A stretch of 64,000 bases of DNA from an uncultured Spirochaetaceae bacterium (GCA_964435795.1 CAYTAT010000006.1:67513-131512), one strand, 5' to 3'. Positions 1 through 64,000 are shown, counted from the stretch's first letter. Made by a program: numbers and translations. Notes: a model not told the origin generated them from the sequence alone.

Positions 1-58
1 GCTCTCGAGGTGCAAGATTCGACCAGGCGTTCTGCAATTTGGCCAGGAGTTCCGTCAA
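1..58 (-). CDS. gspM: Type II secretion protein GspM, N-terminal fragment (runs off window start)
   Basis: TTG at 58 overlaps the gspL stop (TTGA). Translation MTELLAKLQNAWSNLAPRE fits the W..L..RE N-terminal signature recalled from GspM/EpsM/PulM. Position directly after gspL. Confidence 0.45.
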   Translation of the reverse strand, partial: MTELLAKLQNAWSNLAPRE

Positions 59-1617
59 GAGTCTTCTCCCGCGATTTCGAGTGGAATGCTGAGACCAAAG
101 GTGACACTGCCATTCTTGAGTCGCTTGGCACTGCCGGTGACGTCGGCGCCGGCAAAGACCGATTCGGCCTTCAGGACGTTCTCCAGCCTGTCCTGTGCCT
201 CGTAATTTTCAGCAGATACCTTGATGCGGATGACTTTTCGATCGATGTTGATCTCGGAAAAGCGGACGTTCAGATCCGGAGGGATCTGGTCGGAGAGCAG
301 GGTCAGCAGATCCAGGGCCGACAGATTTCCAGCATAGAGCCCCAGGAAGTCGGCCCTTTCCCTGGCCGAGGCAACGGCTCCACCCAGCGCTGTGAGAGGT
401 CGGCTGGGAATGGCTTCCCCGGGAAAGAGGCCCGCGTAGGTGGCACTAAGTTGTCGCTCGAGCTTTTCCGCCCGCATTGCTTCCAGGCGGCCCGAAGCGA
501 TCCCCGAAGCGATTGCAAGCAGAATGCAGAGCCCGGCCAGGATGGCGGGAATTCGGAGTTCAGGGTTTCGAAGCCATTCGTAGTTGCTTCGGTAGGCGAA
601 TTCTCCCTGTCTGAAGTTCAAATGGGTGGTCGCTTTCGGGGTCGCCCGCAATGCGAGCGCAATGGCGGGGCCGAAGAGAACCGGGTCGCAGCCGGCCACC
701 AGCGCCGCCTTCTCGGAGTCTTCGGGGGCCGAGAGCAGTCGCACGCTCACACCCGCCTGCTCGGCCAGATATTCGTCGAGTCCCTGCAGATGGGCGCCGC
801 CGCCGAGGAGAATGACCTCCACGGAGGCCTGCCCCTGGCCGGGCTCCAAGGCGCCGAGACAGCGCACCAGTTCCCGGGCAATTCGATCGATGGCTTCCAC
901 GGCCTCAGGGCACGGGCCGTGCGTGTCGTCCCCGAAGACTCCATGCTCGCACTTTATTCTTTCGGCCGCCTGGAGGTCGACGTTTTCGCTTTGGGCAATG
1001 GCTTCCGTGATGGTTTTTCCGGCCATGGGGATGCTATGGGCTGCGATGGGCTGGCCCCCGGCCAGGGAACAGAATGTCGTCCGGCGATGACCGATGTCCG
1101 CCAGGATGCAGGTTTGAGGCAGATCGAAGACCGCGCTCAGGTTGGCGAGGGCAAGGCCTTCGGCCTCAAGAATCCGCGGAACGCAGCCTCCCTCCGAGAG
1201 ATCATTCAGGGCCTGAGCCACATCCCGGGGTTGCGCAATCGCGGTGATGACCACTCCATGGTTTCGGTCGCCTCCGACGAGTTGCCAGTCCATCACGATC
1301 TCGTCGATCTCGAAGGGCACGGCTTCTTCGAGTTCGAAGGGCACGGCCTGGCTCAATTTCTTGTGGTCGCGGAAGGGAAAGTCCAGCCGCCGGGCAGAGA
1401 TCCGATCCTCGGGGATCGCGCTGCAGATGCGGTCGCTCGAGAATGGATAGAGGCGCAGAAAGTGCTGAATTTCCTCTGCGAGTGTCGTCTGGCCCGCTGC
1501 GCGTTCATGGGTTCTCATCTGCACGCCTTCCAGGCCGCGCAGGGTCTGCCGCAACTCCACGGCTTTCAGGGCATGGGAGCCCGTGTCGAGTCCCAAGACG
1601 GTCTGCATGATGGCCAT
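55..1617 (-). CDS. gspL: Type II secretion protein GspL (PilM/actin-like cytoplasmic domain + TM + periplasmic domain)
   Basis: 520-aa ORF. N-terminus LGLDTGSHALKAVEL resembles PilM/GspL actin-like domains. Single central TM (IPAILAGLCILLAIASGIA). Sits after gspK by synteny. Confidence 0.8.
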   Translation of the reverse strand: MAIMQTVLGLDTGSHALKAVELRQTLRGLEGVQMRTHERAAGQTTLAEEIQHFLRLYPFSSDRICSAIPEDRISARRLDFPFRDHKKLSQAVPFELEEAVPFEIDEIVMDWQLVGGDRNHGVVITAIAQPRDVAQALNDLSEGGCVPRILEAEGLALANLSAVFDLPQTCILADIGHRRTTFCSLAGGQPIAAHSIPMAGKTITEAIAQSENVDLQAAERIKCEHGVFGDDTHGPCPEAVEAIDRIARELVRCLGALEPGQGQASVEVILLGGGAHLQGLDEYLAEQAGVSVRLLSAPEDSEKAALVAGCDPVLFGPAIALALRATPKATTHLNFRQGEFAYRSNYEWLRNPELRIPAILAGLCILLAIASGIASGRLEAMRAEKLERQLSATYAGLFPGEAIPSRPLTALGGAVASARERADFLGLYAGNLSALDLLTLLSDQIPPDLNVRFSEINIDRKVIRIKVSAENYEAQDRLENVLKAESVFAGADVTGSAKRLKNGSVTFGLSIPLEIAGEDS

Positions 1618-1641
1618 TATTCTATCCCTCCCCCCGAACCT

Positions 1642-2721
1642 CTACCGCACTCTCCACAATAGCAGGCGAGGCTCCTCCTGGTTCGAAATGTCCACGACGG
1701 TTTCCACCGTGCGAATGGCCTCTTCAACGCGTGCTTCGGCAATCACCCGGAAGACCAGGGCCTCGGCGGGCAGGGTGGTGGCCGGGAAGATGGAACCCTC
1801 TCCCAGGCCCACCTCCGAGAGAGTAATACAGCGGTCGGGGTCGCTCTCGGTCTCGGTGCATAGAATCCGATCCTCCCGCCTCTGCTCCAGAATGTTCCGG
1901 ACGATATCTTCATCCGCGAGCCGCATATCCCCGCTGCTGCCGTGATAGAGAAGGGAGAGTACGTGGGGCGGGGCGGTATTCACATTGATCCCCTCCTCAC
2001 CCAGCAGTGGGTAGACGGTGACGTAGGGCTTCAACGCCTCGGCGATCTCACTATCAAAGCCCTGAACCATGGCCAGCTCCTCGACGCTGAGCATCGGACC
2101 ATTTGTCGGCTGGTAGGGGGGAATCTGGTTCGCATAGTATTCATCTTCGTCGTGGCCCCCGATCGCGACGTCATCCTGATCCATGAAATCGATCAGATTC
2201 CGGGCCATTTCCCGGACCTCATAATTCCGCCCCCGGCCCTGTTCCTGGAGTTCTTCTCCGACCTTCTTCAGCACTTCGACGAGGAAATCCTCCGCTTCCC
2301 GACTGGCCTGACTCTCTTCTTCGGTCTGGCCCATGGGCACCAATGCGTTGAGGTTCAACCTCGATCCCGCGTCTTCGATGCGAATGCGAAGGATTCCTCC
2401 CCAGCTTGTTCGCAACTCGGAATCGCCGATCAAGGCAGAGGGATCGGATAGGAGGGCTCCGGCGTGTCGGTCGTTGAGTCTTCCGAAGATCTTGGACAGG
2501 CGGTGGTGAAAGACGACGGCGGTTCCTACCGCCGCCCCCCCCCGGGCCAGGGCAGTCGCAGCCGCGGAGTTGTCGAGATTCCGAATCAGCATCGTATCCA
2601 CCATGCTGCGGCGCAGGAAGGTGAAAGTCGATGCGGAGAGCAACAGCCCGATGATGAGGACCATCGGCAAGACGACTCCCCGGCTGGATTTGTCTCTGGA
2701 ATTTGTCATCACTGACACCAT
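1642..2721 (-). CDS. gspK: Type II secretion minor pseudopilin GspK
   Basis: Hydrophobic pseudopilin-like N-terminus (GVVLPMVLIIGLLLSAS) and the GspK-type motif INVNTAPPHVLSLL. Start set at ATG 2721, overlapping the gspJ stop; the track ORF extends to 2817. Confidence 0.8.
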   Translation of the reverse strand: MVSVMTNSRDKSSRGVVLPMVLIIGLLLSASTFTFLRRSMVDTMLIRNLDNSAAATALARGGAAVGTAVVFHHRLSKIFGRLNDRHAGALLSDPSALIGDSELRTSWGGILRIRIEDAGSRLNLNALVPMGQTEEESQASREAEDFLVEVLKKVGEELQEQGRGRNYEVREMARNLIDFMDQDDVAIGGHDEDEYYANQIPPYQPTNGPMLSVEELAMVQGFDSEIAEALKPYVTVYPLLGEEGINVNTAPPHVLSLLYHGSSGDMRLADEDIVRNILEQRREDRILCTETESDPDRCITLSEVGLGEGSIFPATTLPAEALVFRVIAEARVEEAIRTVETVVDISNQEEPRLLLWRVR

Positions 2722-3695
2722 GGCAGATCGATTCCAAAGGATCCGACCGACACCTGGGTGACATTTGACCAGACGCCGCAATTGCCCTCGCCGTAATTCT
2801 CCACGCAGAGCTTCCAATTGCGTCGCGTACAGTCCGCGACCGAACCGAGCGGGGCCGATTCCCCGGAATCGGATTCGTCGAATTCGTCCGAATCCGAATC
2901 TGAATCCCGATCGAAAACCTGCCCACCTGAGACTTCGGCCTGAAGTTTTTCTTCCATCATCAGGTGCAGATTGACGGGGCGCTGACGAAGGATGATTTGT
3001 CGCGTGTACATCGCTTCATCCTGCGGATGGAGTCCGCCATCTCGTTCTACTTCGGGGGACCAGATCGAGAGTTCGATTTCTACGGCGTGGGGGAGATCGC
3101 TCGGATGCTCGACCCGGGTCGAGTCCCATTCATCGAGCCACGCTCCTGCCTGATCGAGGAATCGAAGGGTGAAGGAGTTCAGGCCTTCGACCAGAACGAA
3201 ATTTCTTTCGTCGTCAAAGAGCGGGTAGTCGGTATCGTAGCCCCCCGCCAGGGAAGGAGACGTCCAGCGGTAAAGACTCAGGCTCCCGTCGGCTTCGGAA
3301 CGCGTCTGGTAGGCGACCTGCATCAGGTCGGATCGGTGATACGCAGAAGTATTTGCTCTCTGCCCTCTCATGATGAACTTGATACGATCCGACCCGGCGA
3401 AGGCTCGATGGTTCTCGGCTACGAAAAACCAGGGATCAGAGAGGGGGCTCTCCTCCGCACCGCGGACCATCATGGCCGCATTGCTGAGATCTCTCGCCAC
3501 CCGGTTGAGCGCGGTCGCAGCGCGCAGGTCCTTCTCGACAATCCGCGTCGCGCGGGTGCTCGAATCCGAGAGGTTGATGAAGAAGCCCACCGCGAAGGCT
3601 ACGATGACGGCGGTCAGAAAGATGGCCGCCATTACTTCCATCAGCGTAAAAGCCCCAATGGATCGCAACCTTCTTTTCGAGGTCGCAACCTTCAT
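2709..3695 (-). CDS. gspJ: Type II secretion minor pseudopilin GspJ-like, with acidic/Cys-rich C-terminal extension
   Basis: Prepilin N-terminal methylation motif (GAFTLMEVMAAIFLTAVIV). Synteny between gspI and gspK. 328 aa, longer than the usual GspJ. Confidence 0.7.
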   Translation of the reverse strand: MKVATSKRRLRSIGAFTLMEVMAAIFLTAVIVAFAVGFFINLSDSSTRATRIVEKDLRAATALNRVARDLSNAAMMVRGAEESPLSDPWFFVAENHRAFAGSDRIKFIMRGQRANTSAYHRSDLMQVAYQTRSEADGSLSLYRWTSPSLAGGYDTDYPLFDDERNFVLVEGLNSFTLRFLDQAGAWLDEWDSTRVEHPSDLPHAVEIELSIWSPEVERDGGLHPQDEAMYTRQIILRQRPVNLHLMMEEKLQAEVSGGQVFDRDSDSDSDEFDESDSGESAPLGSVADCTRRNWKLCVENYGEGNCGVWSNVTQVSVGSFGIDLPWCQ

Positions 3696-4330
3696 TCCAG
3701 CGCCTCCAGATCCATTTCCGCATCCTCGTCTTCCCGATCGCCCAAGCTATTGGCCGCTTCCTCTCCCTCGGGGCTCTCGTAGGCTTTTCTGGCAGATACG
3801 AGATCGAAGGCATACGAGGTACGGGCGATTGATCGGCGAGTCATTACCTCATCCCAACTCACATTGACGTGGATAGCGCGAAGATTGTGGGTAATCCCGG
3901 GCATCTCGGTTGCCAGAAGGGTTTGCATATCCCGACTCGGGGGTGAGATCTCGGAATTCTCGGACTCCCGGCCCGCGCTTTCTCGTAGAGCCGCCTGTAG
4001 CGATTTCTGCATGGCCGCCTGGGCTCCGGGGTTTCCGAATACAAAAGGGGTGATGAAAACCCGGATGGTATAGTCCCCCTCCTCGATCTCCTCCTCACCG
4101 CCTTCCGGAGCGCTGCCATCGATCGTCGATGCTTCGACCTCGGCCAGGAACTGATCCGCAAGCAGGCCCGCTTCCAAGCGTCTTCGACTTTCGCCCTGAT
4201 GCCGCAGGCCATCTGCCGCCATTGCGGCGATCACGACATACCAGATTCCCAGGATCGCAACTGCCGCGAGAACCTCGAGCAATGTGAAGGCCTCATGCCT
4301 TCTTCTTGTCGCGAGAGTGGGATCTTGCAC
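3692..4330 (-). CDS. gspI: Type II secretion minor pseudopilin GspI-like
   Basis: Prepilin motif EAFTLLEVLAAVAILGI. GTG at 4330 lies just after the gspH stop (4333); the track ORF upstream extension overlaps gspH. Assigned by synteny. Confidence 0.65.
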   Translation of the reverse strand: MQDPTLATRRRHEAFTLLEVLAAVAILGIWYVVIAAMAADGLRHQGESRRRLEAGLLADQFLAEVEASTIDGSAPEGGEEEIEEGDYTIRVFITPFVFGNPGAQAAMQKSLQAALRESAGRESENSEISPPSRDMQTLLATEMPGITHNLRAIHVNVSWDEVMTRRSIARTSYAFDLVSARKAYESPEGEEAANSLGDREDEDAEMDLEALE

Positions 4331-4332
4331 AG

Positions 4333-4953
4333 CTATTCCGGGTCCTCGTTGAGGCGAATGCGAATCAGGTCGAGCAGGGGCTGGACCTCCAAGAGAACCT
4401 GATTCTCCCATTCATCGGCCAGAACGATCTCCGCGTAGTCGGTGGTTCCGTCGCTTTGGAAGACGATTTGAACGGAGCCTCTCTCGATCCAGCCCTCGGG
4501 CGTTGCAACGCCGAGAAAGAAGGAACCCCCGCCCAGCCATTCCCTATCCCCGAACTGGCCGGGGATCGGAAAGTAGTCTCGAACCTGATCCTCGGGTGGG
4601 GAAAGGGAGATCGGCCCGTATTCCAGATCGGGCTCGGGGAGGGTTGCGGGCATGAAGCCATCACCATCGTCCATCTCACCGTAGGCCTCGGCCTCGCTGA
4701 CGTGCCAGTCGAGGTGGAGGCTCCCCTCTTCGAGATCCAGCAGGGCACGGTGGGCACGGCCCGTGACGATGGCCCGCTGTCGCGCAAGCTGCAGGAGAGC
4801 CGCCAGATCCCGCCCTTCCTGCTCGAGTCGCGATTTCTGAGTGATTCCCAGATTGGGCAACACCAGGCCCAGGGCCAGTCCAATCACCACCACCACGGCC
4901 ATGATTTCGATCAGCGTGAAGGCGTGGCTACGATGTCTCTGATCCGTTTTCAA
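4333..4953 (-). CDS. gspH: Type II secretion minor pseudopilin GspH-like
   Basis: Prepilin motif HAFTLIEIMAVVVVIGLALG. Located immediately after gspG. Confidence 0.7.
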   Translation of the reverse strand: MKTDQRHRSHAFTLIEIMAVVVVIGLALGLVLPNLGITQKSRLEQEGRDLAALLQLARQRAIVTGRAHRALLDLEEGSLHLDWHVSEAEAYGEMDDGDGFMPATLPEPDLEYGPISLSPPEDQVRDYFPIPGQFGDREWLGGGSFFLGVATPEGWIERGSVQIVFQSDGTTDYAEIVLADEWENQVLLEVQPLLDLIRIRLNEDPE

Positions 4954-4956
4954 GGA

Positions 4957-5442
4957 CTAGGCCCCTCCAGTCTCCTCCTCGTCCCAATTCCCAATATCCC
5001 TGTCCTGGTCGACGCCGCCAGGGGCGAGATCGGCGCCATGGGTCCAGAGGTCGAAGCCGTGCTCGTTATGACTGCCCGGTGATGCGTAGAGAAAGGGCTC
5101 ACCCCAGGGGTCCAGCAGGGCGTCCCTCTTCTTCAGATAACCTCCGGGTGGATACTGGCGGGGCTCGGGGGTCCCGGTGGGCTTTTCGACCAGGGATCGA
5201 AGGCCCTGATCGCTGGTGGGATAGCGACCGTTGTCCATCCTGTAGAACTCCAGGGCACTTTCGAGTTGAGTGATCTGGGCCCGGGCGGTGGCCAGCCTCG
5301 CCTTATCGATCTGAGTCTTGATGCTGACGCCGATGACACTCATCAGGAGACCCATGATGAGAACGACCGCCATGATCTCGATCAGGGTGAAAGCGCTATT
5401 CCGGCGCGTTCCGGGATTTCTCTTGTTTTCTTCTTCCCGCAT
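4957..5442 (-). CDS. gspG: Type II secretion major pseudopilin GspG
   Basis: SAFTLIEIMAVVLIMGLL followed by the GspG-typical KARLATARAQITQLESALEFYRMDNGRYPTSDQGLRSLVEKP. Confidence 0.95.
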   Translation of the reverse strand: MREEENKRNPGTRRNSAFTLIEIMAVVLIMGLLMSVIGVSIKTQIDKARLATARAQITQLESALEFYRMDNGRYPTSDQGLRSLVEKPTGTPEPRQYPPGGYLKKRDALLDPWGEPFLYASPGSHNEHGFDLWTHGADLAPGGVDQDRDIGNWDEEETGGA

Positions 5443-5502
5443 CGTATTGTCGCCTTTCTGCTTTGCGCCGGAGAGCCGAATTCCTCCCCGCTATTGCCTG
5501 GG

Positions 5503-6735
5503 CTATTGGAGCGAACTTGTGACCGACATCAAGGGCACGAGGGTGGCCAGCATGATGAAAAGAACAATGCCGACCATGACCAGGATCAGCAAGGGTTCGA
5601 GGAGGGCTGTGAGTCGGGTAATCGTGGCCTCCACCTGATCTTCGTAGATCTGTGCCACTTTGGCCAGCATGGTTTCGAGATCGCCCGCACGTTCACCGAC
5701 TTCGATCATGGTGATCACCATCGGCGGAAATTCTCCGCTATTGCGCAGGGGAACGGCCAGGGAGGCCCCCTCCAGGACATTGGCGCGTGCTGACACGATG
5801 GCTTCCTCGATTACCGAGTTGCGGGCCACGTGCCGAGCGATATCCAGGGATTGGATGATGCCCACGCCTCCTGAGAGCAGGGAGGAGAGCGTTCGCGAAA
5901 AACGCGCGACGGCGACCACCCGGGCCACTCGACCGATCAGAGGCAATTTCAGGATGAGATGATCCGTTCGAGCACCGCCCCTCTCGCTGCGAGCGTAAGC
6001 CCGAATGCCAAAAATGAGCAGGACGATGCCGCCGAGGACGGCCCACCACCAGTCGCGCATGAAATTGGAACTCTCGATGACCCAACGCGTGTAGAATGGC
6101 AATTCCTGGCCCAGGGAGAGCAGCAGGCCCGTGATCTGGGGCAATACCACGGTCACCAGCATGGCCACGACGAGTAGTGCGAATGCCAGCAGGCTCGCGG
6201 GATAGACGAGAATGGAGGTGACTTTACTCGTCAGCCGGACCTGATCCTCAAGGTAGTCGGCGACCTGCTCGAGAACTTTGTCGAGGGCTCCACTGGCTTC
6301 GCCTGCCCGAACCATGCTGATGTAGAGAGTGTCGAATTTCCCGCTGCTCCCAAGCGCATCGGCAAGGGCCGCACCTTCATTCACTTTATCCCGAACCTGC
6401 GCGAAGACGGATTGGAGGGCCGCATGTTCGATCTGATCGACCAGGGCACTCAGTGATTCGACCAGGGGAATACCTGCGTTGATGAGGGTGGCCAATTGGC
6501 GCGTCGCGATAGCCTGCTCGCCGGGGGGGATGCGCACGGGCAATTCAAAATGAAAGCGGGATGAGCGAGCCTTTTCCCCTCCGTCTTCTTGGGGAGTCTC
6601 CGTTTCACGGATATCCGTCAGGAAGATTCCGTCCACTCGCATTCGGGAGCGAGCGGCACGCAAGCTATCGGCACTGACCGATCCCTTGACAGACTTTCCG
6701 CTGCTCGCGACACCTTTGTAGGCATAAATTGGCAC
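5503..6735 (-). CDS. gspF: Type II secretion inner-membrane platform protein GspF
   Basis: 410 aa. N-terminus MPIYAYKGVASSGKSVKG is typical of GspF/PilC. Duplicated T2SS-F domains with TM helices. GGAGGGAAGAGG RBS precedes the GTG start. Confidence 0.95.
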   Translation of the reverse strand: MPIYAYKGVASSGKSVKGSVSADSLRAARSRMRVDGIFLTDIRETETPQEDGGEKARSSRFHFELPVRIPPGEQAIATRQLATLINAGIPLVESLSALVDQIEHAALQSVFAQVRDKVNEGAALADALGSSGKFDTLYISMVRAGEASGALDKVLEQVADYLEDQVRLTSKVTSILVYPASLLAFALLVVAMLVTVVLPQITGLLLSLGQELPFYTRWVIESSNFMRDWWWAVLGGIVLLIFGIRAYARSERGGARTDHLILKLPLIGRVARVVAVARFSRTLSSLLSGGVGIIQSLDIARHVARNSVIEEAIVSARANVLEGASLAVPLRNSGEFPPMVITMIEVGERAGDLETMLAKVAQIYEDQVEATITRLTALLEPLLILVMVGIVLFIMLATLVPLMSVTSSLQ

Positions 6736-6848
6736 GGCACCTCTTCCCTCCGAAGCCTTTTCCCGCTCAGCCTATTTCCACTTTCGCCGCCAGGCGGGCT
6801 CGCGACGTCTCATTTCGCCGAAAAAAGGGCTCCAAAATCGTTCCCGCA

Positions 6849-8591
6849 TCAGATCTGATCGACGTCGTCTTCTTCCTCTGTGGCGCGAATCAACTCGGCG
6901 ATTGAGGTGGTTCCCGCCAGGACTTTGCGGGCGCCATCGAGGCGAAGCGTCCCCATGCCCTTGGACACCGCTTCCTTCTTGATGGTTTTGGCATCTATAT
7001 TCCTGGAGACCATGGCCCGAATGGAATCGTCGACGAGCATCAACTCAAAGATACCCAGTCGACCCCGGTACCCCGTGTGGGCGCATTCCTGGCAGCCCTG
7101 GGCCCGGTAGAGGGTCACCTCCTCGTTGGGGTTGTCGAGACCCATTTCCCGGAATTCGTCCCCTCCGGCGGGGTAGGCCTCTCGGCACGCCAGACATAGG
7201 ACGCGGACCAGGCGCTGAGCGAGAACGCCCACCAGGGAGGAACCGACGAGAAAAGGTTCAACTCCCATATCGACGAGGCGTGTGAGTGCGCTCGCCGCGT
7301 CGTTGGTATGCAGGGTGGAAAGGACGAGGTGGCCCGTCAGGGAGGCCTGGATCGCGATGTCAGCGGTTTCTTTATCGCGGATTTCACCCACCAGAACCAC
7401 GTTCGGATCCTGGCGAAGGATGGCTCGCAGGCCCATCGCGAAGGTCAGGTTGATCTTTGGATTGACCTCGATTTGCCCGATTCCCTTCTGGGTGATTTCG
7501 ACGGGTTCCTCGATCGTGATGATGTTCTTGTCGGAGTCATTGATTTCGGCGAGACACGCATGAAGCGTCGTCGTCTTGCCGCTACCCGTAGGACCCGTGA
7601 CCAGGAAGATCCCATTGGGTCGGCGAATGATCCGCGCCAGGACCCTGGACTGATCGCTGCTGAAACCGATCTTTTCCAGATCGAGCAGGGCCTGGGAATC
7701 GGGGAGCAGACGGAGGACCAGCCTCTCCCCGAAAGCGACCGGTACCGTGGAAAGGCGGACGTCGTAGTCTCGTCCGGCGATCTTCAACCGGATCCTGCCG
7801 TCCTGGGGCAGGCGCTTCTCCGCAATATCGAGATTTCCCATGATCTTGATTCTCGAAGCAATACTGGCCTGGAGGCTTCGAGGCAGGGGCTTCATGGGTT
7901 CGTAGAGGACGTCGTCGATGCGGAAGCGGACCCGAATATCCTTCTCGAAGGGTTCGACATGGATGTCGCTGGCCCGCTCCTTGACGGCGTGCTGAAGCAG
8001 GGAGTTGACCAGGCGAATGATCGGGGCGTCATCCGTCGCCTCGAGCAGATCCTGGGGTTCGTGAGAGGCCTCGTCAGCCAGGGCATCGAGATCGTCCGAT
8101 GCTTCTTCGGCGAGTTGATCTGTCCTGGCAGCGCCATGGTCATAGACCTGATTGATGGCCGAGAGCAGGGTTCTCTCGCTGACCAGAACGATTTCGATAT
8201 CGTTCTGGTCGAAAAGAATGCGCAGCGCGTCTATGGGAGCTGTATCGAGGGGGTTGGATGTCGCCACGCGGATCAGCCCTCGATCCTCGTCGAGGGAGAT
8301 GGGCAGTACCCGATGCTGCTTTGCGAAGCTGATGGGAATTCGGGATACGAGTTCCTGATCCAGATCTTCGAGTTCGATGAGTTGCCTGACTTCCAGTCCC
8401 AGTTGCTCTCCAATACCGCCCAGGACCTCATCGGCGTTCAGCATTCCCTCCTCGAGCAGGATGTCCCCCAGCCTCTCATGGGTCTCATCTTGTCGCAGGC
8501 GCGCTCGGTCCAATTGGTCGGAGTCGAGTCGTGTCGTGCGCAGCAGGATTTCTCCCAGGTCCAGCGCGCCACTCTTGAGGGCCTCACTCAT
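6849..8591 (-). CDS. gspE: Type II secretion ATPase GspE
   Basis: Walker A GPTGSGKTTT, Asp/His boxes, and a tetracysteine region (CLACRE...CQECAHTGYRGR). Start at ATG 8591 (MSEALKSG), just downstream of the gspD stop; the track ORF 5-prime extension overlaps gspD. Confidence 0.95.
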   Translation of the reverse strand: MSEALKSGALDLGEILLRTTRLDSDQLDRARLRQDETHERLGDILLEEGMLNADEVLGGIGEQLGLEVRQLIELEDLDQELVSRIPISFAKQHRVLPISLDEDRGLIRVATSNPLDTAPIDALRILFDQNDIEIVLVSERTLLSAINQVYDHGAARTDQLAEEASDDLDALADEASHEPQDLLEATDDAPIIRLVNSLLQHAVKERASDIHVEPFEKDIRVRFRIDDVLYEPMKPLPRSLQASIASRIKIMGNLDIAEKRLPQDGRIRLKIAGRDYDVRLSTVPVAFGERLVLRLLPDSQALLDLEKIGFSSDQSRVLARIIRRPNGIFLVTGPTGSGKTTTLHACLAEINDSDKNIITIEEPVEITQKGIGQIEVNPKINLTFAMGLRAILRQDPNVVLVGEIRDKETADIAIQASLTGHLVLSTLHTNDAASALTRLVDMGVEPFLVGSSLVGVLAQRLVRVLCLACREAYPAGGDEFREMGLDNPNEEVTLYRAQGCQECAHTGYRGRLGIFELMLVDDSIRAMVSRNIDAKTIKKEAVSKGMGTLRLDGARKVLAGTTSIAELIRATEEEDDVDQI

Positions 8592-8625
8592 CACCGATCT
8601 CCGCGCGGTCTTTGTTCGGGAGTCT

Positions 8626-11145
8626 TCATTTCTTCTCGGCACTTTCCGGCTCGGTCTGGACGGATTCCCTGAGTTCGGAGACCGTGATCGTCGGGGAATA
8701 GCCGTAGACCTGAGAGAGCAGCTTGGACACGTTTCGCGCCTTTTCGAGGTCTGTATACGGACCGACGCGCAACTCGAAAGCAAGTCTGCCCGCTCGATCT
8801 CCCGATACGATGGTCCCCTCGTATCCCGCGTCCAGGAGTTCGGTGAGCGCATGCGCGGCCTCTATTTCGTCCTGGTAGAACTTGATGCTGAGACCGTAAT
8901 TGGGAGCGGTGCGGTTGTCGAGTTCCTGCTGTTCGGCCAGTCGCTTCGCTTCTTCTTCTCGCCGCTGCTCTTCGAGTTCGAATTTGCGACGTAGGGGGTA
9001 GCGCCGGGCATGGTCGCGCATCGCATCGAGCACCGGGCTGTAGCTCCGAGTGTCGGCGGAATCCTCACCCTGCTGATCGGTCTCCAGCGTCTCCGGATCT
9101 ACCTCGAACCGTTGACCTACATTGCTTCCGAATTCCTCGCGCTTGCGGATGGCCTCGTACTCCATCTCATCCATATCGCGGATGATATGTGGCGTCAGGA
9201 AGATGAGCAGGTTCTGCTTTCTGAGTTCCTTGCTATTGGATTTGAAGGCCCAGCCGAGTCCTGGGATGTCCCCAAGGAAAGGCACCTTGGATTCACTATC
9301 ATTCCAGTCGTCACTGATCAGGCCGCCGATGACTACGGTCTCTCCGTCCTTGACGACCACGGTATTTTCGACTGCCCTGTTGCGAAGGGCCACGCCGACC
9401 TGTTCGGAGTCTCCCACGTCGGCCTGAATGTCCTTGTTGATCTTCGTGACCTCCTGGAAGATCTTCAGCCTCAGGGTGTCCCCCTCGCTGATCTGGGGAG
9501 TCACCCGGAGGGTGACTCCCGTATCATGGCGCTCGATGTTCACAGAACTGGAAAGACCTGCCGTATTGCCGGTTGCGGAGTTGACTCGACTGGTGATGAT
9601 CGGAATGTTGTCACCGATTCGGATCTCGGCTTCTTCATTATCGGAGGTGAGGATGTGGGGTGCTGAGACGATGTTGAACTTGGTGTCGTCGGCTTTGGCC
9701 TTGATGACCGCGTTGTAGTCTTTTGCATTTTGTCCCGCTTCGGCGTTGCCTTCGTCGTCGACGATGATGTTGTTCTGGATGAAGCTCGCAATCTCGGGTG
9801 CCGACCCTACCGCTGCGCCGGCGGTAGAGAAGAAGAATTGCTCATTTCCATTGATGGCGTTGACGGTCCATTCCAGGCCGAGGTCGAGTGTGTCTGTGAT
9901 ATCGACTTCGACGATGAGCGCCTCGACGAGAACCTGGGGGCGTGGGATATCGAGTTTCCTGATGACGGCGACCAGGGCCTCGTAGGCCTCTTTGCTCGCT
10001 TGGATCACCAGGGAATTGGTGGACGGATCGGCACTGAGAGTGATCCCCTCGGCCAGGGCTGTTACCTGGGAGCGCAGGTTCTGGGGCTGCCCGCCCGCAG
10101 AGCCCGTGCGCCCCGGCGTGGCGGTAGAGCGGGACTGGCCCGAGAGCATGTCGCTGAGAGTCTTGGAGAGTTCCTCGGAGTCGGCGTATTTGAGGTAGTA
10201 GACGTGGATTCGCCCGCCTCCGATCAGGGGGATGTCGAGCTTTCTCACCAATTCGCGGATTTCTTCTACAGAAGTCCGGGAGGCGAGTATGAGCAGCGAA
10301 TTCGTGCGCTCGTCGGTCATGATGCGTACTTTGGATTGGGGGGAACCCGGCGCTGTGGCCGGGGTGGTCGTTGTGCGCCGGGAGGAAGAACTGCGCCGAG
10401 CGCGAGACGCCGAACTCGTCTTGACCCCGGTAGAACTCACGTCCGCGCCGTAGATTTCCGAGATCTGCTCGGCCAGTGTGGTGGCATCGGCGTATTCCAC
10501 CTTGATGACGACCAATTCCTCCTTGTAGGTCTTGACATCGATCGCTTCCAGGATCGAGAGGAGCCGCCTGATATTGGCTTCGGTATCCGTCAGAATGATG
10601 GTATTGGTGGGCGCGTAGGCGACCATCGACGCATCTTTGGAGACCAGGGGCTTGATGGTATTCGTGATCGCCTCGGCATCGATATAGAGGAGGGGGACCA
10701 GGCGGGTGACGAATGTGTCGCGATTGGGACTGGGCCGATCGTCCTTGATGATATTGATGCTCGATTCCTTGGCATCCCTCACGGGGACGATTTTGAGGAT
10801 CTCGCCGGGCCCGGGCACCGCGGTAAAGCCCTTGATCTTCAGGACGGATTCGAAGACCGCAAAGGCCTGGGCCACCGTGACTTCTGATGGAGAGATGATC
10901 GTCACGCGACCCCGAACACGATCATCGTAGATGAAATTCTGTCCCGTAATCCTCGCGATGGTCTCGATGACGACCGCCAATTCGACATCCTTGAAGTCGA
11001 GTTGAACCAGTTCCGTGCCCTGGCTGAACCTCTTGTCCGCCCCGACTCCTGCGCCGCGTTGCTGGGCGGAACCATCGCCAGCAAGCAGGCCGATGGCCAC
11101 GGCACACATCAAGACAGGCCCTATTCGGCCACTCACCCTCCGCAT
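8626..11145 (-). CDS. gspD: Type II secretion secretin GspD with C-terminal SPOR-like extension
   Basis: Signal peptide, N0-N3 domains, and a secretin core (VPFLGDIPGLGWAFK...LLIFLTPHIIRD). ATG 11145 is preceded by GGAGGAA. C-terminal tail described in findings. Confidence 0.95.
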   Translation of the reverse strand: MRRVSGRIGPVLMCAVAIGLLAGDGSAQQRGAGVGADKRFSQGTELVQLDFKDVELAVVIETIARITGQNFIYDDRVRGRVTIISPSEVTVAQAFAVFESVLKIKGFTAVPGPGEILKIVPVRDAKESSINIIKDDRPSPNRDTFVTRLVPLLYIDAEAITNTIKPLVSKDASMVAYAPTNTIILTDTEANIRRLLSILEAIDVKTYKEELVVIKVEYADATTLAEQISEIYGADVSSTGVKTSSASRARRSSSSRRTTTTPATAPGSPQSKVRIMTDERTNSLLILASRTSVEEIRELVRKLDIPLIGGGRIHVYYLKYADSEELSKTLSDMLSGQSRSTATPGRTGSAGGQPQNLRSQVTALAEGITLSADPSTNSLVIQASKEAYEALVAVIRKLDIPRPQVLVEALIVEVDITDTLDLGLEWTVNAINGNEQFFFSTAGAAVGSAPEIASFIQNNIIVDDEGNAEAGQNAKDYNAVIKAKADDTKFNIVSAPHILTSDNEEAEIRIGDNIPIITSRVNSATGNTAGLSSSVNIERHDTGVTLRVTPQISEGDTLRLKIFQEVTKINKDIQADVGDSEQVGVALRNRAVENTVVVKDGETVVIGGLISDDWNDSESKVPFLGDIPGLGWAFKSNSKELRKQNLLIFLTPHIIRDMDEMEYEAIRKREEFGSNVGQRFEVDPETLETDQQGEDSADTRSYSPVLDAMRDHARRYPLRRKFELEEQRREEEAKRLAEQQELDNRTAPNYGLSIKFYQDEIEAAHALTELLDAGYEGTIVSGDRAGRLAFELRVGPYTDLEKARNVSKLLSQVYGYSPTITVSELRESVQTEPESAEKK

Positions 11146-11164
11146 TGATTCCTCCACGGGATCA

Positions 11165-12082
11165 CTACTGGTCTCCCGATATCAGTTCGTTCAGCATCGC
11201 TGGGTCGGCTCTGATCTCACGCGTGGCCCCGTTGGCCCCCGTCACTTCCGCCACCAATTCGTCGGCAGAACTGAAAGCTTCGAGAAGTTGCTTGCTGGCG
11301 GTCGGGTTGTCGATGGTAATTCCATTGACGGAGGTCAGGATATCGCCATCCTGCATGCCGATTTTTTCGTAGAAGCTATCGGCCTTGATCTGCCGGACCT
11401 CGAGTCCCACCATCTTCCCCGCTTCGAATTTTGGAAGGATTCGCGCTTCGGAGAGAAGTTTCGAAGTGCTGCGATCCCCGGCGCTATTCGCGAGTTCCTT
11501 CAGCCGCTCCTCGGCCGAATCCGGCTTGCCGCGAGCGGGGTGTCGTCTTCGGCTGCTTCGCCTGGGGGCGGACTTCCTGATGGTCGGCGCCAGGTTGTTG
11601 TCCTTGTCGAGGAGTAGTTCCTCGCGCTGGGCCCCATTCTGCAGGATGACGCGGCCGCGGTCGATGCGGGAGACGACGACCTTGGTGTATTCGGCAAGGG
11701 TATCACCCACTTTGAGGATCTGATGAAGTCGTTTCTGGGTATTTTCGACCGCGGCGCTGGCAACCAGTTGATCTTCGGAGGAGATGGTGCCGAGTAATTT
11801 GAGGGGGAGTCGGGTCTTCTCCAATTCCTCGAGCAACTCGGGCTCGGGCTCCGCTTCGACTTCCACGGCGACGACTTGGGCGCCGAAAAGATTGCGGTCC
11901 AGAATCTTCTTGCGTTCCTGCCAGGAAGGTTGGCTGACAGGCGGGGGCGCGACCCGGCCCACGGTCACCGCTCCGTCAGGGACCAGGCGAGGGATGCCCG
12001 CTTTGTTGATGATGTCAGCCACCAGGAAACAGCCCAGTACGAAGAGCGCTGTATTGGCAAGCCGGATGCCGAGAATGGACAT
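11165..12082 (-). CDS. gspC: Type II secretion protein GspC (N-terminal TM + PDZ domain)
   Basis: N-terminal TM (ALFVLGCFLVADIINKAG). C-terminal PDZ-like segment (GLEVRQIKADSFYEKIGMQDGDILTSVNGITIDNP). First gene of the cluster. GGAGAAAG RBS. Confidence 0.8.
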   Translation of the reverse strand: MSILGIRLANTALFVLGCFLVADIINKAGIPRLVPDGAVTVGRVAPPPVSQPSWQERKKILDRNLFGAQVVAVEVEAEPEPELLEELEKTRLPLKLLGTISSEDQLVASAAVENTQKRLHQILKVGDTLAEYTKVVVSRIDRGRVILQNGAQREELLLDKDNNLAPTIRKSAPRRSSRRRHPARGKPDSAEERLKELANSAGDRSTSKLLSEARILPKFEAGKMVGLEVRQIKADSFYEKIGMQDGDILTSVNGITIDNPTASKQLLEAFSSADELVAEVTGANGATREIRADPAMLNELISGDQ

Positions 12083-12703
12083 TCGGTGGCTTTCTCCCCA
12101 TCTTTGCTCTTGGGCGGCTTGAATGACTCCGTTCCACCCTGATTCTACTCGACCGAAAGCGACTTCCCGTATCCCGGAATCCTCCGGCGGGCCCCACGAG
12201 TCCCGCTCCGAATGGGATGCGGAATCCGGTTGCCTTCACTTCCCGGCCCAGAACTCCCCCCCTTCGAGGTTCTCGCCCGAGTTTCCATGCTGCCCTCCGC
12301 CTCTTCGCTTGGGGAAGCGCGCAGAACATAGCCCCCCGGGCGGCGCGCATCCAATTGAAACGTGCCGTAAATTCAAAGAGTTAGTGCCTTTGACCGCAAA
12401 AGGGGAGCCGTCGGCCCGGAACTGGCCCCACCATTGGAATTGCAGAACCCGTCTACTGAGGACTCGTTCCGAACGCAAATTTCCCTCGCTCCCCACGGGG
12501 GACATGGACCGGTCGGGGCTTTCCGGCTCCTTCGAATGATTGAATTGCAGCCGGGAAGTTGACACGGTGCCGATCGGTTCGAGCTTAGCTGACGATTCGG
12601 GTGGTGATCCGGCTCGTCGGCTGCGCAGGGTGTGCGACCCGGCCGATCGAAAACTCGGCGGTTTATTTACAGATTCAGTTCTGTTCTTTCAAGGAAGGGC
12701 GAC

Positions 12704-14611
12704 ATGGCGGATTCAGGAAAAGTCATCGGCATCGATCTGGGCACTACAAATTCCGTGGTTGCGGTGATGGAGGGCGGGCAACCGACGGTGATTGCCAACG
12801 AGGAAGGCGGGCGGACGACTCCCTCCGTGGTGGGCTTCTCGGACGATGGAGAGCGTCTGGTGGGTGCGATCGCCAAGCGGCAGGCCGTCACCAATCCCGA
12901 AAAGACGATCTACTCGATCAAGCGCTTCATCGGTCGCCGCCTTCCCGAGGTGCCGGAAGAGACCCGCCTGGTTCCCTATTCGATCGTTACCGGAAAAGAG
13001 GGAAGCGTCGCGGTTCAGGTGGACGACAAGCAGTTCACGCCGCCCGAGATCTCGGCCATGACCCTGGCCAAGCTGAAGGCTTCTGCGGAAGCGCATCTCG
13101 GGGCCGAGGTGAATGGGGCCGTGATCACCGTGCCCGCCTATTTCAACGATGCCCAGCGCCAGGCCACCAAGGATGCCGGAAAAATTGCGGGGCTCGACGT
13201 AAAGCGCATCATCAACGAGCCCACGGCGGCCGCGCTCGCCTATGGGCTCGACAAGCAGGACGATGAGAAGATCGCGGTCTACGATTTCGGGGGGGGGACA
13301 TTCGATATTTCCATCCTCGAGGTGGGTGAGAACGTGGTCGAGGTGAAATCCACCAATGGCGACACGCACCTGGGGGGTGACAATCTCGACCATCGCATCA
13401 TCGAGTACCTGGTCGAAGAGTTCAAAAAGGATCAGGGAATCGATCTCACGCAGGATCCGATGGCCGTGCAGCGACTGCGAGAAGGTGCCGAGAAGGCGAA
13501 GATGGAGCTTTCGACCGCTCAGGCGAGCGATATCAATCTTCCCTACATCACGGCGGATCAGACGGGACCAAAACACCTCACTCTGAAGCTGACTCGGGCA
13601 AAATTTGAGCAACTGATCGATGATCTCGTCGAGCGCACCCTCGAGCCGTGCCGAAAAGCGCTTTCCGACGCGGGCCTCAAGGCGAGTGAGATCGACGAAG
13701 TGGTGCTGGTGGGCGGCTCGACTCGGGTGCCCCTCGTCCGGCAGAAGGTCCAGGAACTCTTCGGGAAAGAGCCCAACCAGACCGTCAATCCGGATGAGGT
13801 CGTGGCGGTGGGAGCCGCCGTCCAGGGGGGCGTGCTGGCGGGAGACGTCAAGGATGTTCTGCTGCTCGATGTCACCCCCCTTTCTCTTGGCATCGAAACC
13901 CTGGGTGGGGTCACCACCAAACTCATCGAGCGGAATACGACAATTCCCACCAAGGCGCAGAACGTCTTCTCGACGGCTGCAGATAGCCAACCCCAGGTGG
14001 AAATTCGGGTGCTTCAGGGCGAAAGAGAAATGGCGACGGACAACCGCGAGTTGGGTCGTTTCATTCTCGACGGGATTCCTCCGGCTCCCCGCGGGATTCC
14101 GCAAATCGAGGTGACCTTCGATATCAATGCCGATGGCATCCTTTCGGTGACGGCGAGCGATAAGGCGACCGGAAAGGATCAGTCGATTCGAATCGAGGGC
14201 AGCGGAGGCCTCTCGAATGATGAGATCAATCGAATGGTGGTCGATGCGGAATCCCACGCCGGCGAGGATTCCGAACGGCGTGAGAAGATCGAGAAGCACA
14301 ATCAGCTCGACAGCATGATCTACCAGGCCGAGAAGATGCTCGCCGACAACGCTGAGAAATTGCCCGAATCCGAGAAGGGTTCACTCCAGACGGCGATCGC
14401 CGAGGCGAAACAGGATCTGGAGAGCGACGAACTGGCGCGCATGGATGCGGCCAACCAGCGAATCGAGTCGGAACTCCATAAGATCGCGGAGGCCCTCTAC
14501 AAGACCGAAGCCGCGGAAGCGGAGGCGCATCCGGCGGGGGATACCGCCCAGACCCAGGATGAGGAAGAAGTGATCGACGCCGAATACACCGAGGAAAGAG
14601 ACAATTCCTGA
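12704..14611 (+). CDS. dnaK: Molecular chaperone DnaK (Hsp70)
   Basis: [29 protein letters not shown], and full-length Hsp70 collinearity. ATG at 12704. Confidence 0.98.
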
Positions 14612-14630
14612 TCGCGATCGTGACAATCCC

Positions 14631-15002
14631 ATGGCCGAACTCTACGGAGAGTTCCCCGATCGGCTGCGTGGCAATAGCTGGCAGCCCGCGGTGGACATCT
14701 TTGAAACCGGGGATGCCGTGGTTGCGAGGGTCGAACTTCCCGGCGTGAATGGGGGAGATATTCGCGTCAATGTGGACGAAGATTTTCTGCTGATCAGCGG
14801 CATGCGCAGGTTGCCCCCGGGAGCGGATGAGGGAAGGCTTCACCAGATGGAGATCTCATTCGGCCCCTTTCAGCGCAGGGTGAGGATTTCCATTCCCTTC
14901 GAACGGGATGGTGTGAGTGCTCATCTTGAAGATGGCTTCCTCTCGGTCAGCCTGCCCAAGGTGAAACCCAAACGGCATAGCGTGAAAGTGGATACGGAAT
15001 GA
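14631..15002 (+). CDS. Small heat-shock protein, Hsp20/alpha-crystallin family
   Basis: WQPAVDIFETGDAVVARVELPGVNGGDIRVNVDEDFLLISG, a typical alpha-crystallin domain. 19 nt after dnaK. Confidence 0.9.
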   Translation: MAELYGEFPDRLRGNSWQPAVDIFETGDAVVARVELPGVNGGDIRVNVDEDFLLISGMRRLPPGADEGRLHQMEISFGPFQRRVRISIPFERDGVSAHLEDGFLSVSLPKVKPKRHSVKVDTE

Positions 15003-17479
15003 GCGAAGAGCAAGAAGAAAGTGATCAGGAAATCTCGGAAGAGGAGTCGATTGCAGCCGAGTCGAGCCCCGTTACGGGCGGTCTGGAAATTCGAGTTGGC
15101 TCCGGAGCCGGCGAGGGTGAGGAGCCGGACCTCCCGGATCTACCCGATCAGCTGCCCGTTTTGCCCCTCAAGAATACCGTGCTCTTTCCCTTTCTCCTTT
15201 CCCCCCTTCTGGTCAATACTCCCGCCTCCCGAGAGTTGATCGATGCGGTGTTGGTACGGCCCGACCGTCTTCTGGTCTGCGCGGCGATTCGTCGCGAGTT
15301 GGAAGGCCCGCCCATGGGCGACGATGTCTTCAAGGTCGGCTCGGCATTGCGCGTCGTCAAGATGCTGAAATTCCCCGATGGATCCTATCGACTCCTGGTG
15401 CAGGGGGTGGCGCGAGTGGCCATCGATGAGGTCGTTTCGGAGACGCCCTATCTGCAGGCGCGGATCCACAGCCTCGAGGATGAAGGCGATCTGGATTCGG
15501 TTGAGGTGGAGGCGTTGGAGAGGAGCGTATCCCAGCAATTCGCGACCCTGGTGGCCGAGAGTTCGCGTCTTTCGGACGACCTGCAGGTTCTGGTCGCGAA
15601 TCTCGAAGATTCGTCCAAGCTCGCGGATCTCGTCGCATCAAACCTGGAACTGGATGTCTCCGGCAAACAGGAAGTCCTCGAATCCTTGAATGTACCGGAG
15701 CGTTTGCGCCTGGTTCTCGGTCAGTTGACCAAGGAGGGCCAGGCCCTCGAGATCGAGACCGAGATCAAGGAAAAAGTCCAGAGCGAGATGGGGAAGACGC
15801 AAAAGGAATACATTCTCCGTCAACAGCTCGAGGCCATTCGCCGCGAATTGGGTGAGAGCGAAGAGGGCGAGGAGGGTGTGGGTCCGCTCAGGGAAAAGAT
15901 CGAGAGCTCGGGAATGCCCGAGGAAGCCAATAAACAGGCCTCTCGCGAGGTCGAGCGACTTTCCCAGATGCCGCCGGCGGCCGCCGAACATGCGGTGATT
16001 CGAACCTATCTCGAGTGGATGACCGAACTGCCCTGGGCCGAATTGAGCGAGGATTGTCTCGATGTTCACGAGGCGCGGAAGATCCTCGATGAAGATCATT
16101 ATGGGCTCGAGAAAGTGAAGGATCGCATTGTCGAGTACATCGCCGTGCTCTCTCTCAAAAAGGATTTGAAGGGGCCGATCCTATGCTTCGTGGGTCCACC
16201 AGGGACGGGCAAGACATCCCTGGGGCGATCGATCGCACGCGCCCTCGACCGCCAATTCGAGCGGATGTCTCTCGGCGGAGTTCGCGATGAAGCGGAAATT
16301 CGCGGGCATAGAAGGACCTACGTGGGGGCCATGCCCGGACGGGTGATTCAGGCGTTGCGCAAGGTGGGAACGCGAAATCCAGTGATCGTGCTCGACGAAA
16401 TCGACAAGGTGGGATCGGATGGGCGGGGCGATCCGTCATCGGCTCTGCTGGAGGTCCTCGATCCCGAGCAGAATTCGGAATTCAGCGATCATTACCTCGA
16501 AGTGCCTTTTGATCTCTCCCAGGTCCTCTTCATCGCGACCGCCAACATCACTGATCCGATACCCGCACCTCTTCGGGATCGGATGGAAGTGATCGAATTG
16601 CCCGGTTATACCCTTGAGGAAAAGGTGGAGATTGCAAAGCAATTCCTGCTCCCGAGGCAGATCGAAAACAATGGTATCGGGGGAGTGGATTTCGAGCTTT
16701 CGGAGAAGGCCCTGATCCGCCTGATCGAGCGCTATACGCGGGAGGCCGGGGTTCGAAACCTGGAGCGTGAGCTGGGGGCTATCTGTAGAAAGGTCGCCCG
16801 ACGAGTTGCCGAGGGTGAAGAGGTCGATAATTATCGCGTGAGCCCCGAAGACCTGGTGGATTTCCTGGGGCCCAGGAAGTTCGAACCCGAGGTCGCAGAG
16901 GACGATTCAATCCCGGGTGTGGCGATGGGCATGGCCTGGACTCCGGCCGGCGGCGATATCCTATTCGTCGAATCCAGTCGGATGCCCGGAAGTGGACAGC
17001 TGAAGCTGACGGGATCGCTCGGGGACGTGATGAGGGAATCAGCGGAAGCGGCTCGTTCCTGGCTCCGTAGCAATGCCGATGACTTCGCACTCGATTGTGA
17101 GAAGGACTTCGATGAACGCGATGTCCACCTCCATGTTCCGTCGGGTGCGGTCGAGAAGGATGGACCCTCGGCTGGAGTGGCGATGGTCGCGTCCCTGGCC
17201 TCGGTGCTGATGGGTCGTAGAACTCGCCCGAGGACGGCCATGACCGGAGAGATTACTCTGCGGGGCAAGGTCCTCGCGGTTGGCGGAATCAAGGAGAAGG
17301 TGCTCGCGGCCAAGCGGGCCGGCATCGAGCGCGTGGTACTGCCAGAGGAGAATCGGCGCGACGTCGAAGAAATCTCAGCGGAGTTGCTGGAAGGGCTCGA
17401 GCTCAACTATGTGGGGACCATAAGCGATGCGCTTCTTCACACGATTCAGGATGGATCGGCGCATATTCCCGCGGCCTGA
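14999..17479 (+). CDS. lon: ATP-dependent Lon protease (paralog 1)
   Basis: LON N-domain (LPVLPLKNTVLFPF), Walker A GPPGTGKTS, and protease motif DGPSAGVAM. 4-nt overlap with the hsp20 stop. Acidic N-terminal extension. Confidence 0.97.
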   Translation: MSEEQEESDQEISEEESIAAESSPVTGGLEIRVGSGAGEGEEPDLPDLPDQLPVLPLKNTVLFPFLLSPLLVNTPASRELIDAVLVRPDRLLVCAAIRRELEGPPMGDDVFKVGSALRVVKMLKFPDGSYRLLVQGVARVAIDEVVSETPYLQARIHSLEDEGDLDSVEVEALERSVSQQFATLVAESSRLSDDLQVLVANLEDSSKLADLVASNLELDVSGKQEVLESLNVPERLRLVLGQLTKEGQALEIETEIKEKVQSEMGKTQKEYILRQQLEAIRRELGESEEGEEGVGPLREKIESSGMPEEANKQASREVERLSQMPPAAAEHAVIRTYLEWMTELPWAELSEDCLDVHEARKILDEDHYGLEKVKDRIVEYIAVLSLKKDLKGPILCFVGPPGTGKTSLGRSIARALDRQFERMSLGGVRDEAEIRGHRRTYVGAMPGRVIQALRKVGTRNPVIVLDEIDKVGSDGRGDPSSALLEVLDPEQNSEFSDHYLEVPFDLSQVLFIATANITDPIPAPLRDRMEVIELPGYTLEEKVEIAKQFLLPRQIENNGIGGVDFELSEKALIRLIERYTREAGVRNLERELGAICRKVARRVAEGEEVDNYRVSPEDLVDFLGPRKFEPEVAEDDSIPGVAMGMAWTPAGGDILFVESSRMPGSGQLKLTGSLGDVMRESAEAARSWLRSNADDFALDCEKDFDERDVHLHVPSGAVEKDGPSAGVAMVASLASVLMGRRTRPRTAMTGEITLRGKVLAVGGIKEKVLAAKRAGIERVVLPEENRRDVEEISAELLEGLELNYVGTISDALLHTIQDGSAHIPAA

Positions 17480-17501
17480 TCCGCTGCGTAACGCGCTCCT
17501 C

Positions 17502-18371
17502 ATGCCGAGCAGCAAAGGGCGGAGCCCATTGCTGGGCTTTGCCCTTTTGATTCTTCTCTCCGGCTGTGTGACGAACTCAGAACACCAGATGGTGGTCAGC
17601 GAGAAGGAGGTTCTGCTGGGTCGCAGCCGGGATCAGGCGATCCGGATCCGCCGCCTGGAAGAGAGCGAGACCAGCCTGGCGGACGAACTCGCTCGCACGC
17701 TCGAGGAGTATGAGGATCTGAGGGTCGAATTTCAGCAGCTCCAGGCTCTAATGGAAGAACTCCGCCTCTCGGAATCGAAATTGAGCGCTGATCTCGAGTC
17801 GAGAGGCGAGGCGTTGGAGTTGACCGAGCAGAAACTACGACAGGCCCGGACAGAGGTGGCCCGACTCGCGGAGACCTATACGAGTCTGATGTCGGATCTG
17901 GAGGCCGAAGTTTCGAGCGGACAGATCGAGATTGAACAGCTGAGGGAGGGGCTCCTGGTATCGGTTTCGGATGACATCCTTTTCGCCTCGGGATCGGCTC
18001 GCTTGGATCCGACAGGGCGAAGCGTATTGGAAAAACTCTCGAGTCAGCTGAAGACGGTCGATCACCTGATCGAGGTGCAGGGGCATACGGACGGTCATGC
18101 CATTGGGGGTAGCCTCGCGGGCAGATACGCCAGCAACTGGGAGTTGGCCGCGGCCAGGGCCGCTCTCGTCGTTCGTCTGATCGAGGAGGGTGGGGTTTCG
18201 GGCGAAAGGCTCCGAGTCGTATCGTTTGCTTCCTACAGGCCGATTGTTCCGAATGACTCCCCCGAGAACCGTGCCCAGAATCGTCGAATCGAGATTCGCC
18301 TGCGCCCTCGTCGCCCCCCAGCCTCGGATGATCCTGCGGATGGGAATTCCGAGACTGTCGTCGGCCACTGA
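17502..18371 (+). CDS. OmpA/MotB-domain lipoprotein with coiled-coil segment
   Basis: Lipobox LLSGC. Heptad-rich central region. C-terminal OmpA-like motif (FASGSARLDPTG...NWELAAARAALV...NRRIEIRL). Confidence 0.85.
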   Translation: MPSSKGRSPLLGFALLILLSGCVTNSEHQMVVSEKEVLLGRSRDQAIRIRRLEESETSLADELARTLEEYEDLRVEFQQLQALMEELRLSESKLSADLESRGEALELTEQKLRQARTEVARLAETYTSLMSDLEAEVSSGQIEIEQLREGLLVSVSDDILFASGSARLDPTGRSVLEKLSSQLKTVDHLIEVQGHTDGHAIGGSLAGRYASNWELAAARAALVVRLIEEGGVSGERLRVVSFASYRPIVPNDSPENRAQNRRIEIRLRPRRPPASDDPADGNSETVVGH

Positions 18372-18374
18372 GGG

Positions 18375-19721
18375 GTGACCGACTCGGTTCGCATTCAACT
18401 CGAATCCGTGGCGGCCGCAGCTCTGGCGAGCGTCCACGGAGGTCGAGCGGTCGAGCGCTTCATGCTCCGCGATGAAGCCGGCGATCTGGTGATCGACGGC
18501 CGCCCCATCCCAGCCGCCGTGGGGCTCTGGGTGGTGGCGATCGGCAAGGCGGGGGTGGCGATGACCCGCGCGGTCGAAAGGATCGCGGGGGATCGGATTG
18601 TCGGGGGATTGGCGATTGCCCACGACGGTCAGACGGGTCCGCTTCCCGAGCGAATTTCCTTCCGCTCCGCGGGGCATCCGCTGCCCGATGTGCGGGGGGA
18701 GAGCGTCGGCCGGGAGCTCCTCGATCTGGTGGCTCGAATTCCCCGGTCGGATGTCCTGCTGGTATTGCTCTCGGGGGGCGCTTCGGCGCTCGCCTGCGTT
18801 CCCGACGGCGCCCTGGAGCTCCGGGATCTGGTGGAGATGAATCGGCGCCTTCTGGGTTGTGGTGCGAACATTCGCGAGTTCAATACCGTGCGGAAGCATT
18901 GTACTGCCGTGTCGGGAGGTCGTCTTGCGCTCGCCGCATCCTGTGATCGGATCGAGGTCCTGACGCTCTCGGATGTGCCGGGCGATGATCCCGAAACGAT
19001 CGGCTCCGGTCCCTGCGAAGGGGATGCGACCCGCTACGCGGATGCCGTGGGCGTGCTCAAGCACTTCCGTCTCTGGCGGGATCTTCCCTCGCCGATCATT
19101 TCCCATCTGGAGGCGGGGATGCGAGGTGAAATTCCCGAATCGCCCAAACCCGGAGATCCGCGTCTGGACGGTATTTGCTCCCGGACGGTGGCGCGGAATG
19201 CCGATGCGCGAAGGGCCGCCTTGAGGCATGCGATCGGCGCGGGAATCCCGGCGCTGGATCTGGGCGAAGTCCTGCTCGGTGAGGCTCGCCAGGTCGGCTG
19301 CAGGCTGGCCGCCCTGGCTCGCTGCATGCCTTCGAGCGGCCCTCGACTCCTGGTGGCCGGGGGCGAAACGGTGGTGACCGTGAAGGGGGGCGGGCGTGGA
19401 GGTCGCAGCCAGGAGCTGGCTCTGGCTGCGGGTTTGGAGTGGGCGAGGAAGCCCCCTACGGGGCTGTTGGCAATGCTCGCCGTCGGAAGTGATGGCCGCG
19501 ATGGCCCCACGGATGCGGCGGGCGCCTACGTGGACTCCGATCTGGTCTCGCGGGAGCCGGATCATCGACTCGGGGACTTTCTCGATCGAAACGATGCCCA
19601 CGGCTATTTCGATCCGAGGGGAGGGCTGATCCGAATACCGCCTACGCATACCAATGTGATGGATCTGGTGCTGATCTTCGTGAGCCCCGAAGCTGAATCC
19701 CCTGTGCTTGAGCCCGCCTGA
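18375..19721 (+). CDS. Glycerate 2-kinase / hydroxypyruvate reductase-like (DUF4147 + MOFRL family)
   Basis: VVAIGKAGVAM and LLSGGASAL motifs plus a C-terminal MOFRL-like GTDGRDGPTDAAGA, as recalled for TtuD/GckA-type proteins. Confidence 0.75.
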   Translation: MTDSVRIQLESVAAAALASVHGGRAVERFMLRDEAGDLVIDGRPIPAAVGLWVVAIGKAGVAMTRAVERIAGDRIVGGLAIAHDGQTGPLPERISFRSAGHPLPDVRGESVGRELLDLVARIPRSDVLLVLLSGGASALACVPDGALELRDLVEMNRRLLGCGANIREFNTVRKHCTAVSGGRLALAASCDRIEVLTLSDVPGDDPETIGSGPCEGDATRYADAVGVLKHFRLWRDLPSPIISHLEAGMRGEIPESPKPGDPRLDGICSRTVARNADARRAALRHAIGAGIPALDLGEVLLGEARQVGCRLAALARCMPSSGPRLLVAGGETVVTVKGGGRGGRSQELALAAGLEWARKPPTGLLAMLAVGSDGRDGPTDAAGAYVDSDLVSREPDHRLGDFLDRNDAHGYFDPRGGLIRIPPTHTNVMDLVLIFVSPEAESPVLEPA

Positions 19722-19889
19722 GGGGGGGGGCGGAGGCTTCTTCCTCATGGCATCGATTGTCGCTGTCGGCGTGAATTGGCTAAGTATTGGGGTCTCCAAT
19801 CATCGTCGCGGTTTCGAGAAATCATTCTCTGCGTAAACCGCTTTCGGGCACGGCCATTGCGATCTGGTGCGGGCGAGGGAATTGAAATC

Positions 19890-20375
19890 ATGTCTGTGAG
19901 CGAGGACGAATTCAAACGCTGCATGGGTGCCTGGCCGAGTGGAGTCACCATAGTGACGACCCGTTCGGGGGAACGCATTCACGGCATGACGGTCTCGGAT
20001 TTCAGCGGTGCCTCCCTCTCCCCGGCGTTGGTGGCGGTCTGCTGCAACCGGGAATCGACTACCACCCGCTTGATCGAGGAGGGCAAATGCTTCGCCGTGA
20101 ACATCCTCGCTGCGGATCAGCAGGATCTCTCGAATCGATTTGCTTCCAGGAATTACGAGTCCTCCCGTTTTGAGGGGATCGATTTCGAGCAGGCGGTGAC
20201 CGGCGCTCCCTTGCTTCCGGGGGCCGTCGCCAATATTGATTGTCGTCTGGCCTTTACCCACGATGCCGGAGACCACGTGATTTTCCTGGGAGAAGTCCAG
20301 TCGATCCGACTCGTGGAAAAGGAACCGCTCGTCTTCTGTCGCGGCAGCTACCGCCAACTCGGACAGACCCTATGA
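19890..20375 (+). CDS. Flavin reductase-like (FMN-binding split-barrel) protein
   Basis: FKRCMGAWPSGVTIVTT...HGMTVSDFSGASLSPALVAVC pattern of flavin reductase domain proteins. ATG at 19890. Confidence 0.8.
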   Translation: MSVSEDEFKRCMGAWPSGVTIVTTRSGERIHGMTVSDFSGASLSPALVAVCCNRESTTTRLIEEGKCFAVNILAADQQDLSNRFASRNYESSRFEGIDFEQAVTGAPLLPGAVANIDCRLAFTHDAGDHVIFLGEVQSIRLVEKEPLVFCRGSYRQLGQTL

Positions 20376-21028
20376 GCGAGGGCATGCTGAGATTCATCGT
20401 ATACTCCGACTACCTATGCCCGTGGTGCTATAACGCTTCGGTGCGACTTCGATCGCTCGAGGCGGAATACGCGGGTGCGATCGAATTGGACTGGCGCAGT
20501 TACCTCTTGCGTCCCGAACGTCGGACTCATCGGGATCCCGCGGCCGCTCTGGAGAAATTCCGACGCTATACGGAATCCTGGCTGCGACCCGGCGCGGAGC
20601 CCGATAGCGGAGAGTTTCAGGTCTGGGCCACGAATGAGGGTCCGCCGTCTCATAGCGTACCCGCCCATCTGGCCAGCAAGGCCGCAAAACGGCTGGGAAA
20701 ACCCGCCTTCGATGCGATGCACGATCGTCTGTTGAAGGCCTATTTCGGGGAGAATCGAGATATCAGCCGGGAGTCCGTCCTGAAGTCCCTCTGGCAGGAG
20801 TTGGGTTTTCCGCCCGGGGATTTTGAATCTGCCAGCGAATCCGAATGGCTCGATGAGGTTCTGGCCGAGCATCGGGAGGCATTGGAGTTCGGAGCTACGG
20901 GGGTCCCAGCCGTAGCACTGGCGGGCAATCCGGCCATCATCGTCGGGGCGCATCCCGTTGAGCTCTATCGACGTTGGATCGATCGCAGCCTGGCCCGACT
21001 CGGCGGGGCGGAGGAACTGCGGAACTGA
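20372..21028 (+). CDS. DsbA-family (FrnE-like) thiol oxidoreductase
   Basis: SDYLCPWCY redox motif in a DSBA-like thioredoxin fold. ATGA overlap with the upstream gene. Confidence 0.8.
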   Translation: MSEGMLRFIVYSDYLCPWCYNASVRLRSLEAEYAGAIELDWRSYLLRPERRTHRDPAAALEKFRRYTESWLRPGAEPDSGEFQVWATNEGPPSHSVPAHLASKAAKRLGKPAFDAMHDRLLKAYFGENRDISRESVLKSLWQELGFPPGDFESASESEWLDEVLAEHREALEFGATGVPAVALAGNPAIIVGAHPVELYRRWIDRSLARLGGAEELRN

Positions 21029-21139
21029 TCCGGGTCGCGGGGCTTCCCCGGGGAAGTTGGAGAATGGCAGGTGATGCGGCCCCGGGGTCGGTTGTGCAAT
21101 CCTGCCGGTGGAACATTTACGCCAAGAGGAGAGGGCAGT

Positions 21140-21634
21140 ATGAGAATCGTCCGACGCAGTAATTTTTACCGAGGATTTCCTTCCATCCTGACGGCGGTCC
21201 TGGTCGTTTCCTTCTGTTTCTTCCTGGTGGCTGGGCCCGCGTCGGCCGCGAAGAAGGCCAAGAGCATCAAGACCGAGGCCAGGTTCGTCGCCTACGACGC
21301 AGACGCGAAGACCATCGAGGTCAAGGTCAAGAAGAAGGGGAAGAAACCCTCCAACAAGGCCCTCAAATTGAAGAATGGCAAGAAGGCTACGTTCAAGGTC
21401 AAGCCCGAGGGCTCCGTCATGACCCGGACGAGCGTGACCCTGGACGGGAAACGGGCGGATATCAACGAGATCCGGGAAGGGCAGTTCCTTTTCATCTACT
21501 GGGTGCCCGACGAGACCGATGAGAAGGCTCGCTTCGCGCGCAAGATCGATCTGGTACTCAGCGAACAGGAGATGGAAGCCCGCAACAAAGCGCGATTGGA
21601 GGCGGCCAAGAAAGCGGGCAAGCTTTCGGATTGA
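21140..21634 (+). CDS. Hypothetical secreted lysine-rich protein
   Basis: GGAGAGGG RBS and a signal peptide (ILTAVLVVSFCFFLVAGPASA). Coding-like composition. No family recognised. Confidence 0.55.
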   Translation: MRIVRRSNFYRGFPSILTAVLVVSFCFFLVAGPASAAKKAKSIKTEARFVAYDADAKTIEVKVKKKGKKPSNKALKLKNGKKATFKVKPEGSVMTRTSVTLDGKRADINEIREGQFLFIYWVPDETDEKARFARKIDLVLSEQEMEARNKARLEAAKKAGKLSD

Positions 21635-21790
21635 GCGTCTTCCGGGCGCTGGTTCCGGGCGCTGAGATTGCGACGCTTCAGCCCCGGGGATGGTCTTATC
21701 GCGAAGCGCCGAACCCCCGATCCTTCGCAGCAATCCGCACGAGTTCCCCGGCCCGCTCCAGGATCGGATCGAGAAGAGTCGAGGATCGTT

Positions 21791-21877
21791 TGGTGCGGCG
21801 AAGAGGACTCGAACCTCCACGGGGTTGCCCCCACCAGCCCCTCAAGCTGACGCGTCTACCAGTTCCGCCACCGCCGC
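21791..21877 (-). tRNA. tRNA-Leu (anticodon GAG)
   Basis: Hand-folded. Sequence GCGGCGGTGGCGGAACTGGTAGACGCGTCAGCTTGAGGGGCTGG...GGTTCGAGTCCTCTTCGCCGCACCA. 7-bp acceptor stem, long variable arm, T-loop GGTTCGAGTCC, encoded CCA. Confidence 0.95.
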
Positions 21878-21935
21878 ATACCAAAATTCAGCGCCGCACG
21901 ATAACGAAACCGAATCGATTCGCCCAGTCTCCCGC

Positions 21936-22340
21936 TCAGGGCTCCGCTGAGGGTGCCTCGGGGTCGATTTCTTCGAGGTCGCCGAATTCCTCGAGATCGG
22001 ATTCGAGGTCCTGATCCGTGCTCGTCGCGGCGGCATCGGGAACCTCATCGAGTGCGGGAGAACCCTCTTCGATCCCGGATTCGTTTTCGTCAAAGAGCTG
22101 AATCTCGGACTGTTGAGTGCCCAGGTAGGCCAGGGAGAGACTTGTCAACATGAAGAGAATCGCACTCCCCGTCGTCAGGCGGGTCAGGAAATTCCCCGCC
22201 CCCCGACTGCCGAAGACGGTATTGGCTCCGCCTCCACCGAGTGCCGCGCCGAGATCTGCCCCCTTGCCGCGCTGGAGCAGAACCACCGCGATCAGGATGA
22301 AGCAGACCATAAAGTGAAGGACGAGCAAGAGGGTCATCAT
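21936..22340 (-). CDS. secG: Preprotein translocase subunit SecG (with acidic C-terminal tail)
   Basis: VVLLQRGKGADLGAALGGGGANTVFGSRGAGNFLTRLT is the SecG signature. 4-nt overlap with the tpiA stop. Confidence 0.9.
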   Translation of the reverse strand: MMTLLLVLHFMVCFILIAVVLLQRGKGADLGAALGGGGANTVFGSRGAGNFLTRLTTGSAILFMLTSLSLAYLGTQQSEIQLFDENESGIEEGSPALDEVPDAAATSTDQDLESDLEEFGDLEEIDPEAPSAEP

Positions 22341-23116
22341 GATGGATTGTTCTCCGTAATGGCATGCGAGATGATTTTCGCGAAACTCATCGGGTCCAGG
22401 CTGGCTCCGCCCACCAGGGCTCCGTCGATATCGGTTTCGGCCAGCAACGCGCTCACATTCGAGGGGTCGACCGAGCCGCCGTATTGAATCCGAATCCGCC
22501 CACTATCCTCTCCGAAGCGTTCGGCCAGACGAGCGCGAATGAAAGCATGTACGGTCTGGGCCTGCTCGGGGGTCGCGGTCAGTCCTGTGCCGATCGCCCA
22601 CACCGGTTCGTATGCTACCACCAGTTCGGCGATTCCGGGAGCGCCCGCCTCGGGCAGGCTCTGCTCGAGCTGATTCCCGATGACCTCCTGGGTCTCATCC
22701 GCCTCACGGGCGTCCAGGCTTTCTCCTACGCAGACGATCGGTCTCAGGCCGGCTTCGAAAACCGCCCGGGCCTTGGTGGCGACCGTTTGGCTCGTTTCGC
22801 CGTAGAGGGCGCGGCGCTCGCTATGGCCCACGATGCAATACTGGCAGCCGACCTCCTTCAGCATGGGGGCCGAAACTTCGCCGGTGAAGGCGCCGGAGGA
22901 CTCGGAGCAGACATTCTGGGCGGCCAATTTGAGTTGGCTTCCCTGCAGAAGAGCCGCCAGGCTCTCAAGGCAGGTGAAGGGGGGAGCGATCGCGATCTCC
23001 GGGCCGAGGGGGTGGGCTTGCGGCAATTGACGAAGCAGGCTCCCGGCGTATTCACGCGCCTCGGCGCGATTCTTGTTCAGCTTCCAATTGGCGACGATCA
23101 GGGGCTTTCGCATCAT
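22337..23116 (-). CDS. tpiA: Triosephosphate isomerase
   Basis: PLIVANWKLNKN, IVGHSERR and AYEPVWAIGTG motifs. The ATG at 23116 overlaps the pgk stop. Confidence 0.95.
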   Translation of the reverse strand: MMRKPLIVANWKLNKNRAEAREYAGSLLRQLPQAHPLGPEIAIAPPFTCLESLAALLQGSQLKLAAQNVCSESSGAFTGEVSAPMLKEVGCQYCIVGHSERRALYGETSQTVATKARAVFEAGLRPIVCVGESLDAREADETQEVIGNQLEQSLPEAGAPGIAELVVAYEPVWAIGTGLTATPEQAQTVHAFIRARLAERFGEDSGRIRIQYGGSVDPSNVSALLAETDIDGALVGGASLDPMSFAKIISHAITENNPS

Positions 23117-24327
23117 TTCTCCAATGCCGCGACGCCCGGGAGGACGATGCCCTGAATGAATTCGAGGGAAGCTCCGCCGCCTGTTGAAAGGTGGCCGATT
23201 TCGGCTCCCAGGCCGAGGCGCTGGATCGCCGCCAGGGAGTCCCCGCCGCCCACGACGGATGTCGCGGAAGACTTCGCGACGGCCTGGGCCACCTCTTCCG
23301 TACCCCGGGCGCAACTCTTGATCTCGAAGATTCCCATCGGGCCATTCCAGAAGATCGTTCGGGCCCGATCGGCCTCCTCGGCGTAGCGGGCGGCCGTCTC
23401 CGGGCCGATGTCGACACCTAGCCAGTCCTCCGGAATCGACTCCACGACGCGGATTTGTGGATCTTCGCTCACTTCTTTGCTGACGCGATGATCCGAGGGC
23501 AGGAGGAGTCTGCAGCCGCTTTCCTTTGCAGCGGAGAGGACGCTTTGGGCATCCTCGATGCGTTCCTTCTCCACGCGGGAGTTGCCCACGGCGTCGCCAA
23601 GGGCGGCCAGAAAGGTGTAGGCCATGGCCCCTCCCACGGCGAGGACGTCGGCTCTCTCGGACAATTTCTGCAACACGCCGAGCTTATCCGAGACCTTTGC
23701 CCCTCCCAGCAGGCAGAGCAGGGGGGTTGCGGGCTCGAGAACCAGCCGGAGTTGTTTCAACTCGTTGCACATCAGGTCGCCCGCAACGGCCGACTCCAGA
23801 TGGGCGACGATCCCGACCGTCGAAGCGTGTGCGCGGTGGGCCGTTCCAAAAGCATCGTTTACATAGAGATCCGCCGAGCGGGCCAGCGCCCTGGCGAATT
23901 CCGGATCGTTTCGCGTTTCCTCCCCATGAAATCGAAGGTTTTCGAGCAGCAGGATCTCGCCGTCCCCGAGTTCGCGAACAGCCGTTTCGACTCCTTCGCC
24001 CACGCATTCACCCGCGAAGGCGACCTCGGAACCCAGGAGATCGGCGAGGGCCCGGGCCACGGGTCGCAGTGAAAGGTCCGGGATGCGCTCGCCCCCGGGT
24101 CTGCCCAGATGCGACGCCAGAACGATTCGGGCCCCGGCTTCACGCAGTCGTCGCAGCGTCGGCAAGGAGGCTCGAATCCGCGAATCGTCCAGAATCTTTC
24201 CGTCCCGGATGGGCACATTGAGGTCCGCCCGAACGAAAACCCGCCGACCCCTCGGGTCGGTGGATGCGTCCTGTTGTGTGGGCGAGAGCCAGGATTCGAG
24301 CGAAGGGGTGGTCAAGAAAGGGTCCAT
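23113..24327 (-). CDS. pgk: Phosphoglycerate kinase
   Basis: RVFVRADLNVP, ASHLGRP and FWNGPMGIFE motifs. The start is ambiguous (ATG 24327 preferred; ATG 24363 possible). Confidence 0.95.
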   Translation of the reverse strand: MDPFLTTPSLESWLSPTQQDASTDPRGRRVFVRADLNVPIRDGKILDDSRIRASLPTLRRLREAGARIVLASHLGRPGGERIPDLSLRPVARALADLLGSEVAFAGECVGEGVETAVRELGDGEILLLENLRFHGEETRNDPEFARALARSADLYVNDAFGTAHRAHASTVGIVAHLESAVAGDLMCNELKQLRLVLEPATPLLCLLGGAKVSDKLGVLQKLSERADVLAVGGAMAYTFLAALGDAVGNSRVEKERIEDAQSVLSAAKESGCRLLLPSDHRVSKEVSEDPQIRVVESIPEDWLGVDIGPETAARYAEEADRARTIFWNGPMGIFEIKSCARGTEEVAQAVAKSSATSVVGGGDSLAAIQRLGLGAEIGHLSTGGGASLEFIQGIVLPGVAALEK

Positions 24328-24433
24328 TTCCTCTAGGGTTCGGGCGCAGCGTGCGGGCGGCATTTTAACGGTGCTCCAACCAATAGACAACGCTGGCTTT
24401 TCTGGATCCGCAGCACCCCGCTACACTAGCCAG

Positions 24434-27070
24434 ATGGGGGATCGTAGCTTCCGGGGCCTGGGCATTGACAGCCTGACAGGTGGTTTCGCGCGCTGGCTGC
24501 AGGGCGGGGCGGAGAATCGAGTCATTCGAGTCGAGCGGATCGTGCTGCTTCTGGCTCTGGTGGCATCGCTCTGGTTCGGAGCGGACAGACTCCTAGGTAT
24601 ATTGGATTCCCAGAGGGCCTTCCCGGTCGAATCGGGTCGGTTTTCCCAGGCCGGCCTTTCCAGATCGGTCGAGATCCTTCGGGACAACAGGGGGATTCCC
24701 CACATCGATGCCGATGTGGAAAGGGATGCCTGGCAGGCGCTGGGATTCGTGCATGCCCAGGATCGTCTGGCACAAATGCTCTGGCTTCGTCGCCTGGCGC
24801 GGGGAAGAGTTGCCGAAGTGGTGGGCTGGAGCGGCCTGGATTCCGATCGGATGGCGCGTACCCTCGGTATTGGCGCGTTGGCGGATCGGGAGTGGTTGAG
24901 GGCACCCGCTCGGACTCGGAAGATTCTCGAAGCCTACTCGGCCGGGTTGAATGCTCGAATCGACGAGTTGAGGCGGTCTGCGGCGGCGCCCCCCGCGGCG
25001 CTTCGGGGCTCACCCGAGGGGATCGAGGACTGGCGCCCCGCGGATTCCATTGCACTTCTCAAGCTGATCGCCTGGAGCAGCGGCAACTCGCTCGAAACGT
25101 CCCTGGCCGTGGAAGACTTGAATGGCTTCCTCGGCTCTCGGCTCTCGCGGCCTCTCGTGCCCACGGGCCATGGGGTGGAGGGGCTGGAGGGCGGTCATGC
25201 GGAGCGCTTCGAAAGATCCGCAGCGTCGCAGACTTCCGGATCGCGGCCTCGGCCGAGCTCGGCGCGACTTCAGTTGGGCGAGTCGACTCGAATCAGCGGC
25301 GGGACGGCCTGGGTCTTGGGGGGGGAGCATACGGCGAGCGGTTTTCCGCTCCTGGTCGCGAGTTTGAATTTGCCCACCACCATTCCCGCCCTTCTGTATG
25401 AGATGCAGCTGAAGAGCGGGGACCTCGACGTGGTGGGCGCCACGATTCCCGGAATTCCCGTGGTCTGGGTGGGCCGAAACCAGCATGTCGCCTGGGCGGC
25501 CATTCCGTCTGGAGCCGTGACGGTCGACCTCTATCGGGAACGAATCCGAGAAACCGAGCAGACTTACCACGACGGCATTCGCTGGCTTCCCCTGCAGAGA
25601 CGGGAGGAGTCGATCCGAATTCGCGAGGGTTCGGGCTCGAGTGAATATGCGATCACGATTCACTCGACTCACCATGGACCCCTTGTCGAAGCTGAACCGG
25701 AGGCTGCAGAGTTCTCGACCACGCGGGCGAGCAGCGAGGGCGAGAATTCCAGAATTGAAGAGAAGGGCCAGCTCGCCCTCGCCTGGACGGGAATGATCAC
25801 GGGGGATGGGATCTCCTCTCTATTGGGCCTGATTCGCGCGCAAAGCGCCGACGCGATTCGCGATGGACTCGCGACCCACCACGAGCCGGTGGTCACCGTG
25901 GTGTACGCGGATCGGAGGGGCACTGCGGGCGCCCAGATGGCGGGTTGGCTGCCCAGGCGTACCCTGCCGTCGAGCTTGATTCCCCTGCCGGGAAAGATGC
26001 GCGTATACGATTGGCGCAAGCCGCTTCGCTACGAGGCCATGCCGGCCGTTCAACTTGGCGATTTCAGGTCCACGGGGCAGGGGGGGGGCGTGAATTGGCT
26101 GGCGGTCGCCGATGGAGAAATCGGAGATTCCGTCGCCGAGGCGGAAATAGAGTGGCTCTGGCGTCCGGGGGCGCGGCTGCGTCGTCTCCGGGAGGGGCTG
26201 ATGGCTCTGACCGCTGGAACGGGGGACTCCGCGGGCGCTGTTTCGAAGACGGGGGGTGTGGGTCTGCGGACGGCCGCCGCGTTGCAGTGGGATGTGGGGG
26301 CGGGTGATGCGGTCGATGTCGTGCCGGCCATCCTGCGCCTGGCGGGCCTGGCCGAGCCCCTGCGGCCCGAAGCAAGGGAAGTGCTCGACATGCTTTCCGG
26401 CTGGGATGGGAATCTGCTCGAGTCGAGTTCCGGGGCTGCAGCGTACGAAATATTGATGCAGAACCTGCTCGAGGTTCTCATCGGACGCGTGCTTGAAGAA
26501 GACCTCTACCGCCGCTACCTGGCGCTGCCCGATGCCCGCCCTCTCGCCATCGTGGCCAGTCTGCTCGTGACTGCGGATCGGCGGCGCTCGTCGGGGGGCT
26601 GGGCCGATCTGGATCGGGTCGTGGCCGGCCTGCACGAGAGTCTGCGCCGCACATGGGTGGGTCTCTCCCACCGGTTGGGGCCGGATCGCAAGGGCTGGCG
26701 CTGGGGTCGACTGCACGAACTCGAATTCCGCCCCCTCCAGGAGGTTTCGGTGGGTCGTGGATCTTCGGCGGGATGGAGCGCACTCGGTGTCGGAGGGGAT
26801 GCGAGTTCAATCTTCACGACCCGAGCCGCGGGGCGGGGAGGGGTACCGCTTTCGACTGCGGCCACCTATCAGTTCGCGATTGATCTCGCGGCACCGAACC
26901 GAATTCTGACTTCCCTCGTCCCCGGCCAGTCCGAACACGAGGGGCACGCCCATTTCGCAGATGGTCTCGAGGCATGGCTGGCGGGAAGGCCGAGTCCACT
27001 GCTGGCCAGTCGCCTGCTCGTAGAGGAAAGTAGCGGCGCCGCGCTTGTCCTCGAGCCGCTGGATCGATGA
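24434..27070 (+). CDS. Penicillin-acylase family (S45 Ntn-hydrolase)-like protein with N-terminal membrane anchor; predicted nucleophile Ser replaced
   Basis: RDNRGIPHIDADVERDAWQALGFVHAQDRLAQMLWLRR is the typical alpha-subunit motif. TM helix IVLLLALVASLWFGA. ATG 24434 chosen because the track ORF 5-prime part overlaps pgk. Confidence 0.8.
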   Translation: MGDRSFRGLGIDSLTGGFARWLQGGAENRVIRVERIVLLLALVASLWFGADRLLGILDSQRAFPVESGRFSQAGLSRSVEILRDNRGIPHIDADVERDAWQALGFVHAQDRLAQMLWLRRLARGRVAEVVGWSGLDSDRMARTLGIGALADREWLRAPARTRKILEAYSAGLNARIDELRRSAAAPPAALRGSPEGIEDWRPADSIALLKLIAWSSGNSLETSLAVEDLNGFLGSRLSRPLVPTGHGVEGLEGGHAERFERSAASQTSGSRPRPSSARLQLGESTRISGGTAWVLGGEHTASGFPLLVASLNLPTTIPALLYEMQLKSGDLDVVGATIPGIPVVWVGRNQHVAWAAIPSGAVTVDLYRERIRETEQTYHDGIRWLPLQRREESIRIREGSGSSEYAITIHSTHHGPLVEAEPEAAEFSTTRASSEGENSRIEEKGQLALAWTGMITGDGISSLLGLIRAQSADAIRDGLATHHEPVVTVVYADRRGTAGAQMAGWLPRRTLPSSLIPLPGKMRVYDWRKPLRYEAMPAVQLGDFRSTGQGGGVNWLAVADGEIGDSVAEAEIEWLWRPGARLRRLREGLMALTAGTGDSAGAVSKTGGVGLRTAAALQWDVGAGDAVDVVPAILRLAGLAEPLRPEAREVLDMLSGWDGNLLESSSGAAAYEILMQNLLEVLIGRVLEEDLYRRYLALPDARPLAIVASLLVTADRRRSSGGWADLDRVVAGLHESLRRTWVGLSHRLGPDRKGWRWGRLHELEFRPLQEVSVGRGSSAGWSALGVGGDASSIFTTRAAGRGGVPLSTAATYQFAIDLAAPNRILTSLVPGQSEHEGHAHFADGLEAWLAGRPSPLLASRLLVEESSGAALVLEPLDR

Positions 27071-28218
27071 AGACTCCAAGTGCTGAATCGGCCATTCTCT
27101 TTGCGGAAGTGCCCAATTTCTATGCGGAAGTCGAGCGGCGGGGGGATCCGTCGTTGCGTCGGCGGCCGCTTCTCGTCGGGGGCGATCCCCGCAGACGGGG
27201 CAAGGTTCAGTCCGTCAGTCCCGAAGGTCGCGCGGCGGGAGTCGAGACGGGGATGTCGATGGAAGATGCCCTGTTGCGATGTCCGGGGGCGATTCGCGTG
27301 GCGACCGATATGAGGCGCTATCGCGAGGCCTCGGGCGAATTGGCGACCCGCATGCGGCAGATTTTTGACGAAGTGGAGCCCGCGGGTCGGGGAGCGGTCT
27401 ACGCAGACGTTCATTCCGGCCCCGCCGAGCCCGAAATCCTGGCCGCAAGATTGATTCCCCAGGTGACGACGCAATTGGGTCTTCCGCTACGGGTTGGCAT
27501 TGCTCCCTCCAAGTTCCTGGCGCGGCTGGCGGCGGAAGAAGCGGGGCCCGGCGGCGTATTCCGTCTGCGTGCAGCCGATGTCGAGGCCTTTCTCGAGCCC
27601 CTGCCGATCTCGCGGCTGCCCCGGGTGGGAAGCAAGACCGAAGCGCGCCTCGGCAACCTGGGCGCGCTGACCATTGGAGATCTTCGCCAACTCGGAAGGC
27701 CCGTCCTGGAAGAGACATTCGGCAATCACGGCCTGGTTCTCCTGGAGATGGCCCGGGGCCAGGACAGGTCGCCGATGCGCCTGGCTCGACACCCACGGTC
27801 TCTGACCCGCACCGAGACCCTGTCCGAGGCATCCGCCGAGGTCGAGTCGCTGGCGGAGTGTTTGCGGCGTCTCGCGGAGAGTCTCGAAGCGAACCTGGAG
27901 AGGCAGGGGCTCGTGGCCGGGCGCCTGGCGCTCAGACTGAGATGGGCTGATGGCAGCGAGACGACGCGATCCACGACCCCGTCGAATCCCCTATCCGGGG
28001 CCGAAGAGATCTACCCCGAAGCTCGGGCTCTGCTCGCGAGAGTCGAAGTCTCCGATCGCATTCGAGGGCTGGGGATCACCGTAGCGGGCCTGAAGCCCTG
28101 CCGGGAGGAAGATCTTCAACTCGATCTCTTCTCCGGACAGCGTCTCCAGGCGGAACTTGCGGGCGGCGGAGCCGGCTCCGGATCTCCCGGGTCTCGAAAT
28201 CGAGGGAGTGATCCGTGA
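27067..28218 (+). CDS. Y-family DNA polymerase (DinB/ImuB-like) protein lacking the catalytic carboxylates; QLDLF clamp-binding motif
   Basis: Collinear with DinB as recalled (LLVGG, GVETGMSMEDA, VGIAPSKFLARLAA, little-finger region). ATGA overlap with the upstream acylase-like gene. Confidence 0.8.
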   Translation: MKTPSAESAILFAEVPNFYAEVERRGDPSLRRRPLLVGGDPRRRGKVQSVSPEGRAAGVETGMSMEDALLRCPGAIRVATDMRRYREASGELATRMRQIFDEVEPAGRGAVYADVHSGPAEPEILAARLIPQVTTQLGLPLRVGIAPSKFLARLAAEEAGPGGVFRLRAADVEAFLEPLPISRLPRVGSKTEARLGNLGALTIGDLRQLGRPVLEETFGNHGLVLLEMARGQDRSPMRLARHPRSLTRTETLSEASAEVESLAECLRRLAESLEANLERQGLVAGRLALRLRWADGSETTRSTTPSNPLSGAEEIYPEARALLARVEVSDRIRGLGITVAGLKPCREEDLQLDLFSGQRLQAELAGGGAGSGSPGSRNRGSDP

Positions 28219-28305
28219 CGGTCCGCCTCCTGTCGAGCAGGGCGCGAGTCGGAGACTGCGGGCTTCTCCCAGGCCTTCTGCGGAAGGCGATGGGGACGGG
28301 CTGAT

Positions 28306-28644
28306 ATGCGATCCGGTAGCGAGCGGCGAGAATTTCCGCGTATTCCCACCGATCAGATCATCTGCTTTTCGGAGGGATCGGGTGCTGAGCAGTCGGGCCG
28401 CGGGGTCAATCTCTCGGCTGGCGGCATCTGCTTCACCGCGGTCGCATGCGAGATCGAACTCGGGGAGTTCCTGACCTTGACTTTTCGGGTTCACGGAGAG
28501 GAAGTGACCGCCGGCGGGAGGGTCGTCTGGGCGACGGAAACCGACCCCCTCTCCCTCGAGGTCGGGGTCGAATTTGAAGAAATCGACGCCCGGGGTCGGC
28601 GCTTGATCGAATCTCTTGGGAGCGGGGGCGACTCCGAGGGCTGA
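28306..28644 (+). CDS. PilZ-domain protein (putative c-di-GMP receptor)
   Basis: RxxxR (REFPR) and N-x-S-x-x-G (NLSAGG) motifs with the spacing expected for PilZ. Confidence 0.75.
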   Translation: MRSGSERREFPRIPTDQIICFSEGSGAEQSGRGVNLSAGGICFTAVACEIELGEFLTLTFRVHGEEVTAGGRVVWATETDPLSLEVGVEFEEIDARGRRLIESLGSGGDSEG

Positions 28645-28938
28645 GCCCCAAGAGGCCGGATCGGGAAGTGGGTCTCCTCCGAGATCGCTCTTCCGGGAGC
28701 ATTTGCGACTGCCGCCGGGGTGGATTCCCCGATTCCAGCGCCTGGATCTCTGCGCGGCGGCCGGGAATCGGCGAGTTCTCCAGCCTTGCGTATGACTCAA
28801 ATGCCCGATTTTGCGATGGAAACGCTGTCTTGGGATCTATGTCCGGATCTCGAAGCCGCCCCGATTCCAGATCCCGCCCCCCAAAGGACAGATCGTGGCT
28901 GCTTGACCGCGCTGAAATCGAATGCGAAGGTTTCGCCC

Positions 28939-30171
28939 ATGTCGGATTTTCACCAGACGGGGGTCATCACGGCGCTCCATCGATTGGGCGACCTGAACCT
29001 GGAACGGCTGGAGGGCGAACTCCTACAGTACTCGACGGAGCGCCCCACGGCTCTGGTCTTGCCCTCCCTGTTCAGCGAGACCCGGGGCCCCGCCCTCAAG
29101 GGAATCGTCGAAGAATTGGCTCAGGTGCCCTATCTCCGCCAGTGCGTCGTCAGTCTTTCGGGACCCGCCGATTTCGATCAGTACCGAGAAATGAAAGCGA
29201 TATTCGAGCCGGTGCGATGCCTGGACGGTGGGCCCGCGACCGTCATCTGGACCGAGGGGGCCCGGGTTCGTTCGCTTCTCGATCGTCTGCGCGATGAGGG
29301 GCTCGATCCAGGCCCGCCGGGAAAGGGAAGGGCCACCTGGCTCGCCTATGGGTACGTCCTGGCGACCCAGGAGGCGCGGGTCGTGGCTACCCATGATTGC
29401 GACATTCTCAATTACCGGCGGGAACTCCTGGCGAGGCTCTGTTATCCGACCGCGAATCCGAATATGAATTATGAATTCGCGAAGGGCTATTATGCCCGTG
29501 TCACGGATCGCCTCCATGGCAGGGTGACCCGGCTCTTCATGATGCCGCTGCTTCGCTCGATGAGATCCGTTCTGGGACCGATTCCCGTGCTCGAATACCT
29601 GGAATCCTTTCGCTATCCCCTCGCGGGCGAGTGCTCGATGACCACCGATCTGGTGCGGGCCAATCGAATCCCGGCCGATTGGGGTCTTGAGGTGGGAGTG
29701 CTCGCGGAAGTCTTTCGGAACAGCGCCCTGAAGCGTATCTGCCAGGTGGAGTTGGTCGAGAATTACGATCACAAGCATCGAGAGCTTTCCGAAGATGATG
29801 CCGAGCGGGGCCTTCACCGGATGGTCGTGGACATCGCGTCGTCGGTGATTCGCAATCTCGCGAGCTACGGAGTGGAATTCGAAGCGGGCTTCCTCAATAC
29901 GATGATCGCGGCCTATGTGAGAACCGCCCAGGATGCCATCGCAAGCTATAGCAATGACGCCAAGTTGAATGGGTTGAATTTCGATCGCCACGCCGAGGAA
30001 GTGGCCGTGGAAACCTTCTCAGGGGCCCTCAGGAATGCAGGGCTCGGCTTCGTTCGCGATCCCATGGGGGCCCCCCAGATTCCGAATTGGAGTCGCGTGG
30101 TCTCCGCGGTTCCGGGGCTGCTCGAAGAATTGCGCGATGCCGTGGAAGAGGACGCCCGCGAGGTTGCCTGA
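28939..30171 (+). CDS. GT-A glycosyltransferase, GT81-like (glucosyl/mannosyl-3-phosphoglycerate synthase-like)
   Basis: By-eye correspondence to recalled GpgS motifs: PGKGRATW, DxD-like HDCDIL, GRVTRLFMMPLL, PLAGE, DWGLEVGVL. ATG at 28939 (MSDFHQTGVITALH). Confidence 0.6.
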   Translation: MSDFHQTGVITALHRLGDLNLERLEGELLQYSTERPTALVLPSLFSETRGPALKGIVEELAQVPYLRQCVVSLSGPADFDQYREMKAIFEPVRCLDGGPATVIWTEGARVRSLLDRLRDEGLDPGPPGKGRATWLAYGYVLATQEARVVATHDCDILNYRRELLARLCYPTANPNMNYEFAKGYYARVTDRLHGRVTRLFMMPLLRSMRSVLGPIPVLEYLESFRYPLAGECSMTTDLVRANRIPADWGLEVGVLAEVFRNSALKRICQVELVENYDHKHRELSEDDAERGLHRMVVDIASSVIRNLASYGVEFEAGFLNTMIAAYVRTAQDAIASYSNDAKLNGLNFDRHAEEVAVETFSGALRNAGLGFVRDPMGAPQIPNWSRVVSAVPGLLEELRDAVEEDAREVA

Positions 30172-30286
30172 GGCATGCCGAAGCTTCCGGTCGACCGGAT
30201 TTGTCGGTGGGTTTCGCAAGTCCGCAGCGGTTGAGGGCCTGACCTACTCTCTACCTGGAACCGGCAGGCGATGAGGGAAAAATCGG

Positions 30287-31678
30287 ATGTTGTACAGGCA
30301 TAGGGAGATCTTTCGCAGCCTGATGATGCTGGCGGATCTGGTGTTGATTTCCCTGATCTGGCTCGGCGCCTACGCAGTCCGCTTTCACTTCGGCGTTCCG
30401 GCGCCCCGGGGCGTGCCGCCCGTCGAAGACTACCTGGTCTCGCTGGGGGCCATTCTTCCGGTTTTTGCCTACTTGCTCTCCAGGCAGGGCCTATATGAGC
30501 CGAGGCGCCTCGGCTCCGTGTTGACGGAAGCCGCGGAAATGGTGCGTGTGGTGGCGATCGGGGTGGTGGTTCTGATGGCCATAGCGGCCTTCATCCGATC
30601 CTATTCGTTCTCCAGGGGCGTTGTCATTACTTTCAGTGCGTTGGCGCCCATCTGCCTGGTCGGCCTGCGGGTCTTCGTGCGAACGGCTTTGAGAGCGGCA
30701 CGCCGACGAGGTTATAACCGCCGCTTTGCCCTGGTGGTGGGGCAGGGGCGCCTTGCACAGGAGGTGATCCAGAGAATCCAGAATCATCCGGATTCGGGTC
30801 TCCACCTGATCGGGGTACTCGGCGAAGGGGGGGGCGAGCAGCGGGTCGGAGGCGTCCCCGTGATCGGCGGCTATGGGGAATTGAAGACCTCACTTGGAAA
30901 ACAGCGTATTGACCATGTGATCATCGCGTTGCCGAGTCACGAGAGTTATCGGCTGGAAAAAATCCTGGACGATCTCGACGACGAACTCGTGAGCGTGATT
31001 CTTGCACCCGATCTGCTTCAGATCGCCACGCTGCATAGCTCCATTGAAACCCTGGACGGGCTTCCCCTGATTCACTTTCGGGACAGTCCCCTGATAGGCT
31101 GGGCGGCAGTGCAAAAACGGGTCTTTGATCTTGTTGGCGGGGGGCTCCTTCTCTTCCTATTCCTGCCGATCCTGGGTCTGCTCTCCCTGGGCCTGCTGCT
31201 GACCTCGGGACGCCCCATCTTCTACGCCCAGGATCGTATGGGTCTCGATGGCCGTGTCTTCAGGATGCTGAAATTGCGCACCATGACCACGGATGCCGAG
31301 TCCCAGGGACCGGGCTGGTCGATTCCGGATGATCCACGCCGCACCCGCTATGGAGGCTTGCTTCGCCGCTTCAGCCTCGATGAATTGCCCCAATTCTGGC
31401 ATGTCGTACGCGGCGAGATGAGCCTGGTGGGTCCGAGACCCGAAAGGCCGAACTTCATCGAGGAATTCCGGCGCGAAATTCCGGGCTATATGCTGCGCCA
31501 TAAGGTGAAGTCGGGAGTCACAGGCTGGGCCCAGGTCCACGGCTGGAGGGGGGATAGCTCTCTGCGCGAGAGGATCGAACACGATCTCTACTACATCCAG
31601 AACTGGTCCATGGTAATGGACCTGAAGATCCTCGCGTTGACCCTGGGAAGCGTGATCCGCGGGCGCAACGCCTCATGA
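30287..31678 (+). CDS. Polyprenyl-phosphate hexose-1-phosphate transferase (WbaP/bacterial sugar transferase family)
   Basis: Four N-terminal TM helices plus the C-terminal catalytic domain KRVFDLVGG...RPIFYAQDRMGLDGRVFRMLKLRTM...DELPQFWHVVRGEMSLVGPRPERP. Confidence 0.9.
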   Translation: MLYRHREIFRSLMMLADLVLISLIWLGAYAVRFHFGVPAPRGVPPVEDYLVSLGAILPVFAYLLSRQGLYEPRRLGSVLTEAAEMVRVVAIGVVVLMAIAAFIRSYSFSRGVVITFSALAPICLVGLRVFVRTALRAARRRGYNRRFALVVGQGRLAQEVIQRIQNHPDSGLHLIGVLGEGGGEQRVGGVPVIGGYGELKTSLGKQRIDHVIIALPSHESYRLEKILDDLDDELVSVILAPDLLQIATLHSSIETLDGLPLIHFRDSPLIGWAAVQKRVFDLVGGGLLLFLFLPILGLLSLGLLLTSGRPIFYAQDRMGLDGRVFRMLKLRTMTTDAESQGPGWSIPDDPRRTRYGGLLRRFSLDELPQFWHVVRGEMSLVGPRPERPNFIEEFRREIPGYMLRHKVKSGVTGWAQVHGWRGDSSLRERIEHDLYYIQNWSMVMDLKILALTLGSVIRGRNAS

Positions 31679-31692
31679 GATTGCGATAACCC

Positions 31693-32841
31693 CTATTTCT
31701 GCAACGAGATCTCGATTTCGGCTTTCAATTCGGCCAGGAAGCGGGGGATCGAGAATGTTTCGGCATGTTCGCGAATGGAGCGCGAATCGAATTCATCCTC
31801 ATGGCTCTCGAAGGCATCGATGGCCGCCCGGAGTCCATCCGGGCTCTGCTCGGAGAAGAAGATCCCCGTTGCATTCCCTTCCCGGCAGATTTCGATCCTC
31901 CGATTCTCCTGGACCCGCAGCAGGGGTCTGACGCTATCGACGGCGCCCCCCCTGCCCAATGCGATAACGGGACGCCCCGCGGCCTGGGCCTCGACGGCGG
32001 CGATGCCGAAATCCTCTTCCTGGGGGTAGATCAGCGCGCGGCAATTTTGCATCAGGTGTAGCAGTCGATCGTCTCCGACACGTCCGCAGAATTCGACATT
32101 GGCGGGCGCGCGGGATTCCAACTTTCGGCGGCCGGGTCCGTCCCCGGCAACGACCAGTGATCGATCCATTCCCCGAAAGGCTTCGAGAACCAGATCTTCG
32201 CGCTTGTAGGGAACGAAGCCGCCGACGAGAAGATAGAAGTCTCCGGTGGGGGCGTTGCTGGGGCGATAGCGCTGGGTGTCCACCGGGGGGTGGACGATTC
32301 TTGAATCCCGCTGGTAGTGACGCCGGATCCGGTCCCGGACCGTCTCGGAAATCGCCACGAAACGATCGACGTGTTGGGGGTCGCTATGCTTGATGTCGTG
32401 CTGACGGAGTGCCGAAATCAGGGGCGCCGCCAGCCATCGACGGGGGCCTGTTCCCATATAGCTTTCCGCCTGGTCCCAGATATACCTCATGGGGGTGAGA
32501 CAATAGGAGAGATGCGGCGTTCCCTTTTCGACGATGACATTTTTCGCGACAGCGTGGCTGATCGAAATGACGAGGTCGTAGCCTCTCGGTCGAATTCGGC
32601 TGGCCGCCCATGGAAAGAGGGGAAGAAACTTTCTGTAGTGGCGTCCGATTCCCGGGATTCGATTCAGTGGAGAGGCGCAGATCTTCAGTTCTTCGACTCT
32701 TGCCGAAGTGGAATTCGGAACATGGACGAGGGTGAAGAGGTCGGCCTCGGGGTACTCGGCGGCCAGCACCTCGAGTACGCGTTCCCCCCCCCGCATCCCC
32801 GTCAACCAGTCGTGAATGAGAGCGATTCGCACGGGGGGCAT
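31693..32841 (-). CDS. Glycosyltransferase family 4 (GT-B)
   Basis: N-terminus RIALIHDWLTGMRGGERV and a C-terminal E-x7-E-like region (PQEEDFGIAAVEAQAAGRPVIA). Confidence 0.85.
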   Translation of the reverse strand: MPPVRIALIHDWLTGMRGGERVLEVLAAEYPEADLFTLVHVPNSTSARVEELKICASPLNRIPGIGRHYRKFLPLFPWAASRIRPRGYDLVISISHAVAKNVIVEKGTPHLSYCLTPMRYIWDQAESYMGTGPRRWLAAPLISALRQHDIKHSDPQHVDRFVAISETVRDRIRRHYQRDSRIVHPPVDTQRYRPSNAPTGDFYLLVGGFVPYKREDLVLEAFRGMDRSLVVAGDGPGRRKLESRAPANVEFCGRVGDDRLLHLMQNCRALIYPQEEDFGIAAVEAQAAGRPVIALGRGGAVDSVRPLLRVQENRRIEICREGNATGIFFSEQSPDGLRAAIDAFESHEDEFDSRSIREHAETFSIPRFLAELKAEIEISLQK

Positions 32842-32881
32842 GGTAGCCCTTCGGGCTTCTTCCCCCAGCTTTGATGCGGGA

Positions 32882-35278
32882 TCAGTTGGCGGTTGGCAGA
32901 ACGGGGGAGAGGGTCACTTCCAGCGCTTCGTCGATCGTGTCGACCAATTGAATATCGAGACGGTCTCGAACCTCTTCGGGGACCTCTCTCAGATCCTTCT
33001 CGTTGCGCCGAGGCATGACGACCGTTTCGATTCCGGCCCGGGAAGCCGCGAAGAGTTTTCCCTTGATCCCGCCTACGGGAAGGATCTGGCCCCGTAGCGA
33101 GATCTCGCCCGTCATGGCCACCAGCGAGCGAGCGCCGCGCTTGCTGAGCACGGATACGATGGCCGTGACCAATGCGATGCCCGCCGAGGGTCCGTCCTTG
33201 GGTACAGCCCCCGCTGGTACGTGGAGATGGATTTCGCCGGGAGAGAAGTCACTCAATTTCAGCCCCAACTCCTCGGCATGGGATCGCACCCAGGAAAGGG
33301 CGGCCTCGGCGGATTCCTGCATGACCTCTCCGAGTTGGCCCGTGAGTCGAAGCCGGACACCTTTTCCGCCGGACATCTTTGCGGCCTCGACGAAGAGAAT
33401 ATCTCCTCCATGAGCCGTCACCGCCAGGCCCACGGCAACCCCTGGCATCTGGGTTCTCTCTGCGGTCTCCGGCAGATGGGGCGGCGGCCCGAGGGCTTCG
33501 GATACGAAGTCTGCGTCGATGAGCAACTGAGTTTCCGCATCCCCCTCGGCGATCCGCCTGGCACACTTCCGCATCAGGGTCGCCAGGAAGCGCTCGAGGT
33601 TTCTGACTCCAGCTTCTCGAGTGTACTCGTTCACGATCTTGACCAATGCCTCTTCCGGGATTTCGATGCGATCCGTTTCCAGCCCGTGTGCAATCAGTTG
33701 GCGAGGCACCAGGTAGCGGCGCCCGATGGCTATTTTTTCGCTCTCGGTGTAGCCCGAGAGTTCGATGACCTCCATCCGATCCAGGAGCGCCGGGGGGACG
33801 GTTGAAAGGGTGTTGGCCGTCGCGATGAAGAGCACGCGGGATAGATCGAAGGGGCATTCCACGTAGTGGTCGCTGAATCTGTGATTTTGTTCGGGGTCGA
33901 GTACTTCGAGCAGGGCGGAGGAGGGATCGCCTCGGAAGTCCGAGCCGAGCTTGTCGATCTCGTCCAGCAGGAAGATCGGGTTGCGGGAGCCCGCCCGCTT
34001 GATGCTCTGGAGGATTCTCCCCGGCATGGCTCCGACATAGGTTCTGCGGTGGCCCCGGATTTCCGCTTCGTCTCGGACCCCGCCGAGTGAGGCCCTGGCG
34101 AATTTTCGTCCCATGGCCCTGGCGATCGATCTTCCGAGCGAGGTCTTGCCGACACCTGGGGGACCGACGAAACAGAGTATCGGAGCCCTGGAATCGGGTG
34201 CCAATTTTTGCACGGCCAGGAATTCGAGAATGCGTTCCTTGATATTCTCCAAACCGTGATGGTCGGTGTCGAGGATCTCCCGGGCGGCCAGCAGATCCAG
34301 ATCGTCATCCGTTTCGATGCTCCAGGGCAGGTCGAGGAGCCATTCGAGGTAGGTTCGGACCAGATGGCGGTCGGGGGCGTGCTGGGGTAGGGAGGACAAT
34401 CTCTTGAGTTCCCGGGAGGCCTGCTCCAGGGCTTCTTCGGGAAGATTGGCGGATTCGAGTTTCTCGTAGAGTTCATCGACTTCCCGCATACCCGAGTCGC
34501 TCTCTCCGATTTCGTTCTGAATTTCCCGCATCCGCGACCGCAACATTCTTTCACGTCTCTTCTTGTCGAGGCCCGAGTTCTCGGCTTCGTCCCTCAGAGT
34601 CTTCTGCGTTTCCGCGATCGTGACTTCGCGCTCGAGTTGGCGCTCAACTACACGAAGTCTTTTGCCAACGTCGGGTTCACGCAGCAATGCGATGGCTTCA
34701 TCCCCGGGGATGGCCAGGTTGGACGCCAGCAGGTCCGCGAGCATTCCGGGATTCGGAATCTCCGCAATGAAACCCTTCCACTCGTCGGGATAGTCGTCCC
34801 GCAGGCCGATGACCTGCTGGGCGAGGTCGATGACCTTCTGCCAGAGGGCATCGACTTCGCTTCCGCCTCCAGACTCCGGGATCGGCGTGAAAGCGATCCT
34901 GAGTTGAGGCTCTTCGGAGAGGTAGGCGTCGAGAGAGACCCGAGCCAGTCCCGCCACCAGAGCCTGTTTGCCCCCGGGCTTCGCGTCCACGATTCGAAGT
35001 ACCCGAACCAGTGTGGCCACTTCGTAGAGGTCAGCGGCCGAGGGGTCCTCGGTATTGGCATCCCTCTGGGAGACGACCAACATGAAGCCCTCGGCACCGG
35101 CCTCCTCGAGCGCGAGGAGCGATTTGGCTCTGCCGATGGTGAGCGGAATGGTTACGCCCGGGTAGATGACGATATCCCGCACCGCGAGGGCCGGCAGAAC
35201 GCGGGGGACATCCAGAGATTCTCCACCGGGCTCGAGAATCTGGACGTTCTGGAAGCCAAGATCGGATTGTTCGGTCAC
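32882..35278 (-). CDS. lon: ATP-dependent Lon protease (paralog 2)
   Basis: LPALAVRDIVIYPG, GPPGVGKTS and DGPSAGIAL motifs. GTG 35278 is preceded by GAGAGG. The track ORF 5-prime extension reads through a tRNA gene. Confidence 0.95.
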   Translation of the reverse strand: MTEQSDLGFQNVQILEPGGESLDVPRVLPALAVRDIVIYPGVTIPLTIGRAKSLLALEEAGAEGFMLVVSQRDANTEDPSAADLYEVATLVRVLRIVDAKPGGKQALVAGLARVSLDAYLSEEPQLRIAFTPIPESGGGSEVDALWQKVIDLAQQVIGLRDDYPDEWKGFIAEIPNPGMLADLLASNLAIPGDEAIALLREPDVGKRLRVVERQLEREVTIAETQKTLRDEAENSGLDKKRRERMLRSRMREIQNEIGESDSGMREVDELYEKLESANLPEEALEQASRELKRLSSLPQHAPDRHLVRTYLEWLLDLPWSIETDDDLDLLAAREILDTDHHGLENIKERILEFLAVQKLAPDSRAPILCFVGPPGVGKTSLGRSIARAMGRKFARASLGGVRDEAEIRGHRRTYVGAMPGRILQSIKRAGSRNPIFLLDEIDKLGSDFRGDPSSALLEVLDPEQNHRFSDHYVECPFDLSRVLFIATANTLSTVPPALLDRMEVIELSGYTESEKIAIGRRYLVPRQLIAHGLETDRIEIPEEALVKIVNEYTREAGVRNLERFLATLMRKCARRIAEGDAETQLLIDADFVSEALGPPPHLPETAERTQMPGVAVGLAVTAHGGDILFVEAAKMSGGKGVRLRLTGQLGEVMQESAEAALSWVRSHAEELGLKLSDFSPGEIHLHVPAGAVPKDGPSAGIALVTAIVSVLSKRGARSLVAMTGEISLRGQILPVGGIKGKLFAASRAGIETVVMPRRNEKDLREVPEEVRDRLDIQLVDTIDEALEVTLSPVLPTAN

Positions 35279-35485
35279 GTTCGAACCTCTCGCGGGGGAT
35301 GCCAAGTTGAACCCCGATGCTAAGCACTGCCCGGCGGGGGTCAAGCACCGATGAGGCTGCCTTGGGTCGAATTCCTCGAAATTGGATCTTGAGATCAGTC
35401 GAGTTCTTCCCACACGGATTCGGCCATATCCTAGGGGGCATGGGGCCCCACGGGCTCGGAGGAATCCCGGCTCCGACGGGTGGCT

Positions 35486-35572
35486 TGGTGCCCGGGACTG
35501 GAGTCGAACCAGCACGTCCTTGCGAACACTAGATTCTGAGTCTAGCGCGTCTACCAATTCCGCCACCCGGGC
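35486..35572 (-). tRNA. tRNA-Leu (anticodon CAG)
   Basis: Hand-folded. Sequence GCCCGGGTGGCGGAATTGGTAGACGCGCTAGACTCAGAATCTAG...GGTTCGACTCCAGTCCCGGGCACCA. Long variable arm, encoded CCA. Confidence 0.95.
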
Positions 35573-35670
35573 AGCGGGCGGGAGAGTAGGGCAACCGGCC
35601 TGCTCGTCAACGCGCTCGCATCGCCCGGATTCGCGTTTCGCCCCGGTCTCTGCGAATCTCCCGGCCGATC

Positions 35671-37953
35671 ATGTCGGCTAGAGGAAGAATCGGACGCAGG
35701 TCTCGAGGGTCTCGTTCCGCCTCCTCGCTCCAGAACGCTCGGGATCTGGAGCGGGCCATTGTGGGCGAATTGGGGGGGCGAAGCCGCCCGGCCCTGGGCG
35801 CGCGCGAACTCGAGAGGCGGCTGAGGGTTCCTCGCGGATTGCTGCGTTCACTGGAGAGGGTTCTTCGTGAACTCGAGAGGCGTCGCGTGATCGAGCGCCT
35901 GGGCTTTCGCTATCGGCTGCGACGAGCCGATGGGCTCTTCGAGGGCGTTGTCGAGAGTCGCGACGCAGGTCGGGGCGCGGTTCGAGGCACGGATCGGGTG
36001 CTGGAATTGGACGATCTGGCCGAAGCTCGGCCCGGAGATCGCGTTCTGGTCCAGGAACTCGCGGATGCGAAGAGTGGCAGGGCTGAACTCTATTCGATCC
36101 TCGAGAGTCCGAGATCGGGTTGGATCGGCCTCGTGCAGAGGAATCGCCGCGGATTCGAGATCGTGCCCTACCGGGACTCCGGACGTGGGTCCATTCCGAT
36201 CGAGCGCGGCAATCTCGCAGGGGCGGAGGTAGGAGAGGTCGTCGAAGTTGCTGCGATCGGGCGGTCGGGGAGCAGGGGCCAGGCGCGTTCCATGAGGGTG
36301 GTGGAGCGACTCGGGCAGCCCGGAGATCCAGAAGCGGATTTTCGTGCAGTCGCATGGCGTCATCGTCTGCCCCGAGAATTCTCGGAACGAGCGCTCGAGG
36401 AAGCGCGCCAGATTCCAGCGGAACTCGAGCCCGCTGAAATCTCCCGCAGGCTGGATCTGCGAGATCTCTGCTTCGTCACGATTGATCCCGAAAGCGCTCG
36501 AGACCACGACGATGCGGTTTATGTCCAGACTCGTCCGGGAGTTGGACCCTGCCTCTGGGTCGCCATCGCGGATGTGTCCCACTGTGTTCGGGCCGACTCG
36601 GAACTTGATCGCGAGGCCAGGCTGCGGGGAAATAGCGTGTACTTTCCGGGCCGCAGCATTCCCATGCTGCCCGAACGTTTGTCGAGTGAACTCTGCTCTC
36701 TTCGGCCCGATGAAGACCGCTACGTCCTGGCGGTGGAAATGCATCTGGATGAGGGTGGAGAGCTTGGACGAGCGACTCTGCACGAGGCCGTGATTCGCAG
36801 CCGCATGCGACTCAGCTACCAGGATGCGAATGCCGTGATGGAGAACGCGGGCACTTCTCGGGCCCCGAGTCGCTCGGGCCAGGGGGCTGCCCGGATGGGG
36901 CCCGAGGTCCGCGAGCAACTGCGAGCGCTCGCCGCTCTCTGTTCGAGTCTGAGGTCGAAGCGCCTCTCTTGTGGTTCAATCGACTTCGATCTGCCGGAGC
37001 CCGAATTCATTCTCGATTCGGTGGGTCGTCCCATTGATGTCAGGCGTGCTCAGAGGGGCGCAGCCCATCATGCCATCGAAGAAGCCATGCTCCTGGCCAA
37101 TCGTGCCGTGGCGAAGATTCTGATGGGCGTCGAGGAGCCGACGGTCTATCGGATTCACGAAACGCCGGATCGCGCGGATCTGGAACGACTTGCGAAGCTC
37201 TATCGGAACCTGGGACTTGCCGGCGGGGATCATCGGAATCGTTTCGGTCGCCAGGAACTCCTAGCGGGGATGGATCGGGCTGTGGGTCGACCGGAAGAGG
37301 CTTTCGTACAATCCGTGACGCTCCGGGCCATGAAACAGGCCAGGTATTCACAGCGCTCCAGTGGCCACTTCGCTCTCGGATTCGATCATTACCTGCATTT
37401 CACGTCGCCGATTCGTCGCTATGCGGATCTTGTCGTCCATCGCTCCGTTCGGAAGTTTCTCGAGAGTCGGGAAAGACGAGGAGACGCTCGAGAGGAGATG
37501 GAAAGGATCGCGATTCGTACGTCGGCAAGGGAACGTATCGCGGTGACCTCGGAGCGGGAGATGAATGGCTTGATGCGTTGTACCGTGATGCGCGGGCGGG
37601 TCGGAGAGAGCTTCGACGGAATTGTGACCGGTGTGGCTGAGCAGGGTCTCTACGTGACGCTGGCGGCGCCTTTCGTCGAGGGCCTGGTTCCGATTTCATC
37701 GCTCGACGGATATTTCGACTACGATCCGGATCGGCAACGTCTGATTGCTCGCCGTTCTGGCCACCACCATGGACTGGGGGATCGCCTTCGGGTGCTCCTC
37801 AACTCGGTCGACCCGATCCGAGGATGGATCAATTTCCTTCTCAACGATGAGGATGGATCGGAGGTCGCTTCCGGCAGAGGGAATAATCGACTTCGGCGTT
37901 CCGGTCGCCCGCGATCCCAGGGCCGAGGTGGGCGCATGCGGGGCCGACGCTGA
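35671..37953 (+). CDS. rnr: Ribonuclease R
   Basis: RNB domain (FVTIDPESARDHDDAVYV) with cold-shock-like N-terminal domains, a C-terminal S1 domain and a basic tail. Confidence 0.9.
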   Translation: MSARGRIGRRSRGSRSASSLQNARDLERAIVGELGGRSRPALGARELERRLRVPRGLLRSLERVLRELERRRVIERLGFRYRLRRADGLFEGVVESRDAGRGAVRGTDRVLELDDLAEARPGDRVLVQELADAKSGRAELYSILESPRSGWIGLVQRNRRGFEIVPYRDSGRGSIPIERGNLAGAEVGEVVEVAAIGRSGSRGQARSMRVVERLGQPGDPEADFRAVAWRHRLPREFSERALEEARQIPAELEPAEISRRLDLRDLCFVTIDPESARDHDDAVYVQTRPGVGPCLWVAIADVSHCVRADSELDREARLRGNSVYFPGRSIPMLPERLSSELCSLRPDEDRYVLAVEMHLDEGGELGRATLHEAVIRSRMRLSYQDANAVMENAGTSRAPSRSGQGAARMGPEVREQLRALAALCSSLRSKRLSCGSIDFDLPEPEFILDSVGRPIDVRRAQRGAAHHAIEEAMLLANRAVAKILMGVEEPTVYRIHETPDRADLERLAKLYRNLGLAGGDHRNRFGRQELLAGMDRAVGRPEEAFVQSVTLRAMKQARYSQRSSGHFALGFDHYLHFTSPIRRYADLVVHRSVRKFLESRERRGDAREEMERIAIRTSARERIAVTSEREMNGLMRCTVMRGRVGESFDGIVTGVAEQGLYVTLAAPFVEGLVPISSLDGYFDYDPDRQRLIARRSGHHHGLGDRLRVLLNSVDPIRGWINFLLNDEDGSEVASGRGNNRLRRSGRPRSQGRGGRMRGRR

Positions 37954-38042
37954 GTCCGACGTAAAGGCGTTGATTCCGGAATCATGCCAGCGGCTGGTCA
38001 GCGAGGAGGAATCCGGCCTTCGATGCCTCTGGGGAGGGAAAG

Positions 38043-38489
38043 TCAGCCCCGGGGCTCTGCCCTTTCGCCCTGACCGGGAGCGAGACCGGGGCCCTCGTTC
38101 GAAGGCTGCCCGAGTTGTCCCGGGCCTCTCAACGCGAAGATCAGGCCCGCCAGGGTGAAAAGCAGACCCGTCTGGGTGCCTCCGTGAAGCAGGGCTTCAA
38201 CGGTACCCAGGACGCCGAGACTCGCTGCTCCGAGCAAGGAGACGACCAGAAGCATCGTCGCTGCTGGCCGACGGATCCGGGGTGACGATCCCAGGCGGCG
38301 GCATACGATCGTCACGACTGCGATCCCGATGCACGTGCTGGCGAGCCATCGTTCGGGCGCAGATTCCTCCACACCGTTCTTTCCGAGCAGGATCAATCCC
38401 ATGCAGCCGACGAGTAGCGCGAGGACACCCCAATGGAGGCCACGCAGCCAGGGGTCGGGATTGCTTCTCGGCTTCGTGTCGGCGGGCAT
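38043..38489 (-). CDS. Hypothetical small integral membrane protein (about 4 TM)
   Basis: Four hydrophobic helices. No family recognised. Confidence 0.45.
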   Translation of the reverse strand: MPADTKPRSNPDPWLRGLHWGVLALLVGCMGLILLGKNGVEESAPERWLASTCIGIAVVTIVCRRLGSSPRIRRPAATMLLVVSLLGAASLGVLGTVEALLHGGTQTGLLFTLAGLIFALRGPGQLGQPSNEGPGLAPGQGERAEPRG

Positions 38490-38713
38490 CGGGGGTTTCT
38501 AGAATCGCTTTTCTCGGGAAAGGCACCCAGACTAGCCCGGATTCGCCCCCAATGCGGCGAACCCGATCCACTCGGGATGCCTGACTTCCAGGAGAATCGA
38601 GGGGGACCCTATGATTTCGCCTCGGGTAGCTGGGGGGCTGCATCCGCGGGCCCGCTGAAGGGCATTCCGGATGCTGGCGGGGACTCGGGCAATTCCGCAT
38701 TCTTGAGTCCCCT

Positions 38714-39178
38714 ATGCGGTTTTCTCACCAAGTCTACTACGCGGTCTGCAGTGTTTTTGATCTCGCCTACAACGGCTTCGGTCGGCCGGTTCAGGTTCGC
38801 ATCATCAGCGAACGTCAAGGGATTCCCACTCGATACCTGGAACAGATCTTCCAACGCCTGAGGCGAGGCCAGATCGTCAAGGGTCGCCGCGGGCCCGGAG
38901 GCGGGTATGTGCTCGCGCTCGATCCGGCGGATATCTCGTTGCGACAGATCATCGAGGCGGTCGAGGGCCCGGTAGGCCAGGTTTCTGGCGAATTGGCTCG
39001 AGGTTCCGAGGCCGCGGATGAGGAGACCGTCCCGGGCAGGCCCGATTTTCTATGGCCCCTGCTCTCAGCGAGGGTTGCCGAAGTTCTCGCTGAATTCAGC
39101 ATCGCTGAACTCTGTCACGAGGCCGCGCGAAATGGCGTGCCGAGACTTGGCTCCATCAATCACGACTATCAGATCTGA
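38714..39178 (+). CDS. Rrf2-family transcriptional regulator
   Basis: YAVCSVFDLAYNG...ISERQGIPTRYLEQIFQRLRRGQIVKGRRGPGGGYVLA winged-helix signature. No obvious C-terminal Cys triad. Confidence 0.85.
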   Translation: MRFSHQVYYAVCSVFDLAYNGFGRPVQVRIISERQGIPTRYLEQIFQRLRRGQIVKGRRGPGGGYVLALDPADISLRQIIEAVEGPVGQVSGELARGSEAADEETVPGRPDFLWPLLSARVAEVLAEFSIAELCHEAARNGVPRLGSINHDYQI

Positions 39179-39190
39179 AACCCCAGGCCA

Positions 39191-39439
39191 ATGAGACAAG
39201 TTCGCATGGCATTGATTTATTGCCTACACTCGATGGCGAAGTTGCCGCACTCGCTTTCAGCAGAGAGCGGGGACCACTCCCTCCACTTCATCATCGAGAG
39301 TCTGGACGCTCCAGGTACGGAAACGCACCTCGCAGAGGAGGCGGATCCCCGCTGGATTTCCGGCACGAGTCTCTCCGCTGAGAACTCAGAAGTGGCAGGT
39401 GAAGATCCCGGGGATGAATCCCAGCGAGTGGGCGGTTGA
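39191..39439 (+). CDS. Questionable small acidic ORF ending in Gly-Gly (68-82 aa)
   Basis: The only open frame in the 257-bp gap. Third-position GC looks similar to neighbouring genes. Ends ...QRVGG* and its stop overlaps the JAMM gene TTG start. No beta-grasp-like hydrophobic pattern. Confidence 0.25.
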   Translation: MRQVRMALIYCLHSMAKLPHSLSAESGDHSLHFIIESLDAPGTETHLAEEADPRWISGTSLSAENSEVAGEDPGDESQRVGG

Positions 39440-39954
39440 CCGTGTCGCGGCGGGTGGAATTGAATCGCGATCTGGCATCGGCACTCGCCCCGGCGAAGGT
39501 GCTGCACGAAATGTGTCGCCACGCGCTGGATTCAGCACCCGAAGAATGCTGCGGGCTGATCACGGGAAGAGATGATGATCCCTACATGGAAGTGAATCGA
39601 ATTACCAACGTGATGACGAAGATGCACCTGAGCGATCCAGTTGAATTTCCGCGAGATGCGCATCATGCCTACTATATGGCGGAAACGGAGTACCTCCGTG
39701 TGCAGACGGAAGCCGAGGCTCGGGGGCAGGTCATCACCGCCATCTATCACTCTCATTGCAACGCCGGTGCTTATCTCTCCGATGAGGATCTCATCTACGC
39801 CGAGAGTCCGCTTTTCCCATTCCCCGGGGCTGCCCAGATCGTATTGAGCGTGTTGGGAGGAAGAATCAAGGAGGCCGCCATTTTCAAGGTCGACTCCGAA
39901 GGCAGCCATTATCGCGGTGTCCAGGGCCAACTATTGGAGGCTCGCGAAGAGTGA
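39436..39954 (+). CDS. JAMM/MPN+ metalloprotease (Mec+/Mov34 family)
   Basis: EECCGLI (conserved Glu) plus the JAMM motif YHSHCNAGAYLSDED (H-S-H-x7-S-x2-D). Start is TTG 39436 or GTG 39442. Confidence 0.85.
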   Translation: MTVSRRVELNRDLASALAPAKVLHEMCRHALDSAPEECCGLITGRDDDPYMEVNRITNVMTKMHLSDPVEFPRDAHHAYYMAETEYLRVQTEAEARGQVITAIYHSHCNAGAYLSDEDLIYAESPLFPFPGAAQIVLSVLGGRIKEAAIFKVDSEGSHYRGVQGQLLEAREE

Positions 39955-41006
39955 TTCGCCCCCTCCCTTCATCAGTGGCCGGGAGATGCCTCTCGTTCGC
40001 CTGCCTCTTCCTATTGGGATGTGCGGGTGGAGGGGTGCCCCTGGATGAGGTCACAGCGGCCCCCTTGGCTCTCGTCTATTGGGATGAGGTGGCGGCCCGC
40101 GAGCGTGCCGAAGCGATGGACAATTTGCGGGACGGGAAGAGAGGATCGGTACGCCGGGGAGTGGCCAGTGTCGAGAGTGTGGCCGAATACATCAATCCCT
40201 CCGAAAGGATGCGGAGGGGTCAGAAGATCAAGGACCTGCCCGGTCGAATTGCTCTGCTCAATGCCCGTACCCTGGAGCTCAGCCCTTTTCCATTTGCGCC
40301 CGCAAATTCCAGGCCGTTGGCCTGGTCGAGGAATCATCGCAAATTGCTCTTCAGCAGCGGCCACCTCGATCGCGGACGCACGCAACTCTTCGAATATGAT
40401 CTTGACAGTGATCAGGTGAGTAAATTGACTCGCGGACCTCGTTATCATTTCGAGGGCGATTATGCGACGGATGGGAGGATTGTCGCCTCCTGGTTGGACG
40501 TTACTCGGGCGCAGAGAAAGACGGGTATGGATATCCTCTCGGCCACCGGTTCGCTGGATGCGGAGTTCGTCACGAGCGACAACCCTATGAGTCCGAAGTG
40601 GTTGCGCGAGCAGGATCGAATCATTTATGTGCGGGCCAATCGCGGGGGCAGGGCGGCTCCGGATAGTTTCGGGATCATGGTCCGCGACGCAGTGCCCGCT
40701 GCCCAGACACGCCCACTGAGCCGGGGACGCGAACCTGTACTGACCCCCGATGGAGAGTGGATCGTCTACACGCGGCTGACGCAGGAGGGTTGGAGATTGC
40801 AGCGAATGCGAGCCGATGGCTCAGCGCGCTCTTCCCTGGGAGATGGATCCCTGGACGCGCGCTGGCCGGCGGTATCTCCTGACGGGCGGCATGTGGCGTA
40901 TATATCCAATGAAGACGGTATCGATCGGCTCTATCTGCGCCGAATGGATGGAAGTGGTGACAGGATCCTGTTGCCGACCGGTGGTGCCGCTTTTCCTGTC
41001 TGGTAA
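39951..41006 (+). CDS. TolB-like beta-propeller (PD40 repeat) lipoprotein
   Basis: Lipobox FLLGCAG. C-terminal PD40-type repeats (PVLTPDGEWIVYTR, PAVSPDGRHVAYIS). GTGA overlap with the JAMM gene stop. Confidence 0.7.
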   Translation: MIRPLPSSVAGRCLSFACLFLLGCAGGGVPLDEVTAAPLALVYWDEVAARERAEAMDNLRDGKRGSVRRGVASVESVAEYINPSERMRRGQKIKDLPGRIALLNARTLELSPFPFAPANSRPLAWSRNHRKLLFSSGHLDRGRTQLFEYDLDSDQVSKLTRGPRYHFEGDYATDGRIVASWLDVTRAQRKTGMDILSATGSLDAEFVTSDNPMSPKWLREQDRIIYVRANRGGRAAPDSFGIMVRDAVPAAQTRPLSRGREPVLTPDGEWIVYTRLTQEGWRLQRMRADGSARSSLGDGSLDARWPAVSPDGRHVAYISNEDGIDRLYLRRMDGSGDRILLPTGGAAFPVW

Positions 41007-41087
41007 GAGGGCGGCCGGTTCCCCTCGCTTCGAGTGGCCCCGGTTGTTCGCCCGAAGATGGTTTTCAACGAGAAAGAGAAGGAATTC

Positions 41088-42353
41088 ATGACTCAGGAAG
41101 CTCAGCAAGATCTGGTACCAGTTCATGGGGGACTGGATGCACCCATCAATCGAATCGTGCCTCTTCATGCGCGGCGAGCCTTTCTCGCCGAGGTCGCAGC
41201 GTTGCCGTCGGTCGTCGTCTCCACGGCGGATCGATCTACGGTCTATCGCCTGGGCGATGGTGCTCTCTCACCCCTCGAGGGCCCGATGAAAGAGGTCGAG
41301 TACAATCAGGTACTCGATTCCTCGGCGATCACTCGCGAGGGCCGTCGCTATGCCTGGACGATCCCCCTCTCCCTGCCCCTGAGCGAATCCGAGGCGGCGA
41401 ATATTTCATCGGGCTCCTCCGTGGCCGTGGTGACCGAAGCGGGGGATCCCATCGCGATCATCGATGACGTCGAAGTCTTCGATTGGGATAAGGGAAAGTA
41501 TATTCGCAGTGTCTACGGTACGGATCGCGTGGATCATCCCGGCGGGCGCATGGTGGATGGCGATTCACGTGAGAAGCTGATTGGCGGATCGATCCGAACC
41601 CTGCCTCAGCCCGTCAGTTCGGAATATGGTCAGTATATGCTCTCTCCTCTGATGGTCAGGGCACTCATCCGAGATCGTCAATGGCAGAGGGCTCTCGCCT
41701 TTCAGACCAGGAATCCCCTGCATAGAGCGCATGAATACGCCCTGGTTGCAGGGGTGGAAAATCTGACAGCCGATGGCCATTTCACCGGAGCGGTCCTGAA
41801 TCCCCTGGTCGGAGAGTTGAAGGGCGACGACGTCCCGGCGGCCGTTCGCATGCGTTGCTATCGGGCATTGCACGAGGAGAATCTGCTCGGTGATGGCGAC
41901 AAGGACGAGGCCATCTGGGAGAAGGCCGGCTACGACATTTCCGAAATCTTCGAATTGATCGGTCTCGATATCAAAATGTTCTACGGGGGTCCCAAGGAAG
42001 CCGTGATGCATGGCATCTATCGTCAGAATTACGGCTTCAGCGATATCGTGATCGGTCGCAAGCACGCCGACGCACCCTACGAGGATGGCAGCGCCATCTG
42101 GGGGGATTTCGATGCCCACCAGATCTTTGAAAAACTGGAGGGGGATCTTCGGATTCAGCCCTGCAAGATCGGCTTCGCGGCCTACTATGAATCCCTGGGT
42201 CGAGTTGATCTGACGGAGCGACATTCGGAGGAGAAGCCCTTCGGAATCAGCGGGACGAAGGTCCGGGAGCAACTCAGGAATGGCGAGAGGCCCGATGTCC
42301 GCATCATGAGGCCCGAAACCTCGGATATCCTCATCGAGGCATATCGTTCCTGA
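41088..42353 (+). CDS. sat: Sulfate adenylyltransferase (ATP sulfurylase)
   Basis: QTRNPLHRAHEYAL and GRKHAD motifs. ATG 41088 is preceded by GAGAAGGA. Confidence 0.9.
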   Translation: MTQEAQQDLVPVHGGLDAPINRIVPLHARRAFLAEVAALPSVVVSTADRSTVYRLGDGALSPLEGPMKEVEYNQVLDSSAITREGRRYAWTIPLSLPLSESEAANISSGSSVAVVTEAGDPIAIIDDVEVFDWDKGKYIRSVYGTDRVDHPGGRMVDGDSREKLIGGSIRTLPQPVSSEYGQYMLSPLMVRALIRDRQWQRALAFQTRNPLHRAHEYALVAGVENLTADGHFTGAVLNPLVGELKGDDVPAAVRMRCYRALHEENLLGDGDKDEAIWEKAGYDISEIFELIGLDIKMFYGGPKEAVMHGIYRQNYGFSDIVIGRKHADAPYEDGSAIWGDFDAHQIFEKLEGDLRIQPCKIGFAAYYESLGRVDLTERHSEEKPFGISGTKVREQLRNGERPDVRIMRPETSDILIEAYRS

Positions 42354-42443
42354 GTGCGGCTTCGGCCGAATTGCCTGCGCGGTGTCGGACTCAGCCCGGA
42401 GGAGCCCTGGAGATTCTTCTCCTGGCTTCTCCGGATCGTCCGA

Positions 42444-43547
42444 TCAGAGCTGACCCTTCTTGGTCAGGATTCGACGCGCATGGGTGGAGATTGCCGTGGG
42501 GACATCTCGGCTCTTCATGAGAGTGCGCAGATCCCGATCCTGCAGGTAGTTCAGGAATTTCACGGCCTGGGGCTGAGGGGTCTTGGGATTCGTCGCGAGT
42601 GCCAGCTTGATCTTATAACTCCGGGTCCAGTCCTTGTTGGTGGAAATCAGTCGCAGGATTTCCTCACCGACGGAGCGGGATTGGGCGATGGCGATGACTT
42701 CCGATTCCGTGATCTTGGGGCTTTGCAGCGCCGAAACCGCGATGATCTTGTTGCGGTCCTTGAGCAGAAGAGTGCGTGCTTCCTTGCCTCCGGTTCTGGC
42801 CAGCTTGATCTTCTCCATGACGTTCATATTCTGGATCGCTGCGAAGAGGCTGAGTTCGGTCTTCTCGTCTTCTGCGGATTTCTCGGAGGCCAGCAGGCGG
42901 GCGATTGATGTGGAATCTTCTCCGAGCATCGCCGCGATCGCCCGCTGGGCGGCTTCCTCGCTGAGGTCCTCTTCTTCATCCTGACCGACAGGGCCCTCCG
43001 CTTCCGATCCCAGGAAGGAAAGGATGCGCTGGATTGCCGCACGGCCCGTCAGGGGATTGCCCCCGAGAGATTCGACAATTCTTTCGCCGCATCGGAGTCT
43101 CTCCTGATTGTGGCTGATGATATCCACGACGGAACGCAGGGGCAGGCTCGCCAGGTAGGCGAGCGTCTCATCGAGAACAGCGGGATTGAGCGCAATCTCC
43201 TCACAGGTGGCGGAGTCCTCGCGATGCAGATGGGCGAGGTAGTCCAGCAGTTCTCCATGGGCTGGGCCCCGGGCGACCGTCCCCAGTACACCTGGCGGGA
43301 GATCGACGAGACTGGCGCGAGCGGCTTCCCGAACGTCGCTCTCGGTGTCATGAGAAAGAACGAAAAGAGTCGTGACCAGATCTACAGGCTCAAGAGGGAG
43401 GGCCCCCCTCGCCGCCATTCTGCGAGCCTCCACCGGAGCATCCCGCCGAACGTATTTCTCCGCCTGGGCCGAGAGCTTGATTCGGATCTTCCGTTTTCCG
43501 CTTTCAGCCGCCACTTCTGCTTCCTCTGCTCGAATCCGATCGAGCAT
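42444..43547 (-). CDS. Hypothetical HEAT/ARM-like repeat protein
   Basis: Repeated D..VR.AA..SL..LP and NP.TP helical-repeat patterns. Last gene of the nadC-birA-coaX transcription unit. Confidence 0.55.
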   Translation of the reverse strand: MLDRIRAEEAEVAAESGKRKIRIKLSAQAEKYVRRDAPVEARRMAARGALPLEPVDLVTTLFVLSHDTESDVREAARASLVDLPPGVLGTVARGPAHGELLDYLAHLHREDSATCEEIALNPAVLDETLAYLASLPLRSVVDIISHNQERLRCGERIVESLGGNPLTGRAAIQRILSFLGSEAEGPVGQDEEEDLSEEAAQRAIAAMLGEDSTSIARLLASEKSAEDEKTELSLFAAIQNMNVMEKIKLARTGGKEARTLLLKDRNKIIAVSALQSPKITESEVIAIAQSRSVGEEILRLISTNKDWTRSYKIKLALATNPKTPQPQAVKFLNYLQDRDLRTLMKSRDVPTAISTHARRILTKKGQL

Positions 43548-43645
43548 GCGCCCCCCACAGAATCGGGGTGGCCCTGGGGAGGGTCGAAAATTTCAAGCCT
43601 CCGGTATTCGAAGTGTTCCCTTCTTCCTGCGAGCGTTGGCTCCCC

Positions 43646-44434
43646 TCAGCGATTCTTCTCGAAAAGAATTCGCAAGCCTTCCAAGGTGAGAAAGGGAACG
43701 ACCTCCTCGATAACCTCGCTTTCCTCGGCGATCCGTCTCGCCAGACCGCCCGTGGCGATCACCCGGGCGCCTTCTCCAAGTTCTTCTCGGATTCGGTTCA
43801 CCATGGAATCGACGAGTCCGGCGTTGCCGAAGAGCAGTCCGGCCTGAAGAGCCGCGGTGGTTGTCTTTCCGATGATGGTCTTGGGCCGGGAAATTTCCAC
43901 TCGATGGAGCTTGGAGGCGCGTTCGAATAGGGCCTCCATGGAGATGTGGATGCCAGGGCAGATGACCCCACCCATATATTCCCCATTCTCCGAGATGCAG
44001 TCGAAAGTCGTGGCCGTTCCGAAATCGACTGCGATCAGCGGTCCCCCGAAGATTTCGTATGCAGCCACAGCATTGACGATTCTATCCGCTCCGACCTCAT
44101 GAGGATTCTCATAACGAACGGGCATTCCTGTTCGCATGCCGGGGCCGACCACGAAGGGGTTCTGCTTGAAGAGTTTCAGCGTGACGCGTTCCCAGATGGG
44201 TACCACGGGAGGGACGACGCTCGATAGGATTACATCCGTTACGTCAGAGGTTTTGCGATTCTCATGTTCGAAGAGGGAATGGAGCGCGATCGCCAACTCA
44301 TCGGAGGTCTGTTCACGATGGGTAGACAGCCGCCAATGTTGGGAGAGGGTTCCGACGTCAAGTTCGTAGTCGAAAATTCCCAGCGAGACATTGGTATTCC
44401 CGATGTCCACAACGAGCAGACTGGTTTCAGGCAC
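43646..44434 (-). CDS. coaX: Type III pantothenate kinase
   Basis: LLVVDIGNTN, DRIVNAVAA and AVDFGTATTFD motifs. GTG 44434 has an AAGGAG RBS and lies just after the birA stop; ATG 44461 is an alternative. Confidence 0.9.
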   Translation of the reverse strand: MPETSLLVVDIGNTNVSLGIFDYELDVGTLSQHWRLSTHREQTSDELAIALHSLFEHENRKTSDVTDVILSSVVPPVVPIWERVTLKLFKQNPFVVGPGMRTGMPVRYENPHEVGADRIVNAVAAYEIFGGPLIAVDFGTATTFDCISENGEYMGGVICPGIHISMEALFERASKLHRVEISRPKTIIGKTTTAALQAGLLFGNAGLVDSMVNRIREELGEGARVIATGGLARRIAEESEVIEEVVPFLTLEGLRILFEKNR

Positions 44435-44438
44435 GGCT

Positions 44439-45449
44439 CTACGACTCCTTTTGGGGATCATCCTTGCAGATCGTTACGTCTCCGGCCAGCAGCGACGTTT
44501 TTTCTCCGGAGGGAAGGTCGATTTCCAGCGCCCCGTTGGCCGCAAGCCCCGTGGCGATGCCCTCGGTTCGTCCTCCGCGCATATCCTCCACGATGATCCG
44601 TCGTCCGAGCATATGAAAGTAGGCGTCCAGGCGGGGGCGGATCGCCGGCATTCCCCCCTCTTGATGTTTGTCGAGGATCTTCTCGAGGATCGAATAGAGT
44701 CGGCAAGTGAATTGTATCCGATCCACCGATTTGCCCGAATGGGATCTGAGGCTGGTCGCCCGGGCTCGGAATTCCTCCGGAAATTCCTGCCTGTCGACGT
44801 TCAGATTGACCCCGATTCCCAGGATCGCGAAATCGATCTGATTTTCCTCCGCCTGCAACTCCATCAGGATTCCAGAGGTCTTCAGTCCGCTCAGCAGAAC
44901 ATCGTTGGGCCATTTGATCTCGACTTCATCCGCTTCGCCGAGTGTCGCAGACACGGCATCCGCCACTGCGAGTCCGGCGGCCAGAAGCAGGGTCGGGGCG
45001 GCGGCGGTGTCGAGGCTGGGTCTCAATACGATCGACGTGTAGAGGTTGGTCATGCTTGGAGAGAAGAAATTGCGTCCGAGCCGGCCCCGCCCCGCCGATT
45101 GGGATTCGGCAATGACCGTAGTTCCATGGCCAGCACCCTTGCGGGCGAGTTCGGCCGCGACGCGATTGGTGGAATCCGTTTCTTCGAAATAGTGGAGTTC
45201 ATGCCCCAGCCAGCGATTTTCCAGGCCCCGATCGATTTCTTCTGGATAGAGGCGATCCGGTACATCGCGCAGAAGGTAGCCTCCTCCGGGTGTCCCTTCG
45301 ATTTCATAGCCGCGCTTGCGAAGAGTACTCACATTCTTCCAGATTTGGGCCCTGGAAACTCCGAGTTCTGCCGAGAGGTCTTCGCCCGACAAGGTCTCGC
45401 CTCTGGCCGTGTACAGAGCGTCGAGGATGGCCCGGGGTCCGAGGCTCAC
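44439..45449 (-). CDS. birA: Bifunctional biotin-protein ligase / biotin operon repressor BirA
   Basis: N-terminal HTH (LSAELGVSRAQIWKNVSTLRKRGYEIE) and ligase motif GRGRLGRNFFSP. GTGA overlap with the nadC stop. Confidence 0.9.
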   Translation of the reverse strand: MSLGPRAILDALYTARGETLSGEDLSAELGVSRAQIWKNVSTLRKRGYEIEGTPGGGYLLRDVPDRLYPEEIDRGLENRWLGHELHYFEETDSTNRVAAELARKGAGHGTTVIAESQSAGRGRLGRNFFSPSMTNLYTSIVLRPSLDTAAAPTLLLAAGLAVADAVSATLGEADEVEIKWPNDVLLSGLKTSGILMELQAEENQIDFAILGIGVNLNVDRQEFPEEFRARATSLRSHSGKSVDRIQFTCRLYSILEKILDKHQEGGMPAIRPRLDAYFHMLGRRIIVEDMRGGRTEGIATGLAANGALEIDLPSGEKTSLLAGDVTICKDDPQKES

Positions 45450-46303
45450 GACCGACTCTCTTCAGTTTCGATTTCGAGGGCCACGTCTGCCGCCGGGGCC
45501 GAATGGGTCAGCGCACCGAGCGAGATGCGCTGGACACCGGCCTCTGCGTATTTGGCGACATTTTCGAGATGGATCCCTCCGGAGGCTTCCAAGAGGATAT
45601 GCGCTTCGAGTCGCTGCACGATTTCTGCGACCTGGGCCGGCGTTCGATTGTCGAGGAGCAGGAAATCCGCGCCCGCCCGACAAGCCGCCTCGGCCTGGAT
45701 CGGTGATTCCACTTCGACCTGGACCCGAATTCCCTCTGGAGCATCCCGGAGCGCATTCTCGACTGCATTCTCAACGCCGCCGGCGGCCGCGATATGGTTG
45801 TCTTTGAGCAGGATGCCGTCGTAGAGGCCCATACGATGGTTGACACCCCCCCCTGCGCTCACAGCGAATTTGTCGAGAATTCGCCAACCGGGGAGAGTCT
45901 TGCGTGTGTCGACGATCTGACACTTCGTATGCGCGACGGCCTGGACGTGGCGGTGGGTCAGCGTCGCGATTCCGCAGAGGCGTCCGAGGAAATTGAGGGC
46001 GGTACGCTCAGCCCCCAGGATGCCGCGCATGGGACCGCTGAGGCGCATCAGCACGGCGTCGGCTTGGACGAGGTCTCCTTCTGCCACCAGGCACTCGATT
46101 TCGAGTCTGCTGTCCACCGCACGGAAGACATCGGCGGCGACGAAGAGTCCGCAGGCCACCAGGGATTGCCGTGCTTCGATCCGAGCGAATCCTCCGGACG
46201 CCTCGGAGATGACCAGTTGGGATGTGATGTCTCCGGGCCCCAGATCCTCTGCGAGACCCAATTCGAGCAATTTCTGGTATTTCGAAGCTGCGGGAATTTC
46301 CAT
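45446..46303 (-). CDS. nadC: Nicotinate-nucleotide pyrophosphorylase (quinolinate phosphoribosyltransferase)
   Basis: DTRKTLPGWRILDKFAVSAGGGVNHRMGLYDGILLKDNHI. Confidence 0.95.
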   Translation of the reverse strand: MEIPAASKYQKLLELGLAEDLGPGDITSQLVISEASGGFARIEARQSLVACGLFVAADVFRAVDSRLEIECLVAEGDLVQADAVLMRLSGPMRGILGAERTALNFLGRLCGIATLTHRHVQAVAHTKCQIVDTRKTLPGWRILDKFAVSAGGGVNHRMGLYDGILLKDNHIAAAGGVENAVENALRDAPEGIRVQVEVESPIQAEAACRAGADFLLLDNRTPAQVAEIVQRLEAHILLEASGGIHLENVAKYAEAGVQRISLGALTHSAPAADVALEIETEESRS

Positions 46304-46464
46304 CGATCTTCCGGGCTGAGGTTTGGCTGGAGTCTAGCCCGGCAGGGGAGGGTTCGGGAAGGAGGGACTTTCTCAGCTCCGGATTCCCAGTCCGGCCACT
46401 TCCCCGACCCCCGCCGTCCACTTGCGAATCCGGGGTACGTGGAGGGTCCTGCTCGGGATATCTC

Positions 46465-47292
46465 TCAGCACTCGACCAGACCCTTCAGCTTCGTGCGAAG
46501 GCGCATCACGCTCTTTGTGTGGATCTGGCAGACCCGGCTTTCGGTGATCCCGAGGATGCTTCCGATTTCCTTCATGTTGAGATCTTCGTAGTAGTAGAGG
46601 GAGAGTACGAGGCGCTCCTTCTCGGGGAGTGAGCCGATCGTATCCGAAATGACATTCTTCTTTTCGAGGGTATTTATGGAGTCGAAAGGGTTTTCCGAGT
46701 TGACGTCCTCGATGATGTCCGAGAAGGTTCCAGCGCTGTCTCCATCCGAATTGGTGCCCCTCACTTCTTCGAGATTGATCATCGAAATCCCACGAACCTG
46801 GTTGACCAGGGTATGGAATTTATCCATCTCAAGTCCCATGCTCTCGGCCACTTCATTCTCGGTGGCTGTTCTTCCGACGCGGCGTTCGACGTCGACATAA
46901 GCATTTTCCAGCTGCCGACCCTTCTGGCGAACGCTTCGCGGAACCCAGTCGAGGGAGCGGAGTTGGTCCAGGATTGCGCCCTTGATCCGGAATTCTGCGT
47001 AGGTCTTGAACTTGCAGTTCTTGTCCGGATCGTATTTCTCGACGGCATCCATCAGTCCCATGACTCCGGTGCTATAGAGATCGTCGAGGTCGATGTGGGA
47101 TGGAAGCCTTACGGAGATCCGATTGACCACATAGCGTACCAAGGGGGTATGCTCCAAGATGACTTCTTCGCGAATCGCCGGAGGCACTTCACCGTGATTT
47201 CGCTTGGCTTCCTTCAGCACTGTCTCCATCCGTCCAACCGTCTGTCGTTGTGCGTCCATGTTGGTCATTCCCCGTGTTGGTTCAGCCGACAT
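46465..47292 (-). CDS. RNA polymerase sigma factor, FliA/WhiG (sigma-28) family
   Basis: Region 2 (LMDAVEKYDPDKNCKFKTYAEFRIKGAILDQLR), region 3, and region 4 (LVLSLYYYEDLNMKEIGSILGITESRVCQIHTKSVMRLR). Confidence 0.9.
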   Translation of the reverse strand: MSAEPTRGMTNMDAQRQTVGRMETVLKEAKRNHGEVPPAIREEVILEHTPLVRYVVNRISVRLPSHIDLDDLYSTGVMGLMDAVEKYDPDKNCKFKTYAEFRIKGAILDQLRSLDWVPRSVRQKGRQLENAYVDVERRVGRTATENEVAESMGLEMDKFHTLVNQVRGISMINLEEVRGTNSDGDSAGTFSDIIEDVNSENPFDSINTLEKKNVISDTIGSLPEKERLVLSLYYYEDLNMKEIGSILGITESRVCQIHTKSVMRLRTKLKGLVEC

Positions 47293-47325
47293 TTTGTGGC
47301 TGACTGAGTCGATACGGTCCTATAG

Positions 47326-47341
47326 AGCACGGACCGTGCCA
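47326..47341 (-). promoter_or_regulatory. Candidate sigma-54 (-24/-12) promoter for the sigma-28-family gene
   Basis: The minus strand reads TTGGCACGGTCCGTGCT versus consensus TGGCACG-N4-TTGCW. GG and GC have exact spacing, with one mismatch. The element ends 34 nt upstream of ATG 47292. Confidence 0.5.
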
Positions 47342-47421
47342 ATCCGTCTAGGCACACTGGAAAAAACCTCAATCCGCGGGATTTTTTTGAATTCGGTTTC
47401 TAAAAATGGATCTATCCCGTC

Positions 47422-47445
47422 GGAATCCCTAAAGATCTGGGATTC
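47422..47445. promoter_or_regulatory. Inverted repeat, candidate enhancer-binding-protein site (UAS)
   Basis: GGAATCCC-N9-GGGATTC, about 90 bp upstream of the candidate -24 element. Confidence 0.3.
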
Positions 47446-47833
47446 TCAAGCAGCCGCTGCCTGCGCATTTATTTTCATGGCTGATTCTGGACCGAGCGCC
47501 CCGGGATCGGGCCCGCACCCTGCCTCTCCGAGGATCGCCCCATTGCGTTCATTTGAGGTGTTCCAAAGCGTTCGACTTTGCGCATCGCTCCGCGTCGATT
47601 CCCGAGAAGAGTGAATCCGGCGCCCTTTGGGCGGGGGAAGGGGGGCGGGCCGGGCTCCCGTTGCCTCCGAGAGAGCCCACGACGCTGGCAAGGCGTCTCC
47701 CCCCCCCTGTCTTTCCGGGGGCGCTCCCCCAAGGGGGGCACTCGAAATGGCGGTTTGCGGGGCGGGGCAGCCGTCGGAGCGTCGTGGGCTTTCCTGAGCC
47801 CCCCGAAACCAGTAGCGGGAGAGAGATCCGGTC

Positions 47834-49150
47834 TTACGCCATTTCGTCGCGACCGAGACGACGCAGGAAGTCCATATCCTGATCCTGGCTGTTCTTGGCC
47901 CCGACGGTCAGGATCCGGAAACGACGTTGTTTGCCCCGGGTGTAGTAGATGCGTCCCTTGCCCGCGAAGCCCAACTCGAAAATATGGAGATAGTTGGGCA
48001 GTCCCCCGACCTTGCGGCGGACGGCGACATTGTCGGATTCCTCGGCGAGGCGCTTGAGGCCCTCTTCGGCCTTCAATTTCATGCCCTCATCCCTCAATGC
48101 GATGATCTTGTTGATCGCGTTGTCGTCGATTTCGAGGGTCTTGTAGAGGGTGCGTAGTCGTCGGGCCAGGAGATCGCTTCCCTTGCCCGAGGGACCGCCC
48201 GACCCCCTGGAGGCCTTCTTCAGATTCTGGCCGAGTTCCCGGATTTCCTCATCCTTGGAAGAGATGTCCGAGGCGGCTTCCTCGAGCAAATCCTCCAGCG
48301 CCTGCACTTCCTGGGATAGTTCGATCGCCTGATCGGCAGAACCGCGGAGTTCTTCCTCCCGTGCGGCCAGGCTGCCGAGTTGCTTCTGCAATCCTTCGCG
48401 TTCGATTTGCAGGGTGGAGATCTCCGCACCCAGAGCCTTTTCGGTCGGCTCCACCCCCTCGAGTTGTCTGCGTGCCTGCTGGAGTTCGCCTTCGATTTCC
48501 GATGCGCGGTGCCGGGCTTCGTCCCGCAGGGTCACGGCATTGTTCATCTGACGGGTATAGCGGCGCTGGTTGATGCGATTGTATTGGTAGAGCCCCGAGA
48601 GAAGGAATGAGGCGTAGAAAATCAGAACAGCATTCGCGAGCAATGAGTTGTGGGGGACCGTCACGGAGACGTCGCTCGAGGCGGGCAGCAATTCAACGGC
48701 CTGGCGGAGTACCCCGGTAGGGGGCAAACCCTCCGGCTGCGGGCCGATGTGGCCGTGTACATAGAGCCATGTAATGCCGTCGCTTGCGAGTACGAGCGTG
48801 GTGACTCGCACCCCTCCGATCGTAACCCAAGCGGATTTTTCGATGGCCACCGTCATGGCACGCTGAATTTGACTCGCGACGGGTTCGTCGAGTTGCGTGA
48901 CGTGAGCCGCCCGGTTGGCACGCTCCTGGAACTCCTGGTCGAGGCCGAATTCCAGCAGGCGTATCGTGGTGATGTAGAGGAGCAGGAAGAGGAAGACCGC
49001 GATGTAGATGACCCGAAAGGAAAGGCCCTTGCCCCGGCCGAGGTGACCGCCGCCGAGGCCGAAGCGTTTGGAGAGAGACGAGTTCGATATCAACTGAGCG
49101 GAGTCGACCATGCTTGCATGAAGCATACAACGACCCGGCGCCGTGGCCAA
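47834..49150 (-). CDS. 2-TM membrane protein with cytoplasmic coiled coil and C-terminal RelE/ParE-HigB(Gp49)-like domain
   Basis: TM1 VIYIAVFLFLLLYITTI, TM2 LLANAVLIFYASFLLSGLY, a heptad-rich region, then PNYLHIFELGFAGKGRIYYTRGKQRRFRILTVGAKNSQ. Start ambiguous: TTG 49150, or ATG 49126/49111. Confidence 0.6.
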   Translation of the reverse strand: MATAPGRCMLHASMVDSAQLISNSSLSKRFGLGGGHLGRGKGLSFRVIYIAVFLFLLLYITTIRLLEFGLDQEFQERANRAAHVTQLDEPVASQIQRAMTVAIEKSAWVTIGGVRVTTLVLASDGITWLYVHGHIGPQPEGLPPTGVLRQAVELLPASSDVSVTVPHNSLLANAVLIFYASFLLSGLYQYNRINQRRYTRQMNNAVTLRDEARHRASEIEGELQQARRQLEGVEPTEKALGAEISTLQIEREGLQKQLGSLAAREEELRGSADQAIELSQEVQALEDLLEEAASDISSKDEEIRELGQNLKKASRGSGGPSGKGSDLLARRLRTLYKTLEIDDNAINKIIALRDEGMKLKAEEGLKRLAEESDNVAVRRKVGGLPNYLHIFELGFAGKGRIYYTRGKQRRFRILTVGAKNSQDQDMDFLRRLGRDEMA

Positions 49151-49246
49151 AGAGGGAGCCGATTGAAGGTCGAAGCCGACCGGATTGTCGCTCTTGATTC
49201 GGGGATCGGCTTCGGACAGGGTCGGCTTTGCGGGCTAGACTGCATC

Positions 49247-50044
49247 ATGATGAGAGTGGTCGATCTAGATCGAGACATGAGCGACGTCATCCCGACGGGA
49301 CTGACTCCGGATAGCGAGTTCCTCTTCGAGCGGATGACGAGGGTCTCCCTGCAGCGGACCGGCGCGGGTCCTGGGAAGCGGATTCTCGATGTGGCCAGTG
49401 GAGTCGGACAGGATTCGATCGCGTTGGCGGCACTCGGGGCCAGCGTGGTGGGTGCCGAGCCCTCGGGGCGTATGACGGGTATGGCGAGGCTCTTCGCGGC
49501 GGATCGCGGAGGCCCCATGCCGGATTGGGTGAGGGGCTGGTCGGATCGGCTTCCCTTTGCGACCGGCAGCTTCGACGCCTGTGTGTGCAAGGGAGCGCTG
49601 GACCATTTCGACGCCCCGGAGAAGGCGATTGGGGAAATGTCCAGAGTGACCCGATGCGACGGTCGCGTGGTACTCGCGATCGCGAATTTCGAGTCCCTCG
49701 CCTGCCGCATGGGTCGATTCGTCGATGACTTTCGGCAGGATATGCTCGGCTGGGAACCGATTCGACCCCGTCGGGGCTACGACGCGCCCAGCGATCACTT
49801 TACGCGCTATGAGCCCGAACTGATCCGTGAACAGGCGGAAAAAAGTCTGATCATCGAAAGTCTGGAAGGGATCTCCGCGGGATGGGGTATGCCCGGCTGG
49901 TCGTATTGGAGCAGTCAAATCCCACGTCCCCTTGCCGACGTCGCCGTCCGAAGCTTGGATCGCGTGGGGCGTCAGTGGCCGGTTCTGTCGGATGTCATCG
50001 TGCTGGCAGGTCGTCCGCGCCGTTCCTCCAATACTTCCGCATAG
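49247..50044 (+). CDS. Class I SAM-dependent methyltransferase
   Basis: Motif I ILDVASGVGQD and post-I acidic VVGAEPS, plus FDACVCKGALDHF. Start ambiguous (ATG 49247 or 49277). Confidence 0.75.
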   Translation: MMRVVDLDRDMSDVIPTGLTPDSEFLFERMTRVSLQRTGAGPGKRILDVASGVGQDSIALAALGASVVGAEPSGRMTGMARLFAADRGGPMPDWVRGWSDRLPFATGSFDACVCKGALDHFDAPEKAIGEMSRVTRCDGRVVLAIANFESLACRMGRFVDDFRQDMLGWEPIRPRRGYDAPSDHFTRYEPELIREQAEKSLIIESLEGISAGWGMPGWSYWSSQIPRPLADVAVRSLDRVGRQWPVLSDVIVLAGRPRRSSNTSA

Positions 50045-51288
50045 CCCCTGGCGGTAGCCAGGGCGACGCCTCGCCAGGAGAGGTGTTCGACGACCCGATT
50101 CCTGGCTCGCTTGCCGAGCATTCTCCGCTCTTCGGGCGCTTCCATCAGGCGGCGTATTCCGGCCGCCAATGCCTGGGCGGAATCCTTTTCGACCAGCAGG
50201 CCCCCTCCGCAGAGGGCCATCACCTCGGGCAGGGCCCCGGCGCGGCAGGCCACGACGGGAGTGCCACAGGCCATGGCTTCCACGGCCGGCAATCCAAAGC
50301 CCTCGTATCGGGAGGGCACGACGCTGAGGGCAGCGCGCCGGTAATGGGCGAGCAGATGCTCCACCTTGAGTCTCCCCGTGACCCGAAGGCGATGCGAAAC
50401 CCCGACTTCCGAGGCCCATTTGAAGACGTCGTTCCCCGGATGGTCGTTGTCTACGAGGGTCAGGGTCAACTCCTCGGGAAGCAGGGCGAGAGCGCGAATG
50501 AGAGTGCGAATTCCCTTGTTGGGATCCGAGGCCCGGCCGACGCAGAGGATTTCGGTCTGGCTTCGGCGGATATTTTCATCCGGGCTGTAGAGTTCCGTGT
50601 CGATGCCGTTGAGCACGTTGCGCATACGTTCGGCCGACACTCCGAAATCCTTCGCAATCGTCTGGGCACTTTCCTCTGAGGAGGTGAAGATGCGATCGAG
50701 GTGTCGGGCGACGAATGCCTGCATGCCGATCGGGTAGAAGAACATCGACCCCAGGGCATCTCGAAAACTTTCGTCTCGAATGAAGGAGGCGCGGCGATCC
50801 ACCGTCAGGGGGTGATGGATCGTGGTCACGACGGGCAGGCCGAGAGATCTGAGTCCCAGCAGGCCGTAGCCAAGGCATTGTACGTCGTGCACGAGGTCCC
50901 AGCGCTCACCCTGCTTCAGCCGCTGGGATAGATGCTGAAAGGCACGCAGGCTGAAAGCGAAGGGCTCGGGAAGAAAGCCGAGACGACTGGCGCCCAGTTC
51001 ATAGAGGTTGAGCGGGGCCAGGGCGCGAATCGCTCCGCCGTCCGGAATCATCCCCGGGTAGTCGCGGGTGAACCATTTCGCCCAATGCTCCTGGTTGTCG
51101 ACTTCCTCGACACTTCGCGCAAAGGGCATCGGATCCGGGTAGGGGGGGCCGACGACGACGTCGACTTCGATTCCCAGCCGAACGAGCTCCCGGGCGAGGA
51201 AGTAGAGATAGATTCCCTGCCCACCGCATGCCATGTTGCCGCGATAGGCGACGAAACAGATGCGGCGAGGTTCCGGGGCCTCAGGCAC
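49972..51288 (-). CDS. Glycosyltransferase family 4 (GT-B), paralog A
   Basis: RICFVAYRGNMACGGQGIYLYFLARELVRLGIEVDVVVGPPYP and a C-terminal SRYEGFGLPAVEAMACGTPVVA. Confidence 0.85.
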   Translation of the reverse strand: MPEAPEPRRICFVAYRGNMACGGQGIYLYFLARELVRLGIEVDVVVGPPYPDPMPFARSVEEVDNQEHWAKWFTRDYPGMIPDGGAIRALAPLNLYELGASRLGFLPEPFAFSLRAFQHLSQRLKQGERWDLVHDVQCLGYGLLGLRSLGLPVVTTIHHPLTVDRRASFIRDESFRDALGSMFFYPIGMQAFVARHLDRIFTSSEESAQTIAKDFGVSAERMRNVLNGIDTELYSPDENIRRSQTEILCVGRASDPNKGIRTLIRALALLPEELTLTLVDNDHPGNDVFKWASEVGVSHRLRVTGRLKVEHLLAHYRRAALSVVPSRYEGFGLPAVEAMACGTPVVACRAGALPEVMALCGGGLLVEKDSAQALAAGIRRLMEAPEERRMLGKRARNRVVEHLSWRGVALATARGYAEVLEERRGRPASTMTSDRTGH

Positions 51289-51991
51289 GGCCAGGCTTTT
51301 CGGCGTAGAGAATCAGGCTCTTGGGGCAGATCCGGTTGAGAACCTCTTTCTCTATCCGATCCATCAGCTGGGATCCCGTGATCTGGATCAGGAACTTTCT
51401 GTAGAACTGAACGAGGCGGCTCTCGTCGGCGGAGGGCAGGTTGACGATCGAGCGCAGGACCCAGTAGGGGGTATGGAATCCATGGGCGAAGCCCACCCCC
51501 CGGGTTCCGAGACCGGCTCGAGCCAGCCCCTCTGCGAGTTGCCTCGGCTTGAAGATTCGGATATGTCCGCCCGGGCTCTCGAAGTAGTCATCTCCGAGGC
51601 GCAGGTAGAGGTGCTCGCTCGTCTGGGTCGGAATCGTAATGGCCAATTTTCCGCCGGGACGAGTGACCCGGGCCAACTCGCGGATGGCCGCCGGGTAGTC
51701 ATGGACGTGCTCCATCACCTCCGAGCAGATGACGCGGTCGAATGTATCGTCGCGATAGGGGAGATGAAATGCATCTCCCTGGTTCATTTCGCCCAGGGAG
51801 CTCAATTCGCCCGCTCTTTCCCGCAACCGCCGTGAGGCCAGCCGCAGGGAGTCGAAGTCGAGGTCGAGTCCAACCACCCGCGCCCCCCGCTCCAGGCAGC
51901 CGAAGCAATGCCTTCCCTCACCGCAGCCCGCATCGAGGACGAGGTTTCCGGGAGCGACGTCAAGCCGCTCGAGATCGACCGTCAGCAGCAC
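51281..51991 (-). CDS. Class I SAM-dependent methyltransferase
   Basis: VLDAGCGEGRH, VVGLDLD and FDRVICSEVMEHV motifs. Start uncertain: GTG 51991 has a GAGGAA RBS; upstream ATGs would overlap GT4 paralog B by more than 100 nt. Confidence 0.7.
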   Translation of the reverse strand: MLLTVDLERLDVAPGNLVLDAGCGEGRHCFGCLERGARVVGLDLDFDSLRLASRRLRERAGELSSLGEMNQGDAFHLPYRDDTFDRVICSEVMEHVHDYPAAIRELARVTRPGGKLAITIPTQTSEHLYLRLGDDYFESPGGHIRIFKPRQLAEGLARAGLGTRGVGFAHGFHTPYWVLRSIVNLPSADESRLVQFYRKFLIQITGSQLMDRIEKEVLNRICPKSLILYAEKPGRA

Positions 51992-53219
51992 GGAGGGTTT
52001 CCTCGAATACGTCGACCAGGCCGGCGGCCGCGTCGCTCCATTGGAAGATGCGCTCGACTCTCCTACGCGCCGCTCGGCCGATCCGGGCCGTCTTCTCGGG
52101 ATTCGAGAGGACATCGGCCATTGCATCCGCGAGAGCTCGTGGGTCGCGCTGGGGGACGAGCCGCCCGGCTCGACCATCGGTACCCACCACCTCGGGCAGG
52201 GCACCAGCGGCATTGGCGATCACCGCGAGTCCACAGGCCATGGCTTCACTGGCCGGGAAGCCGAAGCCTTCGAAGAAGGAGGGAACGATTGCGACTCGGG
52301 CGGTCGAGTATTGGGCGACCAATTCCTCGGTCGTGAGCATTCTGTCGACGATCTTCACGCGATCCTGGAGGCCATATTTCGAGATCAGGCGCGGGACCAG
52401 GCCGTCGCTCGGGATTCGACCGTCAACGATCTTGAGGGTGGTCTCTTCGGGCAGCATCGACAGCGCTTCGAACATCGTGCCGATTCCCTTCTTTCGATCC
52501 TCCGTGCGCCCGACAAAGAGCATATCGGTTTCTTTTTCGATTTCGGGGATGGGTCGGAAGAGCGCTGTATCCGTGCCGTTGTAGACCACGGGCACATCCT
52601 TGCGCGAAATTCCGAAATAGCGCTCGATCTCCTGGGCCGATGCCTGGCTGACCGTGACAATGCGGTCGAGGCGGGGAGCCACCTGCTGTTGCATGAAGAG
52701 CGGAAAGTAGAGCGTGCGCTTGATCTTCTTGATGAGACGGGGGTCGATCGAGTAGTCGGCTTCCCGGTCGATGTGCAGGGGGTGATGGATGACCGAAACC
52801 ACTGGAGTGCCCATCGCCCGAATTCCCAACAAGCCCCAGGAAAGACATTGGTTGTCGAAGACGATGTCGAAATGGTGTCGCTCCTGAATTTCCTTCCAAC
52901 GTCTCATCAGGCGGATTCCGAAGGTCTGCATTTCGGGGAAGACGCCAAAACGCGAAACACCGAGTTCCCATAGGCTCATCGGCTTCAACAGGGAGAAGGG
53001 ATTCTGCGGATCGAAGAAATCCTTCATCTCGCCCGCGAAGACATTGTCATTCGGAATCTCGTGCAGCGGAATTCCAGCCGCCAATTCGGGTAGGGGAGGC
53101 CCCGCAAAAACGTGGACGTCATGCCCGGCCCTTTGCCATTCGCGCGCCAGATAGGCCGCGTAGATTCCCTGACCTCCGCAGAACATATTTCCACGGTATG
53201 TAAGCAGCGCGATTCTCAT
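51960..53219 (-). CDS. Glycosyltransferase family 4 (GT-B), paralog B
   Basis: RIALLTYRGNMFCGGQGIYAAYLAREWQRAGHDVHVFAGPPLP and SFFEGFGFPASEAMACGLAVIA. ATG at 53219. Confidence 0.85.
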   Translation of the reverse strand: MRIALLTYRGNMFCGGQGIYAAYLAREWQRAGHDVHVFAGPPLPELAAGIPLHEIPNDNVFAGEMKDFFDPQNPFSLLKPMSLWELGVSRFGVFPEMQTFGIRLMRRWKEIQERHHFDIVFDNQCLSWGLLGIRAMGTPVVSVIHHPLHIDREADYSIDPRLIKKIKRTLYFPLFMQQQVAPRLDRIVTVSQASAQEIERYFGISRKDVPVVYNGTDTALFRPIPEIEKETDMLFVGRTEDRKKGIGTMFEALSMLPEETTLKIVDGRIPSDGLVPRLISKYGLQDRVKIVDRMLTTEELVAQYSTARVAIVPSFFEGFGFPASEAMACGLAVIANAAGALPEVVGTDGRAGRLVPQRDPRALADAMADVLSNPEKTARIGRAARRRVERIFQWSDAAAGLVDVFEETLRAADGRSRAA

Positions 53220-53232
53220 CTGCGAATTCCGA

Positions 53233-53496
53233 TCAGGCCGGGTCGCCGGCGGGGTTGTCCCCCTCGCTGGCGGGCTCCGTGGATAGAATCTCGGGTGCCG
53301 GATCCACCTCGACCTGGATAGTGGCAATGGTGTATCCCACCCAGCCCGCAAGACCGAGAACGAAGAGGGTCAGGATGCCCACGGGCAGGGCGACGGCCCA
53401 ATAGCTCCCGCTCAGCAGGCCGATGATGAAGATGAGGGCGAGAGCGGCTGCACCGAAACAGATCGCCCAGCCCTGAATTCGCGAGGCTTCGTTCAT
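53233..53496 (-). CDS. Hypothetical small 2-TM membrane protein
   Basis: Two hydrophobic helices (GWAICFGAAALALIFIIGLL; AVALPVGILTLFVLGLAGWV). Lies immediately upstream of GT4 paralog B. Confidence 0.45.
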   Translation of the reverse strand: MNEASRIQGWAICFGAAALALIFIIGLLSGSYWAVALPVGILTLFVLGLAGWVGYTIATIQVEVDPAPEILSTEPASEGDNPAGDPA

Positions 53497-53762
53497 GCTT
53501 CTCTATTCTCCGATGGGTCGAATTGAGGAGGGGGTCCAGGGGACCGTGAGCCCCGACGGCTCACTCGACGCTGCTGCGGAAGCTGCGCCGAGACGGCATC
53601 TTGTCGGGCGAGTGGGGTTTCCACGGAGCGCCCGAAAGGCCGTAATGGTGAACGATTCTCCTGCTCTGTCAAGTACTTGCTGATTCAATGTTGTGGTGTT
53701 GCTCGAAGGCCGGATCGAAGCCCGCAACCCCGGGGCTCGGGATTCGCCCTAAGATTAGCCCC

Positions 53763-54926
53763 ATGCGGGTGATTGGATTGATGTCGGGGACTTCCGCCGA
53801 CGGCGTGGATGCGGCGATCGTCGATTGGCCGGACGCCGCCGCCCCGATCCCCTTCGAAGTGATTGCCCATCGAGAATTTCCCCTCGCGCGGGACGAGCAA
53901 CAGCGTATTCATCGTCTGGCGGCGGGTGAGGGATCGGGGGTCGAGAGCCTGCGGGAGTTGGTGGCGCTGGACGTCGATCTGGGGCACCGATTTGCGGATG
54001 CGGCGATCACGCTGGCTCGGGATGCCTCCATCCCGCTGGCGGAAGTGGCCGCGATCGCCTCACATGGCCAGACAATCGTCCACTACCCCGAGATCGGTGG
54101 AACGCTGCAGATCGGTTCGCTGCCCCTGATCGCGGAGCGGACGGGCTGTCGGGTGATCGGCGACTTTCGTCCGCGGGATATCGCAGCCGGAGGGGAGGGG
54201 GCGCCCTTGACGCCATTCTTCCATCGAGGGGTGTTTGGAGCGCCGGATGAGAACCGGCTGGTTCTGAATCTCGGAGGCATCGCGAACGTCACCTGGCTTC
54301 CGGCGGCGGCCGAGCCCGATCGGGTTCTGGCCTTTGATGTGGGGCCCGCCAATTCCCTGCTCGACGGTGTTGTTGAATTGCTCACGAAGGGAAGAGAGTC
54401 CATGGATCGTGATGGCATCCGGGCCCGGCGGGGTGTCATCCATCGGGGCTGGCTGGAACGCCTGCTCGAGGATGAATATCTCCTGCGGCCTCCGCCGAAG
54501 TCCACGGGCCGCGAACGCTATGGCCGCGAGCGGGCCCGCTCTCTGCTGGAGCAGTGGACGGCCGAGCATGGGCAGGCGGCGGGTGACGATCTCCTGGCGA
54601 CCCTGGTCGCATTCACGGTCGGGGCGATCGGGCGGGCGTGCACCGATTGGCTGCCCGAGTCGGATGGGGCCGTGGAACGTCTGCTGGTCGGGGGAGGGGG
54701 TGCGGAGAATCCTGCCGTGCTCGAGGGATTGGTGGCGGCTCTTCCGGGGACGACGATCGAGACCTTCGATCGGCACGGAGTCCCCGCAGCGGCCGCCGAG
54801 GCCATGGCGTTTTCCCTGATGGGTCGCAATGCGCTGCTGGGATTGCCGAATCATCTGCCCCGTTGTACCGGGGCGACTTCCGAGCGCATCCTGGGTCTCT
54901 GGGTGGCTGAGTCCGCCAGACCCTGA
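53763..54926 (+). CDS. anmK: Anhydro-N-acetylmuramic acid kinase
   Basis: MRVIGLMSGTSADGVDAAIVDW N-terminus, typical of AnmK, with an ASKHA fold throughout. Confidence 0.9.
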   Translation: MRVIGLMSGTSADGVDAAIVDWPDAAAPIPFEVIAHREFPLARDEQQRIHRLAAGEGSGVESLRELVALDVDLGHRFADAAITLARDASIPLAEVAAIASHGQTIVHYPEIGGTLQIGSLPLIAERTGCRVIGDFRPRDIAAGGEGAPLTPFFHRGVFGAPDENRLVLNLGGIANVTWLPAAAEPDRVLAFDVGPANSLLDGVVELLTKGRESMDRDGIRARRGVIHRGWLERLLEDEYLLRPPPKSTGRERYGRERARSLLEQWTAEHGQAAGDDLLATLVAFTVGAIGRACTDWLPESDGAVERLLVGGGGAENPAVLEGLVAALPGTTIETFDRHGVPAAAAEAMAFSLMGRNALLGLPNHLPRCTGATSERILGLWVAESARP

Positions 54927-54957
54927 CGGCATGCCCGCCGGCGACTGAAAGGGAGAT

Positions 54958-55695
54958 TCAGAGGCGAACGACGAGGCCATCATCCGCGGTCTCGAATTCG
55001 ATCTCGTCGCGGCGATTGGACATTTCCAGTCCGAGATGCGTGAGCATCAACTGCCCCACATCGAATTTTTCGTAGTGTTCGCTGATCTGCTCGAGGCTCA
55101 GATGGAAATCCAATTCCTCGTCGAAAAGAGTGCACTCGCAGATGAAGATATCCGCCCCGGCGGATAGTTTCGGAAGTTCTTCGAACCAGCCCGTATCCCC
55201 GGAATAGACGACGTTCTGGTTGCCGAGGCTGACGCGATACCCGTGCGGATGGGCCTCGATCTGATGGCGCGTTTCGAAACCGGAAACCAGGGCCGGCCCG
55301 ATTTCCTCTTCGGCACCGGGCTGGATCTCCCTGAAACGCAGGGGAAAGGTCATCTCCCGACCTTCCAATTCATGTCCCATGGCCCGGGCGAGCGCTCGCA
55401 CGCGCTCTTCGATTCCGGGGGGGCCGGCGATTTCGAGAGCTTCTCGGCGGTTGTCCTCGTAGAGTCCCCCGAATAGAAAGAGGGGAATGCCGCCGAAGTG
55501 ATCGCTATGAAAATGCGATACCACGATCGTTTCGATTTCGTTGCGATCAATCTCCAGTGCAGCGAGACCGGTGTTGGTCGTCGAGCCACAGTCGAGCAGC
55601 ATCGTTCCGCGTTCCCCGCGCACCAGGATGGCGGATTGCCTGCGACCGCCGGCTCCAAAGGCGTCGCTCGTTCCGACGAAAAGCACTTCATTCAC
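54958..55695 (-). CDS. MBL-fold metallo-hydrolase (RNase Z/PhnP-like)
   Basis: HxHxDH motif VVSHFHSDHFGG with downstream His/Asp ligands. ATGA-type overlap with the murU-like stop. Confidence 0.85.
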   Translation of the reverse strand: MNEVLFVGTSDAFGAGGRRQSAILVRGERGTMLLDCGSTTNTGLAALEIDRNEIETIVVSHFHSDHFGGIPLFLFGGLYEDNRREALEIAGPPGIEERVRALARAMGHELEGREMTFPLRFREIQPGAEEEIGPALVSGFETRHQIEAHPHGYRVSLGNQNVVYSGDTGWFEELPKLSAGADIFICECTLFDEELDFHLSLEQISEHYEKFDVGQLMLTHLGLEMSNRRDEIEFETADDGLVVRL

Positions 55696-56648
55696 GCGCC
55701 GTCCTCCCCGGGTTGATCCGGTTCTCCGGAAAAATAGAAGGTTCCGTTCGCGAACACCCCTCCCGAGGCCCGAAAATTGGCCGGCACCACTTCATCCTCC
55801 CAGATCACGGCTCGCCGCAGGTTCGCTCCCTCCCCCAGGCTCGCTCCCCGGCCCAGGACAACGTCGAGATTCCCCCCCAGACGTCGGGTGCCCGGCGCCA
55901 GGAGTCGATCTTTGCCGAGGTAGGACGGGCTGGGGGGGCTCATATTCACGGCGAGATATTCCGCTGGAGTTCCAACGGGTTCCCAGATCAGATCGCCCTT
56001 CTCTTCGATCTGTCCACGAATATGCTCGGCGCCTGCGGCCAGCGCGGGGGCAAACCAATCCGTGAGATCCTCGAAGGGAGTCTCGGGGGGCGAGGTGGGG
56101 AGGCTTTCGAAGATCGTCGGTGAAATGATCCGGACGCCTACGAAGAGCCCCGAGCGCCTCTCGCCGCCGAGATCGAATCGCTTTGAGATGCGCCGAACGC
56201 GCTGCCGATCATCGATTCCGATGCTGCCGAAACGCGCGGCACGCTCGTCGTCTCCCCGCAGCAATAGCGTGCAGGCGGCTCCCGAGTCGAGGTGCTGCCG
56301 GGCCAATCGGGAGAGATCCAGATCGAGGAGCATATCCCCGGCGAGCACCAGGGCGGGGTCGCTTTCGCTCAGGAATTCTTTCATGGACGCAATTCCACCC
56401 CCGGTTCCCAAGGGGCGGGGTTCTCTGGAGTAGAGGATGTGCATCCCGGGCGGTCTGAAGCGTCGCACCGCTGCTTCGATACTCTCGGGGAGGTGGTGGA
56501 GATTGATGGCGACTTCTGTGATTCCATGGTGGGCCAGGAGTTCCAACAACCAGGCGATGACGGGGCGGCCGAGTACGGGCAGCGCCGGTTTCGCACATCG
56601 ATCCGAGAGGGGCCGCAGCCGCTGGCCCAGGCCCGCCGCCAGGATCAT
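55692..56648 (-). CDS. Sugar-1-phosphate nucleotidyltransferase (MurU-like) with C-terminal left-handed beta-helix-like extension
   Basis: MILAAGLGQRLRPLSDRCAKPALPVLGRPVIAW is the NTP-transferase signature. The ATG at 56648 overlaps the stop of the upstream kinase gene. Confidence 0.75.
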   Translation of the reverse strand: MILAAGLGQRLRPLSDRCAKPALPVLGRPVIAWLLELLAHHGITEVAINLHHLPESIEAAVRRFRPPGMHILYSREPRPLGTGGGIASMKEFLSESDPALVLAGDMLLDLDLSRLARQHLDSGAACTLLLRGDDERAARFGSIGIDDRQRVRRISKRFDLGGERRSGLFVGVRIISPTIFESLPTSPPETPFEDLTDWFAPALAAGAEHIRGQIEEKGDLIWEPVGTPAEYLAVNMSPPSPSYLGKDRLLAPGTRRLGGNLDVVLGRGASLGEGANLRRAVIWEDEVVPANFRASGGVFANGTFYFSGEPDQPGEDGA

Positions 56649-57736
56649 TGCCCGCACGAGGAGATCCCCTCCGCGTGGGCCGCGAAGCCAGCGGGGAAAC
56701 GTTCGGGCGAGGCGAGGAGCAACTGGCAGAACTCCCTGATTTCCGTATCTCGGGAACCCGCTCGCCCGGCGGCCTCCCGTAGATTCCTGAGTCCATTGGG
56801 GACGAAGCGGAGGTAGCGCTGATCGCCTCGGTGCCGCGCCGCATGCAGATAGTGCGAGATATCCTTGGCCACGCGGGCGAGTGTGAGCAGGTCGAATCGC
56901 CGCGCGAAGGTCTCGGGACCGACCGAATCCGGCAGCTGCGGCAGGATCTCTTCGGTCTGGGCAATGACTTCGGCTTCGGGCAGGCGTACCTGGGAGTCCC
57001 GCAGCAGGCAGACCAGATCGTATTCCGGGGGGGCCATGAACGCCCCCTGGAGATCGATCATGTAGAGCTCGGCAGATCCTTCTCGGCCGCCCCTCTTCAG
57101 ATGCAGGTTGGCGGCCTTGAAATCCCGATGGGCCAGGCGACTCGGGGCCTCGGCGCAGACCTCTGCGATGAAGTCGAAGGCGCGCCTTACGAGCTTCTCT
57201 TCCAGGGCTGTCGGCGTTCGGCCGAGTTGGAGGGGCAGGCTCCACGTGAGCCATTTTTGCGCCTTCGTGCCAATCAGAGCCGCGTCGAGCCCGCGTTGGA
57301 AATGGGGCAGCGCAGGGGAGGGGGGCCGAATCGCCTGAAGGCGCGGGATGAGGGCGCAGGCGCGGGAGTAGAGGGTTCTTCGCCGCGCGGGATCGATTTG
57401 CGGCAGGCAGGACTCGACGCTCTCGTCCCCGAGATCTTCGATGAGATCAATTCCCTCGGCGATTCCATGACTGGCGGGGACCGGCAATCCCTCCCGGGCC
57501 AGCAGACTGCGAATCGGTTCGAGGGGGGGATCGGCACCGGTCCGTCGCTTCGGATCTTCAACCCGTGCGATCAGTCGAGTGGGCGGAGCGGAGCCCTCGA
57601 GTTCGCAACGGAAGAATCTTCGCGTATCCAATCCTCCGGGCAACCTCTGCCAGCGAACGACCTCGCGCCCGAGCGCATCTCGAATCAGGGTGGCGATCCG
57701 GTCCTGGATCGTCGTTGTCTGTTGCCTTCGGCTCAC
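56645..57736 (-). CDS. Aminoglycoside-phosphotransferase-fold sugar kinase (AmgK-like)
   Basis: APH-family catalytic loop LAHRDFKAANLHL and MIDLQGAFMAPPEYDLVCLLRD. Start is GTG 57736 (after the upstream stop) or GTG 57793. Confidence 0.7.
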   Translation of the reverse strand: MSRRQQTTTIQDRIATLIRDALGREVVRWQRLPGGLDTRRFFRCELEGSAPPTRLIARVEDPKRRTGADPPLEPIRSLLAREGLPVPASHGIAEGIDLIEDLGDESVESCLPQIDPARRRTLYSRACALIPRLQAIRPPSPALPHFQRGLDAALIGTKAQKWLTWSLPLQLGRTPTALEEKLVRRAFDFIAEVCAEAPSRLAHRDFKAANLHLKRGGREGSAELYMIDLQGAFMAPPEYDLVCLLRDSQVRLPEAEVIAQTEEILPQLPDSVGPETFARRFDLLTLARVAKDISHYLHAARHRGDQRYLRFVPNGLRNLREAAGRAGSRDTEIREFCQLLLASPERFPAGFAAHAEGISSCGQ

Positions 57737-57746
57737 GATCGACCGC

Positions 57747-59057
57747 TCAGCCAAAGAACCAGTGGCAGGCCGCCGTCGCCCCGACGAAACCACCGAGGTC
57801 TCCGATCAGGCAGGCGCCCAGGGCGTGGCGACCATCGACGACTCCCGCGGCGCCCAGGTAGAGGGCCAGCACGTAGAAAGTGGTTTCGGTCGAGCCCATC
57901 AGCGTGCAGGTGAGATAGCCGATGAAACTATCGGGTCCGTAGGTGGTGATGATCTCGCTCATGACCCCGAAGGCGCCCGACCCCGATAGCGGACGCAGCA
58001 GGGCCATCGGGAGTACCTCAGCGGGGACTCCCAGTGCACTCGTATAGGGATCGACGGCGGCGATCAGCACCCCCAATGCGCCCGAGGCCCGGAACATCGC
58101 GACCGCCACGAGGATCGCGACCAGATAGGGGACTATTTTATAGGCCACATCGAGTCCCTCGCGAGCTCCCGAAACCATCGAGTCATAGGCCCTGATTCCC
58201 GAGCCGACTCCGATCAGGAGCAGGCCTCCGATCAGAAAGGGCAGCAGCCAGTGGCTAGCCAACTCCTTCAGGACACCGAGTCCACCCAACTCGGGTCCCA
58301 GGCGCACGGCCTCGAGACAGGCGCCGATGAGAAGCGTCAGCAGGAAAATCCAGACGATGCCCCTGCGCAACCAGAAGGGGCCGCTGGGATCATCCTTGCG
58401 AACTTCGGGGGTCTCGGGGAGCTCCTCGATTTCGAGCGGGCCCGGGCCCGGGGTCGAGGAGAGGGCGCGGGGTTGGAAGATGGGGAGTCGCCCCAGAAGC
58501 CAATAGCCCAGGAGTGCCGCAAGCGTCGAGCAGGTCGTAGCGATCAGGGTGGGGGCCCAGATCGCCCACGGATCCGCGGAGCCCGCGGCCTGACGGACGG
58601 CAATGGTGCCGAAGGGCGGAAAGAGCGTGATTGCAGAAGTGTTGATGGCCAGGAAGAGCACCATCGCGTTGGTGGCGACGCCGGGGTGCGGATTCAGACG
58701 TGCGAGTTCGCCCATCGCCTTCAGGCCGAAGGGAGTGGCGGCATTTCCGAGTCCCATGACGTTGGAGGACATATTCATCACCATGGCCCCCATGGCGGGG
58801 TGTTCCGGGGGCACTTCGGGGAAGAGTCGGCGTGCAATCGGTGCCAGAATCCGGCTGAGCCAATCCCGGAGGCCCCCGTCGAAGGCGACTCGGGTCAGGC
58901 CGAGAAAGAAGACCATGGCCCCGACCAGGCCGATCACCAGGGTGATCGCCGACGATGCGCCGTTCAGAACTGCAGCCGTCACCTCCGCCATGCGCCCCGT
59001 CAGTGACGCGTAGGCGATGGAGCTGAGTATCAAGCCGAGCCAGATCCAGTTGAGCAC
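57747..59057 (-). CDS. Nucleoside-recognition-domain membrane protein (fused SpmA/SpmB-like)
   Basis: LNWIWLGLILSSIAYA...NMSSNVMGLGNAATPFGLKAM pattern of SpmA/SpmB-type proteins, with many TM helices. Start is GTG 59057 or TTG 59072. Confidence 0.7.
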   Translation of the reverse strand: MLNWIWLGLILSSIAYASLTGRMAEVTAAVLNGASSAITLVIGLVGAMVFFLGLTRVAFDGGLRDWLSRILAPIARRLFPEVPPEHPAMGAMVMNMSSNVMGLGNAATPFGLKAMGELARLNPHPGVATNAMVLFLAINTSAITLFPPFGTIAVRQAAGSADPWAIWAPTLIATTCSTLAALLGYWLLGRLPIFQPRALSSTPGPGPLEIEELPETPEVRKDDPSGPFWLRRGIVWIFLLTLLIGACLEAVRLGPELGGLGVLKELASHWLLPFLIGGLLLIGVGSGIRAYDSMVSGAREGLDVAYKIVPYLVAILVAVAMFRASGALGVLIAAVDPYTSALGVPAEVLPMALLRPLSGSGAFGVMSEIITTYGPDSFIGYLTCTLMGSTETTFYVLALYLGAAGVVDGRHALGACLIGDLGGFVGATAACHWFFG

Positions 59058-59274
59058 CCGGATCCCCCCCAATTCCGCAGTCGCGAACCCACGATTGCCC
59101 CGGATCGGGCTGCCGGATAACCTCGCTCAGGTCGAGTTTCCCCGCACCCCCCCCGGCTGAAAACGAGAGTCCTGGATGACTGATGGCCCCCGCGATGACT
59201 TTGGATCAGGTCGAGGCCGGACCGTCCGCGGCAGGCAATTCGGGACTTGCCCCGCGAGGTGGCCCCGGCCGACG

Positions 59275-60741
59275 ATGGAGCGGCCGCTCGTCGAAACGGG
59301 GCGCGCATTGTCGCGGGTCCTGGCGTTGAGTTTCGTGCTGCTCCTGCTCTGCCCGGGCGCTTGGGCGGCATCGGGGGTCGGGAAGACCGCCTGGGCGAAG
59401 CGCCTGGATGCAGCTCTTGGGGTGGGGGCCTTCGAGTCCGCCCGGATCGGAGCCCTGATCGTTCGCCGGGGAGACGGACGGACGGTTTACGCCCGTTCCC
59501 CGGATGAGATGTTGATCCCCGCCTCCAATATGAAGGTGCTGACCGCGCTGACAGTTTTGGATCACTACGGTCCGGCCCACCGCTTCGAAACCGTGATCCG
59601 CAGCGACCGACCCCCGGATGCCAGGGGGGCGGTGGGGGAACTCGCGATCGTCGGGGGAGGGGATCCCGTCCTGAACTCGGAGGATTGGTGGAGGCTGGCG
59701 GCGGATCTCCGCGCCGAGGGGCTGAGGGCGGTCGAAGGAGATCTCTGGGTGGATGACTCGCTCTTCGATCGGGAGTACTGGCATCCCGATTGGGGGTCGA
59801 TCTCCTTCCGGGCCTATCACGCGCCGGTGGCCGCACTTTCCGCCAACTACGGCGCCTTCTTCATCGAAGTCGCACCCGCGAAGGCCGAAGGACGCCCCCT
59901 CGAGGTGGATGTCGACCCCCCCATTCCCTACTTGGAGGTTGCCAATCAGGGCCGAACGGTCGGCCGAAAGGGAAGACGCGGACTCGTGCTGGAGCGGGGA
60001 GCGGTCGAGAAGGGGCGGGAGATCATCGAGCTTCGGGGTCGTATGCGTGTGGGGGACGAGCCGCAGCGATTTGCACGCGGTATTCGGAACCCAGTTCTCT
60101 ATGCGGGCGAAATCCTCAAGTGGCAACTGCAGGCCCTGGGGATCGTGGTGAAGGGCCGGGTAAGGCACGGACCCGCCCGCCAGCCGAATGTCCTGCTTCG
60201 ATATCGCGGGCGACCGCTATCGGAAATCGTTCGGCTCTTCATGAAATACAGCAACAACGCGGTTGCCGAGACCCTCGTCAAGGGCCTCGGAACCGGGGGG
60301 GGGGCCCGGAAGGGAACCTGGGCGACGGGCCTGGAGGCGATGAACGGGCGCCTTGGGTCCATGGGCGTGCTCGCATCCGGCACGGCGATCGTCGACGCTT
60401 CGGGTCTGTCGCCGGCAAATCGCCTGAGCGCGCGGGTACTCGTGAATGCGATGGAGCGGGCGGAGCGAGCCTTCGCTCTGGGGCCCGAGTTCATGTCGGC
60501 TTTCCCGATCGCGGGACGAGATGGGACTCTGGAGGAGCGGGCTTCGGGATCCGCCGAGCAGATTCGGGCCAAGACCGGCCTGCTGAAGAATCAGGGCGTG
60601 TTATCGCTCTCGGGGATGGCGCGTCGGGGCGACGGTCAGGAATTCTTTTTTTCCGTCCTCGTCAACGGTTTTGGCGGGAATCCCAAGGCTGCGATGGATG
60701 CCCTCGACCGCTGGCTGGAGGTGCTCATCGCAACTCCCTGA
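59275..60741 (+). CDS. dacB: D-alanyl-D-alanine carboxypeptidase/endopeptidase, PBP4 (S13) family
   Basis: Signal peptide. SxxK (PASNMKVLT), SxN (KYSNNAVAE) and KTG (RAKTGLL) motifs. Confidence 0.9.
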   Translation: MERPLVETGRALSRVLALSFVLLLLCPGAWAASGVGKTAWAKRLDAALGVGAFESARIGALIVRRGDGRTVYARSPDEMLIPASNMKVLTALTVLDHYGPAHRFETVIRSDRPPDARGAVGELAIVGGGDPVLNSEDWWRLAADLRAEGLRAVEGDLWVDDSLFDREYWHPDWGSISFRAYHAPVAALSANYGAFFIEVAPAKAEGRPLEVDVDPPIPYLEVANQGRTVGRKGRRGLVLERGAVEKGREIIELRGRMRVGDEPQRFARGIRNPVLYAGEILKWQLQALGIVVKGRVRHGPARQPNVLLRYRGRPLSEIVRLFMKYSNNAVAETLVKGLGTGGGARKGTWATGLEAMNGRLGSMGVLASGTAIVDASGLSPANRLSARVLVNAMERAERAFALGPEFMSAFPIAGRDGTLEERASGSAEQIRAKTGLLKNQGVLSLSGMARRGDGQEFFFSVLVNGFGGNPKAAMDALDRWLEVLIATP

Positions 60742-60762
60742 ACAGCGCGCCCCGGCTGCGTA

Positions 60763-61002
60763 TCATCGGTTTCTGCGCATCTTGCCTTTTCCGAGCAGCA
60801 GCCAATCGAGCGAGACTCTTTCCTTGGTGGCCAGCGTGATCAGGAAATCCGTGTGAGGAGTCGTTCCATTTTCGTATCGATTCACATTCTGCTGGAACAC
60901 CCCAAGCTCTCGGGCGAATTGCCGTTGGGAGCGATCTCCCCTGATTTCGGAAATTCGAGCCGGCAGTTTCTTCTTGATGCGCGTGATTGCCTGTGTCGGC
61001 AC
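60763..61002 (-). CDS. XRE-family helix-turn-helix transcriptional regulator
   Basis: SQRQFARELGVFQQNVNRYENGTTPHTDFLITLA is a classic Cro/C1-type HTH. Confidence 0.8.
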   Translation of the reverse strand: MPTQAITRIKKKLPARISEIRGDRSQRQFARELGVFQQNVNRYENGTTPHTDFLITLATKERVSLDWLLLGKGKMRRNR

Positions 61003-61440
61003 TCTGATCCCCCCTTGTTTATTTTCCGAGTTCTTTTCCGCTGAAGTCGCTGATGCCGGGCATCCGGCATGGGTCCGCTCTATTGCAGAACCGTTCGCTC
61101 TTTTCAGCCTGAACTTTCAGAGCGAATTCCGCCGGACTTTCCGGTGGATCGGCTATAACGTAAAGAGTCCCCAATTGTTCGAATTCATCATCTCTTCTTC
61201 ATCGGATGTCACACTGGTGTGTTGTCCGGAGACTTTGAGAGCGATGGATCTTAACGCGCTTTCCCGGTTCCTGCCCTAGAAAACGTTGGCGCCGACTTCT
61301 AAGAATGTCGGCGGGGCTCTGTATCGGCCGAACTTTCATAAGATGACGGAACGTACCGGTCCTTCCGGATCGAACGCGGTTGCGCGAATGCAATAAGGGG
61401 GGGTGGCACTGCTGGTACACACCATACCGGTGGACGATAT

Positions 61441-62085
61441 GTGTGGCGGATCGGTGCTAGTCTCGCGCTCAAATGGGCGGGGAGAATTGGGCTGCGTGTG
61501 GTTGCGGGAAATCTTCGCGGGCGAAACCTTGTCGAACCTCCTCGCGGAGTTCGACCCACTTCGGACCGTGTTCGGGAATCGATTTTTGGTCGTCTCGGAC
61601 GGGTGGACGGGCTTCGCGTTCTGGATCTCTTTGCGGGAACCGGTGCCCTGGGGATCGAGGCGATTTCCCGAGGGGCGGAACGACTCGTCAGCGTCGATCG
61701 TTCACGGGCTTCGGTGGTGGCGATTCAGAAGAACGTAGAGCGGCTCGGGATCGTCGATTGCATCGAAATCATGCGCTTGGATAGCGTCAGGGCCATCCGA
61801 CGCCTGGCGGAGCAGGGGAGGCGATTCGACCTGGTCTTCCTGGACCCCCCGTACGCGGAACCCGAGGCCATAGCCGATGTGCTCCAGGGCTTGAAGGTGG
61901 GTGGATTGCTGGCCGAGCAGGGGGTGGTGGTGGCCGAGGGCCCGAAGCGTCATCCTTTGGTTCCGAACTCCGACTGGGAGATCGAAGAGTTCCGCCACTA
62001 TGGGGATACGGTCGTTTATTGGCTGGTCGAGGCGGAAGCGGGGTCGAATGAACGCGTTGCAGGCGGGTCAAAGGAGAATCGATGA
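61441..62085 (+). CDS. rsmD: 16S rRNA (guanine966-N2)-methyltransferase RsmD
   Basis: LRVVAGNLRGRNL, RPTSDRVRESIFG, LDLFAGTGALGIEAISRGA and VFLDPPY motifs. Start uncertain (GTG 61441 or GTG 61498). Confidence 0.85.
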   Translation: MWRIGASLALKWAGRIGLRVVAGNLRGRNLVEPPRGVRPTSDRVRESIFGRLGRVDGLRVLDLFAGTGALGIEAISRGAERLVSVDRSRASVVAIQKNVERLGIVDCIEIMRLDSVRAIRRLAEQGRRFDLVFLDPPYAEPEAIADVLQGLKVGGLLAEQGVVVAEGPKRHPLVPNSDWEIEEFRHYGDTVVYWLVEAEAGSNERVAGGSKENR

Positions 62086-62582
62086 GTGCTGATGGGTTGG
62101 GAGAGAGGATTGTGCTCTTCCCGGCGAGTTTCGATCCGATCACGAATGGTCATCTAGATCTCGTCAAGCGTGCACTCGGCCTCTTCGACGGCGTGGTGGT
62201 CGCGGTGGCGGAGAACGTCAGCAAGTCGGGCCTCTTCAGTCTCGAAGATCGTTTGGAAATGTTGCGCGATGTCTTCGGCGATTCCGAGCGCGTGCGGATA
62301 GATAGTTTCCGGGGTCTCGTGGTCGAATATGGGCGTGAGATCGGGGCCTGCGGAATCCTTAGAGGATTGCGCGCGATGTCGGACTTTGAATACGAATTCG
62401 AAATGGCATTGATGAACCGTCATATGGAACCCAATCTGGATATCGTCTTTCTTGCATCGAGCCTGGACTATATTTATGTCAGTTCGTCTCGCCTCAAGGA
62501 ATTGGCTCGTTTTGGCGCCAGTGTGGCCGAGTTCGTGCCGCCCGTCGTGGAAAAGCGGCTGAAAGCCACCTACGCCGAGTGA
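62082..62582 (+). CDS. coaD: Phosphopantetheine adenylyltransferase
   Basis: FPASFDPITNGHLDLVKRA (T/HxGH motif). 4-nt overlap with the rsmD stop. Confidence 0.95.
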   Translation: MSADGLGERIVLFPASFDPITNGHLDLVKRALGLFDGVVVAVAENVSKSGLFSLEDRLEMLRDVFGDSERVRIDSFRGLVVEYGREIGACGILRGLRAMSDFEYEFEMALMNRHMEPNLDIVFLASSLDYIYVSSSRLKELARFGASVAEFVPPVVEKRLKATYAE

Positions 62583-62822
62583 TGGATCCATTGCCGTCTT
62601 GAGCTGCTTCGGGTCGTCGGGCTCGTTGCGCAGCCCGTGGCCGTGACCGCCCTTCCCAGATACGCGTCGGCATGCGAGCCGATGAGCGAGGCTGTGGCGC
62701 CTTTCCCCTCGGGACTCTACTTGGGCTCGGTCGTCCTCAGATCACCCGCTCGGACACCCCGGCAGCAGCCAGCGGGGCGCTGCATCCGGGCCCAACGGCG
62801 TAGAGAAAGTCTTCTACGGCCC

Positions 62823-63752
62823 TCAGTCGCGGAGTTCTCCCGGAAGCGGAAAGTGGATTCCCTCATCGACCGCCGGTAGGGATTCCACCTCGAAATTTCC
62901 ATCACAGAGTTCCGAGAGCCTCCGGACCACTTCTTCCACCAGGAATTCCGGTGTCGAAGCGCCGGCCGTGATTCCCACGGATTGGACTCCGGTCAGCCAG
63001 TCGGACTCGATTTCTTCGGGCCCACCGATCAGGCGGCTGGGCACGCCTCGCTTCGCGGCGACCTCGACGAGGCGATTGCTGTTGGAGGAGGCCGGGGCAC
63101 CCACCACGAGCACCAACTCGGTGCGCTTCGTCAACTCCTTGACGGCATTCTGCCGATTCTGGGTCGCGTAGCAGATGTCATCCCGGCGCGGCAATTGGAT
63201 CTCGGGAAAACGTTTTTGGAGCGTCGCCACGACATCCCGGGTGTCATCCACGGAAAGGGTGGTCTGGGTGACGCAGCCCAATCTGGATGGATTTGCCACC
63301 TGGAGTTCTTCGGCTTCCTCGACTGTTTCGACCAGATGCATTCCATCGGGCGCCTGCCCCATCGTCCCTTCTACTTCCACGTGCCCCGCGTGACCGATCA
63401 TGATGATCTCGAGCCCCGCCCGTTGCATGCGATGCACTTCCTTATGGACCTTGGTGACCAGGGGGCAGGTGGCGTCGAGGGTTCGCAGGCGACGCTCGGC
63501 TGCCGCAACGCGGACCGCCGGCGAGACGCCATGAGCGCTGAAAATCAGGCGCGAGCCGGGCTGCACATCTTCGGGTTCTTCGACGAAGACCGCGCCTTTC
63601 GCCCTCAGATCATCCACCACCCGCTGGTTGTGGACGATCTCGTGGCGCACGTGGACCGCTTCCTGGTCTCGGGCGATGCTTCTCTCGACAATCTCGATTG
63701 CCCGGTCGACACCAGCGCAAAAACCCCTGGGATTCGCGAGAATAATTTTCAC
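62823..63752 (-). CDS. ispH: 4-hydroxy-3-methylbut-2-enyl diphosphate reductase
   Basis: KIILANPRGFCAGVDRAIEIVE plus two further conserved Cys regions. GTG start at 63752; the track ORF extends further upstream. Confidence 0.95.
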   Translation of the reverse strand: MKIILANPRGFCAGVDRAIEIVERSIARDQEAVHVRHEIVHNQRVVDDLRAKGAVFVEEPEDVQPGSRLIFSAHGVSPAVRVAAAERRLRTLDATCPLVTKVHKEVHRMQRAGLEIIMIGHAGHVEVEGTMGQAPDGMHLVETVEEAEELQVANPSRLGCVTQTTLSVDDTRDVVATLQKRFPEIQLPRRDDICYATQNRQNAVKELTKRTELVLVVGAPASSNSNRLVEVAAKRGVPSRLIGGPEEIESDWLTGVQSVGITAGASTPEFLVEEVVRRLSELCDGNFEVESLPAVDEGIHFPLPGELRD

Positions 63753-63964
63753 GGTCGACAGAGTAGCGATTGGGGAAAGTATGGGCCGCCGGAGAAAGTG
63801 TTCGCGGGCGAAACGCTTCGTCCCCGTTACACTGGAATCGGGGGCGGATTCCCATCCGGGTATTCGGATCGGCGACCTGTTCCGGGGATCTTCCTGGGGG
63901 GCGAGGCTTCGGGGAACCGTCGAGAGCCGCCTGTCGCCCAAAACGCAATCCAAAAATCAGCCCG

Positions 63965-64000
63965 ATCAGAGCCGTCCAATCAGAGCCGTCCAATCAGAGC
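63965..64000. repeat. Perfect 14-nt tandem repeat (ATCAGAGCCGTCCA), 2.6 copies, truncated by window end
   Basis: Read directly: ATCAGAGCCGTCCA ATCAGAGCCGTCCA ATCAGAGC. Confidence 0.7.

Follow-up and report, generated by a model that had tools for sequence, protein, structure and literature searches.

A conserved family of inactive Pol IV-like proteins with a clamp-binding motif in uncultured Myxococcota

What remains for a Y-family polymerase homolog to do when the catalytic residues are replaced and the sliding clamp-binding motif is kept? This question is posed by a 383-aa protein, here denoted iPolY (inactive Pol IV-like protein), encoded within the window, that is, the whole 64-kb stretch of DNA analyzed here (Table 1). 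Surveys of inactive bacterial Y-family homologs assign roles to these proteins solely as hubs that bring DnaE2 along with RecA or ImuA to the clamp (PMC6511836, PMC12926913). Inactive PolY homologs are already known, and the new aspect is a stand-alone one with the clamp motif alone, representing a previously undescribed family that is conserved in uncultured Myxococcota.

Table 1. Features of the iPolY locus (positions counted from the first nucleotide of the window)
Feature	Coordinates	Strand	Basis and remarks
pgk, first gene of the pgk-tpiA-secG housekeeping operon bordering the block	23113..24390	-	ORF translation; divergent orientation
Penicillin-amidase-family (Ntn-hydrolase) acylase gene, upstream operon partner	24434..27070	+	Pfam Penicil_amidase, 450 bits; hydrophobic N-terminal anchor
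iPolY gene, inactive Pol IV-like protein	27067..28218	+	ORF, 383 aa; palm/fingers, thumb (HhH), little finger, C-terminal clamp motif
ATGA start/stop overlap of the acylase and iPolY genes	27067..27070	+	acylase TGA stop at 27068-27070; translational coupling
E14-V15-P16 in place of the metal-binding D-x-D (E. coli D8-M9-D10)	27106..27114	+	HMMER alignment; E14 codon gaa (27106-27108)
G109-A110 in place of the catalytic D103-E104	27391..27396	+	HMMER alignment; codons gga gcg
G160 in place of the triphosphate-binding Lys (E. coli K157 / Dpo4 K159)	27544..27546	+	column read-outs
QLDLF, consensus beta-clamp-binding pentapeptide (residues 351-355)	28117..28131	+	codons caa ctc gat ctc ttc; E. 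coli DinB has QLVLGL here
Gly/Ser-rich tail of 28 residues after the clamp motif	28132..28215	+	predicted disordered, pLDDT 46-59; sublineage-specific, not conserved
PilZ-domain gene, conserved neighbor	28306..28644	+	Pfam PilZ; 88 bp downstream of iPolY
Glucosyl-3-phosphoglycerate-synthase-like (GpgS) gene	28720..30171	+	NCBIfam GpgS_Meth, 350 bits (cut-off 700); match begins at residue 76

A DinB fold with a replaced active site

The domain composition of iPolY is that of the Y-family superfamily (IMS fold), with the IMS domain (97 bits), the HhH thumb (IMS_HHH, 31.6; IMS_HHH_1, 33.8) and the IMS_C domain (67.6) recognized in this order by Pfam, each above its own cut-off. Together with a HMMER alignment that matches the earlier one made by eye, these hits bear out the assignment of the protein, in the preliminary description, to the inactive Y-family homologs. 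The AF2 model (pLDDT 91.3, pTM 0.82) comprises four domains in a full DinB fold, and a Foldseek search with this model yielded DinB and Dpo4 structures as the top matches, with a probability of 1.00 to DinB, Dpo4 and Rev1. All ten Y-family NCBIfam models matched by iPolY (nine for Pol IV and one for UmuC) give scores under their cut-offs; on Pol IV models, the protein scores about 200 bits, with a maximum of 206.6 against a cut-off of 256 (NF002677).

Residue equivalences were read from the ungapped HMMER alignment of iPolY to E. coli Pol IV (4ir1), in which IIHVDMDCFFAAVE lies opposite ILFAEVPNFYAEVE, so that D8 is replaced by E14 and D10 by P16, and EPLSLDEAYLDV lies opposite EPAGRGAVYADV, so that D103 is replaced by G109 and E104 by A110. 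All coordinates given in the preliminary description, namely those of E14, G109-A110, QLDLF and the ATGA overlap, agree with the sequence, and the profile alignment recovers no Asp or Glu at the D103 and E104 positions. The statement that all three catalytic carboxylates are substituted is literally true of the triad D8/D103/E104; however, only two carboxylates have been removed, the third change being a conservative D to E replacement, and the carboxylate of E14 survives. The nucleotide-binding residues K157, Y46 and S139 are lost as well, being replaced by G160, P52 and R142, respectively. Among the residues that define an active Pol IV (D8, D103, E104, D10, Y46, R49 and K157), R49 alone is retained in iPolY; this position is occupied by Leu in 54 of the 120 family members.

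Across these 120 sequences, the D-x-D columns hold E in 92, V in 114 and, at D10, P in 115 cases (V15 and P16 are invariant in an alignment of 40 family members); the D103 column holds G in 86, E in 20 and D in 10; and the E104 column holds A in 79 and S in 21, compared with 100% D and 100% E, respectively, in active DinBs. The K157 column is mostly G in the family as opposed to 100% K in active DinBs. Indeed, the columns that are fully conserved in 29 active DinBs (D8, D10, Y46, D103, E104, K157 and P158) all differ in the family. The steric-gate Tyr (Y19) is invariant, and a set of residues new to the family has become fixed (V15, P16, D40, K43, Q48, G107 and R238).

The clamp-binding motif is intact in iPolY, as the preliminary description had it, with Q351, L352, L354 and F355 unchanged throughout the 40 aligned sequences. 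A C-terminal Qxx[LM]F is present in all full-length members that were examined, typically 4 residues from the end, and the median tail that follows the motif is likewise 4 residues. Judging from the alignment, conservation within the protein is highest in the beta-clamp pentapeptide; iPolY would be expected to bind both the clamp and DNA. Chance is ruled out for the substitutions and for the motif because both recur throughout the whole family.

Descent from active DinBs and spread of the family

The alignment of iPolY with E. coli DinB is colinear over the full length (130 bits over residues 10-354), compared with 33.5 bits over 169 aa for the verified ImuB of S. meliloti (pSymA, 505 aa), in agreement with the earlier view that iPolY is distinct from ImuB. 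The same difference is apparent with profiles: on the Pol IV model, iPolY scores 207 bits vs 37 for the verified ImuB, and on the family HMM E. coli DinB scores 226 bits and ImuB 52, the latter being close to the 47.5 bits of ImuB on an active-DinB HMM. In a tree of DinB-type sequences, the family is nested among DinBs and is monophyletic in 300 of 300 bootstraps; the nearest sequences outside it are active DinBs. A neighbor-joining tree draws ImuB to the family with negligible support, a long-branch effect. In a library of 1.84 billion proteins, the matches turn from inactive to fully active DinBs at about 330 bits. By these comparisons, the family appears as one clade that arose, in an uncultured lineage of Myxococcota, from active core DinBs.

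A relative of iPolY occurs in at least 272 species-level genomes. Examination of 80 loci, all from uncultured Myxococcota metagenome-assembled genomes (MAGs), showed that these encode orthologs. The median dN/dS over 53 ortholog pairs is 0.168 (IQR 0.152-0.206), of 85 loci in species-level genomes, 80 have an uninterrupted coding stretch, and 25 columns of the family alignment, including those of the clamp motif, are invariant. The four domains are conserved at 0.66/0.57/0.58/0.51, compared with 0.72/0.59/0.54/0.54 in active DinBs. On balance, we consider it probable that iPolY is a full-length, stably folded DinB derivative that cannot add nucleotides and in which all four domains are under selection. 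In public annotation, many family members are designated 'DNA polymerase-4' by JGI, and the MAG members labeled by NCBI are designated 'hypothetical protein'.

Among known proteins, Pol IV (E. coli DinB, 4ir1; TTEDbh, 7yll) is closest in build, being colinear with iPolY at 28-33% identity and sharing the four-domain fold, the clamp peptide at the matching C-terminal place and the lack of a long C-terminal extension; it is the replaced catalytic and dNTP-binding residues, the scores under the NCBIfam cut-offs and, as far as the known LexA-box types go, the lack of a recognizable SOS context that set the iPolY family apart. With ImuB, iPolY shares a Y-family fold devoid of catalytic carboxylates and, at the sequence level, the beta-clamp motif, and is presumably non-catalytic and clamp-tethered likewise (PMC10421592, PMC6511836); however, the verified ImuB (505 aa) exceeds it in length by about 120 residues. 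Searches with tblastn using verified ImuA, ImuB, DnaE2 and S24 queries yielded no match in the window or within 10 kb in 84 loci (about 20 kb each), and the window contains no ORF of at least 1000 aa; the placement of the gene outside an imuA-imuB-dnaE2 cassette in the preliminary description thus holds. The domains DUF4113 (RecA-NT) and DUF6504 (ImuB-C-like) are absent from 40 family members under conditions where UmuC-like and ImuB controls are positive. The missing ImuB-C and RecA-NT regions, the missing nearby imuA and dnaE2, and the lack of a specific affinity to ImuB rule out that iPolY is an ImuB, and the resemblance in the dead site and the clamp motif is convergent rather than a sign of kinship, iPolY being by all these comparisons a derived Pol IV. 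Neither is it a UmuC (Pol V), given the score of 26 bits on the UmuC model, the lack of an S24 gene nearby and the lack of DUF4113. The scDinB2-like and gbDinB2-like inactive PolYs resemble iPolY in being fairly near the PolY core and in keeping the clamp motif (PMC6511836, PMC12926913), but are encoded beside DnaE2, an arrangement seen on a Streptomyces plasmid, and have a reported RecA-NT motif. The iPolY family has neither, with no DnaE2 in the 84 loci and the window, which sets it apart from these systems; furthermore, the scDinB2-like reference lacks most of the N-terminal palm, whereas iPolY is full-length.

Genomic context of the iPolY genes

The predicted operon organization is conserved: the block of acylase, iPolY, PilZ and GpgS-like genes beside pgk-tpiA is retained across some 80 species-level genomes in which the flanking regions are rearranged, and the genes for PGK, TIM and SecG are arranged alike in related loci. 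The acylase, for which the best solved relative is a D-succinylase, is conserved 5' of iPolY in about 80 loci. Its proposed translational coupling to iPolY is corroborated by the ATGA overlap, and its acylase-like nature by the Penicil_amidase match; among the 81 loci with an upstream acylase, 40 show a 4-bp NTGA overlap and 6 a 1-bp overlap, the remainder having mostly gaps of at most 14 bp. The most divergent family member has no acylase neighbor. The PilZ gene is found downstream in nearly all loci; among the three most divergent members inspected, two have it. Conservation within the block is highest for the GpgS-like gene, at 57-86% identity across loci; its actual start codon is probably close to 28939.

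A scan for 11 known LexA-box consensus types, which may not be those of this lineage, found none present or enriched upstream; the sole enrichment there is that of YGTTCAG, a 7-mer from the core of the M. xanthus box (0.63 vs 0.25 per kb), with most of the scanned regions in both cases including coding sequence. Expression of iPolY is probably constitutive, from a housekeeping operon rather than an SOS cassette.

A clamp-tethered role and its alternatives

Taken together, the conserved fold and the clamp motif suggest that iPolY most likely serves, without catalysis, as a regulator or adaptor that binds DNA and is tethered to the clamp. At gaps or primer-template junctions, the QLDLF peptide would tether the protein to the sliding clamp, and clamp-bound iPolY could there fill the polymerase-binding cleft along with the DNA end, thereby controlling, in the manner of a gatekeeper or adaptor, which polymerase or repair factor gains access. 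A clamp-bound non-catalytic hub is exemplified by ImuB (PMC10421592), and a possible model for a clamp gatekeeper is the catalytically dead E. coli DinB(D103N) which, when expressed from a plasmid, renders cells sensitive to DinB-cognate lesions, an effect that depends on the clamp motif (PMC3096655). DinB(D103N) resembles iPolY in that its clamp motif is intact and its active site dead, but it is a harmful laboratory point mutant, whereas iPolY belongs to a natural, long-lived family with a remodeled pocket that is kept by selection. By analogy with this mutant, constitutive blocking of the clamp would presumably carry a cost, so that a compensating benefit or tight dosage control would be needed. 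None of the neighbors of iPolY (a periplasmic-type acylase, PilZ, a GpgS-like protein and a sugar transferase) has a known connection with replication, so that the genomic context neither supports nor explains a role at DNA. Tentatively, iPolY might be the founding member of an unclassified type of bacterial pseudo-polymerases, a stand-alone, constitutive dead DinB with the clamp peptide as its sole module that would gate the sliding clamp by restraining polymerases at primer ends or setting their order; or else the remodeled pocket (P16, D40, K43 and Q48) could be a new site for a ligand or partner. Either way, it would function independently of DnaE2, RecA and ImuA.

Several other readings have to be weighed against the clamp-tethered regulator. 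It is scarcely credible that iPolY is a decaying, functionless dinB relic akin to a pseudogene: such a relic would account for the loss of catalysis, for scores under every curated Pol IV cut-off and for the 'hypothetical protein' label of MAG-derived members at NCBI, but is effectively refuted by the invariant columns, the confident fold, a level of conservation on a par with active DinBs, the intact ORFs and a dN/dS of about 0.17. A polymerase that still works through non-canonical residues, e.g. E14 with another acidic residue, seems very unlikely. The common carboxylate at E14, an acidic residue (E or D) in the D103 column of 30 of 120 members and the invariant steric gate are compatible with such activity, which is nevertheless opposed by the Pro at D10, the Gly/Ala pair at D103/E104 in most members, the loss of the triphosphate ligands K157 and Y46 and, in many members, the change of R49 to Leu. 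It also conflicts with the known need for a two-metal carboxylate site; we know of no Y-family polymerase that functions without one.

Unlikely, too, is a split mutasome of the ImuB type, with iPolY as the hub that brings to the clamp an error-prone DnaE2, along with RecA or ImuA, from a gene located elsewhere in the genome, as proposed for ImuB and the scDinB2-like and gbDinB2-like proteins. Two main traits of ImuB, the dead active site and the clamp motif, are shared, the inactive PolY groups with a proposed complex are all tied to DnaE2 (PMC6511836, PMC12926913), and split cassettes exist in mycobacteria (PMC6511836). However, the family proteins stop about 4 residues past the clamp motif whereas ImuB requires a C-terminal region of about 168 aa (PMC10421592), and the absence of DUF4113/DUF6504 in 40 members, of dnaE2, imuA and S24 genes in the window and within 10 kb in 84 loci, of a specific ImuB affinity and of the known LexA-box types upstream all argue against such a hub. 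Co-option outside replication, tied to the operon partners (the acylase, a PilZ c-di-GMP receptor, the GpgS-like protein and polysaccharide genes) and with QLxLF or the remodeled nucleotide pocket binding a target other than the clamp or DNA, is quite improbable. The persistence of the block despite flank rearrangement, the overlap with the acylase gene in about half of the loci, and a former dNTP pocket that gained the invariant P16, D40, K43 and Q48 instead of drifting would fit this scenario, but the block lies among housekeeping genes, so that the synteny may be merely inherited, and the acylase coupling is not obligatory, given the most divergent member. Moreover, the acylase is apparently exported or membrane-anchored and iPolY has no signal sequence, QL[DE]LF matches the classic clamp motif and occupies the position homologous to that of DinB itself, and the HhH thumb and the little finger are conserved as much as in active DinBs.

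The family described here, which would be flagged by the simple signature [FY]A-E-V-P-x-F-Y combined with a C-terminal QLxLF, evolves under purifying selection in at least 80 species-level genomes in the absence of the partner modules of other inactive PolYs, with the clamp motif as the most conserved element. The 'DNA polymerase-4' label given by JGI to many of these proteins overstates the capacity of these Myxococcota genomes for translesion synthesis. If iPolY acts alone, it would represent a second, simpler non-catalytic use of the translesion polymerase fold, namely, the control of clamp or primer-end occupancy.

Loss of the polymerase active site in a conserved DinB family

The open reading frame of iPolY, the inactive Pol IV (DinB)-like protein, has a complete Y-family architecture according to Pfam (IMS, IMS_HHH, IMS_HHH_1 and IMS_C), and NCBIfam places it closest to Pol IV models, with scores of about 200 bits that all fall under the curated cut-offs. 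The preliminary description had aligned the protein by eye with E. coli DinB and reported the replacement of catalytic carboxylates; a HMMER alignment with E. coli Pol IV (PDB 4ir1), gap-free in both catalytic motifs, reproduces that reading. The 383-aa frame, the positions assigned to the substituted residues and to the clamp motif, and the ATGA overlap with the TGA of the upstream ORF all proved exact (see the table). In E. coli numbering, D8 is replaced by E14, which retains a carboxylate, D10 by P16, D103 by G109 and E104 by A110. Two dNTP ligands that the original list did not include, K157 and Y46, are lost as well, and many family members have Leu in place of R49. The window protein cannot form a two-metal polymerase site of the canonical kind.

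Among 5.8 billion proteins searched, 389 homologs were found at E <= 1e-20; the best 120, of about 355 aa, share 47-61% identity and originate from MAGs of Myxococcota or 'Deltaproteobacteria'. The MAG copies of the family are named 'hypothetical protein' at NCBI. A MAFFT alignment of these 120 members with E. coli DinB and Dpo4 shows E in the D8 column in 92 members, P in the D10 column in 115, and G in the K157 column in 83; the D103 column is G in 86, E in 20 and D in 10, the E104 column is A in 79 and S in 21, and the F13 (steric gate) column is Y in 118. The catalytic columns defined by the E. coli DinB and Dpo4 references agree with the HMMER alignment to 4ir1. Weak Pfam matches to DUF1805 (PF08827) occur in 14 of 40 aligned members (best E = 7e-5), and none in the window protein.

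Of the species-representative genomes scanned, 272 encode a relative, and the best 80 are uncultured MAGs without exception. When the family profile was searched against 1.84 billion representative proteins, the inactive signature was present in all of the approximately 30 clusters (50% identity) scoring roughly at least 334 bits, and nearly all matches below about 330 bits were fully active DinBs (D-D-[YF]-R-D-E-K), the exceptions being fragments of family members and two unusual inactive sequences. One of these, P0173 (430 aa), resembles a distant inactive family member extended at its N-terminus and was rejected as such: here a frameshift or a gene mis-call has joined an acylase C-terminus (WRWGRLHPLHFEPF...) to iPolY, an artefact that nevertheless mirrors the adjacency of the two genes. 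The other, P0196 (471 aa), resembles DinB, but its site is partly disrupted (the seven diagnostic columns read V-D-Y-A-D-R-G). It has an N-terminal extension of about 130 aa, carries QLSLF at its C-terminal end, fits the active-DinB HMM better than the family HMM and probably represents an independent inactivation event. No in-lineage active paralog was identified among the closest active DinBs, which comprise one cluster named as Gemmatimonadota and other clusters without names.

The DinB fold is kept under selection in all domains of iPolY. The median dN/dS is 0.168 (IQR 0.152-0.206, maximum 0.35; Nei-Gojobori, 53 ortholog pairs at 70-99% identity), and the coding stretch is uninterrupted in 80 of 85 loci. 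Per-domain conservation in the family is on a par with that in active DinBs, at 0.66 versus 0.72 for palm/fingers, 0.57 versus 0.59 for the palm, 0.58 versus 0.54 for the thumb and 0.51 versus 0.54 for the little finger. Around the old pocket, residues peculiar to the family have become fixed (V15, P16, D40, K43, Q48, G107 and R238), and the former nucleotide-binding site has been remodelled, not just relaxed. The AlphaFold2 model of the window protein, computed from the family alignment, reaches a pLDDT of 91.3 and a pTM of 0.82, and its top Foldseek matches are bacterial DinB/Dpo4 structures (probability 1.00); the sole disordered part is the 28-residue Gly/Ser tail past the clamp motif. Comparable Gly/Ser/charged tails of 20-28 residues follow the motif in the close relatives P0008, P0009, P0012 and P0019.

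The most conserved peptide of iPolY is a consensus clamp-binding motif. The 25 invariant columns of the family include the C-terminal QL[DE]LF positions Q351, L352, L354 and F355, which are located at the site of QLVLGL in E. coli DinB, and no full-length member examined at 84 loci lacks Qxx[LM]F, which typically lies 4 residues short of the C-terminus. The motif seemed to be missing from six loci, where QLPLF, QIPLF, QLLLF or QPELF turned out to be present.

Coordinates of the features discussed, on the window or on the fetched locus named
Feature	Sequence	Position	Strand	Remark
First Lon protease	window	14999-17479	+	full length
Acylase (Penicil_amidase family)	window	24434-27070	+	directly upstream of iPolY
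Acylase G290	window	25301-25303		Gly at Ser-nucleophile/autoprocessing position
ATGA overlap	window	27067-27070		acylase stop, iPolY start
iPolY	window	27067-28218	+	383 aa
E14	window	27106-27108		D8 column
G109-A110	window	27391-27396		D103 and E104 columns
QLDLF	window	28117-28131		clamp motif
Post-clamp tail	window	28132-28215	+	absent from most of family; disordered in model; no Pfam domain match
GpgS-like gene	window	28720-30171	+	no Pfam domain found
Second Lon protease	window	32882-35566	-	full length
tRNA-Leu(CAG)	window	35486-35572		overlapped by annotated start of second Lon ORF
Holo-ACP synthase	L001	6976-7395		overlaps acylase start
Region of P0145	L089	2378-4541		most divergent inactive member, beside gap-pgk-tpiA
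Y-family homolog and dnaE-type gene	L086	2369-7077		Streptomyces avidinii plasmid NZ_CP108617.1

Relation to ImuB and other inactive Y-family proteins

As an ImuB reference we used the S. meliloti pSymA cassette, an unannotated stretch the identity of which was verified by NCBIfam; it encodes an ImuA-like ORF, a 505-aa ImuB and DnaE2, the latter exceeding the 939-bit cut-off of the error-prone polymerase model with 1370 bits. The window protein differs from this ImuB, with 207 versus 37 bits on the Pol IV model NF002677 and, in BLASTP against E. coli DinB, 130 bits over the full length versus 42 bits; the two proteins match each other at only 33.5 bits over 169 aa. The inactive family forms a clade in 300 of 300 neighbor-joining bootstraps in a distance-based tree of DinB-type sequences only, and the family HMM matches E. 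coli DinB at 226 bits. Very distant inactive references, once added to the tree, are drawn toward the family with poor support. A placement of ImuB, together with one odd sequence, next to the inactive clade (19 of 200 replicates) was rejected as long-branch attraction, because ImuB scores equally poorly on the inactive-family and active-DinB HMMs (52 and 47.5 bits) and in BLASTP it resembles E. coli DinB more closely than it does the window protein.

The family leaves no space for the C-terminal region of ImuB: neither DUF4113 (the RecA-NT-bearing region) nor DUF6504 matches any of the 40 members tested, while, as controls, a UmuC-like protein matches DUF4113 at 62.7 bits and ImuB matches DUF6504 weakly. 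Queries with ImuA, ImuB, DnaE2, a second DnaE2-like protein and an S24 peptidase gave no tblastn match anywhere in the 64 kb of the window or at 84 related loci (+/-10 kb), and the window contains no ORF of at least 1000 aa. Plasmid tblastn matches were discarded as candidates for annotated ImuB, being DinB and UmuC types together with one scDinB2-like gene beside dnaE. On the Streptomyces plasmid, a 417-aa 'hypothetical protein' abuts the dnaE-type gene; it is an N-terminally truncated Y-family homolog in which Pol IV model matches start at about position 85, and the pair is consistent with the published scDinB2-like iPolY-DnaE2 arrangement.

Two systematic surveys, both drawing on complete reference genomes, noted that inactive bacterial Y-family homologs besides ImuB exist and are nearer to the PolY core; the groups with a proposed complex (ImuB1/2, scDinB2-like, gbDinB2-like and iPolY+ImuB-C) are all DnaE2-linked and carry a RecA-NT motif (PMC6511836, PMC12926913). 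For this reason, the present family is a variant of a known phenomenon. This lineage, represented by MAGs only, is unlikely to be among the surveyed genomes, and our literature search found no paper describing a compact clade of stand-alone dead DinBs with a clamp motif only. What is new is such a clade, compact and strongly conserved; inactive PolYs as such were already known.

The genomic block around iPolY

In about 80 species-level genomes, iPolY lies in a conserved block that consists of secG-tpiA-pgk on the minus strand followed by the acylase, iPolY, PilZ and GpgS-like genes on the plus strand; the flanks (sugar transferase, GT1, Lon) vary. At 40 of 81 loci the iPolY gene begins 4 bp inside the end of the acylase gene, at 6 the overlap is a single base pair, and at most others the two lie no more than 14 bp apart, counts for which the choice of start codon was biased to the candidate nearest the acylase stop. 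In some lineages (L001, L032) a holo-ACP synthase (ACPS) gene overlaps the acylase start by 4 bp, so that ACPS, acylase and iPolY form a chain of overlapping genes; the window lacks ACPS. Acylase coupling is widespread and not obligatory, since P0145, which ends in QPELF, has no acylase and is divergently oriented beside gap-pgk-tpiA; the glycolytic operon, not the acylase, is thus the constant neighbour of longest standing.

The window acylase may itself be catalytically impaired, to judge by its motifs. Its 'GG-TAW' aligns with 'G-SNNW' of D-succinylase (HMMER), and the canonical N-D-P-H reads S-L-N-L in an 'ASLNLP' motif about 20 residues downstream of G290. Most orthologs retain G-S-x-x-W and D-x-H; Gly occupies the nucleophile column in about 11 of 80, the subclade of the window. 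Alternatively, Thr291 may act as the nucleophile through a one-residue shift.

No LexA box of 11 known consensus types is present or enriched upstream, weak evidence given that most 'upstream' regions at other loci include coding sequence of ACPS or the acylase N-terminus; a promoter and terminator scan yielded no more sites than shuffled sequence. Two tRNA-Leu genes bound the block, and the wider window contains housekeeping genes for DnaK, OmpA-like, glycerate kinase-like and RNase R-like proteins, ATP sulfurylase and two Lon paralogs. The latter lie less than 20 kb apart, as they also do in locus L003, and the true start of the second is further downstream because its annotated start overruns the tRNA. 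Across loci, the GpgS-like gene is better conserved than any other in the block (57-86% identity), and it reaches 350 bits against the 700-bit cut-off of the glucosyl-3-phosphoglycerate synthase equivalog.

Possible roles of iPolY

Beyond the catalytic loss, all functions of iPolY are what we infer, and several explanations have to be weighed. iPolY could be the hub of a split mutasome with DnaE2 encoded elsewhere; iPolY contains no mutasome partner module and has no mutasome neighbour in the 64-kb window or within 10 kb at 84 loci, and we regard this reading as unlikely. Slightly less probable still is a function linked to the acylase/PilZ operon, which would fit the frequent gene overlap and not the acylase-free context of P0145. 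Residual polymerase activity, with E14 as a remaining carboxylate and the rest of the metal site gone, is highly improbable, and a functionless relic, given the low dN/dS and intact frames, is hardly credible.

We favor an accessory role at the replication clamp, for which there are two precedents. ImuB is a non-catalytic hub bound to the clamp (PMC10421592). In E. coli, plasmid-expressed dead DinB(D103N) sensitises cells to DinB-cognate lesions only with an intact clamp motif (PMC3096655). On this reading iPolY, expressed along with a housekeeping operon, would bind both the beta clamp and primer-template DNA, leave the primer unextended, and then serve as a gatekeeper or adaptor for access to the clamp and the primer end.
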